Positions 1-64,000 of a stretch of DNA of 64,000 nt are shown here, one piece after another (position 1 is the stretch's first letter; each line of letters begins with the position of its first letter). The stretch lies in the sequence record KM606994, one strand, 5' to 3'. Source of the DNA: Escherichia phage RB3. The notes beneath the pieces are model-generated. The model was given only the letters and a program-made list of their open reading frames with translations. It did not search any database and was not told the DNA's origin. The position numbers and the translations under genes were made by a program.

Positions 1-613
1 CTTCAGCGGTAAATACTTCGCCTTTTGCTTCGGCATTCCAAACGCATTTATTTGCATCAACTAATCCAGCATGGTCTACTGTAAAATTATAATCTTGGAC
101 GACAGAATCTAAATCATTTGGCAATTTAATAAGCTCTTCAAATTTACCGCGACCTAAAAGTGGAGCCATTTTAAATTTAAATGTATTGCAGAATGATTCC
201 ATCATATAATCATCGACATAAGTCACATCACCACTTTCTGTAGTAACAATAATGTCAAATACATAAAAATCTTTATCGCCATAATCAACATTCTTCTGAA
301 TGCCAGGTCCAGCGAATTCGCCAAAGACTTGATAAGATACAACTGCTGAAGTTTCCATAATATCTTGTACTGCTTTAATGGAATCAGCGTAATTCTTTAA
401 AATAATTTCATACCCAAAGAAATCTTCAGCAGGAAGAATAGGACCAGTACGTTTAGCGCAAGTTACTTTATCACGCTCAATAATCAATGAGAAATTTGTG
501 CCGTGAATTTTTTCACGAGCTACCCATTCGCCGCCAGTCAATCCCAGGCTATAAAGTTTTTCAATAAATTTAGAGTTGTAATGATTTTCAAGACTGCTAT
601 ACTTTTTAAACAT
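1..613 (-). CDS. rnlB: RNA ligase 2 (Rnl2), N-terminal part; gene runs off the window edge
   Basis: Minus-strand ORF from ATG at 611-613 translating [20 protein letters not shown]...EKIHGTNFS (nucleotidyltransferase motif I KxHG); matches recalled T4 Rnl2 N-terminus; absent from ORF track because truncated. Confidence 0.8.
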
Positions 614-622
614 AATTAATCC

Positions 623-901
623 TCAAAATGTAATTTCTAACCAATCACCATCACGCTGATCACTATTGACTTTAAAGCTAAATCCTTCTTTTCTCAGCCA
701 ATCACCAATTTCTTCAGTAATCAATTTATCACGAGCAATACAATAATAATTAAAATGTGTTTTACCTTGTTCAGCTGCTTTATTAGCAAGTTCCGAAAAA
801 TCTTTAATAAAACACTCTAGCTTAAACTGTTTACTTTTAAATGCTTTTTCGCGTAATTGATTAGCAAAAGATTCATTTTCATAAAGATCATACTGTTCCA
901 T
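623..901 (-). CDS. hypothetical protein (T4 24.2 position)
   Basis: ORF track 92 aa, ATG start, tightly packed between rnlB and hoc. Confidence 0.5.
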   Translation of the reverse strand: MEQYDLYENESFANQLREKAFKSKQFKLECFIKDFSELANKAAEQGKTHFNYYCIARDKLITEEIGDWLRKEGFSFKVNSDQRDGDWLEITF

Positions 902-1103
902 TTTTCACCTTTTTATTGATATGTCTTTTTCTATAGACAACTTTTTCTCGAGTTTCAAATTTATTCTTAGCAGTCATAGCTCGAGCCCATAATACAGCCA
1001 CTTCTTTTGCCTGCAAGTTTAATTCACGAGCAATTTCAATGAATGACTTTCCAGACTCATGAAGAGTAAACACCACAATCTCAGTTCTCATAATCAATCT
1101 CAT
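888..1103 (-). CDS. hypothetical small basic protein (T4 24.3 position)
   Basis: ORF track 71 aa; overlaps downstream ORF by 14 nt. Confidence 0.45.
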   Translation of the reverse strand: MRLIMRTEIVVFTLHESGKSFIEIARELNLQAKEVAVLWARAMTAKNKFETREKVVYRKRHINKKVKNGTV

Positions 1104-1159
1104 GTTATCGAGTTGGTGCCATTATATACATCATTTTCTGATTGTGTTTTTGTGTGCTT

Positions 1160-1190
1160 TCAAAATGAAGAAAGGGGCCGAAGCCCCTTA
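1160..1190 (-). terminator. intrinsic terminator downstream of hoc
   Basis: Minus strand GGGGC-UUCG-GCCCC stem-loop followed by TTTCTTCATTTT. Confidence 0.6.
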
Positions 1191-1193
1191 TGA

Positions 1194-2324
1194 TTATGGA
1201 TAGGTATAGATGATACCAGTTTCTAAAGCAGTTTTGTGAATGATGTATCCATTACGCGATTCTTGGACATCAACTTCTGGATAATCTTTCATCATCTTCT
1301 GAAGAGTGTAACGATGCAGGTAGTATTTACTATCTGGATCTTCAGTTTTCCAATCTTTACCTTCTTCAGTCATTTTTTGGATTTCATCCATAACCCACCA
1401 ACCGCACCAGATGTAAGCTGAAGTACGATGTGGAAGAGGATGAACATAAGGTAATTCACCTTCTGGTTCCGGAGCAACTTTATCAGTTACCTGAACTTGA
1501 CCTTCTGCCGTAATAGTTTTGCTATCATAATCAGCAGCAGTAACAGTTGCAGTAACTTCAATAGTTTGACTTCCAATAGATGAGGTATCAACGGTATATA
1601 CATTAGTTGACCCTTCTACAGGAGAAGAATCTTTCTTCCATGAATACGCAATTTGCGCTTCTTCTGGAGCATTAGTGACATTAGCGGTAAATGTAGCCGA
1701 AGCATCTTGCTGCACGTTAATAGAAGGAGGAGTCAATGTAACCTGTGGATTCATTGTCTTCTTATTAACCGTTAATGATACTTCATTCGAAGTAACTTCC
1801 TTTTCATTGTAATTTTCAGCAGTTACTTGGGCTACGCATTTAATTCTTTTTACTCCACTTGTAGTTGGAGTATAGCTAAATGTAGAGTTAGTTTCTCCAC
1901 CAACTTGTGAATCATCTACATACCACTGATACGTAGCAGACGCTCCAACGGGTTGAGAAGCTAAGGCAGCAGTAAATTGAACTGGGGTTCCAATTACTCC
2001 AGCTGAAGGACTATCAGGAGTTACTGCCAAGGTAGTTGTCTGTGTCTTATTTTGAACTGTGATAGTTGTACTAATTTCAGCTGTTTCAGCTTCAGAATCA
2101 GGAATAGTATTTGTTGCAACTACCTTAATAGTTTTTTGACCAGCAGGTCCTTTTAATACATAATCAAAAGTTGCTGCTGATCCTTCTTGGGGAGCATTAT
2201 CTACGCTCCAAGCATAGGTAATAGTTCCACCTCCAGTTTCACCACTGGGTGTAGCAGTAAACTGCTTGGTTTCATCAATAACCCCTGTTGGTGTTTTAGG
2301 AGTTATATCAACTGTAAAAGCCAT
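1194..2324 (-). CDS. hoc: Hoc, highly immunogenic outer capsid protein with tandem Ig-like domains
   Basis: 376 aa, equal to recalled T4 Hoc length; three S/T-rich repeated Ig-like modules plus C-terminal capsid-binding region; position between rnlB and inh. Confidence 0.85.
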   Translation of the reverse strand: MAFTVDITPKTPTGVIDETKQFTATPSGETGGGTITYAWSVDNAPQEGSAATFDYVLKGPAGQKTIKVVATNTIPDSEAETAEISTTITVQNKTQTTTLAVTPDSPSAGVIGTPVQFTAALASQPVGASATYQWYVDDSQVGGETNSTFSYTPTTSGVKRIKCVAQVTAENYNEKEVTSNEVSLTVNKKTMNPQVTLTPPSINVQQDASATFTANVTNAPEEAQIAYSWKKDSSPVEGSTNVYTVDTSSIGSQTIEVTATVTAADYDSKTITAEGQVQVTDKVAPEPEGELPYVHPLPHRTSAYIWCGWWVMDEIQKMTEEGKDWKTEDPDSKYYLHRYTLQKMMKDYPEVDVQESRNGYIIHKTALETGIIYTYP

Positions 2325-2333
2325 AAGTTATCC

Positions 2334-3014
2334 TTATTTTAATGTTACGAAAGAAGAATTGCGTGTTTCACGAATTAGAACTGATCCATCACGATTAATG
2401 TAGTAAATTAAGCTAAATAAAGTTTGGTGTGCCGACGCGTGTTCAAAACTAGTTGGGTGAGATTTCCAATCCGGAGTTTCAGCAATCCACTGGTAAATCC
2501 ACCAAGGAACCGTGCAGAATCCTGGATTTTTTCCAATCAGCTGAAGATTCGGACTAAAGTTTTCCGGAAGAGTAAATACAGACGGCTTTTCAGATTCAAC
2601 AATCTCAGCTACAGCCTGTTCGAATTTTTCTTCAACAAAAGGAGTATCTTCAATCAAAACTGAGGTATTTTCAGGAATTTTATCCGTTTCTACTACTTCA
2701 ATTTTAATGTCAGATTTAACCGGAGAATCAATCAGAAGTGCTGCTTCTGGATTGACTTCTTCATCGTCATATTTTAATCCCTCTGCGGCATCAGCAGCAT
2801 CAATTAGGTCTTTAATAGATAACCCATCAGTCTCAGGCATAGGTTCACTAGCGAGCTTCTGGAGGGCTTCTTCAATATCAACAACGATATTATCAAAAGA
2901 TTTATTCTTTTTGACCTTTATACCAAACTGTTCAGCATATTCAGCTAATTTAGCTTTAGCTTCTTTATTATCATCAAGAGCCTTCAGCTCTGCAATATAA
3001 TCTTTATCTATCAT
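2334..3014 (-). CDS. inh: Inh, inhibitor of prohead protease gp21
   Basis: 226 aa acidic protein immediately upstream of hoc, as in T4. Confidence 0.75.
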   Translation of the reverse strand: MIDKDYIAELKALDDNKEAKAKLAEYAEQFGIKVKKNKSFDNIVVDIEEALQKLASEPMPETDGLSIKDLIDAADAAEGLKYDDEEVNPEAALLIDSPVKSDIKIEVVETDKIPENTSVLIEDTPFVEEKFEQAVAEIVESEKPSVFTLPENFSPNLQLIGKNPGFCTVPWWIYQWIAETPDWKSHPTSFEHASAHQTLFSLIYYINRDGSVLIRETRNSSFVTLK

Positions 3015-3027
3015 AATATTTCCTCAG

Positions 3028-3035
3028 TATAAATA
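3028..3035 (+). promoter_or_regulatory. late promoter TATAAATA upstream of segE
   Basis: Exact TATAAATA ~29 nt upstream of segE ATG. Confidence 0.5.
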
Positions 3036-3063
3036 TAGATATATTTATTACTCGGAAAATAGT

Positions 3064-3681
3064 ATGTACCACTTTGTATATGAAACAACAAATCTAATAA
3101 ATGGTAAAAAGTATATAGGAAAACACTCTACTGATGACTTGAATGATGGTTACCTTGGTTCCGGTAAGGCAATTCAGCAGGCTATAAAGAAATATGGTGA
3201 AAACAATTTCTCTAGAACAATACTAAAAGAGTTTAAAACTTCCGAAGAAGCGTACATGTATGAAGAAGAAATTATAACTCCTGAACTAATAAAAAGCAAA
3301 AATTATTATAATATGAAACCTGGTGGAATTGGTGGAATTGTTATGACTACAGAGGTTATAGCAAAGATGAAAGAATCTTCCGCTAAAAGATTTGAAAACT
3401 CACCAGGCACGGTATTAGGTAAAACTTGTTACACTAATGGAACTAAAAATATTTTTATTAAACCTGGAGAACTTGTTCCAGAAGGATTTGTAAAAGGGAT
3501 GGTTCATCCTAATAGAAAGTCCAGAAAAGGATGTAAAGTCAAACCGACTACCACAGGAACTTTTTGGGTCAATAATGGCGCAATAAATAAATTAATACAA
3601 CCAGACGGTATTATTCCCGACGGATTTATTAAAGGTCGTCTCATGAAAAGAGATTCTAAAGGCAAATTTAGTAAGGCATAA
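3064..3681 (+). CDS. segE: SegE GIY-YIG homing endonuclease
   Basis: 205 aa; N-terminal GIY-YIG-type motif (FVYETTN...KYIGK); free-standing between inh and uvsW as in T4. Confidence 0.8.
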   Translation: MYHFVYETTNLINGKKYIGKHSTDDLNDGYLGSGKAIQQAIKKYGENNFSRTILKEFKTSEEAYMYEEEIITPELIKSKNYYNMKPGGIGGIVMTTEVIAKMKESSAKRFENSPGTVLGKTCYTNGTKNIFIKPGELVPEGFVKGMVHPNRKSRKGCKVKPTTTGTFWVNNGAINKLIQPDGIIPDGFIKGRLMKRDSKGKFSKA

Positions 3682-3683
3682 TT

Positions 3684-5192
3684 ATGGATATTAAAGTACA
3701 TTTTCACGACTTCAGTCATGTACGCATCGATTGTGAAGAGAGCACGTTCCACGAATTAAGAGATTTCTTTTCGTTTGAGGCCGATGGATATAGATTTAAC
3801 CCTCGCTTCAGATATGGCAACTGGGATGGACGAATCCGTCTGTTAGATTATAATCGTCTTCTTCCATTCGGCTTAGTCGGGCAAATTAAAAAGTTCTGTG
3901 ATAACTTTGGCTATAAAGCTTGGATTGACCCGCAAATTAACGAAAAAGAAGAATTATCAAGAAAAGATTTTGATGAATGGCTTTCTAAATTAGAAATCTA
4001 TTCAGGAAATAAAAGAATTGAACCGCACTGGTATCAAAAAGATGCAGTGTTCGAAGGATTAGTTAATCGTCGTAGAATTCTTAATCTTCCAACATCTGCA
4101 GGTAAATCTTTAATTCAAGCTTTGCTTGCGCGATATTATTTGGAAAATTATGAAGGTAAAATTCTTATCATTGTTCCAACAACTGCTTTAACAACTCAGA
4201 TGGCTGATGACTTCGTTGACTATCGTTTATTCAGTCATGCAATGATAAAGAAAATCGGCGGCGGAGCATCAAAAGATGATAAATATAAAAATGATGCACC
4301 AGTCGTTGTTGGTACATGGCAAACTGTAGTAAAACAACCAAAAGAATGGTTCTCACAATTTGGAATGATGATGAATGATGAATGTCATCTTGCTACAGGA
4401 AAAAGTATTTCATCTATCATATCAGGTTTAAATAACTGCATGTTCAAATTTGGTCTATCGGGTTCATTACGTGATGGCAAAGCCAATATCATGCAGTATG
4501 TTGGAATGTTTGGTGAAATATTTAAACCAGTAACGACTTCTAAATTAATGGAAGATGGACAAGTAACTGAGCTAAAAATTAATAGTATTTTTCTTCGCTA
4601 TCCCGATGAGTTCACTACTAAATTAAAGGGAAAAACTTACCAAGAAGAAATAAAAATTATTACTGGGCTTAGTAAAAGAAATAAATGGATCGCTAAATTA
4701 GCTATTAAGCTTGCACAAAAAGATGAAAACGCTTTTGTCATGTTTAAACATGTATCGCATGGTAAAGCTATTTTCGATTTAATTAAAAATGAATACGATA
4801 AAGTTTATTACGTATCAGGGGAAGTTGATACCGAAACCCGCAACGTAATGAAAACCTTAGCTGAAAATGGTAAAGGAATAATTATAGTAGCTAGTTATGG
4901 TGTATTTTCTACTGGTATTTCAGTTAAAAATCTGCATCACGTTGTTTTAGCGCACGGTGTTAAATCTAAAATTATTGTATTGCAAACAATCGGTCGTGTA
5001 TTACGTAAGCATGGTTCTAAAACAATCGCAACAGTCTGGGACCTCATAGATGATTGTGGTGTTAAGCCAAAATCTGCTAATACTAAAAAGAAATATGTTC
5101 ATTTGAACTATCTTTTAAAACACGGCATTGATCGTATTCAGCGCTACGCAGATGAAAAATTTAATTACGTAATGAAAACAGTTAATTTATAA
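3684..5192 (+). CDS. uvsW: UvsW DNA helicase
   Basis: 502 aa; helicase motif I PTSAGKS and motif II DECH. Confidence 0.9.
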   Translation: MDIKVHFHDFSHVRIDCEESTFHELRDFFSFEADGYRFNPRFRYGNWDGRIRLLDYNRLLPFGLVGQIKKFCDNFGYKAWIDPQINEKEELSRKDFDEWLSKLEIYSGNKRIEPHWYQKDAVFEGLVNRRRILNLPTSAGKSLIQALLARYYLENYEGKILIIVPTTALTTQMADDFVDYRLFSHAMIKKIGGGASKDDKYKNDAPVVVGTWQTVVKQPKEWFSQFGMMMNDECHLATGKSISSIISGLNNCMFKFGLSGSLRDGKANIMQYVGMFGEIFKPVTTSKLMEDGQVTELKINSIFLRYPDEFTTKLKGKTYQEEIKIITGLSKRNKWIAKLAIKLAQKDENAFVMFKHVSHGKAIFDLIKNEYDKVYYVSGEVDTETRNVMKTLAENGKGIIIVASYGVFSTGISVKNLHHVVLAHGVKSKIIVLQTIGRVLRKHGSKTIATVWDLIDDCGVKPKSANTKKKYVHLNYLLKHGIDRIQRYADEKFNYVMKTVNL

Positions 5193-5207
5193 GGGCTTCG
5201 GCCCTTT
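5193..5207 (+). terminator. RNA hairpin after uvsW (weak terminator or stability element)
   Basis: AAGGGC-UUCG-GCCCUU stem-loop, short U tract. Confidence 0.35.
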
Positions 5208-5217
5208 GGAGAAAAAG

Positions 5218-5448
5218 ATGTTACTAGAATTTAAACAATTTCTTTATGAAGCTTCTATTGATGAATTTATGGGTAAAATTGCCTCTTGCCAAACATTAGA
5301 AGGTCTAGAAGAACTTGAAGCTTATTATAAGAAAAGAGTTAAAGAAACTGAATTAAAAGATACTGATGACATCTCTGTGAGAGATGCTTTGGCAGGAAAA
5401 AGAGCTGAATTAGAAGATTCAGACGATGAAGTAGAAGAAAGCTTTTAA
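5218..5448 (+). CDS. uvsW.1: UvsW.1 small acidic protein
   Basis: ORF track start at 5206 is TTG; ATG at 5218 with GGAG 6 nt upstream gives 76 aa. Confidence 0.6.
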   Translation: MLLEFKQFLYEASIDEFMGKIASCQTLEGLEELEAYYKKRVKETELKDTDDISVRDALAGKRAELEDSDDEVEESF

Positions 5449-5503
5449 ATTAAAAAAGGCCCAACCAAAAAGGAAGGGCCAAAACTATAGACTAAAGGTC
5501 ACA

Positions 5504-5671
5504 CTATAGCAAAAGTTGTGTTTCATTTAATTGTTCTTCCGAACTTTCTGAAACTGGTAGTTCTTTAATGTAATTATAGCAAGGCCCAGGATGTACAGGA
5601 CCTTTGTCTGTTTCAACAACCAATGCAGAATCGATTGGAGTTTTACAGACAACACAAATCTTATCTGACAT
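5504..5671 (-). CDS. hypothetical 55-aa protein downstream of uvsY
   Basis: Hand-translated MSDKIVVVCKTPIDSALVVETDKGPVHPGPCYNYIKELPVSESSEEQLNETQLLL; ATG preceded by GAGGAG; below ORF-track size cutoff. Confidence 0.5.
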   Translation of the reverse strand: MSDKICVVCKTPIDSALVVETDKGPVHPGPCYNYIKELPVSESSEEQLNETQLLL

Positions 5672-5696
5672 GATTGTCTCCTCTGAATTATATATC

Positions 5697-5704
5697 TATT
5701 TATA
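5697..5704 (-). promoter_or_regulatory. late promoter TATAAATA (minus strand)
   Basis: Exact TATAAATA on minus strand ~25 nt upstream of the 55-aa ORF start. Confidence 0.45.
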
Positions 5705-5924
5705 CAACTCTCATATGCATATCAATGCCCATATCTTTAGAATAAAAATATTCATCAAGATATCCGGAAAATTTTCCTTTAATATAAAGGACATCTTCAC
5801 CACACGGGTGGTCGGCCAGGATACGAATATCCTGACGCTTAAGATTATGCTTTTTCATTAAGAATTGAATTTCCGTTTCAAATTCTTCTTCATAATTAAA
5901 AGCATCATCAATGCTATATCTCAT
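5700..5924 (-). CDS. hypothetical protein directly downstream of uvsY
   Basis: ORF track 74 aa; ATG start overlapping uvsY stop. Confidence 0.55.
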   Translation of the reverse strand: MRYSIDDAFNYEEEFETEIQFLMKKHNLKRQDIRILADHPCGEDVLYIKGKFSGYLDEYFYSKDMGIDMHMRVV

Positions 5925-6337
5925 TATTTTCCAGCCTCAAATGCTCGCATGTCTTGAATATGCTTAATAGCAAATCCACGTGATTTGATAGCATCAAGAG
6001 CTCCGCTACAGAAATCTAATAAAATTCCCCAATATTGTAATGAAGTATCAACCTTTAAAACATCCTTATCAGCTGATAGAACTGTCTTCATTTCTGATTT
6101 CTCGTAACGATCCATACTAAATTCATCACCATCTCCTCGTCCCGAGTAGTAGTCTAATCTAGCTTTAAGAGCAACTTTTTTCTGTGCTTCAATTCTAAGC
6201 ATTTCCTTTTTAATACTTGAATGCTTATTAAGCCATTTACTATATAACATCACATTATTAGCTGCTTCATACTGTAATTTAGTCGAATCTATAAACACAT
6301 CTTTCTTCAATTCTTCTTGAAGATCTTCTAATCTCAT
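5924..6337 (-). CDS. uvsY: UvsY recombination mediator
   Basis: 137 aa, equal to T4 UvsY; MotA-type middle promoter upstream. Confidence 0.9.
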   Translation of the reverse strand: MRLEDLQEELKKDVFIDSTKLQYEAANNVMLYSKWLNKHSSIKKEMLRIEAQKKVALKARLDYYSGRGDGDEFSMDRYEKSEMKTVLSADKDVLKVDTSLQYWGILLDFCSGALDAIKSRGFAIKHIQDMRAFEAGK

Positions 6338-6377
6338 ATTGTTCTCTATTCAATTGTTATTGGATGGACTTAGATTC

Positions 6378-6405
6378 ATTATACCACGTTTATACGTGAA
6401 GCATT
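6378..6405 (-). promoter_or_regulatory. MotA-dependent middle promoter of uvsY
   Basis: Minus strand AATGCTTCA (MotA box), 12 nt spacer, GTATAAT. Confidence 0.6.
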
Positions 6406-6802
6406 ATACTCTATTACTAGAAGCCAATTGCAGTTTTATCTGCTCAATATCATCGGGGTTATCGATGACCGAAAAGCGTATTTCTACTATCAGAGTATAA
6501 TCATCATAAACGGGTATCACATTAACTGATAATTTATCAATACGCGGCTCATAGTTTCTTACTGCGCTTTCGATATTGCGCTCAACTGTATCAGCAGTAA
6601 GAGGAGTCATATTTTCAAAAAGCTGGTCTGATAAATCACATCCAAATTCAGGGTCAAACGGTCTTGAACCTTTTCTTGTTGTAATAATTCCCAAAAGACT
6701 GTTTTTAATTGACCTTAATCCAAGTGATCTGGAAACATCTTTGTTCCAATCCATTTTCATTTCCGGGTCAATATCAGAATAAAGCTTATTAATATTTGCC
6801 AT
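6404..6802 (-). CDS. 25: baseplate wedge protein gp25
   Basis: 132 aa, equal to T4 gp25; adjacent to 26. Confidence 0.9.
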   Translation of the reverse strand: MANINKLYSDIDPEMKMDWNKDVSRSLGLRSIKNSLLGIITTRKGSRPFDPEFGCDLSDQLFENMTPLTADTVERNIESAVRNYEPRIDKLSVNVIPVYDDYTLIVEIRFSVIDNPDDIEQIKLQLASSNRV

Positions 6803-7428
6803 TATAGTAACTCAAAGAACTCTTTGAGGCCTCTTATTACGTGAGCATGGGTTTTTCCACACTCTGGACACTTAATTGGAACAGCCAAATAAACGGTAGG
6901 CTTTAAAAGCATATCTTTTATAGCTACAATATCTGACTCTGTGATGATAGAATATAAATCTTCTAGTTCCTTTTCATTTAAGTCTTCAACTGGAATGCTT
7001 TCCCCGTTAGCATGAATCGTTTCTATACATGATACTATCATGTGGGCTATATTTTTATCATCAAAAATTTTAGGGTATCGGAATTTAATTTTAATGTCAC
7101 CCAGTGTATACCAGAGGTCTTCTGGCGCATCTATTTGTGTGTGTAATAGATTTATATGGGTTGGTATTTCAGTTCCACAGGTGCACTTCCAGGAGTTTTC
7201 GTGATTAACTTCGCCGAGAGAATGTGCCCATAAATGAATCAACAATAGTTCTGATTCTTGGCGGTTTAAATCTTTTGCATTTGTGCAGTCTTTGATTAGC
7301 TTTTTAACAATTACTTCTACAGAACCATTATTTTTGGCAGTAATAAGTTCTAGATATTCTTTAAGCGTGAATGCGCGACAATTGATTATTTTAGAACCAA
7401 CTCTCACATCAAATTTGTATTCATACAT
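6802..7428 (-). CDS. 26: baseplate hub protein gp26
   Basis: 208 aa; late promoter 22 nt upstream. Confidence 0.85.
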
Positions 7429-7449
7429 ATTTAGCTCCTTTATTTATCA

Positions 7450-7457
7450 TATTTATA
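7450..7457 (-). promoter_or_regulatory. late promoter of gene 26
   Basis: TATAAATA on minus strand 22 nt upstream of gene 26 start. Confidence 0.7.
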
Positions 7458-7461
7458 AATA
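7454..7461 (+). promoter_or_regulatory. late promoter of gene 51
   Basis: TATAAATA on plus strand 17 nt upstream of gene 51 ATG; overlaps the divergent P26. Confidence 0.7.
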
Positions 7462-7478
7462 GAATAAAAGGAGCATCT

Positions 7479-8228
7479 ATGGCAAACATTATTCGTTGTA
7501 AATTACCAGATGGTGTTCATCGTTTTAAACCATTTACGGTAGAAGATTATCGAGATTTTTTGTTAGTTCGAAACGATATAGAACATCGGTCACCACAAGA
7601 ACAAAAAGAAATAATTACTGATTTAATTGATGATTATTTTGGAGACTATCCGAAGACTTGGCAACCATTTATATTTTTGCAGGTATTTGTAGGGTCAATA
7701 GGTAAAACTAAAGTACCAGTCACATTCGTATGTCCAAAATGTAAAAAAGAAAAGACAGTTCCATTTGAAATATATCAAAAAGAATTAAAGGAACCTGTTT
7801 TTGATGTAGCTAATGTTAAAATTAAATTAAAGTTTCCTTCTGAGTTTTATGAAAATAAAGCAAAGATGATTACTGAAAATATTCATTCTGTTCAAGTAGA
7901 TGAAATATGGTATGATTGGAAGGAAATTAGCGAGTCCAGTCAAATAGAACTAGTTGACGCCATCGAGATAGAAACATTAGAAAAAATTCTCGATGCAATG
8001 AATCCTATTAATTTAACTCTACATATGTCATGCTGTAATAAGTACATTAAAAAATACACTGATATAGTAGACGTGTTTAAGCTATTAGTTAACCCAGATG
8101 AGATATTTACTTTTTATCAAATTAATCACACACTCGTAAAAAGTAATTATAGCTTAAATTCAATAATGAAAATGATTCCTGCTGAGCGCGGATTCGTATT
8201 AAAACTGATTGAGAAGGATAAACAATAA
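7479..8228 (+). CDS. 51: baseplate hub assembly protein gp51
   Basis: 249 aa; TATAAATA late promoter upstream; divergent from gene 26. Confidence 0.85.
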
Positions 8229-9403
8229 TGAGTATGTTGCAACGCCCCGGATATCCAAATCTCAGCGTTAAATTATTTGATAGCTACGACGCTTGGAGTA
8301 ATAATAGATTTGTTGAATTAGCTGCTACTATTACCACATTAACTATGCGGGATTCTCTTTATGGACGAAATGAAGGAATGCTGCAGTTTTATGATTCTAA
8401 AAACATCCATACAAAAATGGATGGAAATGAAATAATTCAGATTTCTGTAGCTAATGCAAATGATATTAATAATGTTAAAACACGAATTTATGGATGTAAG
8501 CATTTTTCCGTGTCAGTAGATTCAAAAGGTGATAACATCATTGCTATTGAATTGGGAACTATTCATTCTATAGAAAATCTTAAATTTGGTAGACCATTTT
8601 TCCCTGATGCAGGTGAATCTATAAAAGAAATGCTTGGTGTCATTTATCAGGATCGCACATTATTAACTCCAGCAATAAATGCTATAAATGCTTATGTTCC
8701 TGATATTCCATGGACTAGCACATTTGAAAACTATTTGTCATATGTAAGAGAAGTTGCTCTAGCTGTAGGAAGCGACAAATTTGTATTTGTGTGGCAAGAC
8801 ATCATGGGAGTTAACATGATGGACTATGATATGATGATAAATCAAGAACCATATCCAATGATTGTCGGTGAGCCATCTTTAATAGGTCAATTCATCCAAG
8901 AATTAAAATATCCATTAGCATATGATTTTGTTTGGTTGACTAAATCGAATCCTCACAAACGTGACCCAATGAAAAATGCTACTATCTATGCTCATTCATT
9001 TTTAGATTCTTCATTGCCAATGATTACTACAGGAAAGGGCGAAAACTCTATTGTAGTGTCAAGGTCAGGTGCTTATTCTGAAATGACTTATAGGAATGGA
9101 TATGAAGAAGCTATTCGTCTTCAAACTATGGCACAATATGACGGCTATGCTAAATGTTCTACTGTCGGTAATTTTAACTTGACTCCTGGCGTTAAAATTA
9201 TTTTTAATGATAGTAAAAACCAATTTAAAACAGAATTTTACGTTGATGAAGTTATCCATGAATTATCCAATAATAATTCAGTAACTCATCTATATATGTT
9301 CACTAATGCAACGAAACTGGAAACAATAGACCCAGTTAAGGTTAAAAATGAATTTAAATCTGATACTACCACTGAAGAAAGTAGTTCTTCCAATAAGCAA
9401 TAA
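8228..9403 (+). CDS. 27: baseplate hub protein gp27
   Basis: 391 aa, equal to T4 gp27. Confidence 0.9.
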
Positions 9404-9881
9404 AGAAGTTTCTATTCCTAAAATGGGTCTTAAACATTATAACATTTTAAAAGATGTTAAAGGTCCTGATGAAAATTTAAAACTTCTTATTGATTCTATT
9501 TGTCCGAATTTATCACCGGCAGAAGTTGATTTCGTTTCTATTCATTTATTGGAATTTAATGGAAAGATTAAATCTCGTAAAGAAATAGATGGCTATACTT
9601 ATGACATTAATGATGTTTATGTGTGCCAAAGATTAGAGTTTCAATACCAAGGAAATACATTTTATTTTAGACCTCCTGGAAAATTTGAACAATTTTTAAC
9701 AGTGAGCGATATGTTATCTAAATGCTTACTTAAGGTCAATGATGAAGTTAAAGAAATTAATTTTCTTGAGATGCCAGCATTCGTTTTAAAATGGGCAAAT
9801 GATATTTTTACAACTTTAGCAATTCCTGGCCCTAATGGTCCAATAACTGGAATTGGCAATATTATTGGATTATTTGAATGA
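9348..9881 (+). CDS. 28: baseplate hub distal subunit gp28
   Basis: 177 aa; ATG start overlapping the 3' end of 27. Confidence 0.8.
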
Positions 9882-11650
9882 AAAAGCCACAAGAAATGCA
9901 AACGATGCGTAGAAAAGTTATTTCAGATAATAAACCAACACAGGAAGCGGCTAAATCCGCTTCTAACACTTTATCTGGACTTAATGATATATCTACGAAA
10001 TTGGATGATGCTCAAGCTGCTTCTGAATTAATAGCTCAAACTGTCGAAGAAAAATCGAATGAAATAGTTGGAGCAATTGGTAACGTAGAAAGCGCAGTGA
10101 GTGATACTACTGCTGGTTCTGAGTTAATTGCTGAAACTGTCGAAATTGGCAATAATATTAATAAAGAAATCGGTGAATCGCTCGGAAGCAAATTAGATAA
10201 ATTAACAAGTTTACTAGAGCAAAAAATCCAGACAGCTGGAATTCAACAGACTGGAACTAGTTTAGCCACTGTTGAAAGCGCTATTCCTGTTAAAGTCGTT
10301 GAGGATGATACTGCTGAATCTGTGGGTCCTTTATTACCAGCTCCTGAAGCAGTTAATAATGATCCTGACGCTGATTTTTTCCCTACCCCTCAGCCAGTTG
10401 AACCCAAACAAGAATCACCAGAAGAAAAACAGAAAAAAGAAGCATTTAACTTAAAATTATCTCAAGCTTTAGATAAATTAACAAAGACTGTTGATTTTGG
10501 ATTTAAGAAATCCATTTCAATTAGTGATAAAATATCAAGCATGTTATTTAAGTACACCATCAGTGCTGCTATTGAAGCCGCTAAAATGACTGCAATGATA
10601 TTGGCTGTTGTTGTTGGAATAGACCTGTTGATGGTTCATTTTAAATACTGGTCAGATAAATTTTCAAAAGCCTGGGATTTATTTAATACTGACTTTACTA
10701 AATTCTCTAGCGAAACCGGAACATGGGGTCCTTTATTACAGAGCATCTTTGATTCTATTGATAAAATTAAACAACTTTGGGAAGCGGGAGATTGGGGTGG
10801 ATTGACAGCAGCTATTGTTGAAGGACTCGGAAGTGTTCTTTTTAATTTAGGTGAACTTATTCAATTAGGTATGGCTAAATTATCTGCAGCAATTCTTCGA
10901 GTCATTCCTGGTATGAAGGATACTGCTGATGAAGTAGAAGGAAGAGCATTAGAAAATTTCCAAAATTCTACTGGAGCATCTCTCAATAAAGAAGACCAAG
11001 AAAAAGTTGCAAATTATCAAGATAAACGAATGAACGGAGACCTTGGTCCGATAGCAAAAGGATTAGATAAAATTGCTAATTGGAAAACTCGTGCATCTAA
11101 TTGGATTCGCGGGGTTGATAATAAAGAAGCACTAACTACCGACGAAGAACGTGCAGCAGAAGAAGAAAAATTAAAGCAACTTTCACCGGAAGAAAGAAAA
11201 AATGCTTTAATGAAGGCTAATGAAGCTCGTGCTGCGATGATTCGTTTTGAAAAATATGCCGATTCAGCTGATATGAGTAAAGACTCAACAGTTAAATCAG
11301 TTGAATCTGCCTATGAAGACCTTAAAAAACGGATGGATGACCCGGATTTAAATAATTCACCGGCAGTTAAAAAAGAACTTGCTGCTAGATTTTCTAAAAT
11401 TGATGCTACTTATCAAGAGCTCAAGAAAAATCAGCCTAATGCCAAACCTGAAACTTCTGCTAAATCGCCAGAAGCGAAACAAGTCCAGGTTATTGAAAAG
11501 AACAAAGCACAGCAAGCTCCTGTTCAACAAGCATCTCCTTCAATCAATAATACTAATAATGTTATTAAGAAAAATACTGTCGTTCATAATATGACACCTG
11601 TTACGAGTACAACTGCTCCTGGTGTATTTGGCGCGACTGGAGTTAATTAA
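9878..11650 (+). CDS. 29: baseplate hub / tail length determinator gp29
   Basis: 590 aa; coiled-coil and hydrophobic central region. Confidence 0.85.
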   Translation: MKKPQEMQTMRRKVISDNKPTQEAAKSASNTLSGLNDISTKLDDAQAASELIAQTVEEKSNEIVGAIGNVESAVSDTTAGSELIAETVEIGNNINKEIGESLGSKLDKLTSLLEQKIQTAGIQQTGTSLATVESAIPVKVVEDDTAESVGPLLPAPEAVNNDPDADFFPTPQPVEPKQESPEEKQKKEAFNLKLSQALDKLTKTVDFGFKKSISISDKISSMLFKYTISAAIEAAKMTAMILAVVVGIDLLMVHFKYWSDKFSKAWDLFNTDFTKFSSETGTWGPLLQSIFDSIDKIKQLWEAGDWGGLTAAIVEGLGSVLFNLGELIQLGMAKLSAAILRVIPGMKDTADEVEGRALENFQNSTGASLNKEDQEKVANYQDKRMNGDLGPIAKGLDKIANWKTRASNWIRGVDNKEALTTDEERAAEEEKLKQLSPEERKNALMKANEARAAMIRFEKYADSADMSKDSTVKSVESAYEDLKKRMDDPDLNNSPAVKKELAARFSKIDATYQELKKNQPNAKPETSAKSPEAKQVQVIEKNKAQQAPVQQASPSINNTNNVIKKNTVVHNMTPVTSTTAPGVFGATGVN

Positions 11651-11658
11651 GGAATAAT

Positions 11659-12753
11659 ATGGCAATTGTTAAAGAAATAACTGCTGATTTAATTAAAAAG
11701 TCCGGTGAGAAAATTTCAGCCGGACAGAGCACTAAATCAGAAGTAGTAACTAAAACATACACTGCCCAGTTTCCAACTGGGCGTGCTAGTGGTAATGACA
11801 CTACAGGGGACTTCCAGGTAACAGATCTATATAAGAATGGATTATTATTTACTGCATACAATATGTCATCTAGGGATTCTGGAAGTCTTAGATCGATGAG
11901 ATCTAACTACTCTTCTTCATCTTCGAGTATTTTAAGTACAGCCAGAAACACTATTAGTAGTACAGTATCAAAACTATCAAATGGATTAATATCAAATAAT
12001 AATTCAGGAACAATAAGTAAAGCTCCTGTCGCAAACATTCTTTTACCGAGATCTAAATCTGATGTTGATACATCATCACATAGATTTAATGATGTTCAAG
12101 AAAGCCTTATCAGTAGAGGCGGAGGTACTGCTACTGGTGTGCTAAGTAATATTGCTTCAACCGCAGTATTTGGGGCACTGGAAAGTATAACACAAGGTAT
12201 AATGGCTGATAATAATGAGCAGATTTATACGACAGCCAGAAGTATGTACGGTGGCGCTGAAAATAGAACTAAAGTGTTTACATGGGATTTGACTCCACGT
12301 TCCACAGAAGATTTAATGGCTATTATTAATATCTATCAATATTTTAACTATTTTTCTTATGGTGAAACGGGTAAATCTCAATATGCTGCTGAAATAAAGG
12401 GATATTTAGATGATTGGTATCGTTCTACGTTAATTGAACCTTTATCTCCGGAAGACGCAGCTAAAAATAAAACACTATTTGAGAAAATGACATCGAGTTT
12501 AACTAACGTTCTAGTAGTTTCAAACCCGACAATTTGGATGGTGAAAAACTTTGGTGCAACATCTAAGTTTGATGGAAAAACTGAAATATTTGGTCCATGC
12601 CAAATTCAAAATATCAGATTTGATAAAACACCTAATGGTAACTTTAACGGATTAGCTATTGCTCCAAACCTCCCTAGTACATTTACTCTCGAGATTACTA
12701 TGAGAGAAATTATCACGTTAAACCGTGCTTCTTTATATGCGGGGACTTTTTAA
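11659..12753 (+). CDS. 48: baseplate tail-tube junction protein gp48
   Basis: 364 aa, equal to T4 gp48. Confidence 0.85.
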   Translation: MAIVKEITADLIKKSGEKISAGQSTKSEVVTKTYTAQFPTGRASGNDTTGDFQVTDLYKNGLLFTAYNMSSRDSGSLRSMRSNYSSSSSSILSTARNTISSTVSKLSNGLISNNNSGTISKAPVANILLPRSKSDVDTSSHRFNDVQESLISRGGGTATGVLSNIASTAVFGALESITQGIMADNNEQIYTTARSMYGGAENRTKVFTWDLTPRSTEDLMAIINIYQYFNYFSYGETGKSQYAAEIKGYLDDWYRSTLIEPLSPEDAAKNKTLFEKMTSSLTNVLVVSNPTIWMVKNFGATSKFDGKTEIFGPCQIQNIRFDKTPNGNFNGLAIAPNLPSTFTLEITMREIITLNRASLYAGTF

Positions 12754-13718
12754 TGTATTCTTTAGAGGAATTTAATAATCAAGCAATAAACGCAGATTTC
12801 CAACGTAATAATATGTTTAGCTGCGTTTTTGCAACAACTCCATCAACTAAAAGCTCTTCGTTGATAAGTTCAATTAGCAACTTTTCTTATAATAACTTGG
12901 GCCTAAATTCAGATTGGCTAGGATTAACTCAAGGTGATATTAATCAGGGAATTACCACGCTAATTACAGCTGGCACACAAAAACTGATAAGAAAATCAGG
13001 GGTTAGTAAATATCTTATTGGTGCCATGAGTCAACGTACAGTTCAAAGTTTATTAGGCTCATTCACAGTTGGTACATATTTAATTGACTTCTTTAACATG
13101 GCATATAACTCATCTGGATTGATGATATATTCTGTAAAAATGCCAGAGAACAGATTATCCTATGAAACTGACTGGAACTATAATTCTCCTAATATTCGTA
13201 TAACCGGAAGAGAATTAGACCCTTTGGTTATTTCATTTAGAATGGATTCAGAAGCTTGTAACTATCGTGCAATGCAAGACTGGGTTAACGCTGTTCAAGA
13301 CCCAGTAACTGGATTACGTGCTTTGCCACAAGATGTCGAGGCAGATATTCAGGTTAATCTTCATGCTCGTAATGGATTACCTCATACTGCGGTGATGTTC
13401 ACCGGATGCATTCCAATATCAGTGAGCGCTCCTGAGTTATCATATGATGGAGATAACCAAATAACTACATTTGACGTTACTTTTGCGTATAGAGTGATGC
13501 AGGCTGGAGCAGTTGATAGGCAAGCTGCGCTTGAATGGCTTGAATCTGCTGCTATAAATGGTATTCAAAGCGTTCTCGGAAATAGTGGAGGTGTTACTGG
13601 ACTATCTAATTCGCTTTCACGACTCAGTAGATTAGGAGGAACTGCGGGGAGCATTTCAAACATTAATACTATGACAGGAATTGTCAATTCGCAAAGTAAA
13701 ATATTAGGAGCAATATAA
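12753..13718 (+). CDS. 54: baseplate tail-tube initiator gp54
   Basis: 321 aa ORF; followed by a strong plus-strand terminator. Confidence 0.85.
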   Translation: MYSLEEFNNQAINADFQRNNMFSCVFATTPSTKSSSLISSISNFSYNNLGLNSDWLGLTQGDINQGITTLITAGTQKLIRKSGVSKYLIGAMSQRTVQSLLGSFTVGTYLIDFFNMAYNSSGLMIYSVKMPENRLSYETDWNYNSPNIRITGRELDPLVISFRMDSEACNYRAMQDWVNAVQDPVTGLRALPQDVEADIQVNLHARNGLPHTAVMFTGCIPISVSAPELSYDGDNQITTFDVTFAYRVMQAGAVDRQAALEWLESAAINGIQSVLGNSGGVTGLSNSLSRLSRLGGTAGSISNINTMTGIVNSQSKILGAI

Positions 13719-13722
13719 CAAT

Positions 13723-13752
13723 GGGGACCGAAAGGTCCCCATATTTTTATTT
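13723..13752 (+). terminator. intrinsic terminator after gene 54
   Basis: GGGGACC-GAAA-GGTCCCC followed by ATATTTTTATTT. Confidence 0.7.
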
Positions 13753-14037
13753 ACGGAATGAAATGAAAGCAGAAACTGAAGCAACTAAACTGTCTTCAAT
13801 ATAAACTTCAATTTTTACCGGAGCTTCTGACTCAAATTTACCTGTTACTACACTCTGAAAAATACTTTCAGACTGTTCTGGCTTTGAAAAATTTTCAGAA
13901 GGAAAAATTCCAAACTTTTTATCTGTTCCAAAAATTTTAATAAATTCATCGTAAACTGCTTCATTAAAAGCATTATCAGCAGGAATAACGCCTTCAACTA
14001 CAAGTTCTTGACCTAAAAAGCGCAAAGAAGATTTCAT
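13747..14037 (-). CDS. hypothetical early protein (T4 alt.-3 position)
   Basis: ORF track 96 aa; own early promoter and GAGGA SD upstream. Confidence 0.5.
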   Translation of the reverse strand: MKSSLRFLGQELVVEGVIPADNAFNEAVYDEFIKIFGTDKKFGIFPSENFSKPEQSESIFQSVVTGKFESEAPVKIEVYIEDSLVASVSAFISFRK

Positions 14038-14068
14038 TTTGTGTTCCTCATGTTATGTCAGTAAGTCT

Positions 14069-14098
14069 ACTATAACACAACACGAGGGACTTGTAAAC
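14069..14098 (-). promoter_or_regulatory. T4-type early promoter
   Basis: Minus strand GTTTAC-18 nt-TATAGT, then ACTTACTGACATAACATGAGGA leader. Confidence 0.6.
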
Positions 14099-16155
14099 TA
14101 CATTTTGAACTTTTTAGACATTCCGTTGATGTTAACCAAAGAAGCTAATATTTGAGAAACTTCGTTTTCCTCTTCTTTTGATTCTTCTACAAGGAATTGA
14201 TTAAATCCAGCCATTGGACGAACTTCACCAGTTTCCATTAAATGGTCTCCATCATATACTGATTCTTCTAATTGTTCAGAAGGAGGAACGATTGTACCTT
14301 CGATTAGATACTTGTTATAAGCAGTTTCTTTCATAAAGTACGTACTTACTTTATTAATCTTCAGTAAAATTCCGCGCGGTAGAATAACTTCAGCTTCTGA
14401 TGGAAATCCTGATAAATGACCTGGAACGATAACTTTGATTCGCTCAGCTCCTTTAATTACCATACCCACGCTAGTTTCAGCATCTTCATTAGCATATGTA
14501 GAATGACTACCCATATGCATCAAATCTTCTGCATCAACGGAACCTTCTCCTTCACCAGAAAATACTGCGCCGGAATCATCTAGAGCCATATAGTTTTTAC
14601 CATGCTCACCGAAGATATTTGGTTTAAGCGATGTGGATACGAAGTTCTTGAAATAGAACATTTTGTTTTCAATGTTATGACGCAAAGTTTTAAAGGTAAC
14701 TTCTTGTCCACGATAAAGCGTAGTTCCTGGAGGAAGAACTGAACCTTTAGCGAATGCAGAATCAAGCGTCTCAATATGTTTAATAGCTCGTTCCATATAT
14801 TCTTCACGGGTAGAATCTGGTTTACCCAAAAGGAACGAGTTCATTTCAACATATGAATCTGCACAATAATCTTCAATTACATCAGATTCAGCTTGAGTTA
14901 ATCCTTTTGGAGTTACTTCGGTGCTTGCGTATTCATATGCCTGGGCAGCAGATTCATTAATCAATTTATAAATGCCATTCATGACAAATTGAATAATAGC
15001 TGTCTTTTCATCTGGCGTAGCTTTAGAACCTTTAACTAAATCATTAATAATTTTCTTAATAACATCAAAGCTATTAGAAATATTAATGTCAGCAAGATCG
15101 CTTAAAATTTTATCAGTTTTATAATCAAAGAATTCTTTATTCTTTAAATATTCTTGAGAACCTTGATACGATATATCGCTCTGCAACTTGATAGATGGAT
15201 CACGTAAACGTGCATGGGCTAATGCAATATGATTTCGGAAACTTTCTAGTTCATAATCGTTAGATTTAAAACGAGAAGCACTTCTCATACCACCGATAGC
15301 TCCTTTGCCGAAGTTTGAACCAATCTGAATAACGCCAGAGTTCATTGGTCCTTCTGCTTTATATACCGGAACTTTAGATTCAAACTCTTGATATTTCTTG
15401 GCAGCGAAGCTATCACCCTGAAGTGAAGCATCGACAGTAGAATATTGAGCTTGTGCTGCTAATCGACGACTAATTTTAGTTTTTTGAATAACAGCTTGAT
15501 CCGTGCGCTTATCATTTTCTAAAGCAATAGAAGCAGCAACAGCGACAGCTTTAGGAACAGCATTACCTGTTTTAACATCTACATAAACATCACCGACCTT
15601 TGATTCAACTTTTGTGAATAACTCAGTTGAAATAGGAGGTACACCTGGAATGTCTTCTAAATTGGCATTTTTACGGTAAACCATAATATATGCATACTTT
15701 TTATCATAGTCCCAGATTTCCTTTAAAAGAACATATCGACCTGCTCCTTTAGTACGTACTAAACGGTCAGCAATAACTTGCATTTGACGAGCAGCGCCAT
15801 TTGTTTTACTTTTTAGTACGCGGAATAGGCATGCGTCAATTTTATACTGTTTCATTGTTTGAAGAGCAGTATCAAAAACAGCATTAATGACGCCAATTGG
15901 ATTTCCACCCAAGTTTCTAAGCTTAACCAGCGATAATTTCTCGTTGACACCTATCATTACGATATGCATCATTTTATCGCCTGGCTTAACGTTTTTATTC
16001 GTATCACCACCAGAGGTGTATGTACAAAATCTAAATCCAGGAAGCACGCTTTCTTCGCCGGCTTGAATAGCAAAAATTTGTGGTATTTTATGCTTAGGAT
16101 TTAAGTTAACAACCGGCGCCGAAGCGCCGTCAAATAATTCTGTAATAAGTTCCAT
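14098..16155 (-). CDS. Alt-family ADP-ribosyltransferase paralog (downstream copy)
   Basis: 685 aa; N-terminus MELITELFD and first ~400 aa clearly paralogous to the neighbouring alt; ART-type motifs YRGQ, FVSTS, SEAEV. Confidence 0.75.
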   Translation of the reverse strand: MELITELFDGASAPVVNLNPKHKIPQIFAIQAGEESVLPGFRFCTYTSGGDTNKNVKPGDKMMHIVMIGVNEKLSLVKLRNLGGNPIGVINAVFDTALQTMKQYKIDACLFRVLKSKTNGAARQMQVIADRLVRTKGAGRYVLLKEIWDYDKKYAYIMVYRKNANLEDIPGVPPISTELFTKVESKVGDVYVDVKTGNAVPKAVAVAASIALENDKRTDQAVIQKTKISRRLAAQAQYSTVDASLQGDSFAAKKYQEFESKVPVYKAEGPMNSGVIQIGSNFGKGAIGGMRSASRFKSNDYELESFRNHIALAHARLRDPSIKLQSDISYQGSQEYLKNKEFFDYKTDKILSDLADINISNSFDVIKKIINDLVKGSKATPDEKTAIIQFVMNGIYKLINESAAQAYEYASTEVTPKGLTQAESDVIEDYCADSYVEMNSFLLGKPDSTREEYMERAIKHIETLDSAFAKGSVLPPGTTLYRGQEVTFKTLRHNIENKMFYFKNFVSTSLKPNIFGEHGKNYMALDDSGAVFSGEGEGSVDAEDLMHMGSHSTYANEDAETSVGMVIKGAERIKVIVPGHLSGFPSEAEVILPRGILLKINKVSTYFMKETAYNKYLIEGTIVPPSEQLEESVYDGDHLMETGEVRPMAGFNQFLVEESKEEENEVSQILASLVNINGMSKKFKM

Positions 16156-16158
16156 GAT

Positions 16159-18255
16159 TTATCCTTGAACGAACTTGTAAGGCATGTTTGTAATATCTAT
16201 GCAAGACGCAATAATTCCAAGAGATGATTCTGCTTTCTGTTTAACGTTTGATGAAACAAATGATGCAAAGTCAACTCTGTCTTCTATTTCAATATCACCT
16301 GTCATTGCAACTACTTCACCGGTTTCCATTAAATGGTCTCCGTCATAGATTACCGATTCGGTGAGTTCTTCGGTGGTCATAACTTCAGCTTGAATGAGTT
16401 TTGTATTATTAGATGTTGTTCCGTCATTATTAGAAGCATCAGTTATTTTATTAACTTTGACCATCAATCCACGCGGTAGAATAACTTCAGCTTCTGTTGC
16501 TATTCCGAGACTTCCTGGATATACAACATTAACTTTATGAGCTCCATCAATTGCCCATCCTATTTGAACTTTAACGTATTCAGGATTTTCTTTATACGCT
16601 CTTATTTCGTTTGGATTAATAGTTATTCCTTCTTCATTTTTATCAACTGTTAATTCATTGCGAGCTTCTGGTTCTAAAAGACCAATACCAGCATGTGTAA
16701 TTCCAAAACGTCCAAAAATGATAGGAGTTAAAGAAGTAGATACAAAATTTCTGAAATAGAACACTTTATTTTTAACTAGTGCTTCGTATATAGGAGCAGT
16801 CATACTTTGAGCACGATAAACTGTAATGCCTTCTGGTATACGGTCACCATTTTCAAAAGCTGAATCTAAATTATTTATCGCAGATTCAATTTCTTTTTCA
16901 CTCATTACATCATATCGTTCTGGATTGTAGCGGCCTAAAAGAAGATTATTGATGTCAGTATATCCTGATCCACAATACTCTCTAATACCGCGCTTTTGCG
17001 ATGGAGTATATTTAGAACCATCACGGGCAATAGTAATATCAATCATTGGACCTGCACCAATTCCAGAAAAACTATAAATCATTCGTTTGAGGAATTTAGT
17101 TTTTGCTGAGTTCCAAGAATTTTTAGTTATTTCTTCCCAGACTTCATCTGGCTGCCCTTTACGAGTTTTATTATGTTTATCAAGCCAATTATCTTTATAT
17201 TCTTCAAAGAATTGATTAACAGCTGCTGCGTATTTCTCTAAACATTTTATTGAAGTAGTTGGTTCATTTTTAATCGCATTAAGAATTACATCTTTAATTT
17301 TTTCAGAAACTTCATTAACCTCACTTTTTGAAAAGAATTTATAGTCATAGTGAAGTTCATCTGCGGTTCCTTCGGCAATGATTTTTGCTGCCTTAGTTTT
17401 AGAAGCTAATGAATTAATTCCAAGCTTCATTTCTTCTGCTTCGGGAATTAAAGGAGCAGTAGCAGGTTTATTGAAATTAGCTGCGGTAGATTCATACTTC
17501 TGGAATAATTCACTTTCAAATCTAGAAGACTCTAACGATTGACTTTGTGCAATTGCTCTACGTGAAATTTTAACTTTAACGATTACAGCTTGGTCAGAAC
17601 GTTTATCATTTTCTTGCGCAATAGATGCTGCAATTGCCTCATTTTTAGTTACTTGGGCTCCAGTATCTTTATTGATATAAACATCACCGACCTTCGATTC
17701 AACTTTAGTAAAGAGCTCAGTACTAATTTCCGGAACTCCCGGAATGTCTTCTAGTGATACATTTTTGCGATGTATAAGAATATATGCATACTTTTTATCG
17801 TAATCCCAGAGTTCCTTAAGAAGGACGTATCTGCCACCTGAACGACTGCGGATGAGTCTATCAGCAATAAGTTGAATTTGTCGAGCTTGACCGGCGGTTT
17901 TAGACTTAAGAATACGAAGCATGCAGGCATCAATTTTATACTGACGCATTGTTTGCATTGCAACAGTAAAAACCGAATTGATATAATTAATTGGGCTTGG
18001 ACCAAGACCTTTCAATTTAGCAATTGAACCTTTAGCGGTTAATGTAAAAGGAACAATATGCATCATTTTATCGCCCATTTTTAAATCGCGATTAGTATCA
18101 CCTCCAGATGTATAGGTACATAAACGAAAGCCTGGTTGTTCAATTGCATCATCAACATGAACTGAAAAAATTTGCGGTATTTTCTTCTTTGGATTTAAGT
18201 TTGTAATCGGAAGAGTAGTATCTTCGTCAAATAATTCTGTAATAAGTTCCATCAT
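16159..18255 (-). CDS. alt: Alt ADP-ribosyltransferase, probably capsid-packaged
   Basis: 698 aa (start may be the second Met); motifs YRAQ, FVSTS, ATEAEV; late promoter ~20 nt upstream; next to DNA ligase as in T4. Confidence 0.8.
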   Translation of the reverse strand: MMELITELFDEDTTLPITNLNPKKKIPQIFSVHVDDAIEQPGFRLCTYTSGGDTNRDLKMGDKMMHIVPFTLTAKGSIAKLKGLGPSPINYINSVFTVAMQTMRQYKIDACMLRILKSKTAGQARQIQLIADRLIRSRSGGRYVLLKELWDYDKKYAYILIHRKNVSLEDIPGVPEISTELFTKVESKVGDVYINKDTGAQVTKNEAIAASIAQENDKRSDQAVIVKVKISRRAIAQSQSLESSRFESELFQKYESTAANFNKPATAPLIPEAEEMKLGINSLASKTKAAKIIAEGTADELHYDYKFFSKSEVNEVSEKIKDVILNAIKNEPTTSIKCLEKYAAAVNQFFEEYKDNWLDKHNKTRKGQPDEVWEEITKNSWNSAKTKFLKRMIYSFSGIGAGPMIDITIARDGSKYTPSQKRGIREYCGSGYTDINNLLLGRYNPERYDVMSEKEIESAINNLDSAFENGDRIPEGITVYRAQSMTAPIYEALVKNKVFYFRNFVSTSLTPIIFGRFGITHAGIGLLEPEARNELTVDKNEEGITINPNEIRAYKENPEYVKVQIGWAIDGAHKVNVVYPGSLGIATEAEVILPRGLMVKVNKITDASNNDGTTSNNTKLIQAEVMTTEELTESVIYDGDHLMETGEVVAMTGDIEIEDRVDFASFVSSNVKQKAESSLGIIASCIDITNMPYKFVQG

Positions 18256-18275
18256 AGCCTCTCTAGTGTTTATTC

Positions 18276-18283
18276 TATTTATA
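18276..18283 (-). promoter_or_regulatory. late promoter upstream of alt
   Basis: TATAAATA on minus strand ~20 nt upstream of alt start codon. Confidence 0.6.
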
Positions 18284-18285
18284 AA

Positions 18286-18306
18286 ATTAAAGGCCCGAAG
18301 GCCTTT
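18286..18306 (-). terminator. hairpin/terminator between the 62-aa ORF and alt late promoter
   Basis: AAAGGCC-UUCG-GGCCUUU on minus strand followed by T-rich tract. Confidence 0.5.
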
Positions 18307-18493
18307 AGTAATCTAGTGGTAAGAGAGTACGATATATTTCAAACTTCGGTCCTTTTTCATAGGCATCAAATGTTTCTGTAAATTTGTTATAAGCGTATGC
18401 ATCTACAAATTCGAGAATGACTTGTGATACAGAAGTAGAAACATCTCCACCTTCTTTTTGAGCAATGACAATTGTTTCTAAGTAAGCTTTCAT
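18305..18493 (-). CDS. hypothetical protein
   Basis: ORF track 62 aa between ligase and alt. Confidence 0.45.
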   Translation of the reverse strand: MKAYLETIVIAQKEGGDVSTSVSQVILEFVDAYAYNKFTETFDAYEKGPKFEIYRTLLPLDY

Positions 18494-19953
18494 AGACCAG
18501 TTACCTCATGAAAATCACCAAATACATCCTCGAATGTATTAGCTTTAGTTTTATCTTCACGTAAACGAATCGCAATCGGAAGAAATAATTTAACGTAATC
18601 AGTGCGGCCATCAGATTTTAACCAACCGTTGCATTCGCACTCTAGAATTTTTCCAATATAATAATTTTGGTTTTCCATAATGCGAGTACGGTCAAGTTCA
18701 TGCGATTTTACACCGGCTTTATCTTTTAAGCCTGAACCAGCATTTACTTTAATTTTTCCACACTCTGACTCAAGAATAAATCCACCTGCTTTAGTAGGGT
18801 CTTTACGGTGAGGATAAATTCCTACAATTTTTAAATCAACATCAATTACTTCTTTAAATTTATAGAGATTTTTTGAACGAGCATTTTCCCATAATCCATC
18901 GATATTTTTGAGAATAATACCTTCAAGACCTTGGTCAATATACTTTTTATAAATTACCTTAGCTTCATCTAAGTTATTTACTACTTGGTTTTCAATTAAA
19001 ATTACTTTATCATATCCTGATGTCATTTGTTCTAGTTTAGAAAAACGTACATCATATTTCAAACGAAATGCAGGAAGACCGTATATTTCTACCAACGGTA
19101 CATAATCCCAGACCTGAAACTTCATGCACTGTGCTTCTTTTTCAGAAATGGTTCCCTTTAAAGATTTATTGGCGATGCCATTAGATGCAGTACGTGATTC
19201 AGCTACTTCGGCGAATTCTTTAGCTTTACTAATTTCAGGATAAGCATCAAAAAGAAAATCTAGGCCTTCTGGCTCCTTTTTAACTTGCTCATGGTATACC
19301 AATTCGCCATCAATTAACACACCTTCTGGATGAATCTGGCGGGCTTCAGCGGTCATTTTGATTAACTCTTCCTTAAGAAGATCTAATCCTAGATATTCAT
19401 TACCAGCTCGTGATAAAAGACGAACATCATCTAATTCATCACCTCTAACTTCAGCAAAACACCGAGCTCCATCAGCTTTTAACTGGGCAAAAGCTGGAAA
19501 TTTGATATTCTTATTAATGCCTTTTTCATCATAAGAACTTGCAAGCATTTGAGGTTGTTCAGGAATTAAACCTGGCCAAACTTTGTTTGCAATAGATACC
19601 GAAGCACCGCATTCAAGGTCTCGCATCATCACCCGACGCAAAACTTCAACATCATCTTTTTTACCGTCAGTAATATATCCAGTTAATTCCTCAATTGCCG
19701 CATTTCCAGTCAATTTCCGAGTAGCTAACGTGAATTCAATGAAGTCAAGCATATCGGTAAGAGTCAACATTCCAAAACTCTGGGTAGCAATACCAGGTTT
19801 AGGCCATTTCTTGATATAATACTGTAACCCACGAGAATAAGTCAGACGATATACCCGTTTAAGCAATTCATTATCTTTATTCTTTTCAAGAATTGCTTGC
19901 TTCTGCTTAGTTGAACCAATAGATGCTATTTCGTTCAGAATTTTAAGAATCAT
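18490..19953 (-). CDS. 30: ATP-dependent DNA ligase gp30
   Basis: 487 aa, equal to T4 ligase; adenylation motif KADGAR. Confidence 0.9.
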   Translation of the reverse strand: MILKILNEIASIGSTKQKQAILEKNKDNELLKRVYRLTYSRGLQYYIKKWPKPGIATQSFGMLTLTDMLDFIEFTLATRKLTGNAAIEELTGYITDGKKDDVEVLRRVMMRDLECGASVSIANKVWPGLIPEQPQMLASSYDEKGINKNIKFPAFAQLKADGARCFAEVRGDELDDVRLLSRAGNEYLGLDLLKEELIKMTAEARQIHPEGVLIDGELVYHEQVKKEPEGLDFLFDAYPEISKAKEFAEVAESRTASNGIANKSLKGTISEKEAQCMKFQVWDYVPLVEIYGLPAFRLKYDVRFSKLEQMTSGYDKVILIENQVVNNLDEAKVIYKKYIDQGLEGIILKNIDGLWENARSKNLYKFKEVIDVDLKIVGIYPHRKDPTKAGGFILESECGKIKVNAGSGLKDKAGVKSHELDRTRIMENQNYYIGKILECECNGWLKSDGRTDYVKLFLPIAIRLREDKTKANTFEDVFGDFHEVTGL

Positions 19954-20219
19954 TGTTCATCCTTTAGAGTTTGGTTTACAGCTCTATTATAAATCAATTC
20001 ATCATTAAGCTCAGTCAAAGACCTGTGGTACGTGGTTCTAACTTTATTTCCTTGCATCCAGTGCTTGACGTAAATGAAACCTTGCTCTACACATTTTTTA
20101 AAAATTCGTTCGTCTTTTTGAGCTCGGAATTCTGGATTGCATCTAAAAAATTGATTTACGTGACCGTAATCACGTGTAGTATTACCTTCATTTTCATAAA
20201 TAGTATGAACAACAAACAT
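19950..20219 (-). CDS. hypothetical protein (30.1 position)
   Basis: ORF track 89 aa; ATGA-type overlap with ligase. Confidence 0.5.
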   Translation of the reverse strand: MFVVHTIYENEGNTTRDYGHVNQFFRCNPEFRAQKDERIFKKCVEQGFIYVKHWMQGNKVRTTYHRSLTELNDELIYNRAVNQTLKDEQ

Positions 20220-21058
20220 TAGAATGCTCCTTGGAAAATATTATCACCACTAGTAGGTCTATTATACAAATACCCTATGCCGCCAGGTTTAATATAGTTC
20301 CATGTCTGAAACGGATGTGTCTGATATGGATGATATAGATGATTATAAGGATTAAACCCAGGAGTTCTCCAGGTAGTGTTCCAAGGAAAAGAATCGTTTT
20401 TGATCATCTTCTCAATTACATCTTTTATAACTTTTTCACTATCAAAACTTTCTTTATTTTCCTTCGATGGAAAAAGCTTATTCTCTACATCATTCCATGT
20501 ATAAACTCGCTGTGCAGTTTTTGGAATACTGTCACGCTCCCCTCGAACCATCCAATAAACAGGAACATTTAATATTTCACTCGCGTGATCGCAATGGTGA
20601 GCGAGATCGTCAATATAACAAATTACGTTATATTTCTCTTTTGCCTTTTTGAACAACTCTTCTTTTGAAGAATCATGACTACACATCAGTACTTCTGAGA
20701 AGGCACCAGGAAAAAGAGCATTCAAATTAAATTGACGATTCAGCAGAGCGTCAATAGAATCACCCAATGCTGTAACAGCTACAAAATTATAATCTTCTTT
20801 TAATTTGTTAATTACACACAGGGCATCTTTATATGGAGACAAGTAACGAATAAAATCTGAACGATTGTATTTTTCAATTAACTTGACGCCAAGTTCTTCA
20901 TCACAATTAAAGAGTTTACCAGGAGAAATAAATTTCTCATCTTGGATCATTTTTAAAATATGTTCTAACGGAAGATTATATTTCTGAGCAAAATAAGGAA
21001 GGCCTGATTGCCAGCTTAAACATACTCCATCAATATCAGTTAAAATAGTAGGCTTCAT
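20219..21058 (-). CDS. HAD-superfamily hydrolase, 5'(3')-deoxyribonucleotidase-like (30.2 position)
   Basis: 279 aa; N-terminal DIDGV motif typical of HAD motif I. Confidence 0.55.
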   Translation of the reverse strand: MKPTILTDIDGVCLSWQSGLPYFAQKYNLPLEHILKMIQDEKFISPGKLFNCDEELGVKLIEKYNRSDFIRYLSPYKDALCVINKLKEDYNFVAVTALGDSIDALLNRQFNLNALFPGAFSEVLMCSHDSSKEELFKKAKEKYNVICYIDDLAHHCDHASEILNVPVYWMVRGERDSIPKTAQRVYTWNDVENKLFPSKENKESFDSEKVIKDVIEKMIKNDSFPWNTTWRTPGFNPYNHLYHPYQTHPFQTWNYIKPGGIGYLYNRPTSGDNIFQGAF

Positions 21059-21519
21059 AGAGAGTCTCTTAATAGGTTTAACACATCAATAAATTCAGCT
21101 TCAGTTAGTATTGTATCATCTTTTGTTAGACCACTAGCCATGCTGTGCTTCAAAACTTTTCCTTTCGAGGCTTGTAATGCATCACGAAAGCCCTTGTTTT
21201 GGATCGCTGCTTCAAAATATGCATTTGTATACAGCTCTTTCCACGCCGGGGAGTATCTTGAAAACGGAACTCCAATCCAGAAGAGGGTCCCACGGTCCTG
21301 AGCTCTAGCATAAGACCTTCCAGCTTGTTGGGCGGCAAGCCCGGATAACCCAAATATACGACGTTGTTGTTCAACATTTTTCACCTTGCATCCTTGGAGG
21401 AATCCTTCAAGACCTCCAAATTGAATACCATCCATAACGAAAGGCCATTGGGCGAAATTACTTAATGCACATGATGGCCACCTAAAATTGTTTCTAATCT
21501 CTAACTCAGACATTTTCAA
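21055..21519 (-). CDS. NADAR / YbiA-like (DUF1768) family protein (30.3 position)
   Basis: 154 aa; ALSNFAQWPF...DG...FGGLEGFLQGCK resembles the YbiA signature DFSNFAAWPI...DG...SEHYFQAQK. Confidence 0.55.
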   Translation of the reverse strand: MKMSELEIRNNFRWPSCALSNFAQWPFVMDGIQFGGLEGFLQGCKVKNVEQQRRIFGLSGLAAQQAGRSYARAQDRGTLFWIGVPFSRYSPAWKELYTNAYFEAAIQNKGFRDALQASKGKVLKHSMASGLTKDDTILTEAEFIDVLNLLRDSL

Positions 21520-21712
21520 TGCTTATAATTTCAACATCAGCCCAATGACCATAGCAAGGAAGACGAAATTCAACTGGCCAGTTAGGGTCCTTTTCTAATA
21601 TAATAGACTTAACTTGTGGTTCTTCATGTTCATCAGTATATGGATTTTTATCTGTTACTTTATATGTGACCTTAATGTACTGAATTCCAAAAATCTTATT
21701 AATTATATTCAT
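21506..21712 (-). CDS. hypothetical protein
   Basis: ORF track 68 aa in the 30.x early cluster. Confidence 0.45.
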   Translation of the reverse strand: MNIINKIFGIQYIKVTYKVTDKNPYTDEHEEPQVKSIILEKDPNWPVEFRLPCYGHWADVEIISIENV

Positions 21713-21906
21713 ACTAGTTCCTTTAATCCGTAAATAGGAGATAATTCATCACCCATACGAAGGTCTTCATTTCCATCTACCCAGGAAACAATATAAGCCT
21801 CTTTTATTTGAACACCACTCCATTTAAATGGAGGTAGAACCTTAGAAATTAATCCAGGTATACCAACTCCCTTTAATTCAACAGTTTGACCTAAAAAGAA
21901 TTTCAT
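21709..21906 (-). CDS. hypothetical protein
   Basis: ORF track 65 aa, ATG start. Confidence 0.45.
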   Translation of the reverse strand: MKFFLGQTVELKGVGIPGLISKVLPPFKWSGVQIKEAYIVSWVDGNEDLRMGDELSPIYGLKELV

Positions 21907-22193
21907 TAGAACCTCATCTGAAAACCGTGCGATTTAACATTACCGCCACCAATATCAGAGATATTAATTTCGCGCGCAATTGAAGGGTCAATGTCAATTT
22001 CGCGATTGAGTTTAGTGATAGCTAAAGTATCGCGCCCATTTACAGTACGAAACTCTAAAGGACAAACCACATCAACATAGTTTTTAATCGATTCGCTAGT
22101 AGGTTGCAAATGTGCAGGAAGGTCTTTAGGCGCCTTTGAGAAAACTACTTCGCAGAAGTTTTTACGGGTATCAAAATAAGTAGTCATAAACAT
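21906..22193 (-). CDS. hypothetical protein
   Basis: ORF track start is TTG upstream of an intercistronic hairpin; first ATG (Met18) used. Confidence 0.4.
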   Translation of the reverse strand: MFMTTYFDTRKNFCEVVFSKAPKDLPAHLQPTSESIKNYVDVVCPLEFRTVNGRDTLAITKLNREIDIDPSIAREINISDIGGGNVKSHGFQMRF

Positions 22194-22233
22194 AACATTT
22201 TCCTCAGTAAGGGGCCAAAGCCCCTCATTTATT

Positions 22234-22599
22234 TTAAATATCAAATTCGTTAAGAACTACATCAAAGATTGCTTCAAGATGCTCAGGTTTAGCTCTGTTA
22301 CTCAGAATATGACGAATCCAAGTTTTAACCAAAAGCTTGCGATTAGCACCATTCCAGCAAGGATGAGTCCCTAAATCACGTTGACGAAAATCATCATCCA
22401 GAGCGATTTTGAAGTTTGAACCTTCCATTGTGATTGAAACCGTGATGCCATTTTCAAATCGCATATAAACGTAGTTAGGAGTCATATACTGTTCAATTTC
22501 GCATACTGATCCATTTTGATGTTTCCAAAGGCAGATGGTATCAATAGAACCTGCAATACCATTAGAAACATATTTACGTTCAAAGTTGATGTAGTTCAT
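22234..22599 (-). CDS. hypothetical protein
   Basis: ORF track start is TTG; ATG at Met5 with GGAG SD and an early promoter upstream. Confidence 0.5.
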   Translation of the reverse strand: MNYINFERKYVSNGIAGSIDTICLWKHQNGSVCEIEQYMTPNYVYMRFENGITVSITMEGSNFKIALDDDFRQRDLGTHPCWNGANRKLLVKTWIRHILSNRAKPEHLEAIFDVVLNEFDI

Positions 22600-22635
22600 T
22601 TTATTCTCCAAGATGTTTAATTGCGGTACAGGTAT

Positions 22636-22664
22636 ATAATATCATATCCTGCACCAAAGTAAAC
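22636..22664 (-). promoter_or_regulatory. T4-type early promoter
   Basis: GTTTAC-17 nt-TATTAT on minus strand. Confidence 0.55.
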
Positions 22665-22666
22665 AA

Positions 22667-22999
22667 TTATTTTACTACTTTCCAATGCTGCATGTCAAGT
22701 TTACCAACTTTTTTCATCTTCTCAATTAAGCGTTCGGCACGTTGGCGAGCTGTAACATAATACCATTCACCTAATTCATTTTGTTCAATTTTTCCAACGA
22801 TTACTGTATTTAATTCATAAATCCAACCAGTAAAGAAATTATGAACTTGAATTGTAAAGGTGAAATCTGTTCCCATACCTTCTGTTGTTTCTACTTCAAT
22901 AATATCACCTTCAACTGCCATTAAGAACCACATAGTTTCATCATATTTACCATTGAAGCATTTAGTTTTAACTGCAGCGTTCAGATTAATCGTTTTCAT
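22667..22999 (-). CDS. hypothetical protein
   Basis: ORF track 110 aa; early promoter and AAGGAG SD upstream. Confidence 0.5.
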   Translation of the reverse strand: MKTINLNAAVKTKCFNGKYDETMWFLMAVEGDIIEVETTEGMGTDFTFTIQVHNFFTGWIYELNTVIVGKIEQNELGEWYYVTARQRAERLIEKMKKVGKLDMQHWKVVK

Positions 23000-23036
23000 T
23001 TTATTCTCCTTTGTTTGTGTAAGATAATACTATCAC

Positions 23037-23066
23037 AAAGGAGCTATACTGTAAACAACTTTATGC
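23037..23066 (-). promoter_or_regulatory. T4-type early promoter
   Basis: GTTTAC-18 nt-TAGTAT on minus strand, then AAGGAG SD. Confidence 0.55.
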
Positions 23067-23085
23067 AATCTTTGGAAAATAAAAA

Positions 23086-23114
23086 AGGACTCCCGAAGGA
23101 GTCCTCAACTTATG
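23086..23114 (-). terminator. intrinsic terminator downstream of the small basic protein gene
   Basis: GGACUCC-UUCG-GGAGUCC followed by TTTTTTATTTT on minus strand. Confidence 0.7.
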
Positions 23115-23286
23115 CTTTCTGCTTACCAAAACGAGAAGCATCATCTCGAAGAACCGCACGCGCTCGGCGCATGATCTTCTCAACAGTTTGATTGATACGA
23201 GAGTTCGACCCACGCTTGTAGCCAGCGCGTTTAGAATCACCAACTTTCTTTTCAACTGCTTTCTTTGCTTTAACTTGTTTTGCCAT
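23110..23286 (-). CDS. small highly basic protein (possibly nucleic-acid binding)
   Basis: MAKQVKAKKAVEKKVGDSKRAGYKRG..., 58 aa from the internal ATG; terminator immediately downstream; start uncertain (track start 23328). Confidence 0.4.
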   Translation of the reverse strand: MAKQVKAKKAVEKKVGDSKRAGYKRGSNSRINQTVEKIMRRARAVLRDDASRFGKQKA

Positions 23287-23531
23287 TATAAATTCTCTTT
23301 TAAATGAAAATGCAGGACTTATTGGCATTGCCTGCGCAAGCCCTCAAGGGGAACATAGGTTTTTGGATATTTAACGACCAGGATAACCATAAACCCGTCA
23401 TCATTCACATTCAAGAGGTACACCGTAAAACTGCCGAGGTCTTAAAACTATAATGATTCGCAAATCATTAATCAGACAGTTCGACGGCTCCTCGATTTTA
23501 GCTCACACTAAGGTAGTGAATCTCCAATAAA

Positions 23532-23780
23532 TTACTTCAATGTTACCACAAAGTGACGAACTGCTTTTCGTGCAGCAGAAGCCAGAGGCTTAGCATATTT
23601 AAGTTCATCTTTTTCCTGAAGCTCAGCAGCTAATGCAGTTTGAGCAGGATTCAGATGTTTGAAATAACGCAGGATTTCAAGAGCTTCGGCTTCAACATCA
23701 ATAGATGCGCCATAGTTTTCGTGACCATTATTCCATGCGTTTCGTTGCAGTTCAAGAGCGTGTTGTAATTGTTTAATCAT
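23532..23780 (-). CDS. rIII: rIII lysis inhibition accessory protein
   Basis: 82 aa, equal to T4 RIII; position between 31 and the 30.x cluster. Confidence 0.7.
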   Translation of the reverse strand: MIKQLQHALELQRNAWNNGHENYGASIDVEAEALEILRYFKHLNPAQTALAAELQEKDELKYAKPLASAARKAVRHFVVTLK

Positions 23781-23927
23781 TTAAAAATTCTCGTTAGAGA
23801 TTAAAACTCGGTAGTCACGTTCTTCTGAATTTCATCTTCTTTCGACAGATCTCTCAGTTGTAGACTACCACATAGAATTGTTCGGTTAACTTATTATTCC
23901 GACACCCAATTCATATTATTATTTATA

Positions 23928-24263
23928 TCACTTATAAAGACATGGAATAGCTTTATAGTGGCAAGTGACGAATTTTTGTTTAATTTCTTTTGGCTGCTTA
24001 AGACCCAGAGCTACAAAAGGATGCGGAACGTTTCGAATTTGACCAACTGGAAGAGAAGTCAAATCACCAACTTCGCAGAAACCTTCAGGAACATCAGGAC
24101 CAACAGAGTGAACTACACACAGTTCAGGAACTTCACCTTGAACACGTTTACCGATAATAAGTCCTGATTCTGTAACTTCTTCATCACCAGCTTGTGCAGG
24201 TTCAGAAACTAAAATAACATATTCACCGACAGCACGAATTGGTAGCTGTTGTACTTCAGACAT
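23928..24263 (-). CDS. 31: gp31 co-chaperonin (GroES analogue)
   Basis: 111 aa, equal to T4 gp31; MotA-type middle promoter upstream. Confidence 0.9.
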
Positions 24264-24293
24264 CGTTTTTCCTTTTTGTTAACAGATGAATTA

Positions 24294-24320
24294 ATAATAA
24301 CAAATAATTCTTAAAGCATT
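24294..24320 (-). promoter_or_regulatory. MotA-dependent middle promoter of gene 31
   Basis: Minus strand AATGCTTTA (MotA box), 12 nt, TATTAT. Confidence 0.55.
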
Positions 24321-24628
24321 TATTTACCAATAAATTGGAGTAAATGCTCAACTTTCATACCATTAACAGAAATCAATTTGTCAATAGAAAAACCTCGCCA
24401 TGCACCAAGCTCAACATCAAATACTGGAATCATGTCAGTAGATTCTTTCCGAGTAGATTCAGTCAATTTGCCAGTTTGCATGGTTGGCATAAAGTCTGCA
24501 TCACGAGTACCTTTCATAACACGAATAGTACCATCAGACTTTTCAAAAACTACGTTTGAAACACCCATGGACAATTTAGTTTTCAAAATTTCGCGAATTG
24601 CTACTTTTTGTTCAGTCGTCAGTTTCAT
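24320..24628 (-). CDS. hypothetical protein (31.1 position)
   Basis: ORF track 102 aa. Confidence 0.5.
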   Translation of the reverse strand: MKLTTEQKVAIREILKTKLSMGVSNVVFEKSDGTIRVMKGTRDADFMPTMQTGKLTESTRKESTDMIPVFDVELGAWRGFSIDKLISVNGMKVEHLLQFIGK

Positions 24629-24865
24629 TTATTTACCTATTACAGTTTTAATATGAGTTGTTCCACGTTCTTTAAGGGTGGAAAGTAATTTTTGGCATTT
24701 TTCTAAATCAGATTTCCAACTATACGGTCTATCAATACTAGTCCAATCAGTTTTATAATACTGTTTCCATTTAGAGAAAAAATATTTCTTATACTCTACA
24801 GCAAATGAGATGTTCTCGTTAGAATAAGAACTAATTGCTGTGAGCTTTACCAAACGAAATTTCAT
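24629..24865 (-). CDS. hypothetical protein (31.2 position)
   Basis: ORF track 78 aa. Confidence 0.5.
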   Translation of the reverse strand: MKFRLVKLTAISSYSNENISFAVEYKKYFFSKWKQYYKTDWTSIDRPYSWKSDLEKCQKLLSTLKERGTTHIKTVIGK

Positions 24866-25446
24866 TATTCACCACAGAATTCGTTGATATTTTCCCAGTT
24901 TAACTTATTCAAGTTTTTCTTAGGAACATTAAACACTTCAATACCTGCATTTCGCAGAATATCATCCCAACCAGGTTTATTTTTGTCGTATGTTTCGCAA
25001 TAAACCAGTTTTTTAATTCCAGATTGAGCTATCGCTTTTGCGCAATCCGGACATGGAGAAAGTGTTACATACATAGTAGCACCTTCAATAGAAGAACCAT
25101 TTCGTGCAGCAAACAAAATTGCATTTAGTTCAGCATGAATTTCATTTTTAGATGACCATTCCGAGTGAGCACTACGGTGTTCTTTCGCCAAAACAAAACG
25201 ATCAGTTGAACCAAATGATACGCATTCAGGCTTATGACCTTGAATGATAGTATGTTTAGGCTTATTCAACAACCAACCTCGCTCAGCAGCATAATCACAA
25301 CAGTTCACACCTCCTGCGGGTGAACCATTATACCCAGTAGAAATAATACGTCCATTCTTTTCAATTACTGCTCCTACCTTCCAGGAGCAACATTTTGATT
25401 CCTGTGATACTAAATATGCAATTTGAAGTACTGTACTCGCTTTCAT
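24865..25446 (-). CDS. cd: dCMP deaminase
   Basis: 193 aa; zinc-binding HAELNA and PCPDCA motifs. Confidence 0.9.
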   Translation of the reverse strand: MKASTVLQIAYLVSQESKCCSWKVGAVIEKNGRIISTGYNGSPAGGVNCCDYAAERGWLLNKPKHTIIQGHKPECVSFGSTDRFVLAKEHRSAHSEWSSKNEIHAELNAILFAARNGSSIEGATMYVTLSPCPDCAKAIAQSGIKKLVYCETYDKNKPGWDDILRNAGIEVFNVPKKNLNKLNWENINEFCGE

Positions 25447-25781
25447 TTCATAATCACCAGATAAGCAGATTTAGCAGTTTCAACACGATAAATTTCGTGA
25501 CGAAGTTTAGTTATACTTTTAATAACAGAACTAATTATATTCTGCCCATCTTTAAAGCGGTTTTTCTTATCAATAAAAACTGCGCCAGTCATCTTTTTGT
25601 GAAGCTCAACTGGATACTTCGTCACAATAATCGCATCATACACAGAAGGATGAATACTATTCACCAGAGTATCATTCATTAAAGTTATTCTAATGAACTG
25701 TGCTGTTTCAGAATCAAGCGCTCTATGATCGCCAGTATCATTTTCAAGACAATTATCAATTATATCAGTTAAATTCATCAT
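25443..25781 (-). CDS. hypothetical protein
   Basis: ORF track 112 aa. Confidence 0.5.
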   Translation of the reverse strand: MMNLTDIIDNCLENDTGDHRALDSETAQFIRITLMNDTLVNSIHPSVYDAIIVTKYPVELHKKMTGAVFIDKKNRFKDGQNIISSVIKSITKLRHEIYRVETAKSAYLVIMK

Positions 25782-26014
25782 AGTACGCCATACACCCTTT
25801 GTGCTTCAACTAATCCATCAAAATCCAGTTTAAGATGCGATATTTGATCGCCATCACCTGGATTCACAATTACTAATACTGAACGAGGAGTTTCGGTAAT
25901 AACACGAACCGATGTTTCAGGAAATCGTTCAGAAACCTTATTTACTAATTCCTGTGCAAATAGTTTAACTTTTTCTTGGAATTCTTTAACAGTAATTGGT
26001 TTTTCACTTAGCAT
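25778..26014 (-). CDS. hypothetical protein
   Basis: ORF track 78 aa. Confidence 0.5.
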   Translation of the reverse strand: MLSEKPITVKEFQEKVKLFAQELVNKVSERFPETSVRVITETPRSVLVIVNPGDGDQISHLKLDFDGLVEAQRVYGVL

Positions 26015-26535
26015 GTTGATCCCAGCTCCTTACTTTCAACGTTTTTAACTAATTTGACAGAAACTAATTCAGCATCTTGGGTAATCATTACCGGACCTTC
26101 TTCATACTCTTCAAGATATTCTAGAGCTTTCTTTTTAGCTTCTTCCTTCGTATCAGTTTGAGCATAGATATAGAACATACAACCAGTAATACCTACTACT
26201 TTCCACTTAATTTCTTTATCAGTTTTAATTTCAAATTTACTTACAGAATCATCTTTTTGAACTTCTTCGAAAAAAGAATATTCTAACATATAAGCAATTG
26301 AAAATAACGGGCTAACTTTATAGGATTCACCCATTACATCAACAGCTTTATACCAGCAGTCATCAATTTCGCGTTTAATGCTAATAACATTTTTCGCAGG
26401 ATCTATTTTTACTTTAAATGAATTTTCCCCAATAAACTGGGCAATTCGTTTATTAGCCCCGCAAGTTTCATTAAAAATATCTTTATATCCAGCTTTAAAG
26501 CGATAAACCTTATCTTCTTCAAACCATTCGCTCAT
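26008..26535 (-). CDS. hypothetical protein
   Basis: ORF track 175 aa; early promoter plus GAGGAAATTGAA-ATG upstream. Confidence 0.5.
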   Translation of the reverse strand: MSEWFEEDKVYRFKAGYKDIFNETCGANKRIAQFIGENSFKVKIDPAKNVISIKREIDDCWYKAVDVMGESYKVSPLFSIAYMLEYSFFEEVQKDDSVSKFEIKTDKEIKWKVVGITGCMFYIYAQTDTKEEAKKKALEYLEEYEEGPVMITQDAELVSVKLVKNVESKELGSTC

Positions 26536-26565
26536 TTCAATTTCCTCATTTGTTTTGGTAGAGCT

Positions 26566-26595
26566 ATAATATCACAACTCTACCGTAAAGTAAAC
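26566..26595 (-). promoter_or_regulatory. T4-type early promoter
   Basis: GTTTAC-18 nt-TATTAT on minus strand. Confidence 0.55.
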
Positions 26596-26597
26596 CA

Positions 26598-26873
26598 TTA
26601 AATCGCTTTGAATTCCGCAGTTTGAGATTCAAAACGAATGTCGCCTTTGATAACTAGCTCAGCATCAAGACCAAATACGACAATGATATGCGCGGAACCT
26701 GGATACAACGTGATGGCAACAGAATCCACCTGGTCTGGAAGCAAAGTATTCAATACATGAGTTACTTGAGCGTGGATTCGAAGCTCAGCTGCATTATCAA
26801 GTTTTTCAAACATATTATTAGCTATAATTTGGCTAAACACTACTTCTACGATTTTAGAGTAAGTCGGAAACAT
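26598..26873 (-). CDS. hypothetical protein
   Basis: ORF track 91 aa. Confidence 0.5.
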   Translation of the reverse strand: MFPTYSKIVEVVFSQIIANNMFEKLDNAAELRIHAQVTHVLNTLLPDQVDSVAITLYPGSAHIIVVFGLDAELVIKGDIRFESQTAEFKAI

Positions 26874-26937
26874 ATTTACCTCACATAATTTTCTTCAAGC
26901 CAATTAATAATATCCCAAGTTTCATGGTGCAAAGCCA

Positions 26938-28141
<1,204 letters not shown>

Positions 28142-28145
<4 letters not shown>

Positions 28146-28378
28146 TTATTTTTCTCAACCAATGATTGAATATAATCATGCAGGTCTTTAGATGCTTTAC
28201 CCCACTTATTTTGATATTCATTTTTGAGATTAGCACGTGATTGAGCTAATAAAACATCATTAGTTGGAGGTAAAGATTCTAATCGTTGAATCTGGCGACC
28301 ATAAATCATTGCAGCCATCTCGGATTCATAAATCAATTCTTTGAGATGTTCAAATTGATGCCATGAAATCATTTGCAT
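28142..28378 (-). CDS. hypothetical protein
   Basis: ORF track 78 aa. Confidence 0.45.
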
Positions 28379-28668
28379 TTATCCTCTTTTAGCTCTTGAC
28401 GATAATAACATATCATAGTTTTTTGGTCATGTACATATCGTTTTACATCATTAAGCCAAATACGAAATTCCTGGGAATCTTCAAATGGCATACCGACCCA
28501 AGCTTTACCATCAATAACTTTAACTTTCCAAGATAGTTTAGCTTCATCATATGACTTTATTTGCACAGGCCAATTAGGATGAACTGTTTCTTTCTTTACT
28601 TCTAGAGGCTTTGTCGAACAACCAACTAGAAGACCAATAGATAATATTACTGCTGATAGTTTAATCAT
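28369..28668 (-). CDS. outer-membrane lipoprotein, o-spanin candidate
   Basis: 99 aa; signal peptide with lipobox LVGC; follows and overlaps the i-spanin candidate. Confidence 0.6.
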   Translation of the reverse strand: MIKLSAVILSIGLLVGCSTKPLEVKKETVHPNWPVQIKSYDEAKLSWKVKVIDGKAWVGMPFEDSQEFRIWLNDVKRYVHDQKTMICYYRQELKEDKCK

Positions 28669-29018
28669 TTAGAAAGGTCCTGGATGTCTTCTGCGAACTT
28701 GTTGAAGGAGTTGTTGATTTGTTTTTCAACCAATCCTGGCTTATGAGCCACCACATCCGCCTTCTTTGCATCTTTGCGCAGTTTTTCATTTTCACGCTCA
28801 ATAGCAGCAATTGCCTCACGATTTTTATTATTCATCGCATCAATATAATTATACTGAATTCGCAAATTATTTAATGCTAAAGCGTTTTCATTGGCCGTTT
28901 TTGTAATTTCAGTAACTGATGTTTCTAATCTTTCTACCTTATTTTTTAAAATAATAGATGTTCCGCCAAATGCTATTACAAGTAATAGCAATCCAGCTGT
29001 AAAATTACTTACATGCAT
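28665..29018 (-). CDS. inner-membrane spanin subunit (i-spanin) candidate
   Basis: 117 aa; one N-terminal TM segment then charged coiled-coil periplasmic domain. Confidence 0.6.
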   Translation of the reverse strand: MHVSNFTAGLLLLVIAFGGTSIILKNKVERLETSVTEITKTANENALALNNLRIQYNYIDAMNNKNREAIAAIERENEKLRKDAKKADVVAHKPGLVEKQINNSFNKFAEDIQDLSK

Positions 29019-29515
29019 AAAGTTTTAATAACCTCTATAATATCGTCTTGAGAAAGACCGTTAATTAAAATATGATGTTCAGCTGGAGATTTAGAAATTT
29101 TAAAGCATGCCTCAACATCTTCTGCCATATCCGATGCACTACGATTTGGATTACTAATACCAAGGCGGTGTTTTCCCGTCAAAGGATTAACGATGATATA
29201 GCATTTGCAGTTATTGATATGAACATTGGGTTGAGTCTGATTAATGAACACTTCACAATCATACTTAGCGAGTTGATTTTCTAAAAAGACTTTCATCTCT
29301 TCAACCGCATCAGGAAGCATATCACGGGCTTGCTCAAGACGACGATTTCGATATTCTTTAATGGTCGTTTTCCGCTTGACTTGCTTAGCTAAATCTTTCT
29401 TAAGATCAGTGATATATCCAACTCGACGATTTCCTTTGAATACAGAAATCCCATCTGTAGTATCACCGTATGCTTCAACGACCATTTCAGTAGTAATAAG
29501 TTGTAAATCCATCAT
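29009..29515 (-). CDS. alc: Alc transcription terminator (host transcription shutoff)
   Basis: 168/167 aa; early promoter plus GAGGA SD upstream; between pseT cluster and rnlA as in T4. Confidence 0.8.
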   Translation of the reverse strand: MMDLQLITTEMVVEAYGDTTDGISVFKGNRRVGYITDLKKDLAKQVKRKTTIKEYRNRRLEQARDMLPDAVEEMKVFLENQLAKYDCEVFINQTQPNVHINNCKCYIIVNPLTGKHRLGISNPNRSASDMAEDVEACFKISKSPAEHHILINGLSQDDIIEVIKTLCM

Positions 29516-29543
29516 AAAGTCCTCATGTTATGTCAGTAAGACT

Positions 29544-29573
29544 ACTGTAACACAACACGAGGGACTTGTAAAC
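29544..29573 (-). promoter_or_regulatory. T4-type early promoter of alc
   Basis: GTTTAC-18 nt-TACAGT on minus strand; same ~55-bp cassette as at 14046-14100. Confidence 0.6.
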
Positions 29574-29576
29574 AGC

Positions 29577-31164
<1,588 letters not shown>

Positions 31165-31187
31165 AATAAAATGGGCCTTGCGGCCCA
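31165..31187 (-). terminator. hairpin between nrdB and denA
   Basis: GGGCC-GCAA-GGCCC followed by ATTTTATT on minus strand. Confidence 0.45.
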
Positions 31188-31191
31188 CTCC

Positions 31192-31694
31192 TTAAAAGTA
31201 TTTTTTAAAACTCATCATAACTTTATCATCAACATCATTATCAATCTGTGCAACAAGGTAAGATGACAGTTCTACTTCTTGTGGCGCGGATTGAACATTA
31301 TCAGAATTAAGATATTCACGAATCCAAGGATATGGATGTTTAACCGGAGCATCGGTAATTGGGCATGGAAGACCACACTGTTTCATACGAGATACAGTTA
31401 AGTAATCAATAAAGCTCCACATGCTATTTGTATTTAATCCAGGAACATCGCCATCTTTAAATAAATGAACTGCCCAATCTTTTTCTTGGCGGTTAACTTC
31501 CATGAAAATATCAACTGCTTCTTGTTCACACTCTTGAGCAATTTTAACCCATTCATCACCATCAGTACCGGATTGAAGTTGACGAATAATATATTGAGTG
31601 CCTTTAAGGTGAAGCTGTTCATCGCGTGCAATGAACTTCATAATCTTGGCATTACCTTCCATGATTTCCATGTTCTTATGGAAGTTAAAGGTAC
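31192..31694 (-). CDS. nrdB: ribonucleotide reductase small subunit NrdB, exon 2
   Basis: In-frame continuation ...TFNFHKNMEIMEGNAKI... of NrdB; 3' splice site placed after the intron-terminal G at 31695. Confidence 0.75.
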
Positions 31695-32785
31695 CGTTAT
31701 GTTCGATTGAGCTCGCTAATTCTCAACCCGTTCTCTTATGAACTGCTACATATTACTATGCAGACCAGACTATATCACAATCCCAGAGGGATTCTCCCCA
31801 TTTCGAGTCGCTTGACCCTACGTCCGAAGACTAGTCGTTGAACCTTGCTTTGCAATTGTCGCCGTGCCATCGTTTATATGTTGATGGTGATAAATCTTTC
31901 TTATCACAATATGGACAATTCAATTGAATTCTATTTGGATTTAATTTACATCTGTCATTATGTTTTAGATAAAATCCAGGACCTTTACCAATGTGACCGC
32001 AGAAATCACATGTGATTTCTTTTTGTGCAGGATGGGTCCCGTTCTTAACCATTTCTAATGTTTTTGCTGATGTTCTTTTCTTATGGTCTTCTGACAAGAA
32101 ATGATGTGAACCGTCATTTACCCGTTTTGATTGAGTTTCTGACTGCATTTTACCACCGCAAAATACATGAGTACCTTCTTTTATAGCTGCAATATTGCGT
32201 TCTTTAACTTTTGCAATATGCTCAGCTTGTTGAAAATTATGTATACCTAATGCAACTCTATTTAAATTAGATTTACGCTGTATTTCACCGTCTAAAAGAT
32301 GAAATGTACCATTTTCTATCTTAGATTTAATAGAGGCAATATTTTTAGCTCGTACTTCAGGGATATTAAAAATCTGGATTTCTCTAGATTTTGCGGCTTT
32401 AGAAGCTAATTCAGAAATTTCTTCAGGAGAATATTTCATTCTAAGCTTTATAGCATGACAAGCCTGGTAATCTTTTTGAGCTAAATGTATATCATAATGT
32501 TCCTGTATAGAAAGGCACATCAAATTATCTAAATCATTATTTTCACGGTTACCGTCTTTATGATGGATTTCGTCTGTTCTTCCATCAGAATCTTTAGGTA
32601 TAGGTCCGTTAGCATCTATCCAAATTTTTCTATAGTTCAATTGTGCATCCTCTTAAAAGTATAATCATATTTATATTATACTAATTAAAGGTGCAAGCAA
32701 AACCTTGGCTGCTAGTTTTCCTATAAAGGACTTTCCAGCAATTAAAGGAGTTTTCGATAAACGTTACCGTTTAAAGGCGCATTTT
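31695..32785 (-). mobile_element. group I self-splicing intron in nrdB (1091 nt) carrying I-TevIII
   Basis: Exon 1 ends in U, intron ends in G; joining exons creates codon UGU (Cys) giving ...FYVSFACTFNFHKNMEIMEGNAKI..., alignable with E. coli NrdB ...FYVSFACSFAF..ELMEGNAKI. Confidence 0.7.
31831..32640 (-). CDS. I-TevIII: HNH homing endonuclease I-TevIII, full length, inside the nrdB intron
   Basis: 269 aa; HNH motif HHKDGNRENNDLDNL...QEHYDIH and C-terminal Cys4 zinc finger; TTG start with GAGGA SD. Confidence 0.8.
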   Translation of the reverse strand: MNYRKIWIDANGPIPKDSDGRTDEIHHKDGNRENNDLDNLMCLSIQEHYDIHLAQKDYQACHAIKLRMKYSPEEISELASKAAKSREIQIFNIPEVRAKNIASIKSKIENGTFHLLDGEIQRKSNLNRVALGIHNFQQAEHIAKVKERNIAAIKEGTHVFCGGKMQSETQSKRVNDGSHHFLSEDHKKRTSAKTLEMVKNGTHPAQKEITCDFCGHIGKGPGFYLKHNDRCKLNPNRIQLNCPYCDKKDLSPSTYKRWHGDNCKARFND

Positions 32786-33461
32786 ACGCAAAAGATACAT
32801 AAAAACGAATAGCTTCTAAGGCATTAATAACGTGCAAACAGAGGTAAAGAGATTTCATTAAAGCACGTTTAGCTTCGGCTTCTTGCTTAATAGCTCGGTT
32901 TAAACGAAAGTCGGCATCAGGAGATTCTTTAGCTAGTTCTACAAATTCTTTAGCATTTTCCCATTCACGGGTTTTAATCAGAACATCATCATAATAGCGA
33001 CCGATAGATTCAGCGCGTTTCATAATAGCTTCATCTAATACAATCTCATCAAACACCTTTGACGGATCAGTATAAAGATTTCGCATGATATGTGTATATG
33101 AACGACTGTGAATAGTTTCACTAAAAGTCCATGTAGCAACCCATGTATCAAGACTTGGGTCTGAAATTAATGACATAAGTACAGCAGATGGCGCACGACC
33201 CTGAATGCTATCCAAAAGTGATTGATACTTCAGATTATTAGTAAAAATATTTTGCTGATACTGAGGAAGCTTATTAAACTGTGCAGCATCCATCATTAAG
33301 TTTACTTCTTCCGGGCGCCAGAAGAATGACAATTGCTTTTCGGTCAAATCTTCAAAAACTTTATGGCGTTGAATATCATAACGCGCAATACCAAGACCTG
33401 AACCAAAAAACATGGGTTCTTTTAAAACATCAACTGGATTTGTATTAAAAACTGTAGACAT
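32786..33461 (-). CDS. nrdB: ribonucleotide reductase small subunit NrdB, exon 1
   Basis: Starts at ATG (Met13 of track ORF) overlapping mobE stop as TAATG; ends ...AIRFYVSFA plus U of a split Cys codon. Confidence 0.75.
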
Positions 33462-34192
33462 TAATTTTTCCTCTTTAAAATTCTGCCGCGTTTCCAACCT
33501 GGCGGTATAATATCATCTTTACCTATAAGCGTGCATTCACTTCCATTATTAATCCATTTCTTACCGCGGATTCCTTTATAATCTCTTGGTTGTATTTTAT
33601 CAAACTTTGCATCAAGTTGATATGACCATCTAAATCCATAGGCATATTGAAATTTACCCTCAGCACAATATTTGATATTTGACCCGTTTCCATTAACTGA
33701 CCTGGACGCTGCCGCAATAGAGTGAAAGGTTTCTATGAAATCCCCATCTAATGAGAATTTATGTATTTCGATAGATGGGCATGCATACCTATTCACGTTT
33801 GATACATGTTGTTTAGTTTCGTTTTTATGATGCTTGCCTAACATTCCTCTAGGATGAGGATTATTTTTCCAATATTTCTTAAAGAAATCAGAATTAGCTT
33901 TAGCAAATAATTTTCTGTGCAAGCTATACAATCTGTTATTAATTCTATTACCAGCTTTATCTGTTGCCATTAACGTTAACGCAGAGGCAAGCCCAAAATG
34001 GCCTTCATTTATCTTACATAGTAATAGATGCGCTATAAAATGTTCTCTAGCTGTTAATTCAACTAAATTTTCTTTATCATCAGAACCTCCCATGCATTTA
34101 GGGACTATATGATGTGTCTCTTTATATTCAGATAAAGGTTCCCGAGCCTGAGCTCGGGAAATTAGGTCATTATAGATTTTTTGATAATTCAT
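33461..34192 (-). CDS. mobE: free-standing HNH homing endonuclease (MobE-like)
   Basis: 243 aa; HNH motif HHIVPKCMGGSDDKENLVELTAREHFIAH; between nrdA and nrdB. Confidence 0.7.
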   Translation of the reverse strand: MNYQKIYNDLISRAQAREPLSEYKETHHIVPKCMGGSDDKENLVELTAREHFIAHLLLCKINEGHFGLASALTLMATDKAGNRINNRLYSLHRKLFAKANSDFFKKYWKNNPHPRGMLGKHHKNETKQHVSNVNRYACPSIEIHKFSLDGDFIETFHSIAAASRSVNGNGSNIKYCAEGKFQYAYGFRWSYQLDAKFDKIQPRDYKGIRGKKWINNGSECTLIGKDDIIPPGWKRGRILKRKN

Positions 34193-36456
34193 TACAATTT
34201 ACACGCTGCACAATCGTCGGCTTTAGGAGTTTCTATTTCATAATCATCAGTACCAGAACCATCACGGGTATTATGATAATAGAAATTTTTAATGCCATAA
34301 TACCATCCGTATAGCATGTCATCAATCATTATTGACATTGGAACCTTTCCTTTTGGAAAAATCTGCGGGTCATAATATGTATTCGCTGAAGCTGATTGAC
34401 ATACCCATTTCAGCATAATAGCTACTTGCGTAAGATAAGGTTTATTACCTTTCTTAGCTAATTTCCATGTATAATCATAGAGGTCTATGTTATGCTCAAT
34501 ATTGGGCACGACCTGATTAAAGGAGCCCTCTTTTGATTCTTTAACAGAGACTGGTCCACGTGGAGGCTCGATACCGTTTGTACTGTTAGAAACTTGGGAA
34601 GATGACTCACATGGCATAAGTGCTGATAATGTGCTATTACGGATGCCAAAGAGCTTAAGGTCTTCCCGCAGCGCCGACCAGTCACAAACGTATTTTGGAG
34701 CTGCGATTTGGTCAATCTTTTTATTGTACCAGTCGATAGGTAATTCGCCTCGAGACCAACGAGTGTCTGAATAATATTCACAAGGTCCTTTTTCTTTGGC
34801 GAGCTTAATGGATGCTTTAATGAGTCCATACTGTAATCTCTCAAATAGTTCATGTGTTAAATCGTTAGCATCTTCATAAGAAGCAAAGTTACTTGCCAGC
34901 CAAGCTGCATAGTTGGTAACACCTACACCGAGGTTACGACGCTTTTTAGCTTTTTCTGCTTCAGGAACTGGATATCCTTGGTAATCCAAAAGATTATCAA
35001 GAGCACGAACTTGAACTTCTGCCAATTCATTAATTTTATCTTGGTCTTGCCAGTCAAAATTATCTAGTACGAATGCAGATAACGTGCACAAGCCAATTTC
35101 AGCATCAGGACTATTCACATCATTTGTTGGAATAGCAATTTCACAGCACAAGTTACTCTGACGAATAGGTGCCTTTTCACGAATAAACGGAGTATAGTTA
35201 TTCGTATTATCAATGAACTGTACATAAATCCTTGCTGTTCCTGAACGTTCAGTCATGAGCAATTCAAATAGTTCACGGGCTTTAATACGCTTTTTACGAA
35301 TATTAGGGTCTTTTTCTGCTGCTTCGTATAATTCACGGAAACGGTCTTGGTCTTTAAAATAAGAATAATAAAGCTCTCCACCCATTTCATGCGGACTGAA
35401 CAAAGTAATGTAATCGTTCTTTCCGAATCGTTCCATCATCAAATCATTCAGTTGAACACCATAATCCATATGACGAATGCGGTTTTCTTCTACGCCTTTG
35501 TTATTTTTCAAAACGAGAAGATTTTCAACTTCCAAATGCCAAATAGGATAATAAGCAGTAGCAGCGCCGCCACGAATTCCACCCTGTGAACATGATTTAA
35601 CTGCAGTCTGAAAATGTTTCCAAAAAGGAATAACACCAGTATGGCGTACTTCACCCATGCCAATCTTAGAACCTTCGGCACGAATCATACCAACGTTAAT
35701 ACCAATTCCAGCGCGTTTAGAGATATATTCTACAATCGAAGCGGAAGCCTTATTGATAGACTTCAATGAATCACCTGCCTCAATAACAACGCATGAACTA
35801 AACTGCCGAGTTGGAGTACGGCAACCAGCCATAATAGGAGTTGGTAATGAAATCTGTCGAGTAGATACTGCTTCATAAAAACGAATAACGTGTTTTAGTC
35901 TATCAACAGGTTCATCTTGATGCAATGCCATTCCAATAGTCATAAATGCAAACTGCGGAGTTTCATAAATTTGACCAGTGGTTTTATCTTTAACTAGATA
36001 TTTTTCTTTTAATTGCATCGCTCCGGAATAAGTAAATTCCATATCCCGCTCGTGCTTAATTTTTGATTCTAAAAATGTAATTTCTTCTGCAGAATATTTT
36101 GACAACAATTCAGGGTCGTATTTACCTTCATTTACACAGTAAGAAATATGGTCAATAAATGAACGTGGTTCATATTGTCCGTAAACATGCTTACGAAGAG
36201 CAAACATTAAACAGCGCGCAGCCACGTATTGATAATCAGGCTCTTCAACTGAAATAGAATTCGCAGCAGCCTTAATTACAATGGTTTGAATGTCATCAGT
36301 GGTCATTCCATCACGGAGATATGATTTAATATTTTCATATAATTCATAAGGATCTACAGATGTTCCTTCAGCTGCCCAAGATAAAACTTTAATAATTTTT
36401 TGCGGGTCAAAGCTCTGAGAAACACCACTACTTTTGATAACATTAATTAATTGCAT
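34192..36456 (-). CDS. nrdA: ribonucleotide reductase large subunit NrdA
   Basis: 754 aa, equal to T4 NrdA; class Ia RNR signatures. Confidence 0.9.
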   Translation of the reverse strand: MQLINVIKSSGVSQSFDPQKIIKVLSWAAEGTSVDPYELYENIKSYLRDGMTTDDIQTIVIKAAANSISVEEPDYQYVAARCLMFALRKHVYGQYEPRSFIDHISYCVNEGKYDPELLSKYSAEEITFLESKIKHERDMEFTYSGAMQLKEKYLVKDKTTGQIYETPQFAFMTIGMALHQDEPVDRLKHVIRFYEAVSTRQISLPTPIMAGCRTPTRQFSSCVVIEAGDSLKSINKASASIVEYISKRAGIGINVGMIRAEGSKIGMGEVRHTGVIPFWKHFQTAVKSCSQGGIRGGAATAYYPIWHLEVENLLVLKNNKGVEENRIRHMDYGVQLNDLMMERFGKNDYITLFSPHEMGGELYYSYFKDQDRFRELYEAAEKDPNIRKKRIKARELFELLMTERSGTARIYVQFIDNTNNYTPFIREKAPIRQSNLCCEIAIPTNDVNSPDAEIGLCTLSAFVLDNFDWQDQDKINELAEVQVRALDNLLDYQGYPVPEAEKAKKRRNLGVGVTNYAAWLASNFASYEDANDLTHELFERLQYGLIKASIKLAKEKGPCEYYSDTRWSRGELPIDWYNKKIDQIAAPKYVCDWSALREDLKLFGIRNSTLSALMPCESSSQVSNSTNGIEPPRGPVSVKESKEGSFNQVVPNIEHNIDLYDYTWKLAKKGNKPYLTQVAIMLKWVCQSASANTYYDPQIFPKGKVPMSIMIDDMLYGWYYGIKNFYYHNTRDGSGTDDYEIETPKADDCAACKL

Positions 36457-36773
36457 AAGTCCTCAACTTGAAAATCGTCTTTAAACAATCGGTTAACTAT
36501 ATGAGCTATTATATCACCATGACACGGCTTTGGTTTACATGTGCATCCTAGCCTCATTCCACGTAAAGGCTCTAAATGTGCTTTAGTTATTTCTCCGGAT
36601 TTAATTCGACGTATAAAATCTTTTTTGAATAATTCAATGGCAGCCTCCCGGCTGCCAGCATCTTTACCGACGTAATTTCCCCAAAATGTACCGCGGTGAA
36701 TATTAACATCAAAGTCGGATTTATATTTATTCACTACCTGGCATAGACGGCCCGCGCGGTGATAATTCGTCAT
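36447..36773 (-). CDS. DUF4326-like small protein
   Basis: 108 aa; WGN...[21 protein letters not shown] resembles the DUF4326 signature as I recall it. Confidence 0.45.
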
Positions 36774-37002
36774 ATTGTTTTTCCGTTAAAACAGTAATAT
36801 CATAGTAACAATCTGAAGAAGTTTTAACTGTAGAAATTTTATTATCAAAATACTCACGAGTCATTTTATGAGTATAATATTTTTTGCCATAAATGATAAT
36901 AGGCTGATTTGGTCCTGGAACTTCTAACTCGCTTGGATTAGGAAGTGTAAAAAGAACTACACCAGAAGTATCTTTAAATCGTAAAATCATATATCCTCGC
37001 AA
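36727..37002 (-). CDS. hypothetical protein
   Basis: ORF track 91 aa. Confidence 0.45.
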
Positions 37003-37013
37003 TTAAATTAAAA

Positions 37014-37325
37014 TTATACCGCCATTTTTCCTTTCAAGACACCGTGGGACTGATAATCTTTGAGAACGAAATCTTTAGGCCTGAGTTTAAGAATGTATTC
37101 CAATTGTTCTTTAGTAGAAAGATAGCGGAATTTATAAGGCAATCCGCCTATTACCAGTTCACAAAGCTCTTTAGGTTCACGACGCAAAATTTCTTTACAT
37201 TGTTCTACGTGATTCATATAGATATGAGTATTACCGCCAGAAAATATCAAATCTCCAGGAATAAGATTACACATCTTAGCTACAATATGAACTAACGTAG
37301 CATATGATGCAATATTAAATGGTAG
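37014..37325 (-). CDS. td: thymidylate synthase, exon 2
   Basis: Continuation LPFNIASYATLVH... after the intron-terminal G at 37326; total 286 aa as in T4. Confidence 0.9.
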   Translation of the reverse strand, partial: LPFNIASYATLVHIVAKMCNLIPGDLIFSGGNTHIYMNHVEQCKEILRREPKELCELVIGGLPYKFRYLSTKEQLEYILKLRPKDFVLKDYQSHGVLKGKMAV

Positions 37326-38341
37326 CATTATGTTCAGATAAGGTCGTTAATCTTACCCCGGAATTATATCCAGCTGCATGTCACCATGCAGATCAGACTA
37401 TATCTCCAACTTGTTAAAGCAAGTTGTCTATCGTTTCGAGTCACTTGACCCTACTCCCCAAAGGGATAGTCGTTAGGCATTTATGTAGAACCAATTCCAT
37501 TTATCAGATTTTACACGATAAGTAACTAATCCAGACGAAATTTTAAAATGTCTAGCTGCATCTGCTGCACAATCAAAAATAACCCCATCACATGAAATCT
37601 TTTTAATATTACTAGGCTTTTTACCTTTCATCTTTTCTGATATTTTAGATTTAGTTATGTCTGAATGCTTATGATTAAAGAATGAATTATTTTCACCTGA
37701 ACGATTTCTGCATTTACTACAAGTATAAGCAGAAGTTTGTATGCGAACACCGCACTTACAAAACTTATGGGTTTCTGGATTCCAACGCCCGTTTTTACTT
37801 CCGGGTTTACTGTAAAGAGCTTTCCGACCATCAGGTCCAAGTTTAAGCATCTTAGCTTTAACAGTTTCAGAACGTTTCTTAATAATTTCTTCTTTTAATG
37901 GATGCGTAGAACATGTATCACCAAACGTTGCATCAGCAATATTGTATCCATTAATTTTAGAATTAAGCTCTTTAATCCAAAAATTTTCTCGTTCAATAAT
38001 CAAATCTTTCTCATATGGAATTTCTTCCAAAATAGAACATTCAAACACATTACCATGTTTGTTAAAAGACCTCTGAAGTTTTATAGAAGAATGGCATCCT
38101 TTTTCTAAATCTTTAAAATGCCTCTTCCATCTCTTTTCAAAATCTTTAGCACTTCCTACATATACTTTATTGTTTAAAGTATTTTTAATCTGATAAATTC
38201 CGCTTTTCATAAATACCTCTTTAAATATAGAAGTATTTATTAAAGGGCAGTCCTACAATTTAGCACGGGATTGTCTACTAGAGAGGTTCCCCGTTTAGAT
38301 AGATTACAAGTATAAGTCACCTTATACTCAGGCCTCAATTA
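37326..38341 (-). mobile_element. group I self-splicing intron in td (1016 nt) carrying I-TevI
   Basis: 5' end UAAUUGAGGCCUGAGUAUAAGGUGACUUAUACUUG recalled from the T4 td intron; intron ends ...UAAUG before exon 2; length 1016 nt as in T4. Confidence 0.85.
37473..38210 (-). CDS. I-TevI: GIY-YIG homing endonuclease I-TevI, inside the td intron
   Basis: 245 aa; MKSGIYQIKN...KVYVGSAKDFEKRWKRH. Confidence 0.9.
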   Translation of the reverse strand: MKSGIYQIKNTLNNKVYVGSAKDFEKRWKRHFKDLEKGCHSSIKLQRSFNKHGNVFECSILEEIPYEKDLIIERENFWIKELNSKINGYNIADATFGDTCSTHPLKEEIIKKRSETVKAKMLKLGPDGRKALYSKPGSKNGRWNPETHKFCKCGVRIQTSAYTCSKCRNRSGENNSFFNHKHSDITKSKISEKMKGKKPSNIKKISCDGVIFDCAADAARHFKISSGLVTYRVKSDKWNWFYINA

Positions 38342-38890
38342 ACCCAAGAAAACATCTACTGATCGTTGATACCACTGCAAATCCAAATAGCCATTACGCA
38401 CATTAAACTGATAGAACATATGACAAGGCGGTAATGCCATATATTTAAGTTCAGCTGGATTCCACGCAGAAACAATTTGTCGCCTATCATTCGGCAGTTT
38501 TTTAATACGATCAATAACTTCTACAATTTGGTCTACACCGCCAAAATCACGCCATTGTTTTCCATAAATTGGACCAAGTTCACCGCTATGGTATCCTAAA
38601 TCTTTTGCTTGATTTTCGTAATTTTCATCCCAGACTGTTTTGCCTTGGATTAACGAATCATGCTGAATTAATCGTAAATCATTTACGTTAGTACTTCCTG
38701 ATAAGAACCAAAGTAGCTCAGCAATGCAAGCTTTCCAAGCGAGCTTTTTAGTTGTTACTGCAGGAAAACCTTTACTTAAATCCCAGCGTAATTTAGTACC
38801 GAACAAAGCAATTGTTCCTGTGCCCGTTCGGTCATCGGTTTCATAGCCATTTTCAAAAATGTCTTTAATTAAATCTTGGTATTGTTTCAT
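38342..38890 (-). CDS. td: thymidylate synthase, exon 1
   Basis: 183 codons ending ...VDVFLG; active-site LPPCH; followed by intron start UAAUUGAGGCCUGAGUAUAAGGUG. Confidence 0.9.
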
Positions 38891-38934
38891 TTAGTACCTT
38901 ATATAAATTATAATACATTTTATGAAGCTAATAA

Positions 38935-40131
<1,197 letters not shown>

Positions 40132-40152
40132 ATTACCTCCTATTAAAAAGGA

Positions 40153-40476
40153 TCAGGAAACATATCCACTAGATTTAATCATTTTAATTAATGTTAACAT
40201 TCCTTTATTAACTGCTCGTGAGATTTCATCAAAAACTTCATCGCTAAAAAGTTCTAACACGCCATACTGAACTTTTAATTTACAGCCAGCAATTTCGTTT
40301 TCGCCTATAGTAAATTCGTTTCCGCCAATTCCACCGAAAAACTTAATCACGCCAGTTAACTGTCTTCCACGAGAATATGGGTCGTGTGATAAAGTAATAT
40401 GAGTCACCCCAGGTACAGTTTTAAATTGGCAGCGAATGTTTACTTGGGAAATTCCAGTTACATGAATGTCAGACAT
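40153..40476 (-). CDS. hypothetical protein
   Basis: ORF track 107 aa. Confidence 0.5.
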   Translation of the reverse strand: MSDIHVTGISQVNIRCQFKTVPGVTHITLSHDPYSRGRQLTGVIKFFGGIGGNEFTIGENEIAGCKLKVQYGVLELFSDEVFDEISRAVNKGMLTLIKMIKSSGYVS

Positions 40477-40486
40477 AATATTTTCC

Positions 40487-40729
40487 TCAGACGGACTTTT
40501 TCACAATTTTCCAATCGGCTTTAAACTGTTCAACGTCAGAGTGGTAAATCCAGAATCCTGCGCTTTCTCCATCTTCATAAAGAGGACATCCATCGCATTC
40601 ATCTTCCCATCCCATATCACGCAAAAGACGTTCAGCTTTTTCAACAAGTTCAGAATCTTTACCGATGATATTAAAATACCATTTACCTCTAACTTCTGAA
40701 TCTTTGATGCTCTGGCGTTGTAATCTCAT
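40487..40729 (-). CDS. hypothetical protein
   Basis: ORF track 80 aa; early promoter and AAGGAG SD upstream. Confidence 0.5.
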   Translation of the reverse strand: MRLQRQSIKDSEVRGKWYFNIIGKDSELVEKAERLLRDMGWEDECDGCPLYEDGESAGFWIYHSDVEQFKADWKIVKKSV

Positions 40730-40754
40730 TTTATTCTCCTTAGTTGATAGGGTA

Positions 40755-40784
40755 ATAGTATCACACTACTACCCTTCTGTAAAC
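40755..40784 (-). promoter_or_regulatory. T4-type early promoter
   Basis: GTTTAC-18 nt-TACTAT on minus strand. Confidence 0.55.
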
Positions 40785-41149
40785 TACTTTTTGAAAGTTT
40801 TTCGCAAAAGTTCAATGATTTCATCTACATTGTTTTCGTCTACAATGCAGTGAATTTTTGTTACGCCAGAAATCTTGTCTTCGACTTCGTCTTCTTCAGA
40901 AGTCGGTTCTTTATACTCACGAAAACAATGAAATTCGTCTTCGCAGACGTTGAAGTAAAAATGCTTTCCATTTGCGCATTCAATGTGTTTTATTACTCTA
41001 AATCCATCAGCAGAGAAAGCTTCTTTAACTTCAAACCATCCGCCATTTTCTTGAATAATTTTAACTATTGATGAATTAGAACGTGGGCGATAATTAATAA
41101 ATGTATTAATAAGTCTTGGAACAAACTCATACTTTTTGCCAATATACAT
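40784..41149 (-). CDS. hypothetical Cys/His-rich protein
   Basis: ORF track 121 aa. Confidence 0.5.
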   Translation of the reverse strand: MYIGKKYEFVPRLINTFINYRPRSNSSIVKIIQENGGWFEVKEAFSADGFRVIKHIECANGKHFYFNVCEDEFHCFREYKEPTSEEDEVEDKISGVTKIHCIVDENNVDEIIELLRKTFKK

Positions 41150-41193
41150 TACGTTTTCCTCATTTTAACGGGGCTATTACAGCCCCTTGATAA

Positions 41194-41424
41194 TTATTGT
41201 TCGATCAGTCCCATGTAAAATTCTGTGTCTTCAGAATCCATGCCATCACAATATTCATTAGCCATAAAGCGGGTAAGGTCTTCAAGAGGACCTTCAATGA
41301 CAATAGAAAAATTGCAATAATTGGGATCATCATGAATACTTGTGATACTAAGTTCAGGATAACGATTACGAATAATTTCTTCAATATATTCAAAATCAAC
41401 GATGTCAATATCAACTTTAGCCAT
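41194..41424 (-). CDS. hypothetical acidic protein
   Basis: ATG at Met22 of track ORF (MAKVDIDIV...) with [14 protein letters not shown] and early promoter; 76 aa. Confidence 0.5.
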
Positions 41425-41467
41425 ATTATTTTCCTCTTTAATTATCAACAGTATTGCCGATAGTTGT

Positions 41468-41497
41468 ATAGTACCATGGAAGGACAAGGATGTAAAC
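41468..41497 (-). promoter_or_regulatory. T4-type early promoter with A/T-rich upstream element
   Basis: TTTTTCACAAAAC-GGTTTAC-18 nt-TACTAT on minus strand. Confidence 0.55.
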
Positions 41498-41517
41498 CGT
41501 TTTGTGAAAAAATTTTT

Positions 41518-41548
41518 GAAATAAAAAAGGGGACCTCTAGGGTCCCCA
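41518..41548 (-). terminator. intrinsic terminator downstream of gene 32
   Basis: GGGGACC-loop-GGTCCCC followed by TTTTTTATTT on minus strand. Confidence 0.75.
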
Positions 41549-41569
41549 ATTAATTAGTAATATAATCTA

Positions 41570-42475
41570 TTAAAGGTCATTCAAAAGGTCATCTAGGTCC
41601 GTGTCATCAGCACTAGATGAACTGCCAGAGCTTGAGCTCATAAAATCATCTTCAGTTTTTGTATTGAAGTCATCAACATTGAATGCATCCAAATCATCAG
41701 CAACTTTATCAGCTTTCTTAGCAGCAGTCGCTGCGGCACCACCCATTGCAGCAGTTCCCATAACTTGACTGAACTTAGTGCTCAGTTCTTCAAACGATTT
41801 GAATTTATCTTTAGAAGTCATTTCAGAAAGGTCAACCATTTGTTCGAACAGTTCTTTCTGGAAAGATTCATCGTCAATGTTTGGAATCGCAGATTGATTC
41901 AGGAATTTAGATTCGTCGTAGTTACTAAATCCAGAAACCTGTTTAACTTTCAGTACAAAGTTAGCACCTTCCCACGGACAAGTTACATCAACTGGAGTTT
42001 CACCCATTTCAACATCAACCGCAATCATCGCGTTGATTTTATCCCAGATTTTCTTACCGAAACGGTATTTAAATACTTTACCTTCATTTTCTGGAGCAGC
42101 TGGGTCTTTTACAACAAGAATGTTAGCCCAGTAAGAAGTTTTACGTTTAACAAGACTATACTCTTTATTGTCAGTGTTGTACAGATCATTTTTACTGATG
42201 TATTGACATACTGGGCAAGAATCGTAATCACCATGGGTAGATGAACATGTTTCAATATACCATTTACCATTTTTCTTGAAACCGTGATTTACAAGAATTG
42301 CGAATGGTGCTTGTTCATCATTTTTAGACGGAAGAAAACGAATTACTGCTTGACCGTTACCCGCATTATCGAGTTTCAGTTTCCACTCGCCTTTATCTTC
42401 AGAAGAAAAACCTTTATTGCCATTCAGTTTAGCCATTTGTGCAGCAAGTTCAGCAGTAGATTTACGTTTAAACAT
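41570..42475 (-). CDS. 32: single-stranded DNA-binding protein gp32
   Basis: 301 aa; zinc-binding Cys/His region and acidic C-terminus; strong terminator downstream. Confidence 0.9.
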
Positions 42476-42529
42476 TTTATTTCCTTTTTAACTTAATTTA
42501 ATTAACAGTTGGTGCTATGACACTTTACC

Positions 42530-43162
42530 TCATAGCTGGCATAATTTGCAATACTCTGGGTCTTCGAGAGGTATCCAACCTGAGTTGAAATACTTTACCA
42601 TCGATTTAGCAGTTGTATCAGTTATATTTATATTACCTTTAACTCTTCGCCATCCAGGAGTTTTACCGTACAGATTAGAGGATAATAATAACACATAATT
42701 CTCGTAAGCAATATGAGATAATTTCCAAGACTCTATATTAGCTCGTGATGTTTTCCAAGGTCTAAAATCGTCACGGTTCATATAATTAGCCAATCTCATA
42801 TGCTCTCTAACTTCCGGGTCTTTGGCTGGATGAGTTTCACCACTCACACCAAATCCACCACCAGCATATACCAGATTAAAATAGTCTGGATTATCTCTGG
42901 CATTTACTTCAAGTTGGTATTTTCGTTCTGCTTCAATAACATCCAAGTCATCATCAATTTGAATTATTTTAACGCTCGGTTTTTGAAGCATTAGCGCATT
43001 CAAAAATCTTTTTTGTTTACATGAGCTCCAGTATTCCTTTCCGGAAGAGTCATATATTATTCCATTCTCAAATGAGCAATTTAATTTACTACCGATATAG
43101 TAGTATGGCGGAGTCTTATTTTTGACACGGTCTTCAAATGTAAACCAATATACTATATTCAT
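42530..43162 (-). CDS. segG: SegG-like GIY-YIG homing endonuclease
   Basis: 210 aa; N-terminal YWFTF...YYYIGS; located between 32 and 59. Confidence 0.7.
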   Translation of the reverse strand: MNIVYWFTFEDRVKNKTPPYYYIGSKLNCSFENGIIYDSSGKEYWSSCKQKRFLNALMLQKPSVKIIQIDDDLDVIEAERKYQLEVNARDNPDYFNLVYAGGGFGVSGETHPAKDPEVREHMRLANYMNRDDFRPWKTSRANIESWKLSHIAYENYVLLLSSNLYGKTPGWRRVKGNINITDTTAKSMVKYFNSGWIPLEDPEYCKLCQL

Positions 43163-43163
43163 A

Positions 43164-43817
43164 TCAATACTTACAAGATTTCACAGTTTCAATGAAAACA
43201 TTTTTAGCTTTCTGTGAATCAATATTTAAAATTTTTCTATAAGCCTTTAACTTTATAGAATAATTATTCCAGACTAAATTATCAGTCTGTTCATCGTGTT
43301 TATCAATTATATTTAAAAACGAATCAAGCAAGATAAACGTCTCAAACGAAATTATGTTCGATTGCAGAAGTTTAAAAATATAACTTGACTGAACCTTTGG
43401 ATTATATTCAAAGATTTCTTTAAAAGCAGAAACTTCAACTTTTTTACTAAAATAATAAATGTTGCGAATATCTTCTTCAAACTTAAATTTAATTTGCTTT
43501 AAGCGTCCGATATATTCACGATAAAACACAAGCGCATCAGCGTCAGAGATGTCGCCAATCCAAGCATCTTGGTTAGCAACCAAATTACTTATAAAGATTA
43601 AAGCAAGTTCCTTTAATTTATATTTTTCTGATAACTTCTGGAAAAAATACTTATCCCTTCGCTTTTGATAAGCGGCATCAGACACCCGCATGCACCAATT
43701 ATACTTAATTACATCATACTTTCCATTCATATGCTGTTTTATCATTAAGTATAATTTATAAACTGATTTACCATCAATGTATCTTTCACCACCAGCAGGC
43801 ATGCGGAGTTTAATCAT
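43164..43817 (-). CDS. 59: helicase loader gp59
   Basis: 217 aa, equal to T4 gp59. Confidence 0.9.
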   Translation of the reverse strand: MIKLRMPAGGERYIDGKSVYKLYLMIKQHMNGKYDVIKYNWCMRVSDAAYQKRRDKYFFQKLSEKYKLKELALIFISNLVANQDAWIGDISDADALVFYREYIGRLKQIKFKFEEDIRNIYYFSKKVEVSAFKEIFEYNPKVQSSYIFKLLQSNIISFETFILLDSFLNIIDKHDEQTDNLVWNNYSIKLKAYRKILNIDSQKAKNVFIETVKSCKY

Positions 43818-44152
43818 AGCAGAAAATCTAATGTATTAGTTTTTTCACAACGAACAACAGAAGGACGTAAAAGATTTTCGTCAATAGCTTCTGACTGAAT
43901 TTTTTCAATTATACCCGAAGGAATAAATTTAGCAAATTGAGTTTCAGGAATAGAATTTTCTTCTAAGAATGCTGTTGTAGCTTCAAGATAACTCATTCCA
44001 AACTCTTCTACCATTTTTTCAATAATAAATCCATTTTCTTGACGATCAAGAAGCTTTGCTATTTCATCCTTTTCTTTCTTAATTGAAAGTTCTTTTTCTG
44101 AAAGACCGGTCTCATCGACCGGACGAATATCATTTAGAGAAAACTGTGTCAT
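43814..44152 (-). CDS. 33: late transcription co-activator gp33
   Basis: 112 aa from ATG (MTQFSLNDIRPV...); track start is TTG. Confidence 0.8.
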   Translation of the reverse strand: MTQFSLNDIRPVDETGLSEKELSIKKEKDEIAKLLDRQENGFIIEKMVEEFGMSYLEATTAFLEENSIPETQFAKFIPSGIIEKIQSEAIDENLLRPSVVRCEKTNTLDFLL

Positions 44153-44399
44153 AAAGTTCAACTACCTCTTCAGTTTCAGCTTCAAACACATCACGGTTAT
44201 CTTTATGATACAAAGCTAATAGACGATTAAACATCTTACCATCAACGCCAAGTTCATCTTTGGCACGAATTCGAATATCTTTAATCAGTTCATTATAACC
44301 GGAAATTTTCAGTTTATGATCAGATGCTTCTTTAATAAATTTAGCCAAGTCTTCGCCATGGATAGCTTCATCAAATTCAACCATTTCTTTTTTAGCCAT
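44130..44399 (-). CDS. dsbA: DsbA double-stranded DNA-binding protein
   Basis: 89 aa; position between rnh and 33. Confidence 0.75.
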   Translation of the reverse strand: MAKKEMVEFDEAIHGEDLAKFIKEASDHKLKISGYNELIKDIRIRAKDELGVDGKMFNRLLALYHKDNRDVFEAETEEVVELYDTVFSK

Positions 44400-44407
44400 T
44401 ATTCACC

Positions 44408-45325
44408 TCAAAATTCATTAATACTATTAGTTAATTTAGAAAGACCCGCTTTTACAAAATATGAATAAATTTTGCCACGCGGTGGTAATTTATATGAATT
44501 ATAGTAATTCACAATGTTTGAAGCAATATTATCAGGAATATAATCAAAATCAATTAGAACTAAATTTTCTTTATAACGATTATATTCAGATTCTGTGAGA
44601 AGCACCTTAGCTTGCTCACGGTCATTAGCAATAGCTTCAACGATTGAAGTTTTCATTGAAGGAGTCCGTTCACCTTCAACTCTGGTAAACCAAAAGTCAG
44701 AACGTACTTTAACTGAAGCAACGTTATCCTTTTTGTCACCCTTAAGAATTTTAGTCATACAATCAATTTCAGCAGAACCGCTTTTAATTTTAACCCATTT
44801 CTTGTGCATCGGTGACCATTGCTTAACATTTGGATATTTGTGAAGTTGAGTAAAGTCACCGTCCGATGAAATGATTAAAATCTTATGTCCTTCTAAAGAG
44901 AACTTTTTAACAAGAACAGCAATGTGGTCATCTGCTTCATACTTATCAATATCCATAACAATGTATGGCATATAAGCTTTCAATTCATCTATAACTTTAT
45001 GACTGGATTCAAAATAACCTTCCCAGTCCCAAGTAGATTCTTCTCGTGCTTTTCCACGGTTTTTCTTATAATAATAAGCGAAATCACGACGCCAGTATCC
45101 AGATTTCGCGTTATCAATACACAGTACAATTTTAGTGTATCCAAGCGTTTTTGCTTTTTTGACATTAAACTTAATTGAGTTCAATATCAAATGACGAACC
45201 ATTGATAAATTAATTTTTTCTTTATCTGGGAAGTTTACCAGAGCAGTTGAAAGCGCAATTTGACTAAAGTCAATAAAGCAAATTCCTTCTTTGTAATCTT
45301 CATCCAGCATCATTTCTAAATCCAT
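44408..45325 (-). CDS. rnh: RNase H / 5'-3' flap exonuclease
   Basis: 305 aa from ATG (MDLEMMLDEDY...); track start is TTG. Confidence 0.9.
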   Translation of the reverse strand: MDLEMMLDEDYKEGICFIDFSQIALSTALVNFPDKEKINLSMVRHLILNSIKFNVKKAKTLGYTKIVLCIDNAKSGYWRRDFAYYYKKNRGKAREESTWDWEGYFESSHKVIDELKAYMPYIVMDIDKYEADDHIAVLVKKFSLEGHKILIISSDGDFTQLHKYPNVKQWSPMHKKWVKIKSGSAEIDCMTKILKGDKKDNVASVKVRSDFWFTRVEGERTPSMKTSIVEAIANDREQAKVLLTESEYNRYKENLVLIDFDYIPDNIASNIVNYYNSYKLPPRGKIYSYFVKAGLSKLTNSINEF

Positions 45326-45387
45326 ATGAACCTCGTTCAATTAGTGAGATTTCTATTATATACTATCTAAATCTTAAAGTAAACAGG

Positions 45388-45395
45388 TATAAATA
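45388..45395 (+). promoter_or_regulatory. late promoter of gene 34
   Basis: TATAAATA ~35 nt upstream of gene 34 ATG. Confidence 0.7.
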
Positions 45396-45429
45396 CTTAT
45401 TATTGAAAACACAATAGGAGCCCGGGAGA

Positions 45430-48400
45430 ATGGCCGAGATTAAAAGAAAGTTCAGAGCAGAAGATGGTCTGGACGCAGGTGGCGATAAAATAATCAACGT
45501 AGCTTTAGCTGATCGTACCGTAGGAACTGACGGTGTTAACGTTGATTACTTAATTCAAGAAAACACAGTTCAGCAATATGATCCAACTCGTGGATATTTA
45601 AAAGATTTTGTAATCATTTATAATAATCGTTTTTGGGCAGCAACGGATAATATTCCAAAACCTGCTGGAAATTTTAATAGAATTCGTTGGAAAGCATTAC
45701 GTACTGATGCCGTATATACAACCGTATCATCTGGACCATATCAATTAAAATCCGGAGAAGCAATTTCAGTAGATACATCAGTTGGCAATGACATTGAGTT
45801 TACTTTACCACCTTCTCCGCTTGATGGAGAAACCGTAATAATTCAAGATATCGGTGGAAAACCTGGCATAAATCAGGTTAAAATAAATTCTTCAAATCAG
45901 AGTATTGTCAATTTTAGAGGTGAACAGGTACGTTCAGTTTTAATGACTCATCCAAAGTCACAGATGGTATTCATTTTTAATAATCGTTTGTGGCAAATGT
46001 ATATTGCTGATTATAGCAGAGAAGCTGCGATTGTTACTCCATCGACTGCATATCAAGCACAATCTAATGATTTTATCGTACGTAGATTTACTTCTGCCGC
46101 ACCGATTAATGTTAAACTTCCAAGATTTGCCAATCATGGAGATATCATTAATTTCGTTGATTTAGATAAATTAAATCCACTTTATCATACAATTGTTACG
46201 ACATATGATGAAACAACGTCAGTACAAGAAGTTGGAACTCATTCCATTGAAGGTCGTACATCGATTGACGGTTTCTTGATGTTTGATGATAATGAGAAAT
46301 TGTGGAGATTGTTTGATGGGGATAGTAAAGCACGTTTACGCATTATAACAACTAATTCTAATATTCGTCCAAATGAAGAAGTCATGGTATTTGGCGCGAA
46401 TAATGGAACAACCCAAACAATTGAACTTCAGCTTCCGACTGATATTTCTGTTGGTGATACTGTCAAAATTTCCATGAATTACATGAGAAAAGGACAAACG
46501 GTTAAAATCAAAGCTGCAGGTGAAGATAAAATTGCTTCTTCAGTTCAATTGCTGCAATTCCCAAAACGCTCAGAATATCCACCTGAAGCTGAGTGGGTTA
46601 CAGTTCAAGAATTAGTTTTTAACGGTGAAACTAATTATGTTCCAGTTTTGGAGCTTGCTTATATTGAAGATTCTGATGGAAAATATTGGGTTGTACAGCA
46701 AAACGTTCCAACTGTAGAAAGAGTAGATTCTTTAAATGATTCTACTAGAGCAAGATTAGGGGTAATTGCTTTAGCTACACAAGCTCAAGCTAATGCTGAT
46801 TTAGAAAATTCTCCACAAAAAGAATTGGCAATTACTCCAGAAACGTTAGCTAATCGTACTGCTACAGAAACTCGTAGAGGTATTGCAAGAATAGCAACTA
46901 CTGCTCAAGTTAACCAGGATACTACATTCTCTTTTGCTGATGATATTATCATCACTCCTAAAAAGCTGAATGAAAGAACAGCTACTGAAACTCGCAGAGG
47001 TGTTGCTGAAATTGCTACACAGCAAGAAACTAATACAGGAACCGATGATACTACAATCATCACTCCTAAAAAGCTTCAAGCTCGACAAGGTTCTGAATCA
47101 TTATCTGGTATTGTAACTTTTGTATCTACTGCAGGTGCTACTCCAGCTTCTAGCCGTGAATTAAATGGTACGAATGTTTATAATAAAAACACTAATAATT
47201 TAGTTGTTTCACCTAAAGCTTTGGATCAGTATAAAGCTACTCCAACACAGCAAGGTGCAGTAATTTTAGCAGTTGAAAGTGAAGTAATTGCTGGACAAAG
47301 TCAGGAAGGATGGGCAAATGCGGTTGTAACACCAGAAACGTTACATAAAAAGACATCAACTGATGGAAGAATTGGTTTAATTGAAATTGCTACGCAAAGT
47401 GAAGTTAACACAGGAACTGATTATACTCGTGCAGTCACTCCTAAAACTTTAAATGACCGTAGAGCAACTGAAAGTTTAAGTGGTATAGCTGAAATTGCTA
47501 CGCAAGTTGAATTCGACGCAGGCGTCGACGATACTCGTATCTCTACACCATTAAAAATTAAAACCAGATTTAATAGTACTGATCGTACTTCTGTTGTTGC
47601 TCTATCTGGATTAGTTGAATCAGGAACTCTCTGGGACCATTATACCCTCAATATTCTTGAAGCAAATGAGACACAACGTGGTACACTTCGTGTAGCTACA
47701 CAAGTTGAAGCTGCTGCAGGAACATTAGATAATGTTTTAATAACTCCTAAAAAGCTTTTAGGTACTAAATCTACTGAAGCGCAAGAAGGTGTTATTAAAG
47801 TTGCAACTCAGTCTGAAACTGTGACTGGAACATCAGCAAATACTGCTGTATCTCCAAAAAATTTAAAATGGATCGTGCAGAGCGAACCTACTTGGGCAGC
47901 AACTACTGCAGTAAGAGGCTTTGTTAAAACTTCATCTGGTTCAATTACATTCGTTGGTAATGATACGGTAGGTTCAACACAGCCATTAGAATCATATGAG
48001 AAAAATAGCTATGCAGTATCACCATATGAATTAAACCGTGTATTAGCAAATTATCTGCCGTTAAAAGCAAAAGCTGTAGATAGTAATTTATTGGATGGTC
48101 TAGATTCATCTCAGTTCATTCGTAGGGATATTGCGCAGACGGTTAATGGTTCACTAACCTTAACCCAACAAACGAATCTGAGTGCCCCTCTTGTATCATC
48201 TAGTACTGCTACGTTTGGTGGTTCAGTTACGGCAAATAGTGTACTAACTATTTCTAATACTGGAACAGAAACTCATCTGATTTTTGAGAAAGGACCTCAA
48301 ACTGGAACTAACCAAGCACAGACGGTGACTATTAGAGTGTGGGGTAATCAATTTAGTGGGGAATCAGATACAACACGTTCTACTGTATTTGAAGTTGGTG

Positions 48401-49299
48401 ATGAAACGTCTAATCACTTTTATTCTCAGCGCAATAAAGCTGGAAATATAACATTTAATATCAACGGTACAGTAACACCTATAAATGTTAATGCTTCAGG
48501 AACATTGAATGCAAATGGTGTAGCAACATTTGGTAATTCAGTCACTGCAACTGGTGAAATTATTTCTCGAAGCGCAAATGCTTTCCGTGCTATTAACGGA
48601 AATTATGGTTTCATTGTTCGCAATGATGGATCAGTAACGAATTTTATGCTTACTGCATCGGGTGATCAGACTGGCGGATTTAATGGATTACGTCCTTTAG
48701 CTATTAATAATGCATCTGGCCAAGTAACGATTGGTGAAAGCTTAATCATTGCAAAAGGTGCTACTATAAGTTCGGGTGGTTTGACTGTTAACTCGAGAAT
48801 TCGTTCTCAGGGTACTAAAACCTCTGATTTATATACCCGTGCGCCAACATCTGATACAGTAGGATTCTGGTCAATCGATATTAATGATTCAGCCACTTAT
48901 AACCAGTTTCCGGGTTATTTTAAAATGGTTGAAAAAACTAATGAAGTGACTGGACTTCCATACTTAGAACGTGGTGAAGAAGTTAAATCTCCTGGTACAT
49001 TGACTCAGTTTGGTAACACACTTGATTCACTTTACCAAGATTGGATTACTTATCCAACGACCCCAGAAGCACGTACCACTCGCTGGACGCGTACATGGCA
49101 GAAAACTAAAAATTCTTGGTCAAGTTTTGTTCAGGTATTTGATGGAGGTAACCCTCCTCAACCTTCGGATATAGGAGCAATCCCATCTGATAATGGAATA
49201 ATAGGTAATCTTACTATTCGTGATTTCTTACGAATTGGTAATGTTCGCATTATTCCTGACCCAGTGAATAAAACTGTTAAATTTGAATGGGTTGAATAA
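45430..49299 (+). CDS. 34: long tail fibre proximal subunit gp34
   Basis: 1289 aa; internal repeats; late promoter upstream. Confidence 0.9.
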   Translation: MAEIKRKFRAEDGLDAGGDKIINVALADRTVGTDGVNVDYLIQENTVQQYDPTRGYLKDFVIIYNNRFWAATDNIPKPAGNFNRIRWKALRTDAVYTTVSSGPYQLKSGEAISVDTSVGNDIEFTLPPSPLDGETVIIQDIGGKPGINQVKINSSNQSIVNFRGEQVRSVLMTHPKSQMVFIFNNRLWQMYIADYSREAAIVTPSTAYQAQSNDFIVRRFTSAAPINVKLPRFANHGDIINFVDLDKLNPLYHTIVTTYDETTSVQEVGTHSIEGRTSIDGFLMFDDNEKLWRLFDGDSKARLRIITTNSNIRPNEEVMVFGANNGTTQTIELQLPTDISVGDTVKISMNYMRKGQTVKIKAAGEDKIASSVQLLQFPKRSEYPPEAEWVTVQELVFNGETNYVPVLELAYIEDSDGKYWVVQQNVPTVERVDSLNDSTRARLGVIALATQAQANADLENSPQKELAITPETLANRTATETRRGIARIATTAQVNQDTTFSFADDIIITPKKLNERTATETRRGVAEIATQQETNTGTDDTTIITPKKLQARQGSESLSGIVTFVSTAGATPASSRELNGTNVYNKNTNNLVVSPKALDQYKATPTQQGAVILAVESEVIAGQSQEGWANAVVTPETLHKKTSTDGRIGLIEIATQSEVNTGTDYTRAVTPKTLNDRRATESLSGIAEIATQVEFDAGVDDTRISTPLKIKTRFNSTDRTSVVALSGLVESGTLWDHYTLNILEANETQRGTLRVATQVEAAAGTLDNVLITPKKLLGTKSTEAQEGVIKVATQSETVTGTSANTAVSPKNLKWIVQSEPTWAATTAVRGFVKTSSGSITFVGNDTVGSTQPLESYEKNSYAVSPYELNRVLANYLPLKAKAVDSNLLDGLDSSQFIRRDIAQTVNGSLTLTQQTNLSAPLVSSSTATFGGSVTANSVLTISNTGTETHLIFEKGPQTGTNQAQTVTIRVWGNQFSGESDTTRSTVFEVGDETSNHFYSQRNKAGNITFNINGTVTPINVNASGTLNANGVATFGNSVTATGEIISRSANAFRAINGNYGFIVRNDGSVTNFMLTASGDQTGGFNGLRPLAINNASGQVTIGESLIIAKGATISSGGLTVNSRIRSQGTKTSDLYTRAPTSDTVGFWSIDINDSATYNQFPGYFKMVEKTNEVTGLPYLERGEEVKSPGTLTQFGNTLDSLYQDWITYPTTPEARTTRWTRTWQKTKNSWSSFVQVFDGGNPPQPSDIGAIPSDNGIIGNLTIRDFLRIGNVRIIPDPVNKTVKFEWVE

Positions 49300-49307
49300 G
49301 AGGTATT

Positions 49308-50423
49308 ATGGAAAAATTTATGGCAGAGTTTGGACAAGGATATGTCCAAACGCCATTTTTATCGGAAAGCAATTCAGTAAGATATAAAATAAGCATAGCG
49401 GGTTCTTGCCCGCTTTCTACTGCGGGGCCATATGTTAAATTTCAGGATAATCCCGTTGGAAATCAAACATTTAGTGCAGGTCTTCATTTAAGAGTTTTTG
49501 ACCCTTCTACAGGAGCATTAGTTGATAGTAAGTCATATGCTTTTTCTGCTTCAAACAATACAACATCTACCGCTTTTGTCAGTTTCATGAATTCTTTGTC
49601 AAACAATAGACTTGTTGCTATATTAACTAGCGGAAAGGTTAATTTTCCTCCTGAAGTGGTATCTTGGTTAAGGGGAGCAGGAACTTCAGTTTTTCCATCA
49701 GATTCAGTATTGTCAAGATTTGACGTGTCATATGCTGCTTTTTACACTTCTTCTAAAAGAGCTATCGCATTAGAGCATGTTAAACTAAGTAATAGAAAAA
49801 GCACAGATGACTATCAAACTATGTTAGATGTTGTATTTGATAGTTTAGAAGACGTCGGAGCTACAGGATTTCCTAAAAGAACATACGAAAGCGTTGAGCA
49901 ATTTATGTCTGCGGTTGGTGGAACTAATAACGAAATTGCGCGATTGCCAACTTCAGCTGCTATAAGTAAACTTTCTGACTACAATTTAATTCCTGGTGAT
50001 GTTCTTTATCTTAAAGCACAACTATATGCTGATGCTGATTTACTTGATCTTGGAACTGCAAATATATCTATTCGTTTTTATGATGCATCAAATGGATATA
50101 TTTCCTCGACCCAAGCTGAGTTTACTGGGCAAGCTGGGTCTTGGGAATTAAAAGAAGATTATGTAGTTGTTCCTGAAAATGCAGTAGGATTTACGATATA
50201 TGCACAAAGAACTGCCCAAGCAGGTCAAGGCGGCATGAGAAATTTAAGCTTTTCTGAAGTATCAAGAAATGGCGGAATTTCGAAACCTGCTGAATTTGGT
50301 GTCAATGGCATTCGTGTTAATTATATCGGTGAATCCTCTTCACCTCCAGATATAATGGTACTTCCTACACAGGCATCGTCTAAAACTGGTAAAGTGTTTG
50401 GACAGGAATTTAGAGAAGTTTAA
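49308..50423 (+). CDS. 35: long tail fibre hinge protein gp35
   Basis: 371 aa; terminator downstream. Confidence 0.85.
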   Translation: MEKFMAEFGQGYVQTPFLSESNSVRYKISIAGSCPLSTAGPYVKFQDNPVGNQTFSAGLHLRVFDPSTGALVDSKSYAFSASNNTTSTAFVSFMNSLSNNRLVAILTSGKVNFPPEVVSWLRGAGTSVFPSDSVLSRFDVSYAAFYTSSKRAIALEHVKLSNRKSTDDYQTMLDVVFDSLEDVGATGFPKRTYESVEQFMSAVGGTNNEIARLPTSAAISKLSDYNLIPGDVLYLKAQLYADADLLDLGTANISIRFYDASNGYISSTQAEFTGQAGSWELKEDYVVVPENAVGFTIYAQRTAQAGQGGMRNLSFSEVSRNGGISKPAEFGVNGIRVNYIGESSSPPDIMVLPTQASSKTGKVFGQEFREV

Positions 50424-50427
50424 ACTG

Positions 50428-50456
50428 AGGGAGCCTTCGGGTTCCTTTTTTCTTTA
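50428..50456 (+). terminator. intrinsic terminator after gene 35
   Basis: GGAGCC-UUCG-GGUUCC followed by TTTTTTTCTTT. Confidence 0.7.
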
Positions 50457-50462
50457 TAAATA
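50455..50462 (+). promoter_or_regulatory. late promoter of gene 36
   Basis: TATAAATA ~24 nt upstream of gene 36 ATG, just after the gene 35 terminator. Confidence 0.7.
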
Positions 50463-50485
50463 ATATTAAAATAAAGGGGCATACA

Positions 50486-51136
50486 ATGGCTGATTTAAAA
50501 GTAGGTTCAACTGTTGGTGGATCTGTCATTTGGCATCAAGGAAATTTTCCATTGAATTCAGCCGGTGACGATGTACTCTACAAATCATTTAAAATATATT
50601 CAGAATATAATAAACCGCAGGCAGCTGATAATGATTTCGTTTCTAAAGCTAATGGTGGTACTTACACCGGTCCAATTACTATTAATTACGGGGTAAATAG
50701 TTATCTTCAATTAAGTAATAATGAAACCCCCATCCGAATTCGTTCTGGTGGCGGCACTGGTAATACTCTTGTAGTTGGTGGCTCTTCTGGCGGTATTAGT
50801 TTTAGACCAGCAGGTAGTGAAATCACTACTGGACAAATTACTATTACGCCAGAAGGTTTGACAACATTTACCAAAGCTGTAACGGCTCCATCTGTAACTG
50901 TCACATCTACTCCTTCCGCAGCATCAGATGCTACTCGTAAAGATTATGTTGATGGAGCAATAAATACTGTTACAGCAAATGCAAACTCTAGGGTATTACG
51001 CTCTGGAGACACTATGACAGGAAATTTAACTGCGCCAAACCTTTTTTCACAGAATCCTGCATCTCAACCTTCACACGTTCCACGATTTGACCAAATCGTA
51101 ATTAAGGATTCTGTTCAAGATTTCGGCTATTATTAA
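50486..51136 (+). CDS. 36: long tail fibre distal connector gp36
   Basis: 216 aa; late promoter upstream. Confidence 0.85.
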
Positions 51137-51144
51137 GAGGACTT

Positions 51145-54100
51145 ATGGCTACTTTAAAACAAATACAATTTAAAAGAAGCAAAACCGCAGGTCAACGTCC
51201 TGCTGCTTCAGTATTAGCCGAAGGTGAATTGGCTATAAACTTAAAAGATAAAACAATTTTCACAAAAGATGACTCAGGTAGTGTTATAGAATTAGGTTTA
51301 AAATATGGAGGAACAATTGATGGTTCTTTAACTGTTAATGGAAGCATAATTGGAAATTTAACAGGTAACGCTGCAACCGCAACGAAATTAAAAACAGCAC
51401 GAAAGATTAATGGTATATCTTTTGATGGGTCAAAGGACATTACCCTAACTCCATCTGACATAAATGTAAATAGTACAACATTTATAAAAAATAATGGTGA
51501 ATTACCTACTGATGCTAATTTAGATACGTATGGGCCCATTGAAGAATATCTTGGTGTTTGGTCGAAATCTACTTCAACAAATGCGCAACCAGCAAATAAA
51601 TTCCCAGAAGAAAATGCCGTAGGTGTACTAGAAGTATTTGTGGCCGGCCAATTTGCTGGCACTCAGCGTTATACTGTAAGATCTGGTAACGTCTATATTC
51701 GTTCCTTATCTGCTAAATGGAATGGCGTCGATGGTCCATGGGGTCCGTGGCGCAATATTCAAACTGGCACACGCCCACTATCAACTACGCTAGACTTGAA
51801 TACTTTAGGTGATGCTTCTCATTTTGGGTTATGGCGAAATAGTTCAAGTTCCATTGCATCATTTTCTCGAAATTACCCAGAAGAAGGTGGTCTCGCGCAA
51901 GGTCTTTTAGAAATTTATGAAGGTGGTAACTATTCTCGCACGCAACGTTATACTACCCGAATGGGTGTTGTATATGTTCGTTGTCTTGCTAGTGCATGGG
52001 ATCCAGAAGCTCCGAATTGGGGACCGTGGCAACAAGTAGGTATGGTTACTCCAAACACATTCTATGACGGGGATCTTAATAATTTTCGTTCTCCTGGCTT
52101 GTATAACATTTTAGGGACTGATGCCGTTATTAACCGTCCAGTTGCAGAAGGTGTTCCGGTTGAGATGACCGGATTGCTTGAGGTTAAACAGCGTGCTTCC
52201 GGTGGCGCTATTTTCCAACGTTTCACTACCGCAGGAACGGGTGCAACTACGCGATCTCGCGTGTTTGAACGTGCGATGACAAATAACATCTGGGGAAATT
52301 GGTACGAAGTATATACGTCCTATTCTATGCCGATCACTCTGGGTATGGGTGGTGTTAAATCTCAATTAGCGGAGCTAGACTGGCAAACCTTTGATTTTGT
52401 CCCTGGTAGTATGTTTAGTGTTCCTTTGAACAAAATAAAGAACATGCCAGCAAATATGGATTGGGGTGCGATTGACGGAAACTTGGTTATGTTTTCTGTC
52501 GGTCCTAGCGAACACACTAGCACAGGGCGTACTGTTCAGGTTTGGCGTGGTACTGTATCCCAGACAAACTACCGTTATTTTGTCGTTCGTGTGTTCGGTA
52601 ATTCTGGAAATATAACTTGTACAGTTCGACGCGTTGTTCTTGAAGATGGTAGCCACAAATGGACAGCGCAACAAGATTTTAATGGTGCAGTTAACTTCGG
52701 TGCTCCTACCAATTTTAACTCTACTGTTAACCTTAATAACACTACCACATTTAAAACAGAAGTTAAATTCCGCTCGTTGAATGCATTCCGTATGTATGGC
52801 GGAAAATTTGGTGCATTTTTACGTAATGATGGAGAGAGTCTTTATATTCTTTCCACCGACGAAAATGATCAAGATGGAAACTTTAATACAAATAGACCTT
52901 TCCGTTATGAATTAAGAACTGGTGATGTTACTTTGGGTGGTACTAGTGGTGCTAACGTTTTAAAATTAAAACGTGATTCTCTCACCGCATTTTTTGGTGG
53001 TGATATTAACATGAAAGGCTTGATGACTTTTGACGCCGGGCGTTTAGGATCACGAGATTATTTTAAATTTAACCATTGGGGTGATAGTAATAATGGTCGT
53101 GATAACATCATTCAGTTAGAAGATAGTCAAGGCGCTCATTTTTCCACTGAACGTACTTTAGCGACAGGTGCAATTAAAACTCGTTTCTTTGGCGAAACAT
53201 TCACTGATGGTACATTATACCTAAATCAGATGAATAATAGTTCTGAACGATTCTCTATTAATAATTGGGGAAATTCAGAAGTTGGTCGCCCGGCAGTGTT
53301 GGAAGTCGGTGATTCTAAAGGTTATCACTTCTATACGGAACGCAGGACAGATAACAGTTTGATGTTTGATGTTGCTGGCGATTTTACTGCGCATGGACCT
53401 TCCGGGATTACTATCAAAACCTCTACTGGTGCTCGCCATATCTGGTTTAGAGATGATAGCGATGCAGAAAAGGCTGTTATCTGGGCTACAGATGAGGGTA
53501 TTTTACATATACGAAATAATCATGGTGGTTCATTTAGTCATCACTTCCAGGGTGCAATGATTAAAGCGGGAGAGCGTGTTCCTTATGCCGGAGATCAAGG
53601 GCTTATTCGCGGTGAAGTTTCTGGTGGTGCTTATGTGAATTGGAGAGACCGCCCTGCTGGTTTGTTGCTTGACTGTCAACAAAGCGTTGATAGTGCTCAT
53701 GCTATTTGGAAAGCGGTTGATTGGGGGCGTAACTTCATCGCTGCTTTGGACGTTCATTGTCCCGGTGATAGTAATAATACTGCGGCAGCGATTCTCCATG
53801 TTCAGTCTGCTGATTATCAATTCCATGCAAGTGGAGAATTTCATGCCACTGGTAACGGAAACTTTAACGATGTTTATATTCGATCAGACCGTCGCCTCAA
53901 AGAAAACATCGAAGATTATATAGGAAATGCGTTAAGTTTGATTGGCAAACTGAAAGTGAAAACTTACGATAAAGTTAAATCTCTTAAGGACCGTGAAATT
54001 ATCGGTCATGAGATCGGCATTATCGCACAGGATTTACAGGAAATATTACCAGAAGCTGTAAAATCTTCAAAGGTTGGCAATCTTGATAATCCAGACGATG

Positions 54101-54237
54101 TTCTGACAATTTCTAACTCTGCTGTGAATGCTCTTTTAATTAAGGCTATTCAGGAAATGAGTGAAGAAATTAAAGAATTGAAAACGCCTCTCTTTACTAA
54201 AATTATTCGCAAAATTAGTAAATATTTTAAATTCTAA
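51145..54237 (+). CDS. 37: long tail fibre distal subunit gp37, T2-type with C-terminal intramolecular chaperone domain
   Basis: 1030 aa; N-terminus [13 protein letters not shown] as T4 gp37, remainder diverged; C-terminal ...[11 protein letters not shown]... auto-processing motif. Confidence 0.9.
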
Positions 54238-54271
54238 CAACAAGGGGGAAATGCCCCCTTTGGAGAAAATT

Positions 54272-55054
54272 ATGGCAGTAGTTGGTGTTCCTGGTTGGAT
54301 TGGTAGTTCATCCGTAAATGAAACAGGACAACGATGGATGAGTCAAGCAGCTGGTCAATTAAGATTAGGTGTTCCTTGCTGGATGAGTCAATTTGCAGGT
54401 CGCTCAAGAGAAATTATTCATACACTTGGAGCAGACCATAACTTCAATGGTCAATGGTTCCGAGATAGGTGTTTTGAGGCAGGTAGTGCACCTATAGTGT
54501 TTAATATCACTGGAGATTTAGTATCATATTCTAAAGATGTTCCTTTATTCTTCATGTATGGAGATACACCGAATGAATATGTTCAGTTGAATATACACGG
54601 CGTAACGATGTATGGACGTGGCGGTAATGGCGGTAGCAATAGTCCTGGTTCAGCTGGAGGTCATTGTATTCAAAACGATATTGGTGGGAGACTAAGAATT
54701 AATAATGGTGGAGCTATTGCTGGAGGTGGCGGCGGTGGCGGCGGCGGATATTATTCTCCTTTTTCACAAATGAGATTGACTTTTGGAGGTGGCGGCGGGC
54801 GTCCGTTTGGCGCACCGGGCGGATCTATTGATATGCAATCAGGAGCAACTGCTGGTACTATTTCTGCGCCTGGCGCAGGGTCTGTGAACGGTATCTATAG
54901 CGGCGGTGGCGGTGGCGAAGTTGGCTCCGCAGGAGGTAGATGTAATATTCGTGGTCAAGGATCTGAATACGATGGCGGAGCTGCTGGTTATGCCGTCATA
55001 GGGTCTACACCGACATGGCAAAACGTTGGAGCAATATATGGTCCAAGAGTATAA
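54272..55054 (+). CDS. 38: gp38 tail fibre tip adhesin, T2-type with glycine-rich motifs
   Basis: 260 aa from ATG with GGAG SD (track start 54251 lies inside a hairpin); poly-Gly tracts separated by variable segments. Confidence 0.8.
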
Positions 55055-55084
55055 TTTGAATAAATATCCTTAAAAGGAGGGTCT

Positions 55085-55741
55085 ATGGCAGCACCTAGAA
55101 TATCATTTTCGCCCTCTGATATTCTGTTGGGTGTTCTAGATCGCTTGTTCAAAGATAACGCTACCGGGAAGGTTCTTGCTTCCCGAGTAGCTGTCGTAAT
55201 TCTTTTATTTATGATGGCGATTGTTTGGTATAGGGGAGATAGTTTCTTTGAGTACTATAAGCAATCAAAGTATGAAACATACAGTGAAATTATTGAAAAG
55301 GAAAGAAATGCACGCTTTGAATCTGTCGTCCTGGAACAACTCCAGATAGTTCATATATCATCTGAGGCAGACTTTAGTGCGGTGTATTCTTTCCGCCCTA
55401 AAAACTTAAACTATTTTGTTGATATTATAGCATACGAAGGAAAATTACCTTCAACAATAAGTGAAAAATCACTTGGAGGATATCCTGTTGATAAAACTAT
55501 GGATGAATATACAGTTCATTTAAATGGACGTCATTATTATTCCAACTCAAAATTTGCTTTTTTACCAACTAAAAAGCCTACTCCCGAAATAAACTACATG
55601 TACAGTTGTCCATATTTCAATTTGGATAATATCTATGCTGGAACAATAACCATGTACTGGTATAGAAATGATCATATAAGTAATGACCGCCTTGAATCAA
55701 TATGTTCTCAGGCGGCCAGAATATTAGGAAGGGCTAAATAA
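55085..55741 (+). CDS. t: holin T
   Basis: 218 aa; single N-terminal TM segment and large periplasmic domain. Confidence 0.9.
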   Translation: MAAPRISFSPSDILLGVLDRLFKDNATGKVLASRVAVVILLFMMAIVWYRGDSFFEYYKQSKYETYSEIIEKERNARFESVVLEQLQIVHISSEADFSAVYSFRPKNLNYFVDIIAYEGKLPSTISEKSLGGYPVDKTMDEYTVHLNGRHYYSNSKFAFLPTKKPTPEINYMYSCPYFNLDNIYAGTITMYWYRNDHISNDRLESICSQAARILGRAK

Positions 55742-56014
55742 TTATTTGTTCGTATACATCTCTAGATATCGATATACACCCTCAAAACCCTCGTTGAATT
55801 CGTCGATGAGGGTTTTCTTATCTTCTTGAGTTAATTCAGAAACAATTTTACGGAATGAATTCTGATTTAATTTTCTACCTTCATGCGTTACTCCAATCTC
55901 ATTCAGAAATGCAATAAAATTAGCACGATTCTCAACAATATCTTCTCTGGAAAATTTAATCAAAATAGACGCAACAGTAATAATTTCACGAACTGTATCA
56001 ATGTTTTTATTCAT
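55742..56014 (-). CDS. asiA: anti-sigma-70 factor AsiA
   Basis: 90 aa; MNKNIDTVREIITVASILIKFSREDIV... Confidence 0.9.
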   Translation of the reverse strand: MNKNIDTVREIITVASILIKFSREDIVENRANFIAFLNEIGVTHEGRKLNQNSFRKIVSELTQEDKKTLIDEFNEGFEGVYRYLEMYTNK

Positions 56015-56026
56015 TAACTATACCAC

Positions 56027-56179
56027 TCAATTAGTTGACTTTGTTATAATATCATCAGACGCTTGATTTGTAAACTGGTCTGTGTTATTTTCTTCAAAAA
56101 TTTTTTCTACGAATTCCTTGAACGACTCGCGTTCCTGAGCTGCATTATGCTCGATTACCTTTTCAAGATTATGACTCAT
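56027..56179 (-). CDS. hypothetical 50-aa acidic protein
   Basis: Hand-translated MSHNLEKVIEHNAAQERESFKEFVEKIFEENNTDQFTNQASDDIITKSTN; ATGA overlap with arn stop; below ORF-track cutoff. Confidence 0.4.
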   Translation of the reverse strand: MSHNLEKVIEHNAAQERESFKEFVEKIFEENNTDQFTNQASDDIITKSTN

Positions 56180-56454
56180 TCGAAATAATCTTCAATTTCG
56201 TAATCATGGACGTAAATCATTATAGTTTTTAATATATCATCAATACTTTTTCCTGGAGCTGGAATTACGTAAAAATATCCTGCTTTTGAGAGGTCTTTAT
56301 AAGTTCCAACCAAGAAATCATTATTCTCGAGATGTAATTCTTCAACTAATTCATTAACAATTGAATGGTATAAATTTGGTAGAAACTTATATAGCTTTTC
56401 TAGAATATCAATTTTGATTGTATATTGAACCACAGATTGAGAATCAATAATCAT
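56176..56454 (-). CDS. arn: Arn anti-restriction protein (McrBC inhibitor)
   Basis: 92 aa acidic protein upstream of asiA. Confidence 0.8.
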   Translation of the reverse strand: MIIDSQSVVQYTIKIDILEKLYKFLPNLYHSIVNELVEELHLENNDFLVGTYKDLSKAGYFYVIPAPGKSIDDILKTIMIYVHDYEIEDYFE

Positions 56455-56537
56455 AGACCTTCCCCTTATGTTTCTGTTTGCGATTAGATTCTTTAAACGC
56501 TTTCTTCTTATCTTTATGGACAGAAGCTTTATTAAAA

Positions 56538-56756
56538 TTATGTTTTGCGACTAAATTGTTCATAATTCTGAATTACCTCTCTTAAACATTTGCATGTGAA
56601 TGAAAACTTTTTAGCTACACCACATTCAAATATATGTTCTCTTAAATCACGTGTGTCAGTATATCCCATCTCAACGATAAAATGCCGTATTAGATTTTTA
56701 TCTTTATCATTGAGAGAATTAAAATAGTCAGATTTTGAATTAATTTCCCTGGCCAA
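56538..56756 (-). CDS. hypothetical protein
   Basis: ORF track 72 aa. Confidence 0.45.
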   Translation of the reverse strand: MAREINSKSDYFNSLNDKDKNLIRHFIVEMGYTDTRDLREHIFECGVAKKFSFTCKCLREVIQNYEQFSRKT

Positions 56757-57036
56757 ATTGAATCACCTTCAGTTGACGTTTTAGCTCTTTTATCATTTCT
56801 TCGTTCATCGCAATATAAAGATCGCGTAAAGCAGGTTTTAGCATGTCATTTATTATAGAACTAAATGGGCATACATAATCTTTTCCTACAAGCTTTTTGG
56901 TGAATTCCATATCACAGAACTTAAATCCCGGCTCATTGGTATAAATTCCCCAATTAGTTGACATCATTTTATTAGCATATTCCAGTGCCTGGATTTGATT
57001 CATAATTCCATCAATTTGAAACTTTTTAATATTCAT
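56740..57036 (-). CDS. hypothetical protein
   Basis: ORF track 98 aa. Confidence 0.45.
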   Translation of the reverse strand: MNIKKFQIDGIMNQIQALEYANKMMSTNWGIYTNEPGFKFCDMEFTKKLVGKDYVCPFSSIINDMLKPALRDLYIAMNEEMIKELKRQLKVIQFGQGN

Positions 57037-57497
57037 TAGTAAAGGTCCTCAGAGTAAAGTTCTTTTTCACTACCACCACGTTCAATACGTACTTGTCCAG
57101 CGTAAGTTGCAATAATCATTGCTTCTTCACGTGTCCAATAATTACTATATTGGTCAATAAACCCCTGGTCATCATCACAAACTTGCTGAGTCGCTAATTG
57201 AGGTTTAACTATATCTAAAACTGCTGCCATATCTTTAGAATAATGACGAGCACCTGGAATAATAAGAGTTCGTCCATCTTTTAATTTAAAACGGTTGGCT
57301 GCGCAAACAATCCGTCGTTGATACTTTTGGTTTTCATCCCAGTATGCAGACTGCCAACAGATTTCAGGAACTTCTTTTAGAATATCTTCTTCTGTGCATT
57401 TATAACCATGCGCTTTAAATTTTTCAGCAAGACTTTCTGGAGTTTCACGAGATAAAGGAACATTCAGCATTTTTAAACGATTGATAAATGGGTTCAT
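57036..57497 (-). CDS. hypothetical protein
   Basis: ORF track 153 aa. Confidence 0.5.
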
Positions 57498-57823
57498 TTA
57501 AACCATCCTTTAATACGTTGCCACAAAGTTTTCTGTTGAGCTTTGTTAACACCAATTGAGTGAATAACTGGTTGAGATTCCTGGAATTCTTTATAATCAG
57601 CAAGGTAAATTTCGTAAGCTGCATTTGTAAATGAACTTATCGCTGCCATAAAATTATTGCGAATACCTACTGGAGCATCTTTACTTTCACGAATAATCAT
57701 GTATTTACCAGTCTTAATCTTTACGATAGTTCCAAGATAAGCTCCATGATACCAGATGTCCCAACCCTCTTGAGTAGGTTCTGCACAACGACGAAGTTCA
57801 TTAACAATTTCTAACTTGTTCAT
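57494..57823 (-). CDS. hypothetical protein
   Basis: ORF track 109 aa. Confidence 0.5.
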
Positions 57824-57833
57824 TATTTATTCC

Positions 57834-58469
57834 TCACAGTTCAGATGCTACAGCGATTACTGCTTCAATGTTTTCTGCCGAGCGTTTAATGTCAAGATAC
57901 ACATTACCGTTTTTAGCGATTTTACATGACATTCCGATGTCAGTAAATTTCTGAATATGATGTTCCATCATTTTGTATCCAAAAATTCGCATATTTCCAT
58001 TGTTGTTAATTTCAAAATTGCGAATTCCGTGAGTGCGTTTTTCTAAAATAGCGAGATAATTACTACGATAAGTTTCAACCTTTTTAAGAACAAATCCATT
58101 TTCATCTAAAAGTTTTAACATGAAGTCTTTATCTTCTTTCATATCAGAAGTAATCTCGCGAGCTTTACGAGTTGCTCGTTTTTTCAGCAGTTCCGGAGCA
58201 TTTTCCTGTGCATATAAAGTTGCTGCATTTGAAATAATATCCTGAGCTTCACCAGTAATGATTAATCCATCACCAGATTTCTCCACCAGGCCTTTTTTAA
58301 TCAATACCCCAATATTACTATTAACTACTGCGTTACCTAAATCTGGATGCACCTCACGAACTTCTGCAGCTGTAATGAAATCTTTCTTAGCAATAGTAAT
58401 TAAAATCGCAGCAGTTTTTTCATTCAGAACATCGTTAGAAGCTTTGATGATGTAAGTTACTTTAGACAT
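57834..58469 (-). CDS. motA: middle transcription activator MotA
   Basis: 211 aa; early promoter upstream. Confidence 0.9.
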   Translation of the reverse strand: MSKVTYIIKASNDVLNEKTAAILITIAKKDFITAAEVREVHPDLGNAVVNSNIGVLIKKGLVEKSGDGLIITGEAQDIISNAATLYAQENAPELLKKRATRKAREITSDMKEDKDFMLKLLDENGFVLKKVETYRSNYLAILEKRTHGIRNFEINNNGNMRIFGYKMMEHHIQKFTDIGMSCKIAKNGNVYLDIKRSAENIEAVIAVASEL

Positions 58470-58510
58470 TTTCTAATCTCCGTAATTCTGTATCAGTAGT
58501 TGATAGTTGT

Positions 58511-58540
58511 ATAGTACCACAGTATGCTTTGGTTGTAAAC
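58511..58540 (-). promoter_or_regulatory. T4-type early promoter of motA
   Basis: TTTTTTTCACAAAAC-GGTTTAC-18 nt-TACTAT on minus strand. Confidence 0.6.
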
Positions 58541-58561
58541 CGTTTTGTGAAAAAAATTTTT

Positions 58562-58592
58562 AAATAAAAAAGGGAGAGCCTCGGCTCTCCCT
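58562..58592 (-). terminator. intrinsic terminator downstream of the motA.1-position ORF
   Basis: GGGAGAGCC-loop-GGCUCUCCC followed by TTTTTTATTT on minus strand. Confidence 0.7.
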
Positions 58593-58596
58593 AAAA

Positions 58597-58746
58597 TTAC
58601 TGCATGACTGTGATAACTGTCATGATAACACGTTGAATTCCGAACGCAAGAAGACCTCCTGCTACAGCTGGAACAACGCCTAACCCCGCCAGTAAAATGC
58701 TACCAGATACTAATGCAGCGCTTGTAATACCAATGAATGGACTCAT
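58597..58746 (-). CDS. small hydrophobic membrane protein (motA.1 position)
   Basis: Hand-translated MSPFIGITSAALVSGSILLAGLGVVPAVAGGLLAFGIQRVIMTVITVMQ; ATGA overlap with gene 52 stop; terminator downstream. Confidence 0.45.
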   Translation of the reverse strand: MSPFIGITSAALVSGSILLAGLGVVPAVAGGLLAFGIQRVIMTVITVMQ

Positions 58747-60071
58747 TTGATTTCCTCTAAATCTTTGGTGTATTCTGTAACTACATCAGTAGTTTTCCAA
58801 TATTCGTTTTCTTCTTTTTTAGCTTTAGCTTCTTCAGCAAGTTTCTTCGCTTCATCGGAAGTCATATGAAAAATATTCATTCCAACTAGTTTATCAACAT
58901 AAGAAGAATACATATCAATTTTCGAAAGTTCTTCGGTCAGTTCTTTACGAGTTTTACCCTGTACAACAATTTCACCTGAAATTACTTTCTTAATGAAATG
59001 CGCCTTGGCAAAGGCTAAACGAAAAGCTGATTCAGTTTCTTTGATTTTGTTATCAATTCGTTTTTGGACATAAGTTTTACGAACTTCAACAAAGTCTTTA
59101 ATTAAATCAACTACGTTATCGTAAACTTGCAGTTTTCCTTTCTCATTAATAACCGTAATATTCTGAGAACGACGCTCAATCAACCCAAAGTCTTTCATAA
59201 TTTTTGCATGGCGTTCTTCTTCATTATCGCTCAAAGAATATTCTTTACGGAATTTAACTTTGAACCCAAAACCATGCTCACCACAAGCATCATCCCATGT
59301 AATGAAGCCTTTATCTTCAAGTGGGTCTAAGATTTTACTCACATAAGTTTCACGATCATACTTATACGGAATCTCAGTGATATGCATTTGAGTTCGTGAA
59401 GTAAACTTATATGTTCCACGAATTTCATATTGGCCATCAATCTCAACGACTTCACCACGAAATTCTGGGAATTCTACCTTCGGTTTAGTTACTTTCTTTC
59501 CTTGAAGAGCTTGTAATACAGCTTTCTTGACAGAAGAAACACTATGAGGAAGAATGTAAGTTGCATAACCAGTTGCAATACCGGAAACGCCATTAAGAAG
59601 AACAGTAGGAATAATAGGCAAATAGAAAGCAGGCGGAATATGTTCTTTATCTTGATGTACCGGAGCATATTCAGTATCTTTATATACGTTATAGAAATTT
59701 TTACTTACACGAGCAAAAATATAACGACTTGCCGCTGCCTTTTGGACAGTACGAGAACCAAAGTTTCCTTGACCGTCTAACAAAGGAAAGTTATTATTCC
59801 AAGTATTAGCCATCAAAGCCCCCGCATCTTGTGCAGAGTTTTCACCATGATGATATCCAAGGTCAGCTACACCACCTGCAATAGAAGCAAGTTTGTGAAA
59901 CTTATCTTTATTTCCTCGCGCCAAATCAAGAGCTCGAGCAATAACAAATCGTTGAACTGGCTTAAATCCATCAATCATATTTGGAATAGCACGATTTTCA
60001 ACCGTGTACATAGCATAAGCCAATGCTTCATTATCAATGATACTTTTTAAATCGCGATTATTCAGTTGCAT
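58743..60071 (-). CDS. 52: topoisomerase II medium subunit gp52
   Basis: 442 aa, equal to T4 gp52. Confidence 0.9.
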   Translation of the reverse strand: MQLNNRDLKSIIDNEALAYAMYTVENRAIPNMIDGFKPVQRFVIARALDLARGNKDKFHKLASIAGGVADLGYHHGENSAQDAGALMANTWNNNFPLLDGQGNFGSRTVQKAAASRYIFARVSKNFYNVYKDTEYAPVHQDKEHIPPAFYLPIIPTVLLNGVSGIATGYATYILPHSVSSVKKAVLQALQGKKVTKPKVEFPEFRGEVVEIDGQYEIRGTYKFTSRTQMHITEIPYKYDRETYVSKILDPLEDKGFITWDDACGEHGFGFKVKFRKEYSLSDNEEERHAKIMKDFGLIERRSQNITVINEKGKLQVYDNVVDLIKDFVEVRKTYVQKRIDNKIKETESAFRLAFAKAHFIKKVISGEIVVQGKTRKELTEELSKIDMYSSYVDKLVGMNIFHMTSDEAKKLAEEAKAKKEENEYWKTTDVVTEYTKDLEEIK

Positions 60072-60075
60072 AAAT

Positions 60076-60216
60076 TTACCATACTAGTGAATGTAGTGCC
60101 ATAATAACATCAGAAATGAAAAGCACGACTTGAATTAATCCGAACATTACTCCATAATATAGTGCTACTAATAAAGTAGCAAGGGCTAATGAATAGCCCA
60201 AGATTTTCTTAATCAT
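60076..60216 (-). CDS. small hydrophobic membrane protein (52.1 position)
   Basis: Hand-translated MIKKILGYSLALATLLVALYYGVMFGLIQVVLFISDVIMALHSLVW; overlaps ac end. Confidence 0.4.
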   Translation of the reverse strand: MIKKILGYSLALATLLVALYYGVMFGLIQVVLFISDVIMALHSLVW

Positions 60217-60367
60217 TAGTAGATAACAACACAAATGTTAAATATGCACACATACCCTGAGCTAAAGCTTGCGAAAACACACTGCTGGCATCAATACAGA
60301 TAGTTAAAACACATGCTACTATCCAACAAATAAATGAAATAACTCCTAATAATTTTGCAATATTCAT
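60209..60367 (-). CDS. ac: small membrane protein, Ac (acridine resistance) candidate
   Basis: Hand-translated 52 aa MNIAKLLGVISFICWIVACVLTICIDASSVFSQALAQGMCAYLTFVLLSTND; T4 Ac is ~51 aa at this position. Confidence 0.5.
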   Translation of the reverse strand: MNIAKLLGVISFICWIVACVLTICIDASSVFSQALAQGMCAYLTFVLLSTND

Positions 60368-60374
60368 ATTTTCC

Positions 60375-60455
60375 TCACTGGCGTCCGAAGACGCCTTTAG
60401 TTTTAAGATTATTACGATAGAACTGCATCACGTGTTCGTTGTGGAAATTACTCAT
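60375..60455 (-). CDS. stp: Stp peptide (anti-restriction; activator of PrrC anticodon nuclease)
   Basis: Hand-translated 26 aa [26 protein letters not shown], matching recalled T4 Stp; TAATG overlap with ndd stop. Confidence 0.8.
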
Positions 60456-60913
60456 TAATATGCCTGCAAAACGAATTTAAAATTATCAGCCAACATACGG
60501 TTCATTTCTTCAAGTGTTTGATACTCAGAATGATGATTACGAGTAAACGCTAAAGCTAACTGTCCTTTTCCAAATCCCGTCGTCAGAGGTTTCATCTTAG
60601 AAGCAGGCAGATAAAATACTGTGTATGGAACATTGGTATTTGCAATAGTACGTGCAAGCTGAGACCGACGTTGACGAATATGACTTAGAACTGCACTGAA
60701 TCCTTGCTTAGAACGCTGATTACCTACATAAAATCGTGCTGACACACATGGATTACTAAATGGACGACCATCTAATTTACTTACTAAAAAGTAAAATCCA
60801 GGTTTAGATAAAATATCTTTATGCGGAGTTCCCAAAAACCACTCACCGCCCTTGATTGTACCAATAACAGTAGCGCCTGCATTATTCAGATCAGTAACAG
60901 TCATGTATTTCAT
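60455..60913 (-). CDS. ndd: Ndd nucleoid disruption protein
   Basis: 152 aa from ATG (MKYMTVTDL...) with GAGGAAATTAAT SD; track start is further upstream. Confidence 0.7.
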
Positions 60914-60971
60914 ATTAATTTCCTCTAAATTATTTTCTACTCCAAGGCCGCATGAATACGCGGCCATTAAA

Positions 60972-61187
60972 TTAATCGTCGCAGTCGACGCTCAATTCCC
61001 AAAACTCTTCTACGGTATAAGTTTCAGTATCATTTTCAATACAGAAACGTTCATTACTGTTATTTGCTAAAGTAGCATTAACTGTCGGTTTCTCGCTAGT
61101 GCTCTTAAGAGGTGAAATACGAATTAACTGATCACCGTTATCTAAACAGAAAATTTCACCAACTTTTACATCTTTAAAACTTTTCAT
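60972..61187 (-). CDS. hypothetical protein
   Basis: ORF track 71 aa. Confidence 0.45.
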
Positions 61188-61302
61188 AATTCACCTCAAG
61201 GAGTATAAAATCCAAATGCAGTTGTTGACCATCCCATCCAATACGGAAAATTTGCACCAATGTAAAACATGAGAATATAAAACCAACCGCTCAGCAAATT
61301 CA

Positions 61303-61500
61303 TCATTTTACACCATTCCAAATTGTTTCAATCACGGATTTTAAACCATTTTGATGAATATCAATTCCGACAACTGCCATCAAATAGATTCCAACTACAA
61401 CTGAACCCAAGGCGAAAATCAGCATGAAAATGAATAAAGCCGGAAAAATATTATCGAAAAACCATTCAATAAATGTAAAAGCACTACGTTTACGCTTCAT
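61303..61500 (-). CDS. small membrane protein
   Basis: Track start is TTG; ATG with GAGGAAAAT SD gives 65 aa with a central hydrophobic segment. Confidence 0.45.
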   Translation of the reverse strand: MKRKRSAFTFIEWFFDNIFPALFIFMLIFALGSVVVGIYLMAVVGIDIHQNGLKSVIETIWNGVK

Positions 61501-61507
61501 ATTTTCC

Positions 61508-61621
61508 TCACATAAATCCAAAATAAGCGTTTAATACATCAATCATTAAAACGATTGGGAATATACTCAAAACTATTAGTATTATAACTACATTCCATAT
61601 AGCTTTAACAATCTTTTTCAT
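61508..61621 (-). CDS. small membrane protein
   Basis: 37 aa MKKIVKAIWNVVIILIVLSIFPIVLMIDVLNAYFGFM; ATG with GGAGG SD and early promoter; track ORF (TTG start) is an over-call. Confidence 0.4.
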   Translation of the reverse strand: MKKIVKAIWNVVIILIVLSIFPIVLMIDVLNAYFGFM

Positions 61622-61649
61622 TTTCTGTTCCTCCGTAGTTGATAGGGTA

Positions 61650-61679
61650 ATAATACCACAGAGGAACAGTCTTGTAAAC
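61650..61679 (-). promoter_or_regulatory. T4-type early promoter
   Basis: GTTTAC-18 nt-TATTAT on minus strand, then GGAGG SD and ATG of the 37-aa ORF. Confidence 0.5.
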
Positions 61680-61895
61680 AACTTTTTAAAAATATTCGTA
61701 ATAAATGTGAATACCAATCACCACTGCCGAAACTTGTGCAACCCACCACGCACAAGCAATAAGTACAGAATTAAAAATTTTCATAATAACCTCATCACAA
61801 AAGTAAATGTTAAACAAATTAATGGAATACTAATTAACCAAACAAAACACCACCATAATGAACTCATAGTTCAATCTCAACGATTTTCATTTTAC

Positions 61896-62114
61896 TCAAT
61901 AATCCGCTAAAAGATCGACGATTGCATCACGAAGACACTTATTCGCAATACGTTTAAGAGCAATTTCAGTTTCTGGAGCATTTTGAATAATCATTGAATT
62001 CAATTCAGCCTCAGCAAACTGAAGTTCTTTAACTAATTCAGCTTTATATTTTCCTTGCCCTTTCTTAGCTTTTGCTCGTTTTAATTCAGCTGTAGTAAAC
62101 ATTTTATTCTCCAA
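61896..62114 (-). CDS. hypothetical protein
   Basis: ORF track 72 aa; early promoter and GGAGAATAAA SD upstream. Confidence 0.5.
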   Translation of the reverse strand: MENKMFTTAELKRAKAKKGQGKYKAELVKELQFAEAELNSMIIQNAPETEIALKRIANKCLRDAIVDLLADY

Positions 62115-62135
62115 ATCCGTATCAGTTGATAGTTG

Positions 62136-62166
62136 TATATTACCACAGTCCTTGTGGTATGTAAAC
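62136..62166 (-). promoter_or_regulatory. T4-type early promoter
   Basis: TTTTTTCACAAAAC-TGTTTAC-18 nt-TAATAT on minus strand. Confidence 0.55.
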
Positions 62167-62186
62167 AGTTTTGTGAAAAAATTTTT

Positions 62187-62744
62187 TTAAATGGAAAGAT
62201 ACCATCCATTGTAGTTGCTTTTTCTTACAACCTTACGAAGGTCTTCTCTATCACCGATGAATTTCGGAGTGTACTGGATGACACCTGGATGAATTTCTTT
62301 AGTGTTGAATATAATTATACAGTCAGCGACTTGGTGATTCAGAATGGGCCCTAGATTTATTCCAGAACCGTATGGATACTCTCCGCTGCATCCGGTTGTT
62401 ACCGAAATCCATCGTGAGTCAGTTTGATGTGTTTTGACTTCTACACGAAGCCCACAGTATTTTGGATGCGCCAATACATCCCATGCATATGTATATGGGT
62501 CATTAACATCCTCTTGGCCTTTGTTAACATACCCGCTTAGCCAATCTGCTACAAAAAATTCTGCGTACACAGCGATACGGCATCTTTCGATAACTTCTGC
62601 CTTATCCTGATTTGGGTTTTGTTTTAAAGAGTATCTTGCAGTATCAGCAATTTTGACCTTCATTTCATTGGTTAAATCGCTGTTCGATAGAGTAAATGTC
62701 GGAATCTGAAATAGTCTCTGTAGCCCCGGATTCGTTTTCTGCAT
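62187..62744 (-). CDS. denB: endonuclease IV
   Basis: 185 aa, equal to T4 DenB. Confidence 0.85.
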   Translation of the reverse strand: MQKTNPGLQRLFQIPTFTLSNSDLTNEMKVKIADTARYSLKQNPNQDKAEVIERCRIAVYAEFFVADWLSGYVNKGQEDVNDPYTYAWDVLAHPKYCGLRVEVKTHQTDSRWISVTTGCSGEYPYGSGINLGPILNHQVADCIIIFNTKEIHPGVIQYTPKFIGDREDLRKVVRKSNYNGWYLSI

Positions 62745-62827
62745 TTAAACTTTCCTTTATGTCGGAATCACTGATATTCATATAATAAATCATAATTTCT
62801 CTTAAAACAAAAGGGCCGAATCCCTTA

Positions 62828-63022
62828 TTATTTGAATTGTGCAATTCTTTTCTCTAGACATTCAGCATAAGATTTCATTGAAATGAACTGTGAAAGCAGC
62901 AGTTCTTGCTCAACTGCACTAACCGTTAGAAACTTTGCGCTTTCTAAAAATTTACTAAGCGCATTAATTTTGAGCATTAATTGATCGTATTCTTCTTTTA
63001 CTCGTGCTTGATAACCTAACAT
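62828..63022 (-). CDS. hypothetical protein
   Basis: ORF track 64 aa between rIIB and denB. Confidence 0.5.
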   Translation of the reverse strand: MLGYQARVKEEYDQLMLKINALSKFLESAKFLTVSAVEQELLLSQFISMKSYAECLEKRIAQFK

Positions 63023-63050
63023 AATTTTCCTTAGTTAAGGGCCGAAGCCC

Positions 63051-63989
63051 TTATTTAAATTGTTCAGTAACGTCTTCAACTACTTCGTATTGGCAGGTAC
63101 GCATTTTAGCGTCGTTGTAATCAATCGGAATTGATACTACATCGCGAGGATGTACTTTAACTTTTACAACTCGGCTGGTTGAACTGCCAAAGTGACGAAT
63201 ATAAGATTTAGAACACACATGCAGACCGCGAGAACAAGTTTGTGTATCATCGTCATTCACACGAGTACGTGGCATTTTAACTACTTTACCCGGACTGTTA
63301 TCAAATGTGTTTGAGTGACAGTCAAAGTAATTGCTGCGAACTACTTTCCAAGCATAGAAGTAACCATCTTCTGTAATTTCAATATCGTTTGCTACCAAGA
63401 AATCAAAGAGTCGAGATACCGCTTTTTGGCTTGGGTTTTCCAGCAGATTTTCCAAGAACGGAAAATAAAATTCAAAGTTTTCGCCTTTTTCCATCGAGTC
63501 AAGAATACGATCAACTAAACCGGACCGCAATTCGATATTTTGATAGAACAAGCTTCCACCTTCAATTCGAACATCGCCGGAAATATATTTTTCAACAGCG
63601 CGACGAACATTAATTTTTTGCACAGCTTCTTCCAGCTTATCCGCTACAAGCAGATTAAGAATTTCCTGGAAGTTTGAATGAGTATTAGGAGTTGCGTTAT
63701 AAGTTACGCCATCAACAGTAATTGAAATGAATTTTTTAGATGCATTCCAAATAATGTCAGATTTAGCAACTGGAGCAATAACTGCATCGCTATTAACTTT
63801 AACTGTAATATCACCGCTAATAGTAACTTTAGGGTGTTTAGCTTCTTCAGCATTTTTCAAAACACGACGGATTGTGTCAACCGATACACCTTGCCAATCA
63901 GCCAATTCCTGTTGGGTGTAATTACCACTTGAATACAGTTTAACAATTTCAGCTTGTTCATTTTTGGTCAGGCATTTAATATTGTACAT
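63051..63989 (-). CDS. rIIB: rIIB rapid-lysis (RexAB exclusion) protein
   Basis: 312 aa, equal to T4 rIIB. Confidence 0.9.
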   Translation of the reverse strand: MYNIKCLTKNEQAEIVKLYSSGNYTQQELADWQGVSVDTIRRVLKNAEEAKHPKVTISGDITVKVNSDAVIAPVAKSDIIWNASKKFISITVDGVTYNATPNTHSNFQEILNLLVADKLEEAVQKINVRRAVEKYISGDVRIEGGSLFYQNIELRSGLVDRILDSMEKGENFEFYFPFLENLLENPSQKAVSRLFDFLVANDIEITEDGYFYAWKVVRSNYFDCHSNTFDNSPGKVVKMPRTRVNDDDTQTCSRGLHVCSKSYIRHFGSSTSRVVKVKVHPRDVVSIPIDYNDAKMRTCQYEVVEDVTEQFK

Positions 63990-64000
63990 AATTTTCCTTA

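Follow-up and report, generated by a model that had tools for sequence, protein, structure and literature searches.

The window analysed here is a 64,000-nucleotide stretch of Escherichia phage RB3 (KM606994), and it is 100% identical at the DNA level to phages RB5, RB6, RB7, RB9 and RB10. The 108-aa ORF under study, whose extent the original prediction had given exactly as the ORF list does (Table 1), is annotated in those phages as nrdA.1 (RB5_226 in RB5), and its product is 96% identical to the T4 counterpart. Judged from its sequence, the ORF is the already annotated T-even/T4 gene nrdA.1 and a genuine member of the DUF4326 family. The gene is not new, and its DUF4326 assignment is already in public annotation. 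Literature searches for "nrdA.1" returned unrelated genome papers only.

The ORF had been placed just downstream of nrdA. Both genes are on the minus strand, so nrdA.1 in fact lies upstream of nrdA, immediately 5' of it in the transcript. Its TAA stop codon (36447-36449) sits 10 nt into nrdA in a stop/start overlap, and its first 47 nt are shared with the 3' end of nrdA.2. As read from the sequence, this overlap arrangement implies that nrdA.1 is translationally coupled to nrdA. A promoter and terminator scan near the ORF gave nothing over shuffled expectation. The gene is transcribed with frd, td, nrdA.2 and nrdA, and on the basis of this arrangement and of established T4 biology NrdA.1 would be produced alongside the enzymes of dNTP synthesis.

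Table 1. Features at the nrdA.1 locus (positions in the window)
Feature	Position	Strand	Basis or remark
nrdA.1 CDS	36447..36773	minus	ORF call, ATG start, 108 aa; standalone DUF4326, domain = residues 12-90
nrdA, class Ia ribonucleotide reductase large subunit	34192..36456	minus	next gene downstream in the transcript
nrdA.2 (DUF5496)	36727..36990	minus	directly upstream of nrdA.1; Pfam PF17600 E=2.2e-59 and RB5 annotation
nrdA start codon ATG	36454-36456	minus	within the 3' end of nrdA.1; sequence reading and ORF coordinates
nrdA Shine-Dalgarno GAGGA	36460-36464	minus	within nrdA.1 codons E104-D105; sequence reading
Codons of Cys/His loop C77-T-C79-K-P81-K-P-C84-H85-G86-D87	36513..36545	minus	family-invariant; proposed active or metal site
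Codons of second conserved patch, residues 16-33	36675..36728	minus	D22…R27…G32-N33 motif, at and after strand 2; conservation counts

An ORF that overlaps both of its neighbours, and whose first 10 residues are modelled poorly (block pLDDT 63), could be read not as a real gene but as a frame arisen by chance or a relic in the spacer between td and nrdA. This reading is refuted by the strong Pfam match and confident predicted fold described below, by purifying selection (dN/dS of 0.09-0.22 against T4-like orthologues, with dS saturated), and by the spread of homologues, present in 1965 of the 50,697 phage records, or about 4% of sequenced phage genomes. We therefore give it practically no probability.

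Membership in DUF4326 had been proposed with the absence of a profile match named as its refutation. Pfam PF14216 matched nrdA.1 across profile positions 2-81 of 82 with 77.5 bits (cut-off 25; E=1.3e-21). PHROG 464, a group of unknown function, also matched, and NCBIfam and PADLOC models gave no match at E<=1. Both motifs quoted in the original prediction are present, WGN as residues 31-33 and the Cys/His stretch as residues 75-89. We compared the protein with the family-invariant pattern N…D…R…GN(P)…R…L-G-C-x-C-x-P-x-x-C-H-G-D, of which it retains N15, D22, R27, G32, N33, R42, C77, C79, P81, C84, H85, G86 and D87. The sole family-invariant position that has changed is P34: the T-even subgroup has Y34, in contrast to the Pro of the WGNP motif carried by about 90% of the family. 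This subgroup is further distinguished by a 10-residue N-terminal extension and by a C-terminal tail on which the ribosome-binding site of nrdA, lying in the overlap, places a constraint. Conservation of the loop, counted over the non-gap residues of 315 domains, is nearly complete (C77, 312/312; C79, 311/312; P81, 312/313; C84, 311/314; H85, 312/314). The family had also been described as one without an established function, and the searchable literature indeed holds no experimental study of it.

Structure prediction, suggested earlier as a check, gave a confident AlphaFold2 model of nrdA.1 from a 139-sequence alignment (pLDDT 90.2, pTM 0.82), superseding an earlier run on T4-like homologues alone (23 sequences; pLDDT 66). 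The predicted fold is a small Rossmann-like alpha/beta domain with the order strand-strand-helix-helix-strand-loop-helix. The Cys/His loop connects a predicted strand (residues 74-77) that ends with C77 to a helix (residues 85-96) that starts with H85, and the invariant polar residues N15, D22, R27, N33, R42, C77, C79, C84, H85 and D87 are positioned in the model at strand C termini or helix N termini. No solved DUF4326 structure was found by sequence or by fold: sequence and profile searches of the PDB returned noise, and Foldseek comparison of the model with the PDB gave no match at E<1.9.

In the model, nrdA.1 appears to share with the cysteine phosphatase/rhodanese superfamily (PTP, DUSP, PTEN, Cdc25, and rhodanese) a Cys at the C-terminal end of a central beta-strand, followed by a loop and the N terminus of a helix. 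It differs from the cysteine phosphatases in lacking the C-x5-R phosphate-binding loop: in C77-T-C-K-P-K-P-C-H85 position +6 is not Arg, whether counted from C77 or from C79, and the loop is two residues longer, with an invariant proline inside.

Profile-profile comparison with hhalign gave a modest signal between DUF4326 and DUF488 (P=5.2e-4, 57 colinear columns), pairing C77, P81, C84 and H85 with the C…P..CH of DUF488, the family of E. coli YeaO. In addition, 35 of the 139 DUF4326 members had weak, colinear Pfam matches to DUF488-N3a (PF22751). The likeness to DUF488 (PF04343 and PF22751) lies in the C-terminal half, where both families run through helix, helix, a strand ending in Cys, a Pro-containing loop, and Cys-His at a helix start, whereas the N-terminal halves do not align. 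The two motifs also differ, with C-x-E-x-x-P-x-x-C-H-R in DUF488 and C-x-C-x-P-x-x-C-H-G-D in DUF4326. A single sequence of the RapZ C-terminal domain (RapZ-CTD; PDB 5O5Q and 5O5S) had no significant hhalign match to either profile. The profiles show a modest similarity to DUF488, as a RapZ-C/DUF488/DUF4326 grouping would have it, and the analysis independently reproduces a published computational grouping from the Aravind lab. DUF488 is, like DUF4326, a domain of unknown function.

DUF4326 homologues fall into more than 5000 protein clusters and, beyond phages, are found in giant viruses, archaeal viruses and a conserved bacterial operon, DuOB–DUF488–(SLOG-DUF4326). Among 80 bacterial loci, 37 carried DUF488 and 29 carried DuOB upstream, next to SLOG-DUF4326 fusions. 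Other fusions join the domain to NADAR (5 cases, compared with 8 or more for SLOG), TIR, HD, PolA and T7-like RNAP. Published work shows isomers of cyclic ADP-ribose to be ligands of the SLOG domains in ThsA. The original prediction had hinted at a nucleotide- or NAD-related activity from the location of the gene in a nucleotide-metabolism cluster. The activity it named gains from the NADAR, SLOG, TIR and HD fusions and from published predictions consistent with such a role (PMC7824862, PMC9503650), whereas the cluster is a weak clue for the family as a whole, because linkage to ribonucleotide reductase (RNR) genes occurs in T4-like phages and a few other lineages, while among 66 viral loci further removed just 5 show it. 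The nrdA.1 protein is distinct from NADAR (YbiA-like) itself, whose motifs and N-glycosidase active site it does not contain and to which its similarity is not significant. Elsewhere in the genome that carries nrdA.1 are genes for two ADP-ribosyltransferases, ModA and ModB, and for NudE, a Nudix protein. As for the adjacent gene, we rejected nrdA.2 as an obligate DUF4326 partner: its homologues occurred in just 2 of 80 viral loci, and the pairing is inconsistent outside T-even phages.

Our preferred reading, which we hold tentatively and at somewhat less than an even chance, is that nrdA.1 encodes a cysteine enzyme of the RapZ-C/DUF488/DUF4326 group acting on phosphorylated ribose in nucleotides or at nucleic acid ends. 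The group would be distantly like the cysteine phosphatases and rhodaneses. Predictions made by Burroughs and Aravind in NAR Genom Bioinform in 2023 reportedly agree with an enzyme model of this kind. A pocket for a ribose-attached phosphate would be built from R27, N33, R42 and the C77-x-C79-x-P-x-x-C84-H85-G-D loop, and a cysteine thiolate would then remove or transfer this phosphate. The preferred substrate would be a free nucleotide-derived molecule (for example a derivative of ADP-ribose, a nucleotide immune signal or some nucleotide by-product), with a phosphorylated DNA or RNA end as the alternative. The analysis establishes the gene structure of nrdA.1, its family membership, predicted fold, relatives and partners; that the protein is catalytic, which residue is its nucleophile, what it acts on and whether it counters host defence are inferred.

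Several points count against the cysteine enzyme, among them the lack of a significant hhalign match to the RapZ-CTD sequence. Its longer loop, the missing Arg at +6 and the invariant proline fit the classical anion cradle poorly, and three invariant Cys and a His within nine residues resemble a metal site as well. The usual partner domains are also undetected in T-even phages; searches of 164 of the 168 kb of RB5 found no SLOG, NADAR, DUF488 or DuOB, using small home-made HMMs of limited sensitivity. Around the standalone DUF4326 genes of diverse phages lie generic genes for replication, recombination and nucleotide metabolism rather than NAD genes. A single marginal SLOG-like match of 51 aa was seen in RB5 and is probably noise.

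The resemblance to a metal site raises the possibility that NrdA.1 is a non-catalytic binding module stabilized by a structural zinc in the Cys/His loop, serving as a sponge or sensor for a nucleotide-derived ligand or as a binder of nucleic acid or a partner protein. In favour of this, the 315 domains keep the CxC…CH cluster invariant, the protein is very small (core of about 85 residues), and one of the Cys positions is Glu in DUF488, a swap common among metal ligands. There is also good precedent for phage proteins that act as sponges for immune nucleotides. Yet seven more near-invariant residues (N15, D22, R27, N33, R42, D87 and G86) occupy classical active-site positions, exceeding what a structural zinc needs, and the adjacent C84 and H85 would be awkward co-ligands for a single ion. 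Repeated fusion to the ligand-binding SLOG domain likewise suggests that DUF4326 contributes an activity other than binding. We consider a purely binding role unlikely.

The position next to nrdA could speak for a different role, in which NrdA.1 would be a thiol or metal redox accessory of ribonucleotide reduction. Its three invariant Cys and its His would make up either a cascade of redox-active disulfides or a metal or Fe-S centre of the 3Cys-1His type, which would serve phage RNRs as reductant, cofactor-maintenance factor or regulator. DUF4326 adjoins reductase genes repeatedly, in varied arrangements and with varied reductase classes: its gene overlaps the nrdA start in T-even phages, directly follows nrdB in Slopekvirus, is flanked by nrdD and nrdG in jumbo phages UB and RaK2, is directly upstream of an NrdA-like ORF on contig L028, and in Aeromonas phage LAh_9 adjoins a thioredoxin-like gene 3 kb from two reductase genes. 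A relay of three cysteines operates in the thioredoxin-coupled arsenate reductases, whose low-molecular-weight phosphatase fold is related, again in keeping with a redox role. However, reductase genes lie within 8 kb in only the 5 of 66 non-T4-like viral loci, which is about chance, and the T4-like cases mostly represent one shared ancestral early-gene module. Bacterial DUF4326 sits in DuOB-DUF488-SLOG operons without a reductase, the fusions are to NADAR, SLOG, TIR and polymerases but never to reductase or thioredoxin domains, and neither of the relatives, DUF488 and RapZ-C, has all of the cysteines. We regard a redox accessory as improbable. A family-wide linkage between DUF4326 and reductases was rejected on the same count of loci, none of the common bacterial operons being linked.

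A broader version of the accessory idea, to which we assign a similarly small chance, holds that the repeated insertion of DUF4326 into RNR operons is functional and that NrdA.1 serves phage dNTP synthesis as a hitherto unrecognised accessory or quality-control factor based on cysteine. It might, for example, clear a phosphorylated ribonucleotide that is aberrant or inhibitory, or pass on reducing equivalents, and its role would then not lie in NAD/ADP-ribose conflict. Standalone DUF4326 genes in RNR operons were observed with two unrelated reductase classes.

T4 offers the most tractable system for studying the biochemistry of this widespread family: its single standalone copy is easily knocked out, and its nucleotide and ADP-ribosylation biology is known. 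Should the cysteine-enzyme model hold, NrdA.1 would bring a new reaction to the metabolism of nucleotides or ADP-ribose in phages, and perhaps a new means of countering host defence.

We confirmed that the open reading frame (ORF) singled out in the original prediction belongs to the DUF4326 family. It matched the ORF listing exactly, with 108 aa and the quoted motifs WGN (residues 31 to 33) and a 15-residue stretch (residues 75 to 89). A profile search, the check that the prediction itself had named as able to refute it, identified Pfam DUF4326 (PF14216) at E = 1.3e-21, scoring 77.5 bits against a cutoff of 25 and covering profile positions 2 to 81 of 82. The product, NrdA.1, also matched PHROG 464, of unknown function, at 3e-49; searches of NCBIfam and PADLOC gave no match. 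Against T4-like orthologues at 49 to 80% identity, dN/dS was 0.09 to 0.22, with dS saturated. A spurious ORF is ruled out, there being next to no chance that this reading is right. The gene is already known and named, as is its family assignment: RB5, one of five phages 100% identical over the 1.4 kb around nrdA.1 (with RB6, RB7, RB9, and RB10), annotates it as RB5_226, "hypothetical protein, nrdA.1." The same 1.4 kb is 95 to 99% identical to hundreds of T4-like phages, and the T4 protein is 96% identical to NrdA.1.

The prediction as a whole was supported, its sole error of observation being orientation. The ORF had been placed downstream of nrdA, but nrdA is also on the minus strand, so nrdA.1 lies 5' of it in the transcript. 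No in-frame alternative start precedes V14, which is already within the first conserved strand, so the gene starts with the ATG at 36773. The nrdA Shine-Dalgarno sequence lies inside nrdA.1, implying translational coupling of the two genes, and T4-like homologues keep an (I/V)-E-D-(L/I) tail because codons E104-D105 carry this sequence.

Features of the nrdA.1 region and the SLOG-like match in the window
Feature	Position	Strand	Details
nrdA.1 ORF	36447..36773	-	ATG start, 108 aa
nrdA.1 stop codon	36447-36449	-	within nrdA
nrdA	34192..36456	-	next to nrdA.1
nrdA ATG	36454-36456	-	inside nrdA.1 3' end
nrdA Shine-Dalgarno GAGGA	36460-36464	-	encoded by nrdA.1 codons E104-D105
nrdA.2 (DUF5496, E = 2e-59)	36727..36990	-	end overlaps first 47 nt of nrdA.1
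td, thymidylate synthase	37014..38890	-	split by group I intron; exon ORFs ~38339..38890 and 37014..37328
I-TevI homing endonuclease ORF	37473..38210	-	inside td intron
Small ORF between frd and td	38935..39294	-	RB5_230, hypothetical protein
mobE, homing endonuclease	33461..34192	-	between nrdA and nrdB; region noted 32784..34192
Terminator-like hairpin (strong)	34139..34160	-	9-bp stem, 6 GC pairs; just past nrdA stop, in first mobE codons
Marginal minimal-SLOG match	57774..57926	+	51-aa reading frame; home-made HMM, E about 0.003-0.008

The window is the final 64 kb of an RB5/RB6-type genome, its position 1 corresponding to RB5 position 104395. Gene order in RB5 is frd, the small ORF, td (with the I-TevI intron), nrdA.2, nrdA.1, nrdA, mobE, and nrdB; as annotated in RB5, nrdB is itself split by an intron that encodes I-TevIII. 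The hairpin beyond nrdA might attenuate read-through or mask mobE translation.

DUF4326 is widespread. When 1.84 billion cluster representatives were searched with a profile, 5131 clusters passed E <= 1e-3 and 457 passed E <= 1e-10. By tblastn, homologues turned up in 1965 of 50,697 phage records, with hosts ranging from Escherichia to Bacillus and Rhizobium. Every protein recovered by a fold search against viral models was a DUF4326 protein, its source being a phage, a haloarchaeal virus, or a giant virus; bacteria and archaea have copies in their genomes as well.

Across an alignment of 315 DUF4326 domains from phage, viral, bacterial, and archaeal sources (counted over non-gap residues), conservation was strongest at C77 (312/312), C79 (311/312), P81 (312/313), C84 (311/314), H85 (312/314), N33 (311/313), and R27 (306/310). 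For G32, N15, D22, R42, G86, and D87, the figure is about 85 to 97%. NrdA.1 retains every one of these residues and deviates only at position 34, with Y versus P in 90% of the family; conservation of C11 is limited to T4-like phages. The CxC...CH cluster might just as well bind metal, a weakness of the cysteine-enzyme model given below; that NrdA.1 is a metal-stabilised, noncatalytic binder is a rival reading, which we consider unlikely.

AlphaFold gave a poor model with T4-like sequences only (pLDDT 66). With a 139-sequence alignment, to which relatives of 35 to 57% identity had been added, pLDDT reached 90.2 and pTM 0.82. The predicted elements are strands at residues 12 to 15, 23 to 24 (short), and 74 to 77, and helices at 42 to 59, 64 to 70, 85 to 96, and 103 to 107. 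All invariant polar residues would lie at strand C-terminal ends or helix N termini, which is where Rossmann-like folds classically have their active sites. We found no solved relative, as PDB sequence and profile searches returned noise and Foldseek nothing.

Sequence comparison linked DUF4326 to DUF488. In the 139-sequence alignment, 35 members match PF22751 (DUF488-N3a; best E = 0.002) and 2 match PF04343 at a permissive Pfam threshold. The DUF4326 consensus sequence matches DUF488 at E = 0.007, residues 31 to 89 being colinear with profile positions 56 to 117 of 118. When a DUF488 alignment built from 37 bacterial neighbours of DUF4326 genes was compared with the diverse DUF4326 alignment by hhalign, P was 5.2e-4 over 57 columns. 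The DUF4326 motif LGC-x-C-x-P-x-x-C-H-G-D aligned opposite LLC-S-E-x-x-P-x-x-C-H-R-R of DUF488; thus, C77, P81, C84, and H85 are common to both, and C79 falls beside the Glu of C-S-E, offset by a one-residue gap. By eye, RapZ FDVRFLPNPHW and AIGCTGGKHRS resemble DV...R...GNP and LGC...H of DUF4326; hhalign with a single RapZ sequence gave no statistical signal. Earlier papers of the Aravind group describe DUF4326 as overlapping a distinctive clade of the superfamily that they treat, and the functional hypothesis for it is already in the computational literature (PMC7824862, PMC9503650).

Bacterial copies are mostly SLOG-DUF4326 fusions of about 200 aa, in a conserved operon of DuOB (dual OB fold), DUF488, and SLOG-DUF4326 (mSLOG) (e.g., L097:4381-6312, in a bacterial genome). 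Of 80 bacterial loci, 37 have DUF488 immediately upstream and 29 have DuOB; many Gammaproteobacteria, and other bacteria too, carry the three-gene operon. Several loci have HEPN, GmrSD, and restriction genes among the neighbours up to two genes away, which suggests a setting of defence or mobile elements. DUF4326 is also fused to NADAR (five proteins), to SLOG of the YAcAr or mSLOG type, and to TIR, HD (a weak match), and STAS-like domains, and occurs as tandem repeats. It is fused to the N terminus of T7-like RNA polymerases (L042:7992-9485, on an IMG/VR contig, and protein P0129), and in a family A DNA polymerase it sits between the 3'-5' exonuclease and polymerase domains (L047:7419-9713, also IMG/VR). 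Giant-virus homologues of the anti-Avs protein ORF83 carry a C-terminal DUF4326, and the SLOG domains of Thoeris ThsA are described as binding cyclic ADP-ribose isomers.

Most viral copies (67 of 79) stand alone. The genes found up to two positions away from these are early genes of a generic kind, namely those for Rad50-like proteins, RNA ligase 1, primase, 5'-3' exonuclease, thymidylate synthases, RecA, dUTPase, dCMP deaminase, and DNA methylases; three loci have DUF488 and three have DuOB. In the 164 of 168 kb of RB5 covered, home-made HMMs detected a single DUF4326 copy and no DUF488, DuOB, NADAR, or convincing SLOG, the marginal SLOG-like match probably being noise. We rejected nrdA.2 as a conserved partner, since just 2 of the 80 viral DUF4326 loci have a homologue of it; its family appears confined to T-even-like phages. 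We conclude that NrdA.1 works as a standalone domain. RB5 also has genes for two ADP-ribosyltransferases, ModA and ModB, and for the Nudix protein NudE.

Adjacency to ribonucleotide reductase genes, striking in some lineages, raises the reading of NrdA.1 as a thiol or metal redox accessory. The gene overlaps nrdA in T-even phages, lies directly 3' of nrdB in Slopekvirus, separates nrdD from nrdG in jumbo phages UB and RaK2, and in Aeromonas phage LAh_9 adjoins a thioredoxin-like gene close to two reductase genes. In the 22-kb contig L028, viral but not T4-like, a standalone copy is directly upstream of an NrdA-like ORF (8320-11991; 1223 aa) that probably contains an intein. However, once the close T4-like group is set aside, only 5 of 66 viral loci have a reductase gene within 8 kb, and none is in the bacterial operons. 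The link is therefore lineage limited, leaving the redox role a minority hypothesis that we judge improbable.

The best-supported model, held tentatively, is that NrdA.1 is a small cysteine-dependent enzyme removing or transferring a ribose-attached phosphate. The Cys/His loop, with R27, N33, and R42, would form one predicted pocket binding the phosphate on its ribose before its removal or transfer. The substrate could belong to either of two classes. Fusions to SLOG, NADAR, TIR, and HD, along with the RapZ-C analogy, speak for a free nucleotide-derived molecule; DuOB, the polymerase fusions, and RNA-repair neighbours speak for a nucleic-acid end. Weaknesses of the cysteine-enzyme model are the lack of a C-x5-R loop in NrdA.1, the invariant proline within the Cys/His loop, and structural similarities that are all subthreshold; the probability left over is reserved for chemistry not yet imagined. 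The value of nrdA.1 is not that of a discovery but of a tractable entry into a widespread, uncharacterised viral domain.

Follow-up and report, generated by a model that had tools for sequence, protein, structure and literature searches.

The window, as the whole 64-kb stretch of DNA analysed here will be called, was read as the final 64 kb of coliphage RB5, and genome-wide searches were run on the reconstructed RB5 genome of 168,394 bp. Its gene 37 has 100% identity with the annotated gene 37 of RB5, RB6, RB7, RB9, and RB10, whose GenBank records label gp37 just "long tail fiber distal subunit" (Table 1). Gene 38 begins 34 nt past the gene 37 stop codon. In a pattern search, the T4-type late promoter consensus TATAAATA was found at 50455..50462 on the + strand, upstream of gene 36, with no further copy from there to the end of gene 38, and thus no late promoter of gene 38's own in the region coding for the end of gp37. 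Since there is no other consensus late promoter before gene 37 or gene 38, this pattern suggests that genes 36, 37, and 38 are probably co-transcribed. Hairpins occupy the same position as the one between genes 37 and 38 in T2, T4, and T6; compared with shuffled sequences its stability is not significant (z -1.2). No gene on either strand overlaps 53884-54237, except for a mechanical 84-aa ORF in the +2 frame (53669-53923) that touches the region.

Table 1. Coordinates of the features at the gene 37-gene 38 locus (positions in the window).
Feature	Position	Strand	Basis
Gene 37, long tail fibre distal subunit precursor (1030-aa gp37 plus stop)	51145..54237	+	ORF listing, identity to RB5/6/7/9/10 gene 37
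Mature gp37 as predicted, residues 1-913, up to and including the DVYIR tip strand	51145..53883	+	Homology to the cut sites in S16 and T5 and to the site predicted for the fPS phages
D909-V-Y-I-R913, C-terminal tip strand after cleavage, on which the gp38 N-terminal domain would dock	53869..53883	+	Identity to fPS DVYIR^S (PMC7917993)
Intramolecular chaperone (IMC) / Peptidase_S74 domain, residues 914-1030 (117 aa), predicted to come off after the trimer has formed	53884..54234	+	Pfam; profile matches 6f45_A/8jov/7dc3/3gud; AF2 model and Foldseek
PF13884 core match, aa 914-973	53884..54063	+	Pfam, model positions 1-58 of 58, E 7.1e-15
Ser914 codon, predicted nucleophile, first residue of the released domain	53884..53886	+	Invariant in relatives; equivalent of T5 Ser1264
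Lys919 codon (Ser+5), putative general base in the Ser-Lys dyad	53899..53901	+	Invariant in relatives; equivalent of T5 Lys1269
Long C-terminal IMC helix, aa 991-1027, predicted trimeric coiled-coil nucleus, with amphipathic basic tail	54115..54225	+	DSSP on AF2 model
Intercistronic stem-loop AGGGGG-AAAUG-CCCCCU, between the gene 37 stop and the gene 38 Shine-Dalgarno sequence	54243..54259	+	RNA fold
Gene 38, T2/T6-type tail-fibre adhesin, 260 aa, predicted to cap the processed gp37 tip	54272..55054	+	Pfam; RB5 annotation "tail fiber adhesin", same ATG

The extreme C-terminus of this distal long tail fibre subunit (residues 914-1030 of 1030) is a genuine Peptidase_S74, or IMC, domain. The match to PF13884 covers the full model, with 55.5 bits against a cutoff of 22. 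With phmmer, the gp37 domain matched gp37 of phage S16 (6f45_A) at E 6e-7 over its whole length, and a profile built from 21 homologues found 6f45_A (3e-17), 8jov (3e-16), the MYRF ICA domain 7dc3 (4e-10), and the GA-1 IMC 3gud (3e-5). The 3gud chain starts with SDERHK, which aligns with S914 and K919 of gp37 and with SDRRIK of S16. In the AF2 monomer model (pLDDT 81), beta-hairpins lead into a helix of 37 residues; DSSP puts the strands at 44-95 and the helix at 97-133 of the modelled fragment (fragment numbering). The model's best 11 Foldseek matches in the PDB were exclusively to 7dc3, 3gud, and 3gw6, all IMC structures. The probability was 1.00 for 7dc3, for 3gud, and for the top-scoring 3gw6 chains (3gw6 as a whole, 0.95-1.00), and TM scores reached 0.65; the T5 pb1 structures 4UW7 and 4UW8 were absent from the top matches to this model. 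T5-like fibres do appear among the tblastn matches, at 35-38% identity. The original prediction of a C-terminal self-cleaving chaperone domain on gp37 is thus supported by sequence, profile, predicted fold, and the putative catalytic dyad. It also placed the domain correctly, except that its start at 53887 is the codon of Asp915, while both the domain and the Pfam match start at Ser914.

The residues expected to carry out cleavage are strongly conserved. S914, D915, L918, and K919 are invariant in an alignment of 21 close relatives (alignment A1), and 80 of 80 distant IMG/VR relatives have S-D-x3-K at the start of the domain, always with 87-121 residues from the Ser to the stop codon. The Ser/Lys dyad is therefore strictly conserved in all 101 sequences examined (21 + 80). 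Two apparent exceptions were rejected. One was an internal IMC with 736 aa after the Ser (locus L058), an ORF-extension artefact in which the IMC actually ends a 346-aa collagen-like fibre gene. The other was the T6 record AF052605, with Asn for the catalytic Lys, taken as a sequencing error because Lys stands there in the modern T6 genome AP018814 and AF052605 contains an X as well. In T5 the active site is completed by upstream residues, Arg1250 of a neighbouring chain (the "folding sensor") and Asp1239 (PMC4690869), and the same paper describes a proposal of this T5-like mechanism for K1F. Upstream of Ser914, gp37 has no Arg at the T5-equivalent spacing and its sequence is not alignable to T5; the sole upstream residue common to gp37 and S16 is an Asp at position -5.

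It is very likely that residues 914-1030 act in the way known for such domains. What was determined here is the identity of the domain, the conservation of the dyad, the predicted fold, and the genome context; trimer nucleation, autocleavage, the scissile bond, and gp38 docking are carried over from homologues. In S16 and T5, and reportedly in K1F, such a domain is needed for folding and cleaves itself off after trimerisation. The long C-terminal helices would form a trimeric coiled coil that brings three nascent gp37 chains into register, and the alpha/beta parts of the IMC would clasp the adjoining fibre tip, with folding running toward the N-terminus. Once the tip had trimerised correctly, Ser914, activated by Lys919, would attack the Arg913-Ser914 bond in each chain, releasing the 117-residue IMC trimer. 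The new C-terminal DVYIR strands would then form a flat tip on which the Trp-bearing N-terminal domain of the gp38 adhesin could dock.

The scissile bond should be the one just before the serine. T5 pb1 is cut between Thr1263 and Ser1264 by a Ser/Lys mechanism, the serine leaving with the chaperone (PMC4690869), and the serine is likewise absent from the mature K1F protein according to the T5 paper. S16 gp37, the closest solved relative, is described as cut at DLNVS^SDRRIKK (PMC7917993; ^ marks the cut), and for phages fPS-2/65/90 IMC autocleavage has been predicted at DVYIR^SDGRLK, the strand serving for gp38 docking (PMC7917993). By homology with these three sites, mature gp37 is predicted to be 913 aa long, one residue shorter than the ~914 aa first proposed, and the IMC 117 aa; the earlier figure of ~116 residues came from the later start, together with an end coordinate, 54237, that takes in the TAA stop. 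Note however that in the model of the phi29 appendage the serine stays on the mature protein (PMC4690869), so the exact bond in gp37 is not certain. Cleavage at Ser914-Asp915 instead, leaving the serine on a 914-aa fibre with the domain and its function unchanged, is unlikely given the T5 and K1F precedents and the S16 and fPS sites, and given that the released GA-1 IMC chain 3gud_A begins with Ser.

More distant from the proposed scheme are three readings that deny the domain, its activity, or its autonomy. Short motifs arise by chance, and the window translated in all six frames contains SDxxxK 18 times. The nine-position motif S-D-x-R-x-K-x-N-I, in contrast, occurs there once, with its Ser codon at 53884, and any match to it appeared in just 3 of 200 mononucleotide shuffles of the window; together with the Pfam match (E 7e-15), the PDB profile matches, the matching fold, and homologues in 1113 phage records, this rules out a chance motif without a real domain. 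A real domain could be kept in the virion uncleaved, as a permanent structural cap or an inactive or regulatory relic, but here the dyad and the entire Pfam core are intact, a gp38 adhesin with a Gp38_N docking domain needs an exposed tip, and a later account (PMC3157838) reports processing for the related proteins of T2 and T6, which makes retention very improbable. Hardly more can be said for removal of the C-terminus in trans, by a host or phage protease, with the S74 similarity marking a folding role only. That account does cite the 1986 work on T2 only as "proteolytic processing"; against it, S16 gp37 is described as autocleaving (PMC7917993), and strict conservation of the dyad in every sequence examined would be unexpected for a pure folding module. 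Autocleavage by the domain itself is thus the preferred reading.

The gene downstream fits this arrangement. RB5 gp38 matches Pfam GP38 (PF05268, polyglycine adhesin family) at E 1e-70 and Gp38_N at E 1.3e-19; it is near-identical to T6 gp38, with an identical N-terminus. A T4-type gp38 chaperone hidden elsewhere was ruled out by searching the reconstructed genome, where tblastn found no homologue over the full 168,394 bp (best E 7.2); nor was a second IMC copy found in the RB5 genome search. The expectation that folding would bypass the T4-style gp38 route is therefore supported, with an adhesin-type gp38 in place and an IMC mechanism with which the T4-type chaperone would not be needed. It does not extend to gp57A. 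This general fibre chaperone is encoded in RB5 (RB5_141; annotated and translated), so that the IMC would replace the gp38-chaperone step only, and gp57A is probably still required.

The predicted docking tip recurs in other phages. VYIR/SD was found in 11 of 11 phages compared, with the full DVYIR in 8 of them, and the [DN]VYIR/SD junction in all eight other gp38-encoding phages compared. Among the 80 IMG/VR loci, a Gp38_N gene lies downstream only in the two that have NDVYIR/SD. In two Krischvirus phages, Makalu_002 and JK32, the same NDVYIR/SD tip and IMC occur without an adjoining gp38 gene, so IMC release is not always for gp38 docking.

The end of the IMC has a history partly separate from its beginning. 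The RB5 domain is a mosaic, with a recombination junction within the IMC at about 54094. Over its first 60 residues it resembles another subtype, at 80% to P0001; the final 38 are 95% T6-type. With the junction there, only the IMC tail travels with gene 38. The subtype of the last ~40 residues tracks that of the gp38 N-terminus in all nine phages sampled, from three genera: IMCs ending in ...KISKYFKF go with T6-type gp38 and those ending in ...VKELESKLM with T2-type, the VYIR tip being common to both. Besides nucleating the trimer, the C-terminal helix and tail might touch gp38 transiently, for example to hand the exposed tip to the adhesin, which would produce such a pattern, but this is unlikely. 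The gene 37-gene 38 locus is well known for recombining at conserved motifs. Given such recombination, and with under 60 nt between the two segments, physical linkage explains the pairing more simply.

Beyond annotation, the importance of these observations is small. If the prediction is correct, the last 117 residues of gp37 should be absent from virions. For host-range engineering of RB5 or T6-type phages, or for recombinant fibres, the IMC would be needed in cis and a C-terminal tag on gp37 should be avoided; gp38 swaps would be constrained by the DVYIR docking tip.

The mechanism is not new, having already been published for the family. S74 autocleavage followed by gp38 capping has been established in S16; for T2 and T6 it is implied, and for the identical junction of the fPS phages it has been predicted. 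T4 offers a contrast. T4 gp37 is encoded at the same locus, is 79% identical to gp37 here over its N-terminal 66 residues, and must likewise trimerise a long fibre from its C-terminus, but the rest is alike only in two short internal stretches. It has no S74 domain, carrying a Collar domain and a His-rich needle instead, and the cited fibre literature does not describe it as cleaved; conversely, gp37 here has no Pfam match to Collar or Phage_fiber domains. T4 gp38 is a separate, unrelated chaperone that is not built into the fibre and has no homologue in RB5.

Among the more distant IMCs, T5 pb1 has in common with gp37 the Ser-x4-Lys dyad, the C-terminal position, a coiled coil with beta-hairpin "tentacles," and release after trimerisation (PMC4690869), the structure and release being predictions for gp37. 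The T5 IMC, of ~133 aa, clasps a bullet-shaped receptor-binding domain, and no separate adhesin docks later. The K1F endoNF (3GW6), GA-1 neck appendage (3GUD), and MYRF ICA (7DC3) domains have the same fold as the gp37 IMC at only 11-25% identity. These endosialidase, GA-1, and MYRF domains are founding members of Peptidase_S74; whereas the client here is the tip of a T-even fibre, theirs are tailspikes, appendages, and a transcription factor of eukaryotes.

The closest parallels are in T2, T6, S16, and the fPS phages. T6 gp37 is 71% identical overall to gp37 here, and in T2 and T6, as here, PF13884 directly follows [DN]VYIR. For both, C-terminal proteolytic processing followed by a gp38 cap is described (PMC3157838, citing Drexler, Riede and Henning 1986). 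The consistency with T2 processing noted in the original prediction is well founded, since T2 gp37 carries the same domain after NVYIR/SDIRLK (S74 E 3.3e-15), which explains its reported processing. The T2 IMC differs from the 117-aa one here in its length of 99 aa and in its VKELESKLM helix end, paired with a T2-subtype gp38 N-terminus. In fPS-2/65/90 the DVYIR^SD junction is identical, with SDGRLKI there and SDRRLKE here, both cleavages being predictions, but the upstream fibre body is unlike gp37 here. S16 (PDB 6F45; Dunne et al. 2018, cited through PMC7917993, PMC7289586, and PMC9608196) has the same locus order, a distal fibre gene followed by a PF05268 gp38 adhesin, and its gp37 shares the S-D-R-R-[LI]-K start; its last ~113 residues are described as autocleaved, exposing the gp38 docking surface (PMC7917993). 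The tip strand is DLNVS in S16 and DVYIR here, and the IMC is 113 aa against 117 aa. Where the alignment stops S16 has KKQLKELKD, while the RB5 IMC carries an additional amphipathic basic tail at its end, a feature common to T6-type gp37.

The C-terminus of gp37, the distal long tail-fibre subunit, belongs to the family of intramolecular chaperones (IMC; Peptidase_S74) by membership, catalytic dyad, predicted fold and genomic context. The original prediction of such a domain was right, since the window, translated in six frames, has a single copy of the nine-position motif S-D-x-R-x-K-x-N-I (any match in only 3 of 200 shuffles) and PF13884 ("Chaperone of endosialidase") covers aa 914–973 over all 58 model positions (55.5 bits, cutoff 22; E 7.1e-15). 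Its placement needs correcting: the predicted start, 53887, is the Asp915 codon, and the domain begins at Ser914 (codon at 53884).

Coordinates of features in the window and in comparison loci
Feature	Record	Position	Strand	Length
Gene 37	window	51145-54237	+	1030 aa
Gp34_trimer in gp37	window	52660-52905		aa 506-587
gp35 hinge protein	window	49308-50423		
Mosaic stretch	window	54094 to about 55770		
IMC tail compared with gp38	window	54115-54234		
g37-g38 stem-loop	window	54243-54259		
gp38 start	window	54272		260 aa
Longest gp38 ORF, start	window	54251		267 aa
Tandem collagen-like fibre genes	L058	348-2855		488 + 346 aa
ORF downstream of IMC fibre	L011	3791-4327		~160-180 aa
ORF downstream of IMC fibre	L012	4330-4815		~160-180 aa
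Krischvirus Makalu_002	L093	1-1810		
JK32	L094	1-1811		

In a 5.8-billion-protein collection 28 relatives were found, most with PF13884; aligned with 20 of these, gp37 shares invariant Ser914, Asp915, Leu918 and Lys919. Searched as a single sequence against the PDB, the whole C-terminal domain aligns with 6f45_A, a distal fragment of S16 gp37 (E 6e-7), with weaker matches to 8jov, a tail fibre, and to 7dc3, the ICA domain of MYRF. With the alignment profile these reach 3e-17, 3e-16 and 4e-10, and the GA-1 neck-appendage IMC 3gud, whose crystallised, released chain starts SDERHK, is matched at 3e-5. An AlphaFold2 model of aa 895–1030 (mean pLDDT 81) has short helices, two beta-hairpins and a C-terminal helix of 37 residues; its top 11 Foldseek matches in the PDB are exclusively intramolecular-chaperone structures (MyRF ICA 7dc3 at E 1e-6 and TM 0.65, GA-1 3gud, endosialidase 3gw6), with only noise beyond them.

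By tblastn the IMC is present in 1113 phage records, including T6 gp37, T5-like L-shaped fibres and streptococcal PblB proteins. In IMG/VR, a scan with a degenerate pattern gave 80 distant relatives (29–45% identity), all with S-D-x3-K at the IMC start and the IMC terminal in the ORF, 87–121 residues from Ser to stop. A replacement of the dyad Lys in T6 was considered, as the 1998 g36–g38 record AF052605 reads SDSRLNIN (Asn) at about codon 886 of gene 37, with an X close by. In the T6 genome of 2018 (AP018814) the sequence is SDSRLKIN, with the catalytic Lys, and sequencing errors in AF052605 are the probable explanation. In locus L058, two tandem collagen-like fibre genes with long SGxSGxSGF repeats each have a terminal S74 IMC of their own and are followed by glycosyltransferase-like genes.

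Gene 37 is identical at the nucleotide level (100%) in the Tequatrovirus coliphages RB5, RB6, RB7, RB9 and RB10; coordinates in the RB5 record KM606995.1 less 104394 give window coordinates, the window being its final 64,000 nt (overlap checked). The gene order g34-g35-g36-g37-g38-t is the classical T-even long-tail-fibre cluster. The Gp34_trimer domain (PF21446, E 5e-15) is also found in gp37 of T2, T6 and, weakly, T4, a known internal homology between proximal and distal half-fibres. The hinge protein gp35 has a Pfam ILEI match (PF15711, interleukin-like EMT inducer/FAM3 fold) at aa 58–112 (33.4 bits, cutoff 27; E 6.7e-8).

Cleavage before the serine is documented in relatives. In T5 pb1 the Thr1263–Ser1264 bond is cut, Lys1269 activating Ser1264, and the Ser goes with the chaperone (PMC4690869); that paper reports the same for K1F, and only the phi29 appendage is modelled otherwise. 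S16 gp37 is cut at DLNVS^SDRRIKK with removal of 113 residues, and in 2021 cleavage of phages fPS-2/65/90 was predicted at DVYIR^SD (PMC7917993). The RB5 junction, DVYIR|SD, is identical to the latter, and the expected products are therefore a mature gp37 of 913 aa and an IMC of 117 aa, by homology with T5, S16 and the fPS phages, in place of the ~914 and ~116 aa proposed. The suggested fit with processing of T2 gp37 holds up: in T2 (AP018813) the same domain (PF13884 at aa 1243–1300, E 3.3e-15) immediately follows NVYIR, and the stretch from the Ser to the C-terminus is 99 residues long. An estimate made in 1986 was reportedly about 120 residues. C-terminal cleavage of T2 and T6 gp37 followed by gp38 capping is summarised in PMC3157838, citing Drexler et al. 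(1986), the processing of T2 gp37 having been known since then.

The gene after g37 encodes a T2/T6-type adhesin (Pfam GP38, E 1e-70; Gp38_N, E 1.3e-19). Its longest ORF begins seven codons upstream of the ATG annotated in RB5, but the conserved T2/T6 N-terminus MA[VI]VGVPGW (here MAVVGVPGW) and an upstream GGAG Shine-Dalgarno indicate the downstream start. The S74 domain is missing from T4 gp37, and T4 gp38, which is unrelated to this adhesin, has no homologue in the complete rebuilt RB5 genome (best E 7.2), where there is exactly one IMC. The inference that folding bypasses the T4-style gp38 route is thus sound, although the general fibre chaperone gp57A is retained (RB5_141), so that the IMC replaces only the gp38-chaperone step. 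Between the g37 stop and the g38 Shine-Dalgarno lies a stem-loop, AGGGGG-AAAUG-CCCCCU, of non-significant energy relative to shuffles (z -1.2); hairpins rich in G+C also occupy this site in T6, T2 and T4, with loops UUCG (T2, T4) and CUUUG (T6).

The RB5 IMC is a mosaic of two subtypes, its first two-thirds differing in subtype from its end: over aa 914–973 identity is 80% to one subtype against 58% to the T6 type, while over the last 38 residues (aa 993–1030) it is 95% to the T6 type and 62% to the other. At ~54094, within IMC-coding g37, nucleotide identity to T6 (AP018814) leaps from ~60% to >90%, and it stays mostly high (68–100%) through g38, with >90% in t (holin). Across the window and loci L089, L004 and L090–L097, the subtype of the tail, which cleavage would take off the mature fibre, co-varies with that of the gp38 N-terminus in nine of nine phages, KISKYFKF pairing with T6-type gp38 and VKELESKLM with T2-type. 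This tracking is most simply explained by plain linkage; a transient contact between the IMC tail and gp38 seems very improbable. VYIR, the tip that would stay on the mature fibre, is common to both tail subtypes.

Downstream gp38-related ORFs accompany just two of the 80 environmental IMC fibres (L011 and L012), exactly the two with the junction NDVYIR|SD. Both match Gp38_N (E 1e-17 to 2e-20) and neither matches the polyglycine GP38 adhesin domain; they may represent another kind of receptor-binding module that uses the same attachment site. Among cultured phages, a gp38 gene follows [DN]VYIR|SD in nine, from three genera. Krischvirus Makalu_002 and JK32 have NDVYIR|SD and a 109-aa IMC with no adjacent gp38 adhesin, just a 79-aa hypothetical ORF ("Dc5") before the holin; the IMC is therefore a general module and gp38 capping an add-on. 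In the related FL04 (L092), gp38 is present, and a hypothetical ORF of 80 codons also precedes the holin.

Going by S16, T5 and the reports on K1F and GA-1 in their papers, the IMC helices would nucleate a coiled coil and the domain would clasp and template the fibre tip; after correct trimer formation Ser914/Lys919 would autocleave the R913–S914 bond, setting the IMC free, and Gp38_N would dock on the DVYIR platform. The domain is caught automatically by Pfam, and the RB5 GenBank record is silent on it. Nothing here is new in kind, the gp37 IMC being already known. The IMC family dates from 2007–2010, and the combination of an IMC on a T-even-type gp37 and a gp38 adhesin was described for S16 in 2018, as cited in PMC7917993.

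Follow-up and report, generated by a model that had tools for sequence, protein, structure and literature searches.

Assignment of gene 38 of T-even coliphage RB5 to the T6-like, Tsx-binding adhesins of the long tail fiber tip

The name gene 38 and the slot between genes 37 and t are shared by two different proteins of the T-even phages, the receptor-binding gp38 adhesins of T2, T6 and their relatives and the gp38 assembly chaperone of T4; a reading frame in this slot therefore raises the question of which of the two it encodes and, in the case of an adhesin, which receptor it recognizes and how this specificity is exchanged. In the stretch of phage DNA analyzed here (64,000 nt; the window), gene 38 occupies positions 54272..55054 on the plus strand and encodes 260 aa plus stop. 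In the long-tail-fiber operon it directly follows gene 37 and precedes the holin gene t, with the gene order 34-35-36-37-38-t followed by asiA on the opposite strand. Its product is almost certainly the gp38 receptor-binding adhesin of T-even coliphage RB5, a monomer that caps the long tail fiber.

Three overlapping megablast searches found the whole window to be 100% identical to positions 104395-168394 of RB5 (KM606995.1), that is, to its last 64,000 nt; the match to RB7 was as good as that to RB5, and RB6, RB9, and RB10 were near-identical, with marginally lower scores over the first 25 kb. Gene 38 is the same as that of RB5 in 783 of 783 nt and is also 100% identical in RB6, RB7, RB9, and RB10 (GenBank KM606995-KM606999); the genomes of these RB phages appeared in Yaung et al. 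(2015; PMC4293622), and the records of all five phages label the gene "tail fiber adhesin, 38". A g38 with at least 90% nucleotide identity is present in approximately 180 phage records. The gene is already known: it has been deposited, annotated, and studied experimentally as RB5 g38 (Trojet et al., 2011; PMC3157838), the same gene without any difference. The main text of a bioRxiv receptor-screen paper mentions none of RB5, RB6, RB7, RB9, RB10, and RB3.

The open reading frame runs from ATG to TAA over 260 codons. Its start at 54272 is supported by a GGAG Shine-Dalgarno sequence 6 nt upstream (54262-54265), by residues M1-A2, which are unchanged across six homologues, and by agreement with the RB5 annotation. 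An alternative in-frame ATG at 54251, the start annotated in PST, would extend the protein by seven residues to 267 aa; it was rejected because T6 and RB33 do not have it, because it falls in the loop of an intercistronic hairpin, and because no ribosome-binding site stands at a proper distance from it. Two minus-strand open reading frames that overlap this region (54839-55021, 60 aa; 54988-55152, 54 aa) are likely to be chance frames in a G+C-rich stretch, and neither is annotated in RB5.

The predicted protein matched two Pfam families over almost its entire length, Gp38_N (PF21721; aa 1-42, E = 1.3e-19, 70.4 bits) and GP38 (PF05268; aa 47-260, E = 9.4e-71, 238.6 bits), with a cut-off of 25 bits in each case, as well as PHROG 2056, "tail fiber protein; host specificity" (E = 1.3e-111). 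Structural homologs were found in the receptor-binding domain of PP01 gp38 (9V85; E = 7.7e-80) and in S16 gp38, whose structure was solved in complex with the tip of gp37 (6F45_D; E = 1.5e-49); the present protein has its glycine motifs in register with both. By these similarities the protein belongs to the T2/T6/S16-type adhesin family, and a fold of the polyglycine-II (PGII) sandwich type would be expected from its homology to 9V85 and 6F45. A single-sequence AlphaFold2 model of the 260-aa protein was unusable (mean pLDDT 30, pTM 0.20), and a search of NCBIfam returned no match for this gp38 or for T4 gp38.

The anatomy of the protein was read from an alignment of the present gp38 with those of T6, PST, T2, PP01, and S16; the boundaries between glycine-rich motifs (GRMs) and hypervariable segments (HVSs) are an operational reading of this alignment according to the scheme of Trojet et al. 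(2011). All features given below are on the plus strand. The N-terminal attachment domain (aa 1-45; 54272..54406), which includes the Gp38_N match, is identical in amino acid sequence to its counterparts in T6 and PST and contains three tryptophans, W9, W22, and W37, that are invariant in RB5, T6, PST, T2, PP01, and S16; in the S16 crystal structure, the gp37 trimer offers three symmetry-related pockets that take up the conserved tryptophans, which are located at the apices of the three N-terminal helices of gp38 (PMC6851490). The central segment (aa 46-112; 54407..54607) is a conserved scaffold that can be aligned with the beta-helix domain in 9V85 and 6F45; it is 96-99% identical to PP01 and PST on the amino acid level but only 87% to T6, so that its history is unlike that of the flanking segments.

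In the C-terminal specificity domain, five glycine-rich motifs alternate with four hypervariable segments, which is the published gp38 layout of a conserved scaffold with variable loops (PMC3157838, PMC12032242, PMC6851490). GRM1 (aa 113-121, MYGRGGNGG; 54608..54634), with the invariant residues G115, R116, G117, G118, and G120, is followed by HVS1 (aa 122-128, SNSPGSA; 54635..54655), which is 100% identical to T6 and PST and 11-38% identical to T2, PP01, and S16. The GRM2 region (aa 129-159; 54656..54748) ends in a tract of nine glycines that is aligned with PGII helix 3 of S16 (151-GGGGGGGG-158; helix designation from PMC6851490). HVS2 (aa 160-171; 54749..54784), 92% identical to T6, 75% to PST, and 0% to T2, PP01, and S16, holds the differences at S165, Q166, and M167; GRM3 (aa 172-184; 54785..54823) has G172-G176, R177, P178, G180, and G183 invariant. 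The longest variable loop region, HVS3 (aa 185-210; 54824..54901), is 81% identical to T6, 77% to PST, and 23-31% to T2, PP01, and S16, and is followed by GRM4 (aa 211-222; 54902..54937) and by HVS4 (aa 223-234; 54938..54973), with 100% identity to T6 and PST and 8-25% to the three distant homologs. The protein ends with GRM5 (aa 235-244) and a conserved C-terminal strand (aa 245-260; together 54974..55051), in which G239, A241, V242, G244, P247, W249, N251, V252, G253, I255, and G257 are invariant. Across the distant homologs T2, PP01, and S16, the GRMs are 40-94% identical in amino acid sequence, vs. 0-38% for the HVSs.

The glycine richness of this domain is far beyond chance for the genome. 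Glycine accounts for 63 of the 260 residues, but is unevenly distributed (11.6% of aa 1-112 vs. 33.8% of aa 113-260), and the richest 148-aa stretch reaches 34.5%; of the window's 50 open frames with a length of 150 aa or more, the runner-up has 14.9%, and the maxima have a median of 8.1%. Runs of at least five glycines occur only three times in all six frames of the window, and all three are inside gene 38: G151-G159, which precedes YY; G172-G176; and G211-G215, which precedes E. The G+C content is 51.5% in the C-terminal half of the gene, compared to 35.7% in the window, and the glycine codons of this half are GGT (17), GGC (17), GGA (12), and GGG (4), with an enrichment of GGC when genes 35, 36, 37, and t are taken as the reference (Fisher p = 0.003). 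The preliminary description of this locus had proposed, from the DNA alone, a 260-aa product in place of the T4 form of approximately 183 aa, repeated polyglycine tracts (one of nine and two of five residues) separated by variable segments in the manner of receptor-binding gp38 adhesins, and a coding sequence rich in GGT and GGC; the reading frame, the tracts as quoted, the family and structure matches together with the slot between genes 37 and t, and the codon counts bear out each of these points.

The fiber protein on which gp38 would sit is encoded immediately upstream. Gene 37 (51145-54237, plus strand; 1030 aa) is annotated in RB5 as "long tail fiber distal subunit" and can be divided at a conserved ...DVYIRS|DRRLK junction into a predicted mature part, the trimeric distal half-fiber (aa 1-914; 51145..53886), and a C-terminal intramolecular chaperone of the Peptidase_S74 type (116 aa plus stop; 53887..54237; PF13884 at aa 914-973, E = 7e-15) that can be aligned with its counterpart in S16 gp37 (6F45_A). 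Cleavage after S914 would expose the docking site for gp38. Upstream of the junction, gp37 is shorter by approximately 75 aa than in S16, T2, and PP01, so that the docking geometry of the S16 crystal may not apply here in every detail. A GC hairpin (GGGGG-AAATG-CCCCC; 54244..54258, plus strand) is predicted between genes 37 and 38, ahead of the GGAG motif, with a folding energy of -13.9 kcal/mol for the 45-nt upstream stretch that contains it; hairpins that differ in the sequence of the stem are found in the same place in T6, PST, RB33, T2, PP01, S16, and T4. A late-promoter consensus of its own is lacking in gene 38; the nearest upstream TATAAATA is located in front of gene 36 (50455..50462, plus strand) and, judged by this position, genes 36-37-38 are probably co-transcribed. 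The number of TATAAATA matches in the window was not above chance, nor was that of sigma-70 promoter-like sites between 50300 and 56200 (19 vs. a shuffle expectation of 17.4), and an Rfam scan of the whole window gave no match at gathering thresholds.

These elements can be combined into a working model of the fiber tip. After gp37 has trimerized, its last 116 aa, the intramolecular chaperone, would be removed behind S914, by analogy with T2 and S16; the three-helix N-terminal domain (aa 1-45) of one gp38 monomer would then dock on the tip of the trimer via W9, W22, and W37, as has been shown for S16. The central beta-helix probably bears two long excursions, in which the GRMs would form polyglycine-II helices that are packed in three layers, as a "PGII sandwich"; this arrangement has been shown for S16 and PP01, and 50-67% sequence identity suggests it for the present protein. 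Structural roles of the tryptophans and of the GRM glycines have been described in S16 (PMC6851490) and in PP01 (PMC12892980). The HVSs between the motifs would form loops at the distal end, in contact with the extracellular loops of an outer-membrane protein; in the case of this allele, the nucleoside channel Tsx has been shown genetically in RB5 to be the receptor (PMC3157838), and the contact between the loops and Tsx is proposed. Host range changes either by point mutation in HVS2 and HVS3 or, as was shown with RB5 and RB32/33, by recombination that replaces the HVS block in its entirety.

The family resemblance extends over all named adhesins, and the subtype is decided by the variable segments. 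Overall amino acid identity decreases from PST (95%) and T6 (93%) to PP01 (67%), T2 (51%), and S16 (50%). The T6 protein, a Tsx adhesin encoded in the same gene order, is identical in the N-terminal domain, HVS1, HVS4, GRM2, GRM3, and GRM5; it differs by its length of 261 aa, with one additional glycine after H109, by the beta-helix segment (73% identity in nucleotides, 87% in amino acids), and by nine substitutions in the C-terminal domain, chiefly in HVS3, while the distal part of T6 gp37 is only approximately 44% identical to the gp37 encoded here. Relative to the Yersinia phage PST, whose DNA is 99-100% identical to the window over positions 54108-54557, the C-terminal domain shows 11 substitutions that fall mostly in HVS2 and HVS3 (S165P, Q166R, M167I, D187N, A194G, A199S, A202S, G207I, S210N, G213N, and T246A); the same figure of 11 residues separates RB5 gp38 from PST in the account of Trojet et al., and the PST/T6 differences which these authors name (Q167R, M168I, and G208I in T6 numbering) are found at the expected sites (PMC3157838). 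PP01 gp38 (9V85; PMC12892980) has the same architecture of beta-helix, PGII sandwich, and loops, with a beta-helix segment that is 96% identical; however, its attachment domain is 53% identical, its HVS1-4 are 11%, 0%, 26%, and 25% identical, and its receptor is OmpC, not Tsx. S16, a Salmonella OmpC binder of another genus (Gelderlandvirus), shares the three tryptophans and the glycine motifs in register, including the long polyglycine helix 3, but its HVSs are unrelated (6F45; Dunne et al., 2018, PMC6851490). The T2 protein, a FadL/OmpF adhesin that gave the family its name, has the same architecture but belongs to a different N-terminal subtype (64% identity), and its set of HVSs is not shared, with identities of 38%, 0%, 23%, and 8% for HVS1-4. 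A comparison of the variable segments with T2, T6, and S16, as had been suggested for this locus, therefore yields a match to T6 (81-100%) and not to T2 or S16 (0-38%), and by its sequence the specificity domain is best described as T6-like, not T2-like. The receptor of this allele is Tsx, on the evidence of one paper, in which RB5 is placed among the T6-like adhesins (PMC3157838), and of sequence identity to T6.

Other readings of the gene have to be weighed against this assignment. If the product were a T4-type gp38, it would be a non-structural chaperone of gp37 assembly that is absent from the virion, as would be suggested by its name, by its slot between genes 37 and t, and by the legacy label "distal long tail fiber assembly catalyst" that persists in the T6 record MH550421 and in other T6-like records. 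The T4 protein, however, is an assembly chaperone of 183 aa, which a note in the T4 record describes as a non-virion protein; it matched no Pfam family and has no detectable similarity to the 260-aa protein (BLASTP E = 1.9), which matches the adhesin families, and the gp37 encoded here carries an intramolecular chaperone of its own. In T6, moreover, g38 amber mutants build virions of normal morphology that cannot adsorb (PMC3157838), so that a T4-type function can be given next to no credence; in the nearest relative, the dependence of adsorption on gp38, on which the preliminary description had made its reading contingent, is in effect already seen. That the adhesin should be of the strict T2 subtype and recognize FadL and/or OmpF is very improbable as well: Pfam family, gene position, and architecture are all as in T2 gp38, yet against them stand the low overall identity, the unrelated HVSs, the lack of any exact nucleotide run of at least 17 nt shared with T2, and the receptor reported for RB5, with plating already reported to be lost on tsx deletion and to be normal on fadL and ompF deletions. 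The preliminary designation as a T2-type adhesin thus holds as a family name and fails as a statement of specificity, since the HVSs are T6-like and the RB5 receptor is Tsx rather than FadL or OmpF.

Within the T6-like, Tsx-binding assignment, a broader or second specificity has also been considered, in which the RB5-specific residues of HVS2 and HVS3 would confer a distinct range of Tsx alleles or a weak second receptor. The residues that set RB5 apart from T6 and PST (S165, Q166/M167, D187, A194, A199, A202, G207, S210, and G213) are concentrated in these two segments, in keeping with the 11 and nine substitutions noted above; PST gp38, which is only a few residues apart (including Q166R, M167I, and G207I), depends in addition on OmpA, FhuA, and LPS and infects Y. 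pseudotuberculosis; and single changes in HVS3 can switch the receptor, as in RB68 from OmpF to OmpW. Trojet et al., on the other hand, give Tsx for RB5, which is not among the phages named as needing two or more receptors, and a broader specificity is accordingly judged unlikely. RB5 has been reported to form plaques on Y. pseudotuberculosis with a frequency that is small yet detectable, an observation that would fit a distinct range or a second receptor. Equally doubtful is a compound proposal that joins such a role of the HVS2 and HVS3 residues to a separate idea, that the four GCGGCGGTGGCGG-type GRM repeats may act as points of slippage or crossover by which the loops are shuffled; if true, the second receptor and the shuffling of loops would be increments within a well-mapped system.

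The second question raised by the locus is how its specificity is exchanged. A scan of the g37-g38 locus in 150-nt windows for nucleotide identity to relatives identified a natural mosaic. Gene 37 is closest to T6 and PST (98-100%) up to approximately position 51700; from 51708 to 52307, identity to T6, PST, and RB33 falls to approximately 70-76%; positions 52308-53057 are T6-like again (92-99%); 53208-53657 resemble only RB33 (81-94%); 53658-54107 are diverged from all relatives (62-77%); 54108-54557 correspond to PST; and the specificity domain of gene 38 shows an identity of 83-89% to T6 and PST. In gene 38 itself, attachment domain, beta-helix, and HVS block each have different nearest relatives. 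Exchange of this kind has been reproduced experimentally: plasmid crosses between the g38 genes of RB5 and RB32/33 yielded 14 recombinants that grew on RB5-resistant cells, demonstrating replacement of the whole HVS block, and the two chimeras with the smallest RB32 segment used the RB32 receptors OmpA and LPS (PMC3157838), which locates the specificity determinant within the block of approximately 400 bp that contains the four HVSs. No viable phage was recovered with any of the tested deletions of GRM2, GRM3, or GRM4, or of HVS1, HVS2, or HVS3 (PMC3157838). Recombinational host-range switching, which the preliminary description had proposed, is thus established for gene 38, having been shown for RB5 g38 itself; the proposed route by crossover in the glycine-motif DNA is the part for which the single published test gave no support.

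That the GGT- and GGC-rich glycine-motif DNA might serve as the main crossover substrate, so that individual HVSs are shuffled, is reportedly a proposal of Tetart and colleagues from 1998. It is in keeping with the four copies of a GCGGCGGTGGCGGCGG-like 18-mer in the GRM DNA, with a better conservation of GRM DNA than of HVS DNA on the nucleotide level in all comparisons, and with the natural mosaic of the locus; phage Mi, which combines a T6-like HVS1 with novel HVS2-4, and a gp38 swap between CM8 and EV240, in which only the part from HVS2 onward was exchanged (2026 preprint), point in the same direction, and the partial swap indicates that exchange within the gene takes place in other T6-like phages. 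The one experiment on gene 38 speaks otherwise, however: none of the 14 chimeras of RB5 with RB32/33 had crossed over in the interval from GRM1 to GRM5, and Trojet et al. suggested that exchange takes place preferentially in the conserved flanks (PMC3157838). The distribution of exact matches between RB5 and RB33 agrees with the flanks; the specificity domain holds a single match of at least 17 nt, of exactly this length (aa 130-135), whereas the N-terminal half of g38 contains exact runs of up to 58 nt. A preferred role of the glycine-motif DNA in crossover is therefore unproven and, for gene 38, appears possible but somewhat unlikely, and replacement of the HVS block as a whole is the form of exchange that has been demonstrated.

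No feature of gene 38 departs from the description of the gp38 adhesin family, and the present allele has already been dissected, with Tsx as its receptor and an HVS block that is sufficient for the switch to OmpA/LPS; its confirmation adds no new biology. The correct label is "T6-like, Tsx-binding adhesin", neither an adhesin of T2 specificity nor an "assembly catalyst". In most T-even phages, host range is determined mainly by the gp38 adhesins, of which the Tsx type is reported to be the commonest predicted class (PMC12032242); these adhesins serve the prediction of phage receptors and the engineering of phage host range.

By sequence identity, gp37 (gene 37, 51145-54237) is a patchwork relative to its counterparts in T6, PST and RB33. 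Up to about position 51700 the gene shares 98-100% identity with T6 and PST. Identity to T6, PST and RB33 alike then falls to approximately 70-76% (51708-52307); the next segment, 52308-53057, is T6-like, and 53208-53657 resembles only RB33. The stretch around the chaperone junction (53658-54107) has diverged from all three phages (62-77%), and from 54108 on, into gene 38, identity to PST is 100%. An alignment of the gp37 tips (A2; window 53395-53886 against the comparison loci L003, L006 and L007 for T2, PP01 and S16) places about 75 additional residues, the GDNDTGL... block, directly before the S|DRR chaperone junction in T2, PP01 and S16; this block is absent from gp37 of RB5, T6, PST and RB33. 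Despite conservation of the three gp38 tryptophans, the gp38-docking surface on gp37 of T6-like phages may therefore not be the one observed in the S16 crystal.

A Pfam "Gp34_trimer" domain was matched in gp37 at aa 506-587 (window 52660-52905; E 5e-15), and a C-terminal segment of the protein weakly matched the solved gp34 structures 4UXE and 5NXF; these gp34-type matches reflect repeat modules common to the proximal and distal half-fibres. The hinge connector gp35 (gene 35, window 49308-50423) matched the Pfam family ILEI (PF15711) at aa 58-112 (E 6.7e-8; score 33.4 bits, cut-off 27). ILEI denotes the "interleukin-like EMT inducer" domain, an unexpected name for a tail-fibre hinge protein.

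Genes 37 and 38 are separated by an intercistronic GC-rich hairpin on the plus strand (GGGGG-AAATG-CCCCC, 54244-54258), directly 5' of the gene 38 ribosome-binding site. T6, PST, RB33, T2, PP01, S16 and T4 each carry a hairpin at the equivalent position; the stem sequences differ, and UUCG-type loops are frequent among these relatives. Stable intercistronic hairpins are known in T4, and the 37/38 hairpin looks like them. The ATG at 54251, the gene 38 start in the PST annotation, falls within the hairpin loop and is spurious. Two terminator-like hairpins were also found on the plus strand: one of 14 pairs (55784-55816), located about 40 nt 3' of holin gene t and lying within asiA, a convergent gene, at its 3' end, and one of 9 pairs (50427-50448) between genes 35 and 36, immediately 5' of the late-promoter consensus match TATAAATA at 50455.

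The RB33 record (KM607001.1, about 4840-5331) annotates gp38 as a truncated protein of 146 aa, followed by a 390-nt gap without annotation; the remainder of the full-length adhesin, ending in ...YGPRV, runs on in a different frame and begins at GRM1, the first glycine-rich motif. Either a sequencing error introduced a frameshift in the G-rich tract, or the gene is a real pseudogene; RB33 g38 has been taken as identical to the functional g38 of RB32 (Trojet et al.; PMC3157838). The adhesin gene of T6 (MH550421.1, 8728-9513) and T6-like adhesin genes in several other GenBank records continue to carry the label "distal long tail fiber assembly catalyst". On T6-like adhesins this label is a carry-over of the function of T4 gp38, and it could mislead automated host-range prediction.

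Follow-up and report, generated by a model that had tools for sequence, protein, structure and literature searches.

Small Membrane Proteins and the D Region of T4

Small regulatory proteins of the bacterial inner membrane are represented by AcrZ, which binds AcrB, and MgrB, which binds PhoQ. In phage T4, the 'D region' (NC_000866, T4p263-T4p275; genes 52 to rIIB) is cited among three clusters of predicted membrane-protein genes. The T4 deletion saDelta9, which removes 3.4 kb from 52.1 to denB, is viable, produces phage at about 50% of the wild-type rate and no longer shows the increase in phosphatidylglycerol synthesis that infection normally induces (PMC6071114). This deletion also removes ndd, stp and denB, so the phosphatidylglycerol phenotype may owe nothing to a micro-protein. 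Hyperplastic regions of T4-like genomes undergo early promoter/stem-loop (PeSL) shuffling, for which ndd.4/.5 served as an example (PMC4122927).

The locus considered here belongs to Escherichia phage RB3 (KM606994), a 64,000-nucleotide stretch of which was analysed as the window. It is a D region of the T4 type, located between genes motA/52 and denB. Eight micro-ORFs occupy its minus strand (58597-61867), and by their sequences and order they are identified with T4 motA.1, 52.1, ac, ndd.2, ndd.2a(+ndd.3), ndd.4, ndd.5 and ndd.6. The cluster is real and already known: its members are annotated T4 genes, not new ones, and ac is the only micro-gene with a known phenotype.

Across the cluster, Tequatrovirus RB5, RB6, RB7, RB9 and RB10 are 100% identical to the window. 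T4 and RB14 are collinear with it, and each ORF carries a gene name there; identity of the micro-proteins to their T4 counterparts ranges from 27/28 to 49/49 residues. Gene order, strand, overlaps and the layout of early promoter and terminator are shared with T4. The differences are an intact 65-aa gene where the T4 reference has two fragments (ndd.3 and ndd.2a), one additional Thr near the C-terminus of Ac, and a soluble ORF of 68 aa, lacking in T4, that precedes ndd.6.

A sequence-only reading of this DNA had listed tiny hydrophobic ORFs of 49, 46, 52, 37 and 65 aa together with candidates of 28 and 32 aa. All seven were found on the minus strand as described, and the 36-aa ORF ndd.2 had been overlooked. 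The cluster end proposed there, 61720, falls inside the 32-aa ORF; the true end is 61867.

Transcription and Translation Signals

The micro-genes are arranged head to tail in two operon-like, translationally coupled runs, with a terminator after motA.1. The runs lie behind two T4-type early promoters on the minus strand (62165-62137 and 61678-61650); judged by their sequences, both belong to the sigma-70-type early promoters of T4. The promoter at 62137-62165 is located upstream of the 68-aa ORF, ndd.6 and ndd.5. The promoter at 61650-61678 consists of GTTTACA, 17 nt and then TGGTATTAT, preceded by an A/T-rich upstream element. It matches the consensus at 10 of 12 positions, has a TG extension, can be aligned to the early promoters of motA and orf68 and is predicted to drive ndd.4 and the genes downstream.

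The 68-aa soluble ORF (61896-62102, minus strand; RB32ORF266c-like), considered as context only, opens the cassette between the two early promoters. At the other end, a strong intrinsic terminator (58571-58592, minus strand; nine-pair stem followed by a T run; -17.9 kcal/mol, z = -3.9) ends the transcription unit formed by gene 52 and motA.1, immediately ahead of the early promoter of motA.

Close packing with overlapping start and stop codons and individual Shine-Dalgarno (SD) sequences had also been claimed, and this holds for the most part. Four-nucleotide ATGA overlaps occur at three junctions (ndd.6/ndd.5, 65-aa gene/ndd.2 and gene 52/motA.1, where the gene 52 stop lies over the motA.1 start), and TAATG is found at ndd/stp. 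SD-like matches of at least 4 nt stand ahead of six of the eight micro-ORFs. The exceptions are ndd.6, preceded merely by GAG, and 52.1, which has no SD match; the start of the latter depends on its overlap with ac.

Three non-membrane genes of the minus strand are included as context only. The ndd.1 product (60972-61187; 71 aa, GRAVY -0.54; PHROG 2183) is acidic and soluble, and was seen early in T4 proteomics (PMC9697503). The soluble nucleoid disruption protein is encoded by ndd (60455-60913), with the SD sequence AGAGGA ahead of its MKYMTV start. The stp product (60375-60455; 26 aa, not hydrophobic; PF08133, 75.3 bits) is identical to T4 Stp, and the gene contains a hairpin GGCGUC-UUCG-GACGCC (60380-60395, -11.5 kcal/mol).

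The Micro-Genes

Gene 52 (58743-60071, minus strand; context only), encoding the DNA topoisomerase II medium subunit, has micro-membrane-protein genes on either side. Downstream, motA.1 (58597-58746, minus strand) is the final gene ahead of the terminator. Its 49-aa hydrophobic product is rich in Gly and Ala, belongs to PHROG 3487 (E = 2e-31) and is identical to that of T4 at 49/49 residues. Its dN/dS is 0.07; it was detected in 493 phage records (tblastn) and recovered in 11 of 40 loci.

Upstream, 52.1 (60076-60216, minus strand) encodes a hydrophobic protein of 46 aa (PHROG 3595) with the motif YYG...VLFISDVI....SL.W. It matches DUF7396, the T4 gp52.1 family, over model positions 1-46/46 (81.9 bits, cut-off 27). 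The first 8 nt of 52.1 are shared with the end of ac, and 4 nt separate its stop from the gene 52 start codon. The gene is found in 811 phage records (dN/dS 0.32) and in 34 of 40 loci, each time directly upstream of gene 52; in the loci lacking it, a different hydrophobic micro-ORF occupies its place.

The 52-aa ORF that had been called Ac-like is Ac itself, the acridine-sensitivity protein (60209-60367, minus strand; annotated as ac in RB7, RB14 and T4). Its position in the order stp, ac, 52.1, gene 52 is that of T4, it matches PHROG 2501 over residues 1-51 (E = 3.7e-25), and it agrees with T4 Ac at 49 residues and has one Thr inserted. A two-helix hairpin is predicted by the AF2 model (helix 3-24, turn 25-27, helix 28-51; pLDDT 80). 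Residues D26, A27 and G38 are present, matching features reported for T4 Ac, in which D26-A27 forms the hairpin turn and G38R leads to resistance (bioRxiv 10.1101/2025.06.30.662393).

In the same study (bioRxiv 10.1101/2025.06.30.662393), acriflavine sensitivity is conferred by T4 Ac and by the variant of phage PP01, in which the extra Thr is phenotypically silent, and T4 without ac is acriflavine-resistant. Expression of Ac alone in E. coli lowers viability by 3 log with acriflavine and by 4 log with ampicillin. A block of AcrAB-TolC by Ac is a proposal only (bioRxiv 10.1101/2025.06.30.662393; repeated in PMC13250531). The published descriptions are in conflict: sa deletions, from which ac is removed, were called acridine-sensitive (PMC6071114), whereas the ac knock-out is resistant (bioRxiv 10.1101/2025.06.30.662393).

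The remaining genes lie upstream of ndd.1 on the minus strand. The ndd.2 product (61196-61306; 36 aa; PHROG 4135, E = 2e-24) is aromatic-rich, with the motif G.N.PYW.G, and is encoded in 17 of 40 loci (dN/dS 0.30). The single intact gene corresponding to ndd.2a + ndd.3 (61303-61500; 65 aa; PHROG 2401) is present in 21 of 40 loci. The N-terminus of its product is basic (MKRKRS), and the C-terminal motif GLKSV(V/I)E.IWNG is conserved; the protein contains a long hydrophobic helix, with helices 5-17 and 19-64 predicted by AF2 (pLDDT 81). Positions 4-57 of the 58 in Pfam DUF7248, the T4 Ndd.2a family, align to residues 6-63 (67.3 bits, cut-off 27). Since the model spans the ORF, the 65-aa form, and not the 40-aa fragment of T4, is the normal length of the family. 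The split into ndd.3 and ndd.2a in T4 probably reflects a single-base error in its reference.

The first gene behind the internal early promoter is ndd.4 (61508-61621; SD sequence GGAGG). It encodes 37 aa with one transmembrane helix (PHROG 3098) and the motifs MKK.LK.IWN and IFP.V..ID, and occurs in 34 of 40 loci and 594 phage records (dN/dS 0.25). Its match to KwaA, the sole one among the PADLOC models (13.8 bits, E = 0.008), lies in the transmembrane segment and was judged compositional. Products with one transmembrane helix are also encoded by ndd.5 (61686-61784; 32 aa; PHROG 5011, E = 9e-26) and ndd.6 (61781-61867; 28 aa; PHROG 8851), each found in 492 phage records. Among the 40 loci, ndd.5 is present only in the 8 Tequatrovirus ones; ndd.6, with the motif SSK.WC.IW...IP.IC (dN/dS 0.34), is present in 23.

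Coding Status and Conservation

The micro-ORFs are genuine protein-coding genes under purifying selection, as had been proposed. Their NG86 dN/dS values are 0.05-0.38, similar to those of ndd (0.23) and denB (0.22). Every family shows its lowest pN/pS in the annotated frame, and mismatches by codon position follow the order third > first > second. Absence of the ORFs from related phages had been set beforehand as a refuting observation; instead, the families occur in 492-811 phage records and are syntenic in T4-like phages with Ndd 44-62% identical. Conserved positions form motifs with polar and aromatic residues (LFISDV...W, IFP.V..ID, GLKSVVE.IWNG, WC.IW...IP.IC and N.PYW.G). The micro-genes are part of a plastic cassette array found throughout T4-like phages.

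The arrangement was compared with chance in the 61196-61867 segment, where ATG-initiated ORFs that code for 28-70 aa and have a hydrophobic window of 2.0 or more were counted, with 1000 dinucleotide-preserving shuffles as the reference. Four qualifying ORFs covering 73.5% of the strand were observed; the shuffles gave a mean of 0.28 ORFs and 5.4% coverage, and none of the 1000 reached the observed values. Of 19 qualifying minus-strand ORFs in the 64-kb window, eight fall within the 3.3 kb that the cluster occupies.

Each product amounts to little beyond one or two hydrophobic helices; over 19-residue windows, Kyte-Doolittle hydropathy peaks at 2.2-3.1 in seven micro-ORFs and at 1.2 in ndd.2. 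All micro-gene transcripts are classed as 'early' in T4 (PMC9697503, Table S2). In the same proteome study all eight micro-proteins are listed as 'NA', with no product detected (PMC9697503). Tiny hydrophobic proteins yield few tryptic peptides.

Possible Functions

No micro-protein matched a family of known function, every family being a DUF or a PHROG of unknown function, and the genes are as poorly characterised as the sequence-only reading had supposed. Its view of them as accessory is in line with the viability of saDelta9. The main texts of the genome-wide T4 fitness screens consulted do not mention the micro-genes. As for the roles it had suggested, drug sensitivity stands for ac only; no specific support was found for superinfection exclusion or defence modulation.

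The micro-proteins are probably early, non-essential inner-membrane proteins of one or two helices that dock on host envelope machinery. The peptides would enter the host inner membrane within minutes of infection, and each would dock by helix-helix packing on a particular envelope machine and alter its activity, in the way small bacterial membrane proteins such as AcrZ and MgrB do. Ac is proposed to target the AcrAB-TolC efflux pump, and at least one of the others probably affects phospholipid synthesis or stress or defence components associated with the membrane. Since conservation is motif-specific, specific partners rather than bulk hydrophobicity are indicated.

A more detailed version is tentative, with perhaps one chance in four of being correct. 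The array could be a toolkit of sequence-specific transmembrane 'plugs', each made for a different host inner-membrane machine: Ac for AcrB, one of 52.1 or ndd.2 to ndd.6 for the phosphatidylglycerol switch, and others for abortive-infection effectors. Ac would then inhibit AcrB, the long-sought T4 factor that turns host phospholipid synthesis towards phosphatidylglycerol would be one of 52.1 or ndd.2 to ndd.6, and the abortive-infection effectors would be disarmed by others. In that case natural peptides that inhibit efflux, lipid-synthesis and defence proteins would be found together in a compact array of 3 kb.

Alternatively, though this is unlikely, the products could be anti-defence factors, each neutralising a membrane-embedded abortive-infection effector of the host or a prophage, as rIIA/rIIB do against RexAB. 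Such a role would account for the cassette-like turnover: slot content varies strongly among relatives, with other two-helix micro-families standing in for the T4 ones, and ndd.4/.5 have been described as swapped by way of promoter/stem-loop elements (PMC4122927). The neighbours stp (EcoprrI/PrrC), rIIB, denB and ndd are engaged in host conflict, and the region is dispensable on laboratory strains (PMC6071114). However, 52.1 and ndd.4 are broadly conserved, not patchy, a pattern more in keeping with a host target that stays constant than with a defence that varies. No defence or anti-defence family was significantly matched among the PADLOC models, and the micro-genes go unmentioned in the main text of the T4 transposon screen against defence systems.

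It is less probable still that the peptides act without partners, depolarising or permeabilising the inner membrane like holins or type I toxins for host shut-off, exclusion or lysis timing. They are small and hydrophobic, with one or two helices, the ac phenotype was read in early T4 work as increased permeability to the dye, and many small immediate-early genes of T4 are lethal to the host once cloned (PMC6071114). Conservation that follows motifs beyond mere hydrophobicity argues against it, as does the loss of only about half of the phage production rate when the whole region is deleted (PMC6071114). Despite the early expression of the genes, infected cells remain energised for long enough to produce phage. 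No match to a holin or toxin family, nor similarity to Imm or Sp, was found in Pfam, NCBIfam or PHROG, and the known lysis and exclusion genes of T4 are located elsewhere.

A role of 52.1 and motA.1 in the service of the phage, tethering the gene 52 topoisomerase/replication complex to the membrane, is very unlikely. Tethering would explain why the two genes bracket gene 52 with coupled translation: 4 nt separate the end of 52.1 from gene 52, and the start codon of motA.1 overlaps the stop codon of gene 52. The place directly upstream of gene 52 is held by 52.1 in 34/40 loci and otherwise by another hydrophobic micro-ORF, and the topoisomerase genes 39 and 60 are further sites to which acridine resistance has been mapped. 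The argument is one of synteny, however; saDelta9 is viable without 52.1 (PMC6071114), and motA.1 is recovered in only 11/40 loci.

Finally, the ORFs could be untranslated chance frames in AT-rich regulatory or spacer DNA (for example promoter/stem-loop shuffling elements), being very short (28-65 aa), undetected in T4 proteomics and unannotated in many deposited genomes, and T-rich frames do yield hydrophobic ORFs (11 others on the same strand, mostly within larger genes); this is scarcely credible and effectively refuted by the conservation data, namely synteny and amino-acid conservation across the Ndd range above and dN/dS far under 1 and lowest in the annotated frame, to which are added packing that no shuffle reproduced, SD sequences with coupled stop and start codons, Pfam and PHROG families of their own, and the genetics of ac.

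Comparison with Known Systems

In a phmmer search of all PDB chains, which include AcrB-AcrZ complexes, Ac and 52.1 gave no match at E up to 10, AcrZ included; the micro-proteins show no sequence similarity to solved chains at the same limit.

The superinfection-exclusion proteins Imm and Sp of T4, both produced early, and its lysis-control membrane proteins rI/rIII/t are likewise small envelope proteins encoded by the phage. No homology to Imm or Sp was found with Pfam, PHROG and NCBIfam, each micro-protein falling in a family of its own. The genes for Imm, Sp and lysis control are located in other parts of the genome, and neither an exclusion nor a lysis phenotype has been mapped to the D region.

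The layout resembles that described for PeSL shuffling (PMC4122927): the 68-aa/ndd.6/ndd.5 cassette lies between two early promoters that are almost identical, and slot content differs among T4, RB14 and the window. PeSL shuffling accounts for the evolution of the array, not for the function of its proteins.

AcrZ and MgrB are like the micro-proteins in size (~30-50 aa) and in having one or two transmembrane helices, and by analogy the mode of action, binding to a large membrane protein, may be shared. Unlike them, the micro-proteins are phage-encoded and confined to T4-like phages. AcrZ binds the same pump on which Ac is proposed to act; Ac differs from the AcrZ type in its predicted two-helix hairpin and in its proposed effect, which would be inhibitory.

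Gene Order and Open Reading Frames

Region 58400–62200 of the window is 100% identical to the Tequatrovirus phages RB5, RB6, RB7, RB9 and RB10 and at least 97% identical to many other T4-type phages. According to the annotated RB7, RB14 and T4 records, the T4 gene order is kept, with every gene on the minus strand: denB, a 68-aa soluble ORF, ndd.6, ndd.5, ndd.4, ndd.2a/ndd.3, ndd.2, ndd.1, ndd, stp, ac, 52.1, gene 52 (topoisomerase II medium subunit), motA.1 and motA (from upstream to downstream). T4 differs from the window in lacking the 68-aa soluble ORF between denB and ndd.6.

The sequence-only reading had described a cluster of tiny hydrophobic membrane-protein genes between motA and denB. 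All seven ORFs which it translated are present on the minus strand at the positions assigned to them: motA.1 (49 aa, 58597–58746), 52.1 (46 aa, 60076–60216), ac (52 aa, 60209–60367), the 65-aa gene corresponding to ndd.2a + ndd.3 (61303–61500), ndd.4 (37 aa, 61508–61621), ndd.5 (32 aa, 61686–61784) and ndd.6 (28 aa, 61781–61867). One more micro-ORF of the same strand, ndd.2 (36 aa, 61196–61306; aromatic-rich and only moderately hydrophobic), was overlooked. The ATGA and TAATG junctions are confirmed. The ORFs had been credited with their own SD sequences or promoters; SD-like matches of at least 4 nt precede six of the eight micro-ORFs, while 52.1 has none but overlaps ac by 8 nt. The best 19-residue Kyte–Doolittle window reaches 2.2–3.1 in seven of the eight products.

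Judged by their sequences, the ORFs are members of named T4 gene families, and ac, 52.1 and ndd.2a passed family membership tests. The T4 names of these genes date from the 1990s. The cluster was therefore already known: the sequence-only reading correctly rediscovered T4 genes that are annotated but functionally dark.

Coding Status and Conservation

Four strongly hydrophobic ATG-ORFs occupy 73.5% of the strand in 61196–61867. In 1000 dinucleotide-preserving shuffles of this interval, the mean was 0.28 ORFs with 5.4% coverage; since the observed values were reached in 0 of 1000, the packing is not due to chance.

Conservation was assessed in 40 loci (37 IMG/VR loci around Ndd homologues with Ndd identity of 44–99%, plus RB7, RB14 and T4), the families being counted by iterative profile searches of the ORFs in these loci. 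Homologues of 52.1 and ndd.4 were each found in 34 loci, of ndd.6 in 23, of the 65-aa gene in 21, of ndd.2 in 17, of ac in at least 12, of motA.1 in 11 and of ndd.5 in 8. Further ac homologues with the SSV.SQ..AQ motif were recovered by reciprocal search. The relative order of the families is constant throughout. Among 50,697 phage records, tblastn found 52.1 in 811, ndd.4 in 594, and ndd.5, ndd.6 and motA.1 in ~492 each, exclusively in T4-like phages of enterobacteria. Lack of conservation in related phages, which the sequence-only reading had named as an argument against its own claim, is contradicted by these counts (8–34 of the 40 loci; 492–811 records).

The median dN/dS (Nei–Gojobori) of the micro-ORFs is 0.05–0.38, compared to 0.23 for ndd, 0.22 for denB and 0.11 for gene 52; these values are rough, since protein similarity was used to choose the homologues and distant pairs are close to saturation in dS. 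A frame control, which is independent of both homologue selection and dS saturation, gave higher pN/pS in the +1 and +2 frames of the same alignments for all families, and the mismatch pattern is of the coding type (pos3 > pos1 > pos2).

The micro-ORFs are real and conserved genes that are co-transcribed and coupled in translation; they encode one- or two-helix hydrophobic products and are part of a plastic array. Their gene status and membrane character can be regarded as highly probable.

Motifs, Models and Searches for Relatives

The micro-protein alignments contain position-specific motifs and not generic hydrophobicity: YYG...VLFISDVI....SL.W in 52.1, MKK.LK.IWN...IFP.V..ID in ndd.4, SSK.WC.IW...IP.IC in ndd.6 and G.N.PYW.G in ndd.2. 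The 65-aa protein combines a basic N-terminus, a hydrophobic helix and the invariant GLKSV(V/I)E.IWNG. In the AlphaFold2 models, Ac is a helical hairpin (helix 3–24, turn 25–27, helix 28–51; pLDDT 80), and in the 65-aa protein a short helix precedes a long one (19–64; pLDDT 81). The modelled helices would be compatible with insertion into the inner membrane; the GenBank labels 'outer membrane' and 'periplasmic' for these proteins are old localisation predictions.

Searches for function by homology led to DUF or unknown-function families. Pfam recognised DUF7396 (52.1), DUF7248 (65-aa protein) and the Stp family and no others, PHROGs placed each ORF in a separate family of unknown function, and NCBIfam and PADLOC gave nothing credible. 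Weak matches of Ac to Bac51 and of ndd.4 to KwaA were judged compositional. In the comparison with solved structures, nothing matched Ac, 52.1 or ndd.4 at E up to 10; for the 65-aa protein and for motA.1, a single transmembrane-segment match was obtained in each case, which was insignificant. A relationship of Ac or 52.1 to AcrZ was dropped because neither matched a solved chain. The relatives found for the 65-aa protein are T4-like phage proteins only. For Ac, 1.84 billion representatives yielded three clusters and two repeat-protein artefacts, and 185,579 species genomes no close relative. The micro-protein families appear to be restricted to T4-like phages.

Variants and Annotation of the Cluster

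The 65-aa gene, intact in the window and at 717–914 of record L041, is broken in the T4 reference (L003, NC_000866) into ndd.3 (26 aa, 4049–4129) and ndd.2a (40 aa, 3933–4055) by the absence of one G in codon 2, near reference position 166,620. This deletion is limited to three records, all derived from the original T4 sequence, while the extra base is present in 420 others, among them T4T and two re-sequenced genomes of T4; in one of these two, the 198-nt CDS is annotated. Thus, 'ndd.3' is probably an artefact of an error in the reference sequence. In RB7 the gene is under-called, its 40-aa annotation copying the truncated form.

Gp120 of Shigella phage Sf25 (P0007, 62 aa) is a natural chimera of two adjoining micro-genes: the N-terminal half of ndd.4 (MKKIIKAIWNVVIILVVLSIFPIVLMID) is followed in it by the C-terminal half of ndd.2a (VVGIYLMAVVGMDIHQNGLKSVVETIWNGVK). 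In divergent T4-like phages (loci L008–L040), the interval from ndd to gene 52 contains two more families of 50–61-aa two-helix proteins, with the motifs G(A/V)WVPS and MGYL...FER(I/L)..CGV.K (examples: L010 4824–4985; L021 4444–4617). The window has neither family; its interval from ndd to gene 52 is taken up by stp and ac. Loci with no detectable 52.1 homologue still have a hydrophobic micro-ORF immediately upstream of gene 52. In one relative, a ~1.4-kb insertion (L036 2075–3468) separates denB from the 68-aa ORF. Its two ORFs are 202 and 263 aa long, and the longer one contains a DPPY motif, as is typical of N6-adenine DNA methyltransferases.

In many deposited genomes of T4-like phages, no annotated feature covers ndd.4, ndd.6, ndd.5, 52.1 or motA.1. 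Automated annotation often drops ndd.4, ndd.6 and motA.1; in a Pyrodigal-annotated T4 record ndd.4 and ndd.6 are missing altogether. Some records give the name 'acridine resistance' to the 52.1 ORF.

Transcription Signals and RNA Elements

Two early promoters of the T4 consensus (A/T-rich upstream element, GTTTACA, 17 nt, TG-extended TAnTAT) are located at 62165–62137 and 61678–61650 (minus strand), and both can be aligned with the motA early promoter across ~60 nt. The extended consensus of ~60 nt common to the three early promoters (62095–62200, 61614–61705 and 58462–58570, minus strand) comprises the A/T-rich upstream element, GTTTACA, CTGTGGTAnTAT, then CTATCAACT. The 68-aa/ndd.6/ndd.5 cassette is flanked by two of these promoters and its content varies between T4, RB14 and the window, which fits the published PeSL shuffling model (PMC4122927). 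Comeau et al. (PMC4122927) illustrate the exchange of cassettes between early-promoter/stem-loop elements with the ndd.4/.5 slot.

A strong terminator (58592–58571, minus strand) follows motA.1. No middle (MotA-box) promoters were found by consensus-pattern search of the region, and Rfam gave just two sub-threshold matches, judged to be chance. Two stable hairpins lie within the operon on the minus strand: a C(UUCG)G tetraloop stem in the final stp codons, just 5' of the ac SD sequence (60380–60395, −11.5 kcal/mol), and a GGCCGCG/CGCGGCC stem between ndd.1 and ndd (60946–60965, −15.6 kcal/mol, z = −3.8). Both may be RNA-stability or processing elements. In RB7, ndd is annotated from an upstream ATG (170 aa, window 60455–60967). 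This reading crosses the intergenic hairpin. The T4 start (MKYMTV, ATG ending at 60913; 151–152 aa) has a good SD sequence and is the likelier one.

Possible Mode of Action

In T4 dual-omics data, transcripts of all these micro-genes are classed as 'early'; Ndd and Ndd.1 were detected as proteins, and none of the micro-gene products was (PMC9697503). For tiny hydrophobic proteins such non-detection is weak evidence against their existence. No T4 ribosome-profiling study was found in the literature, and these genes are absent from the main texts of the CRISPRi-ART and HIDEN-SEQ papers.

Expression of Ac in E. coli sensitises cells to acriflavine by 3 log and to ampicillin by 4 log, T4 without ac is acriflavine-resistant, and a block of AcrAB-TolC by Ac has been proposed (bioRxiv 10.1101/2025.06.30.662393); the efflux interpretation was restated in a 2026 PNAS paper (PMC13250531). 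The 3.4-kb deletion saDelta9, which lacks 52.1, ac, stp, ndd, ndd.1–ndd.6 and denB, reduces phage production to 50% of the wild-type rate, and the synthesis of phospholipids, phosphatidylglycerol above all, is no longer stimulated by the phage; the ndd.1–ndd.6 products were described as unknown (Kutter et al., PMC6071114). According to the T4 literature, the micro-genes are thus early and dispensable, with Ac tied to drug sensitivity and the whole region to changes in lipid synthesis. The sa deletions, which remove the whole region including ac, were called acridine-sensitive (PMC6071114), in conflict with the resistance of the ac knock-out (bioRxiv 10.1101/2025.06.30.662393). If both descriptions are right, another gene of the cluster must protect against acridines.

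Shortly after infection, the peptides could insert into the inner membrane of the host, where each would bind one particular membrane machine through helix packing. Small proteins of the AcrZ and MgrB type bind membrane machines in this manner. The explanation as a whole, i.e., real, early, dispensable micro-membrane-protein genes with products docking on host membrane machines, is favoured with some reserve; the docking mechanism taken separately is a tentative proposal, with chances slightly short of even. A variant with other targets, in which the peptides would be anti-defence factors against membrane-acting abortive-infection systems, is unlikely. Non-specific perturbation of the membrane is improbable, as conservation at the motif level speaks for specific partners. 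Still more doubtful is a role of 52.1 and motA.1 as membrane tethers of the gene 52 topoisomerase, which would be suggested solely by invariant synteny and coupled translation. That the ORFs arose by chance is hardly credible, the shuffle test, conservation and frame control all being contrary to it.

Significance and Comparison with Known Systems

Little is added here as discovery: the T4 genes were named long ago, and ac has been cited within one of three T4 clusters of predicted membrane-protein genes (bioRxiv 10.1101/2025.06.30.662393). The remaining value of the cluster is functional: it comprises eight conserved, early-transcribed membrane micro-proteins of the best-studied phage. Two old physiological puzzles map to this region, namely sensitivity to acridines and the increase in phosphatidylglycerol synthesis which the phage induces. 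For experiments, the analysis supplies evidence that each ORF is coding, a set of conserved motifs to be mutated, and ndd.2a in its correct form of 65 aa.

The micro-proteins are not members of the Imm/Sp, holin or toxin families. With the small bacterial membrane regulators they have no sequence kinship, but their mode of action may be alike.
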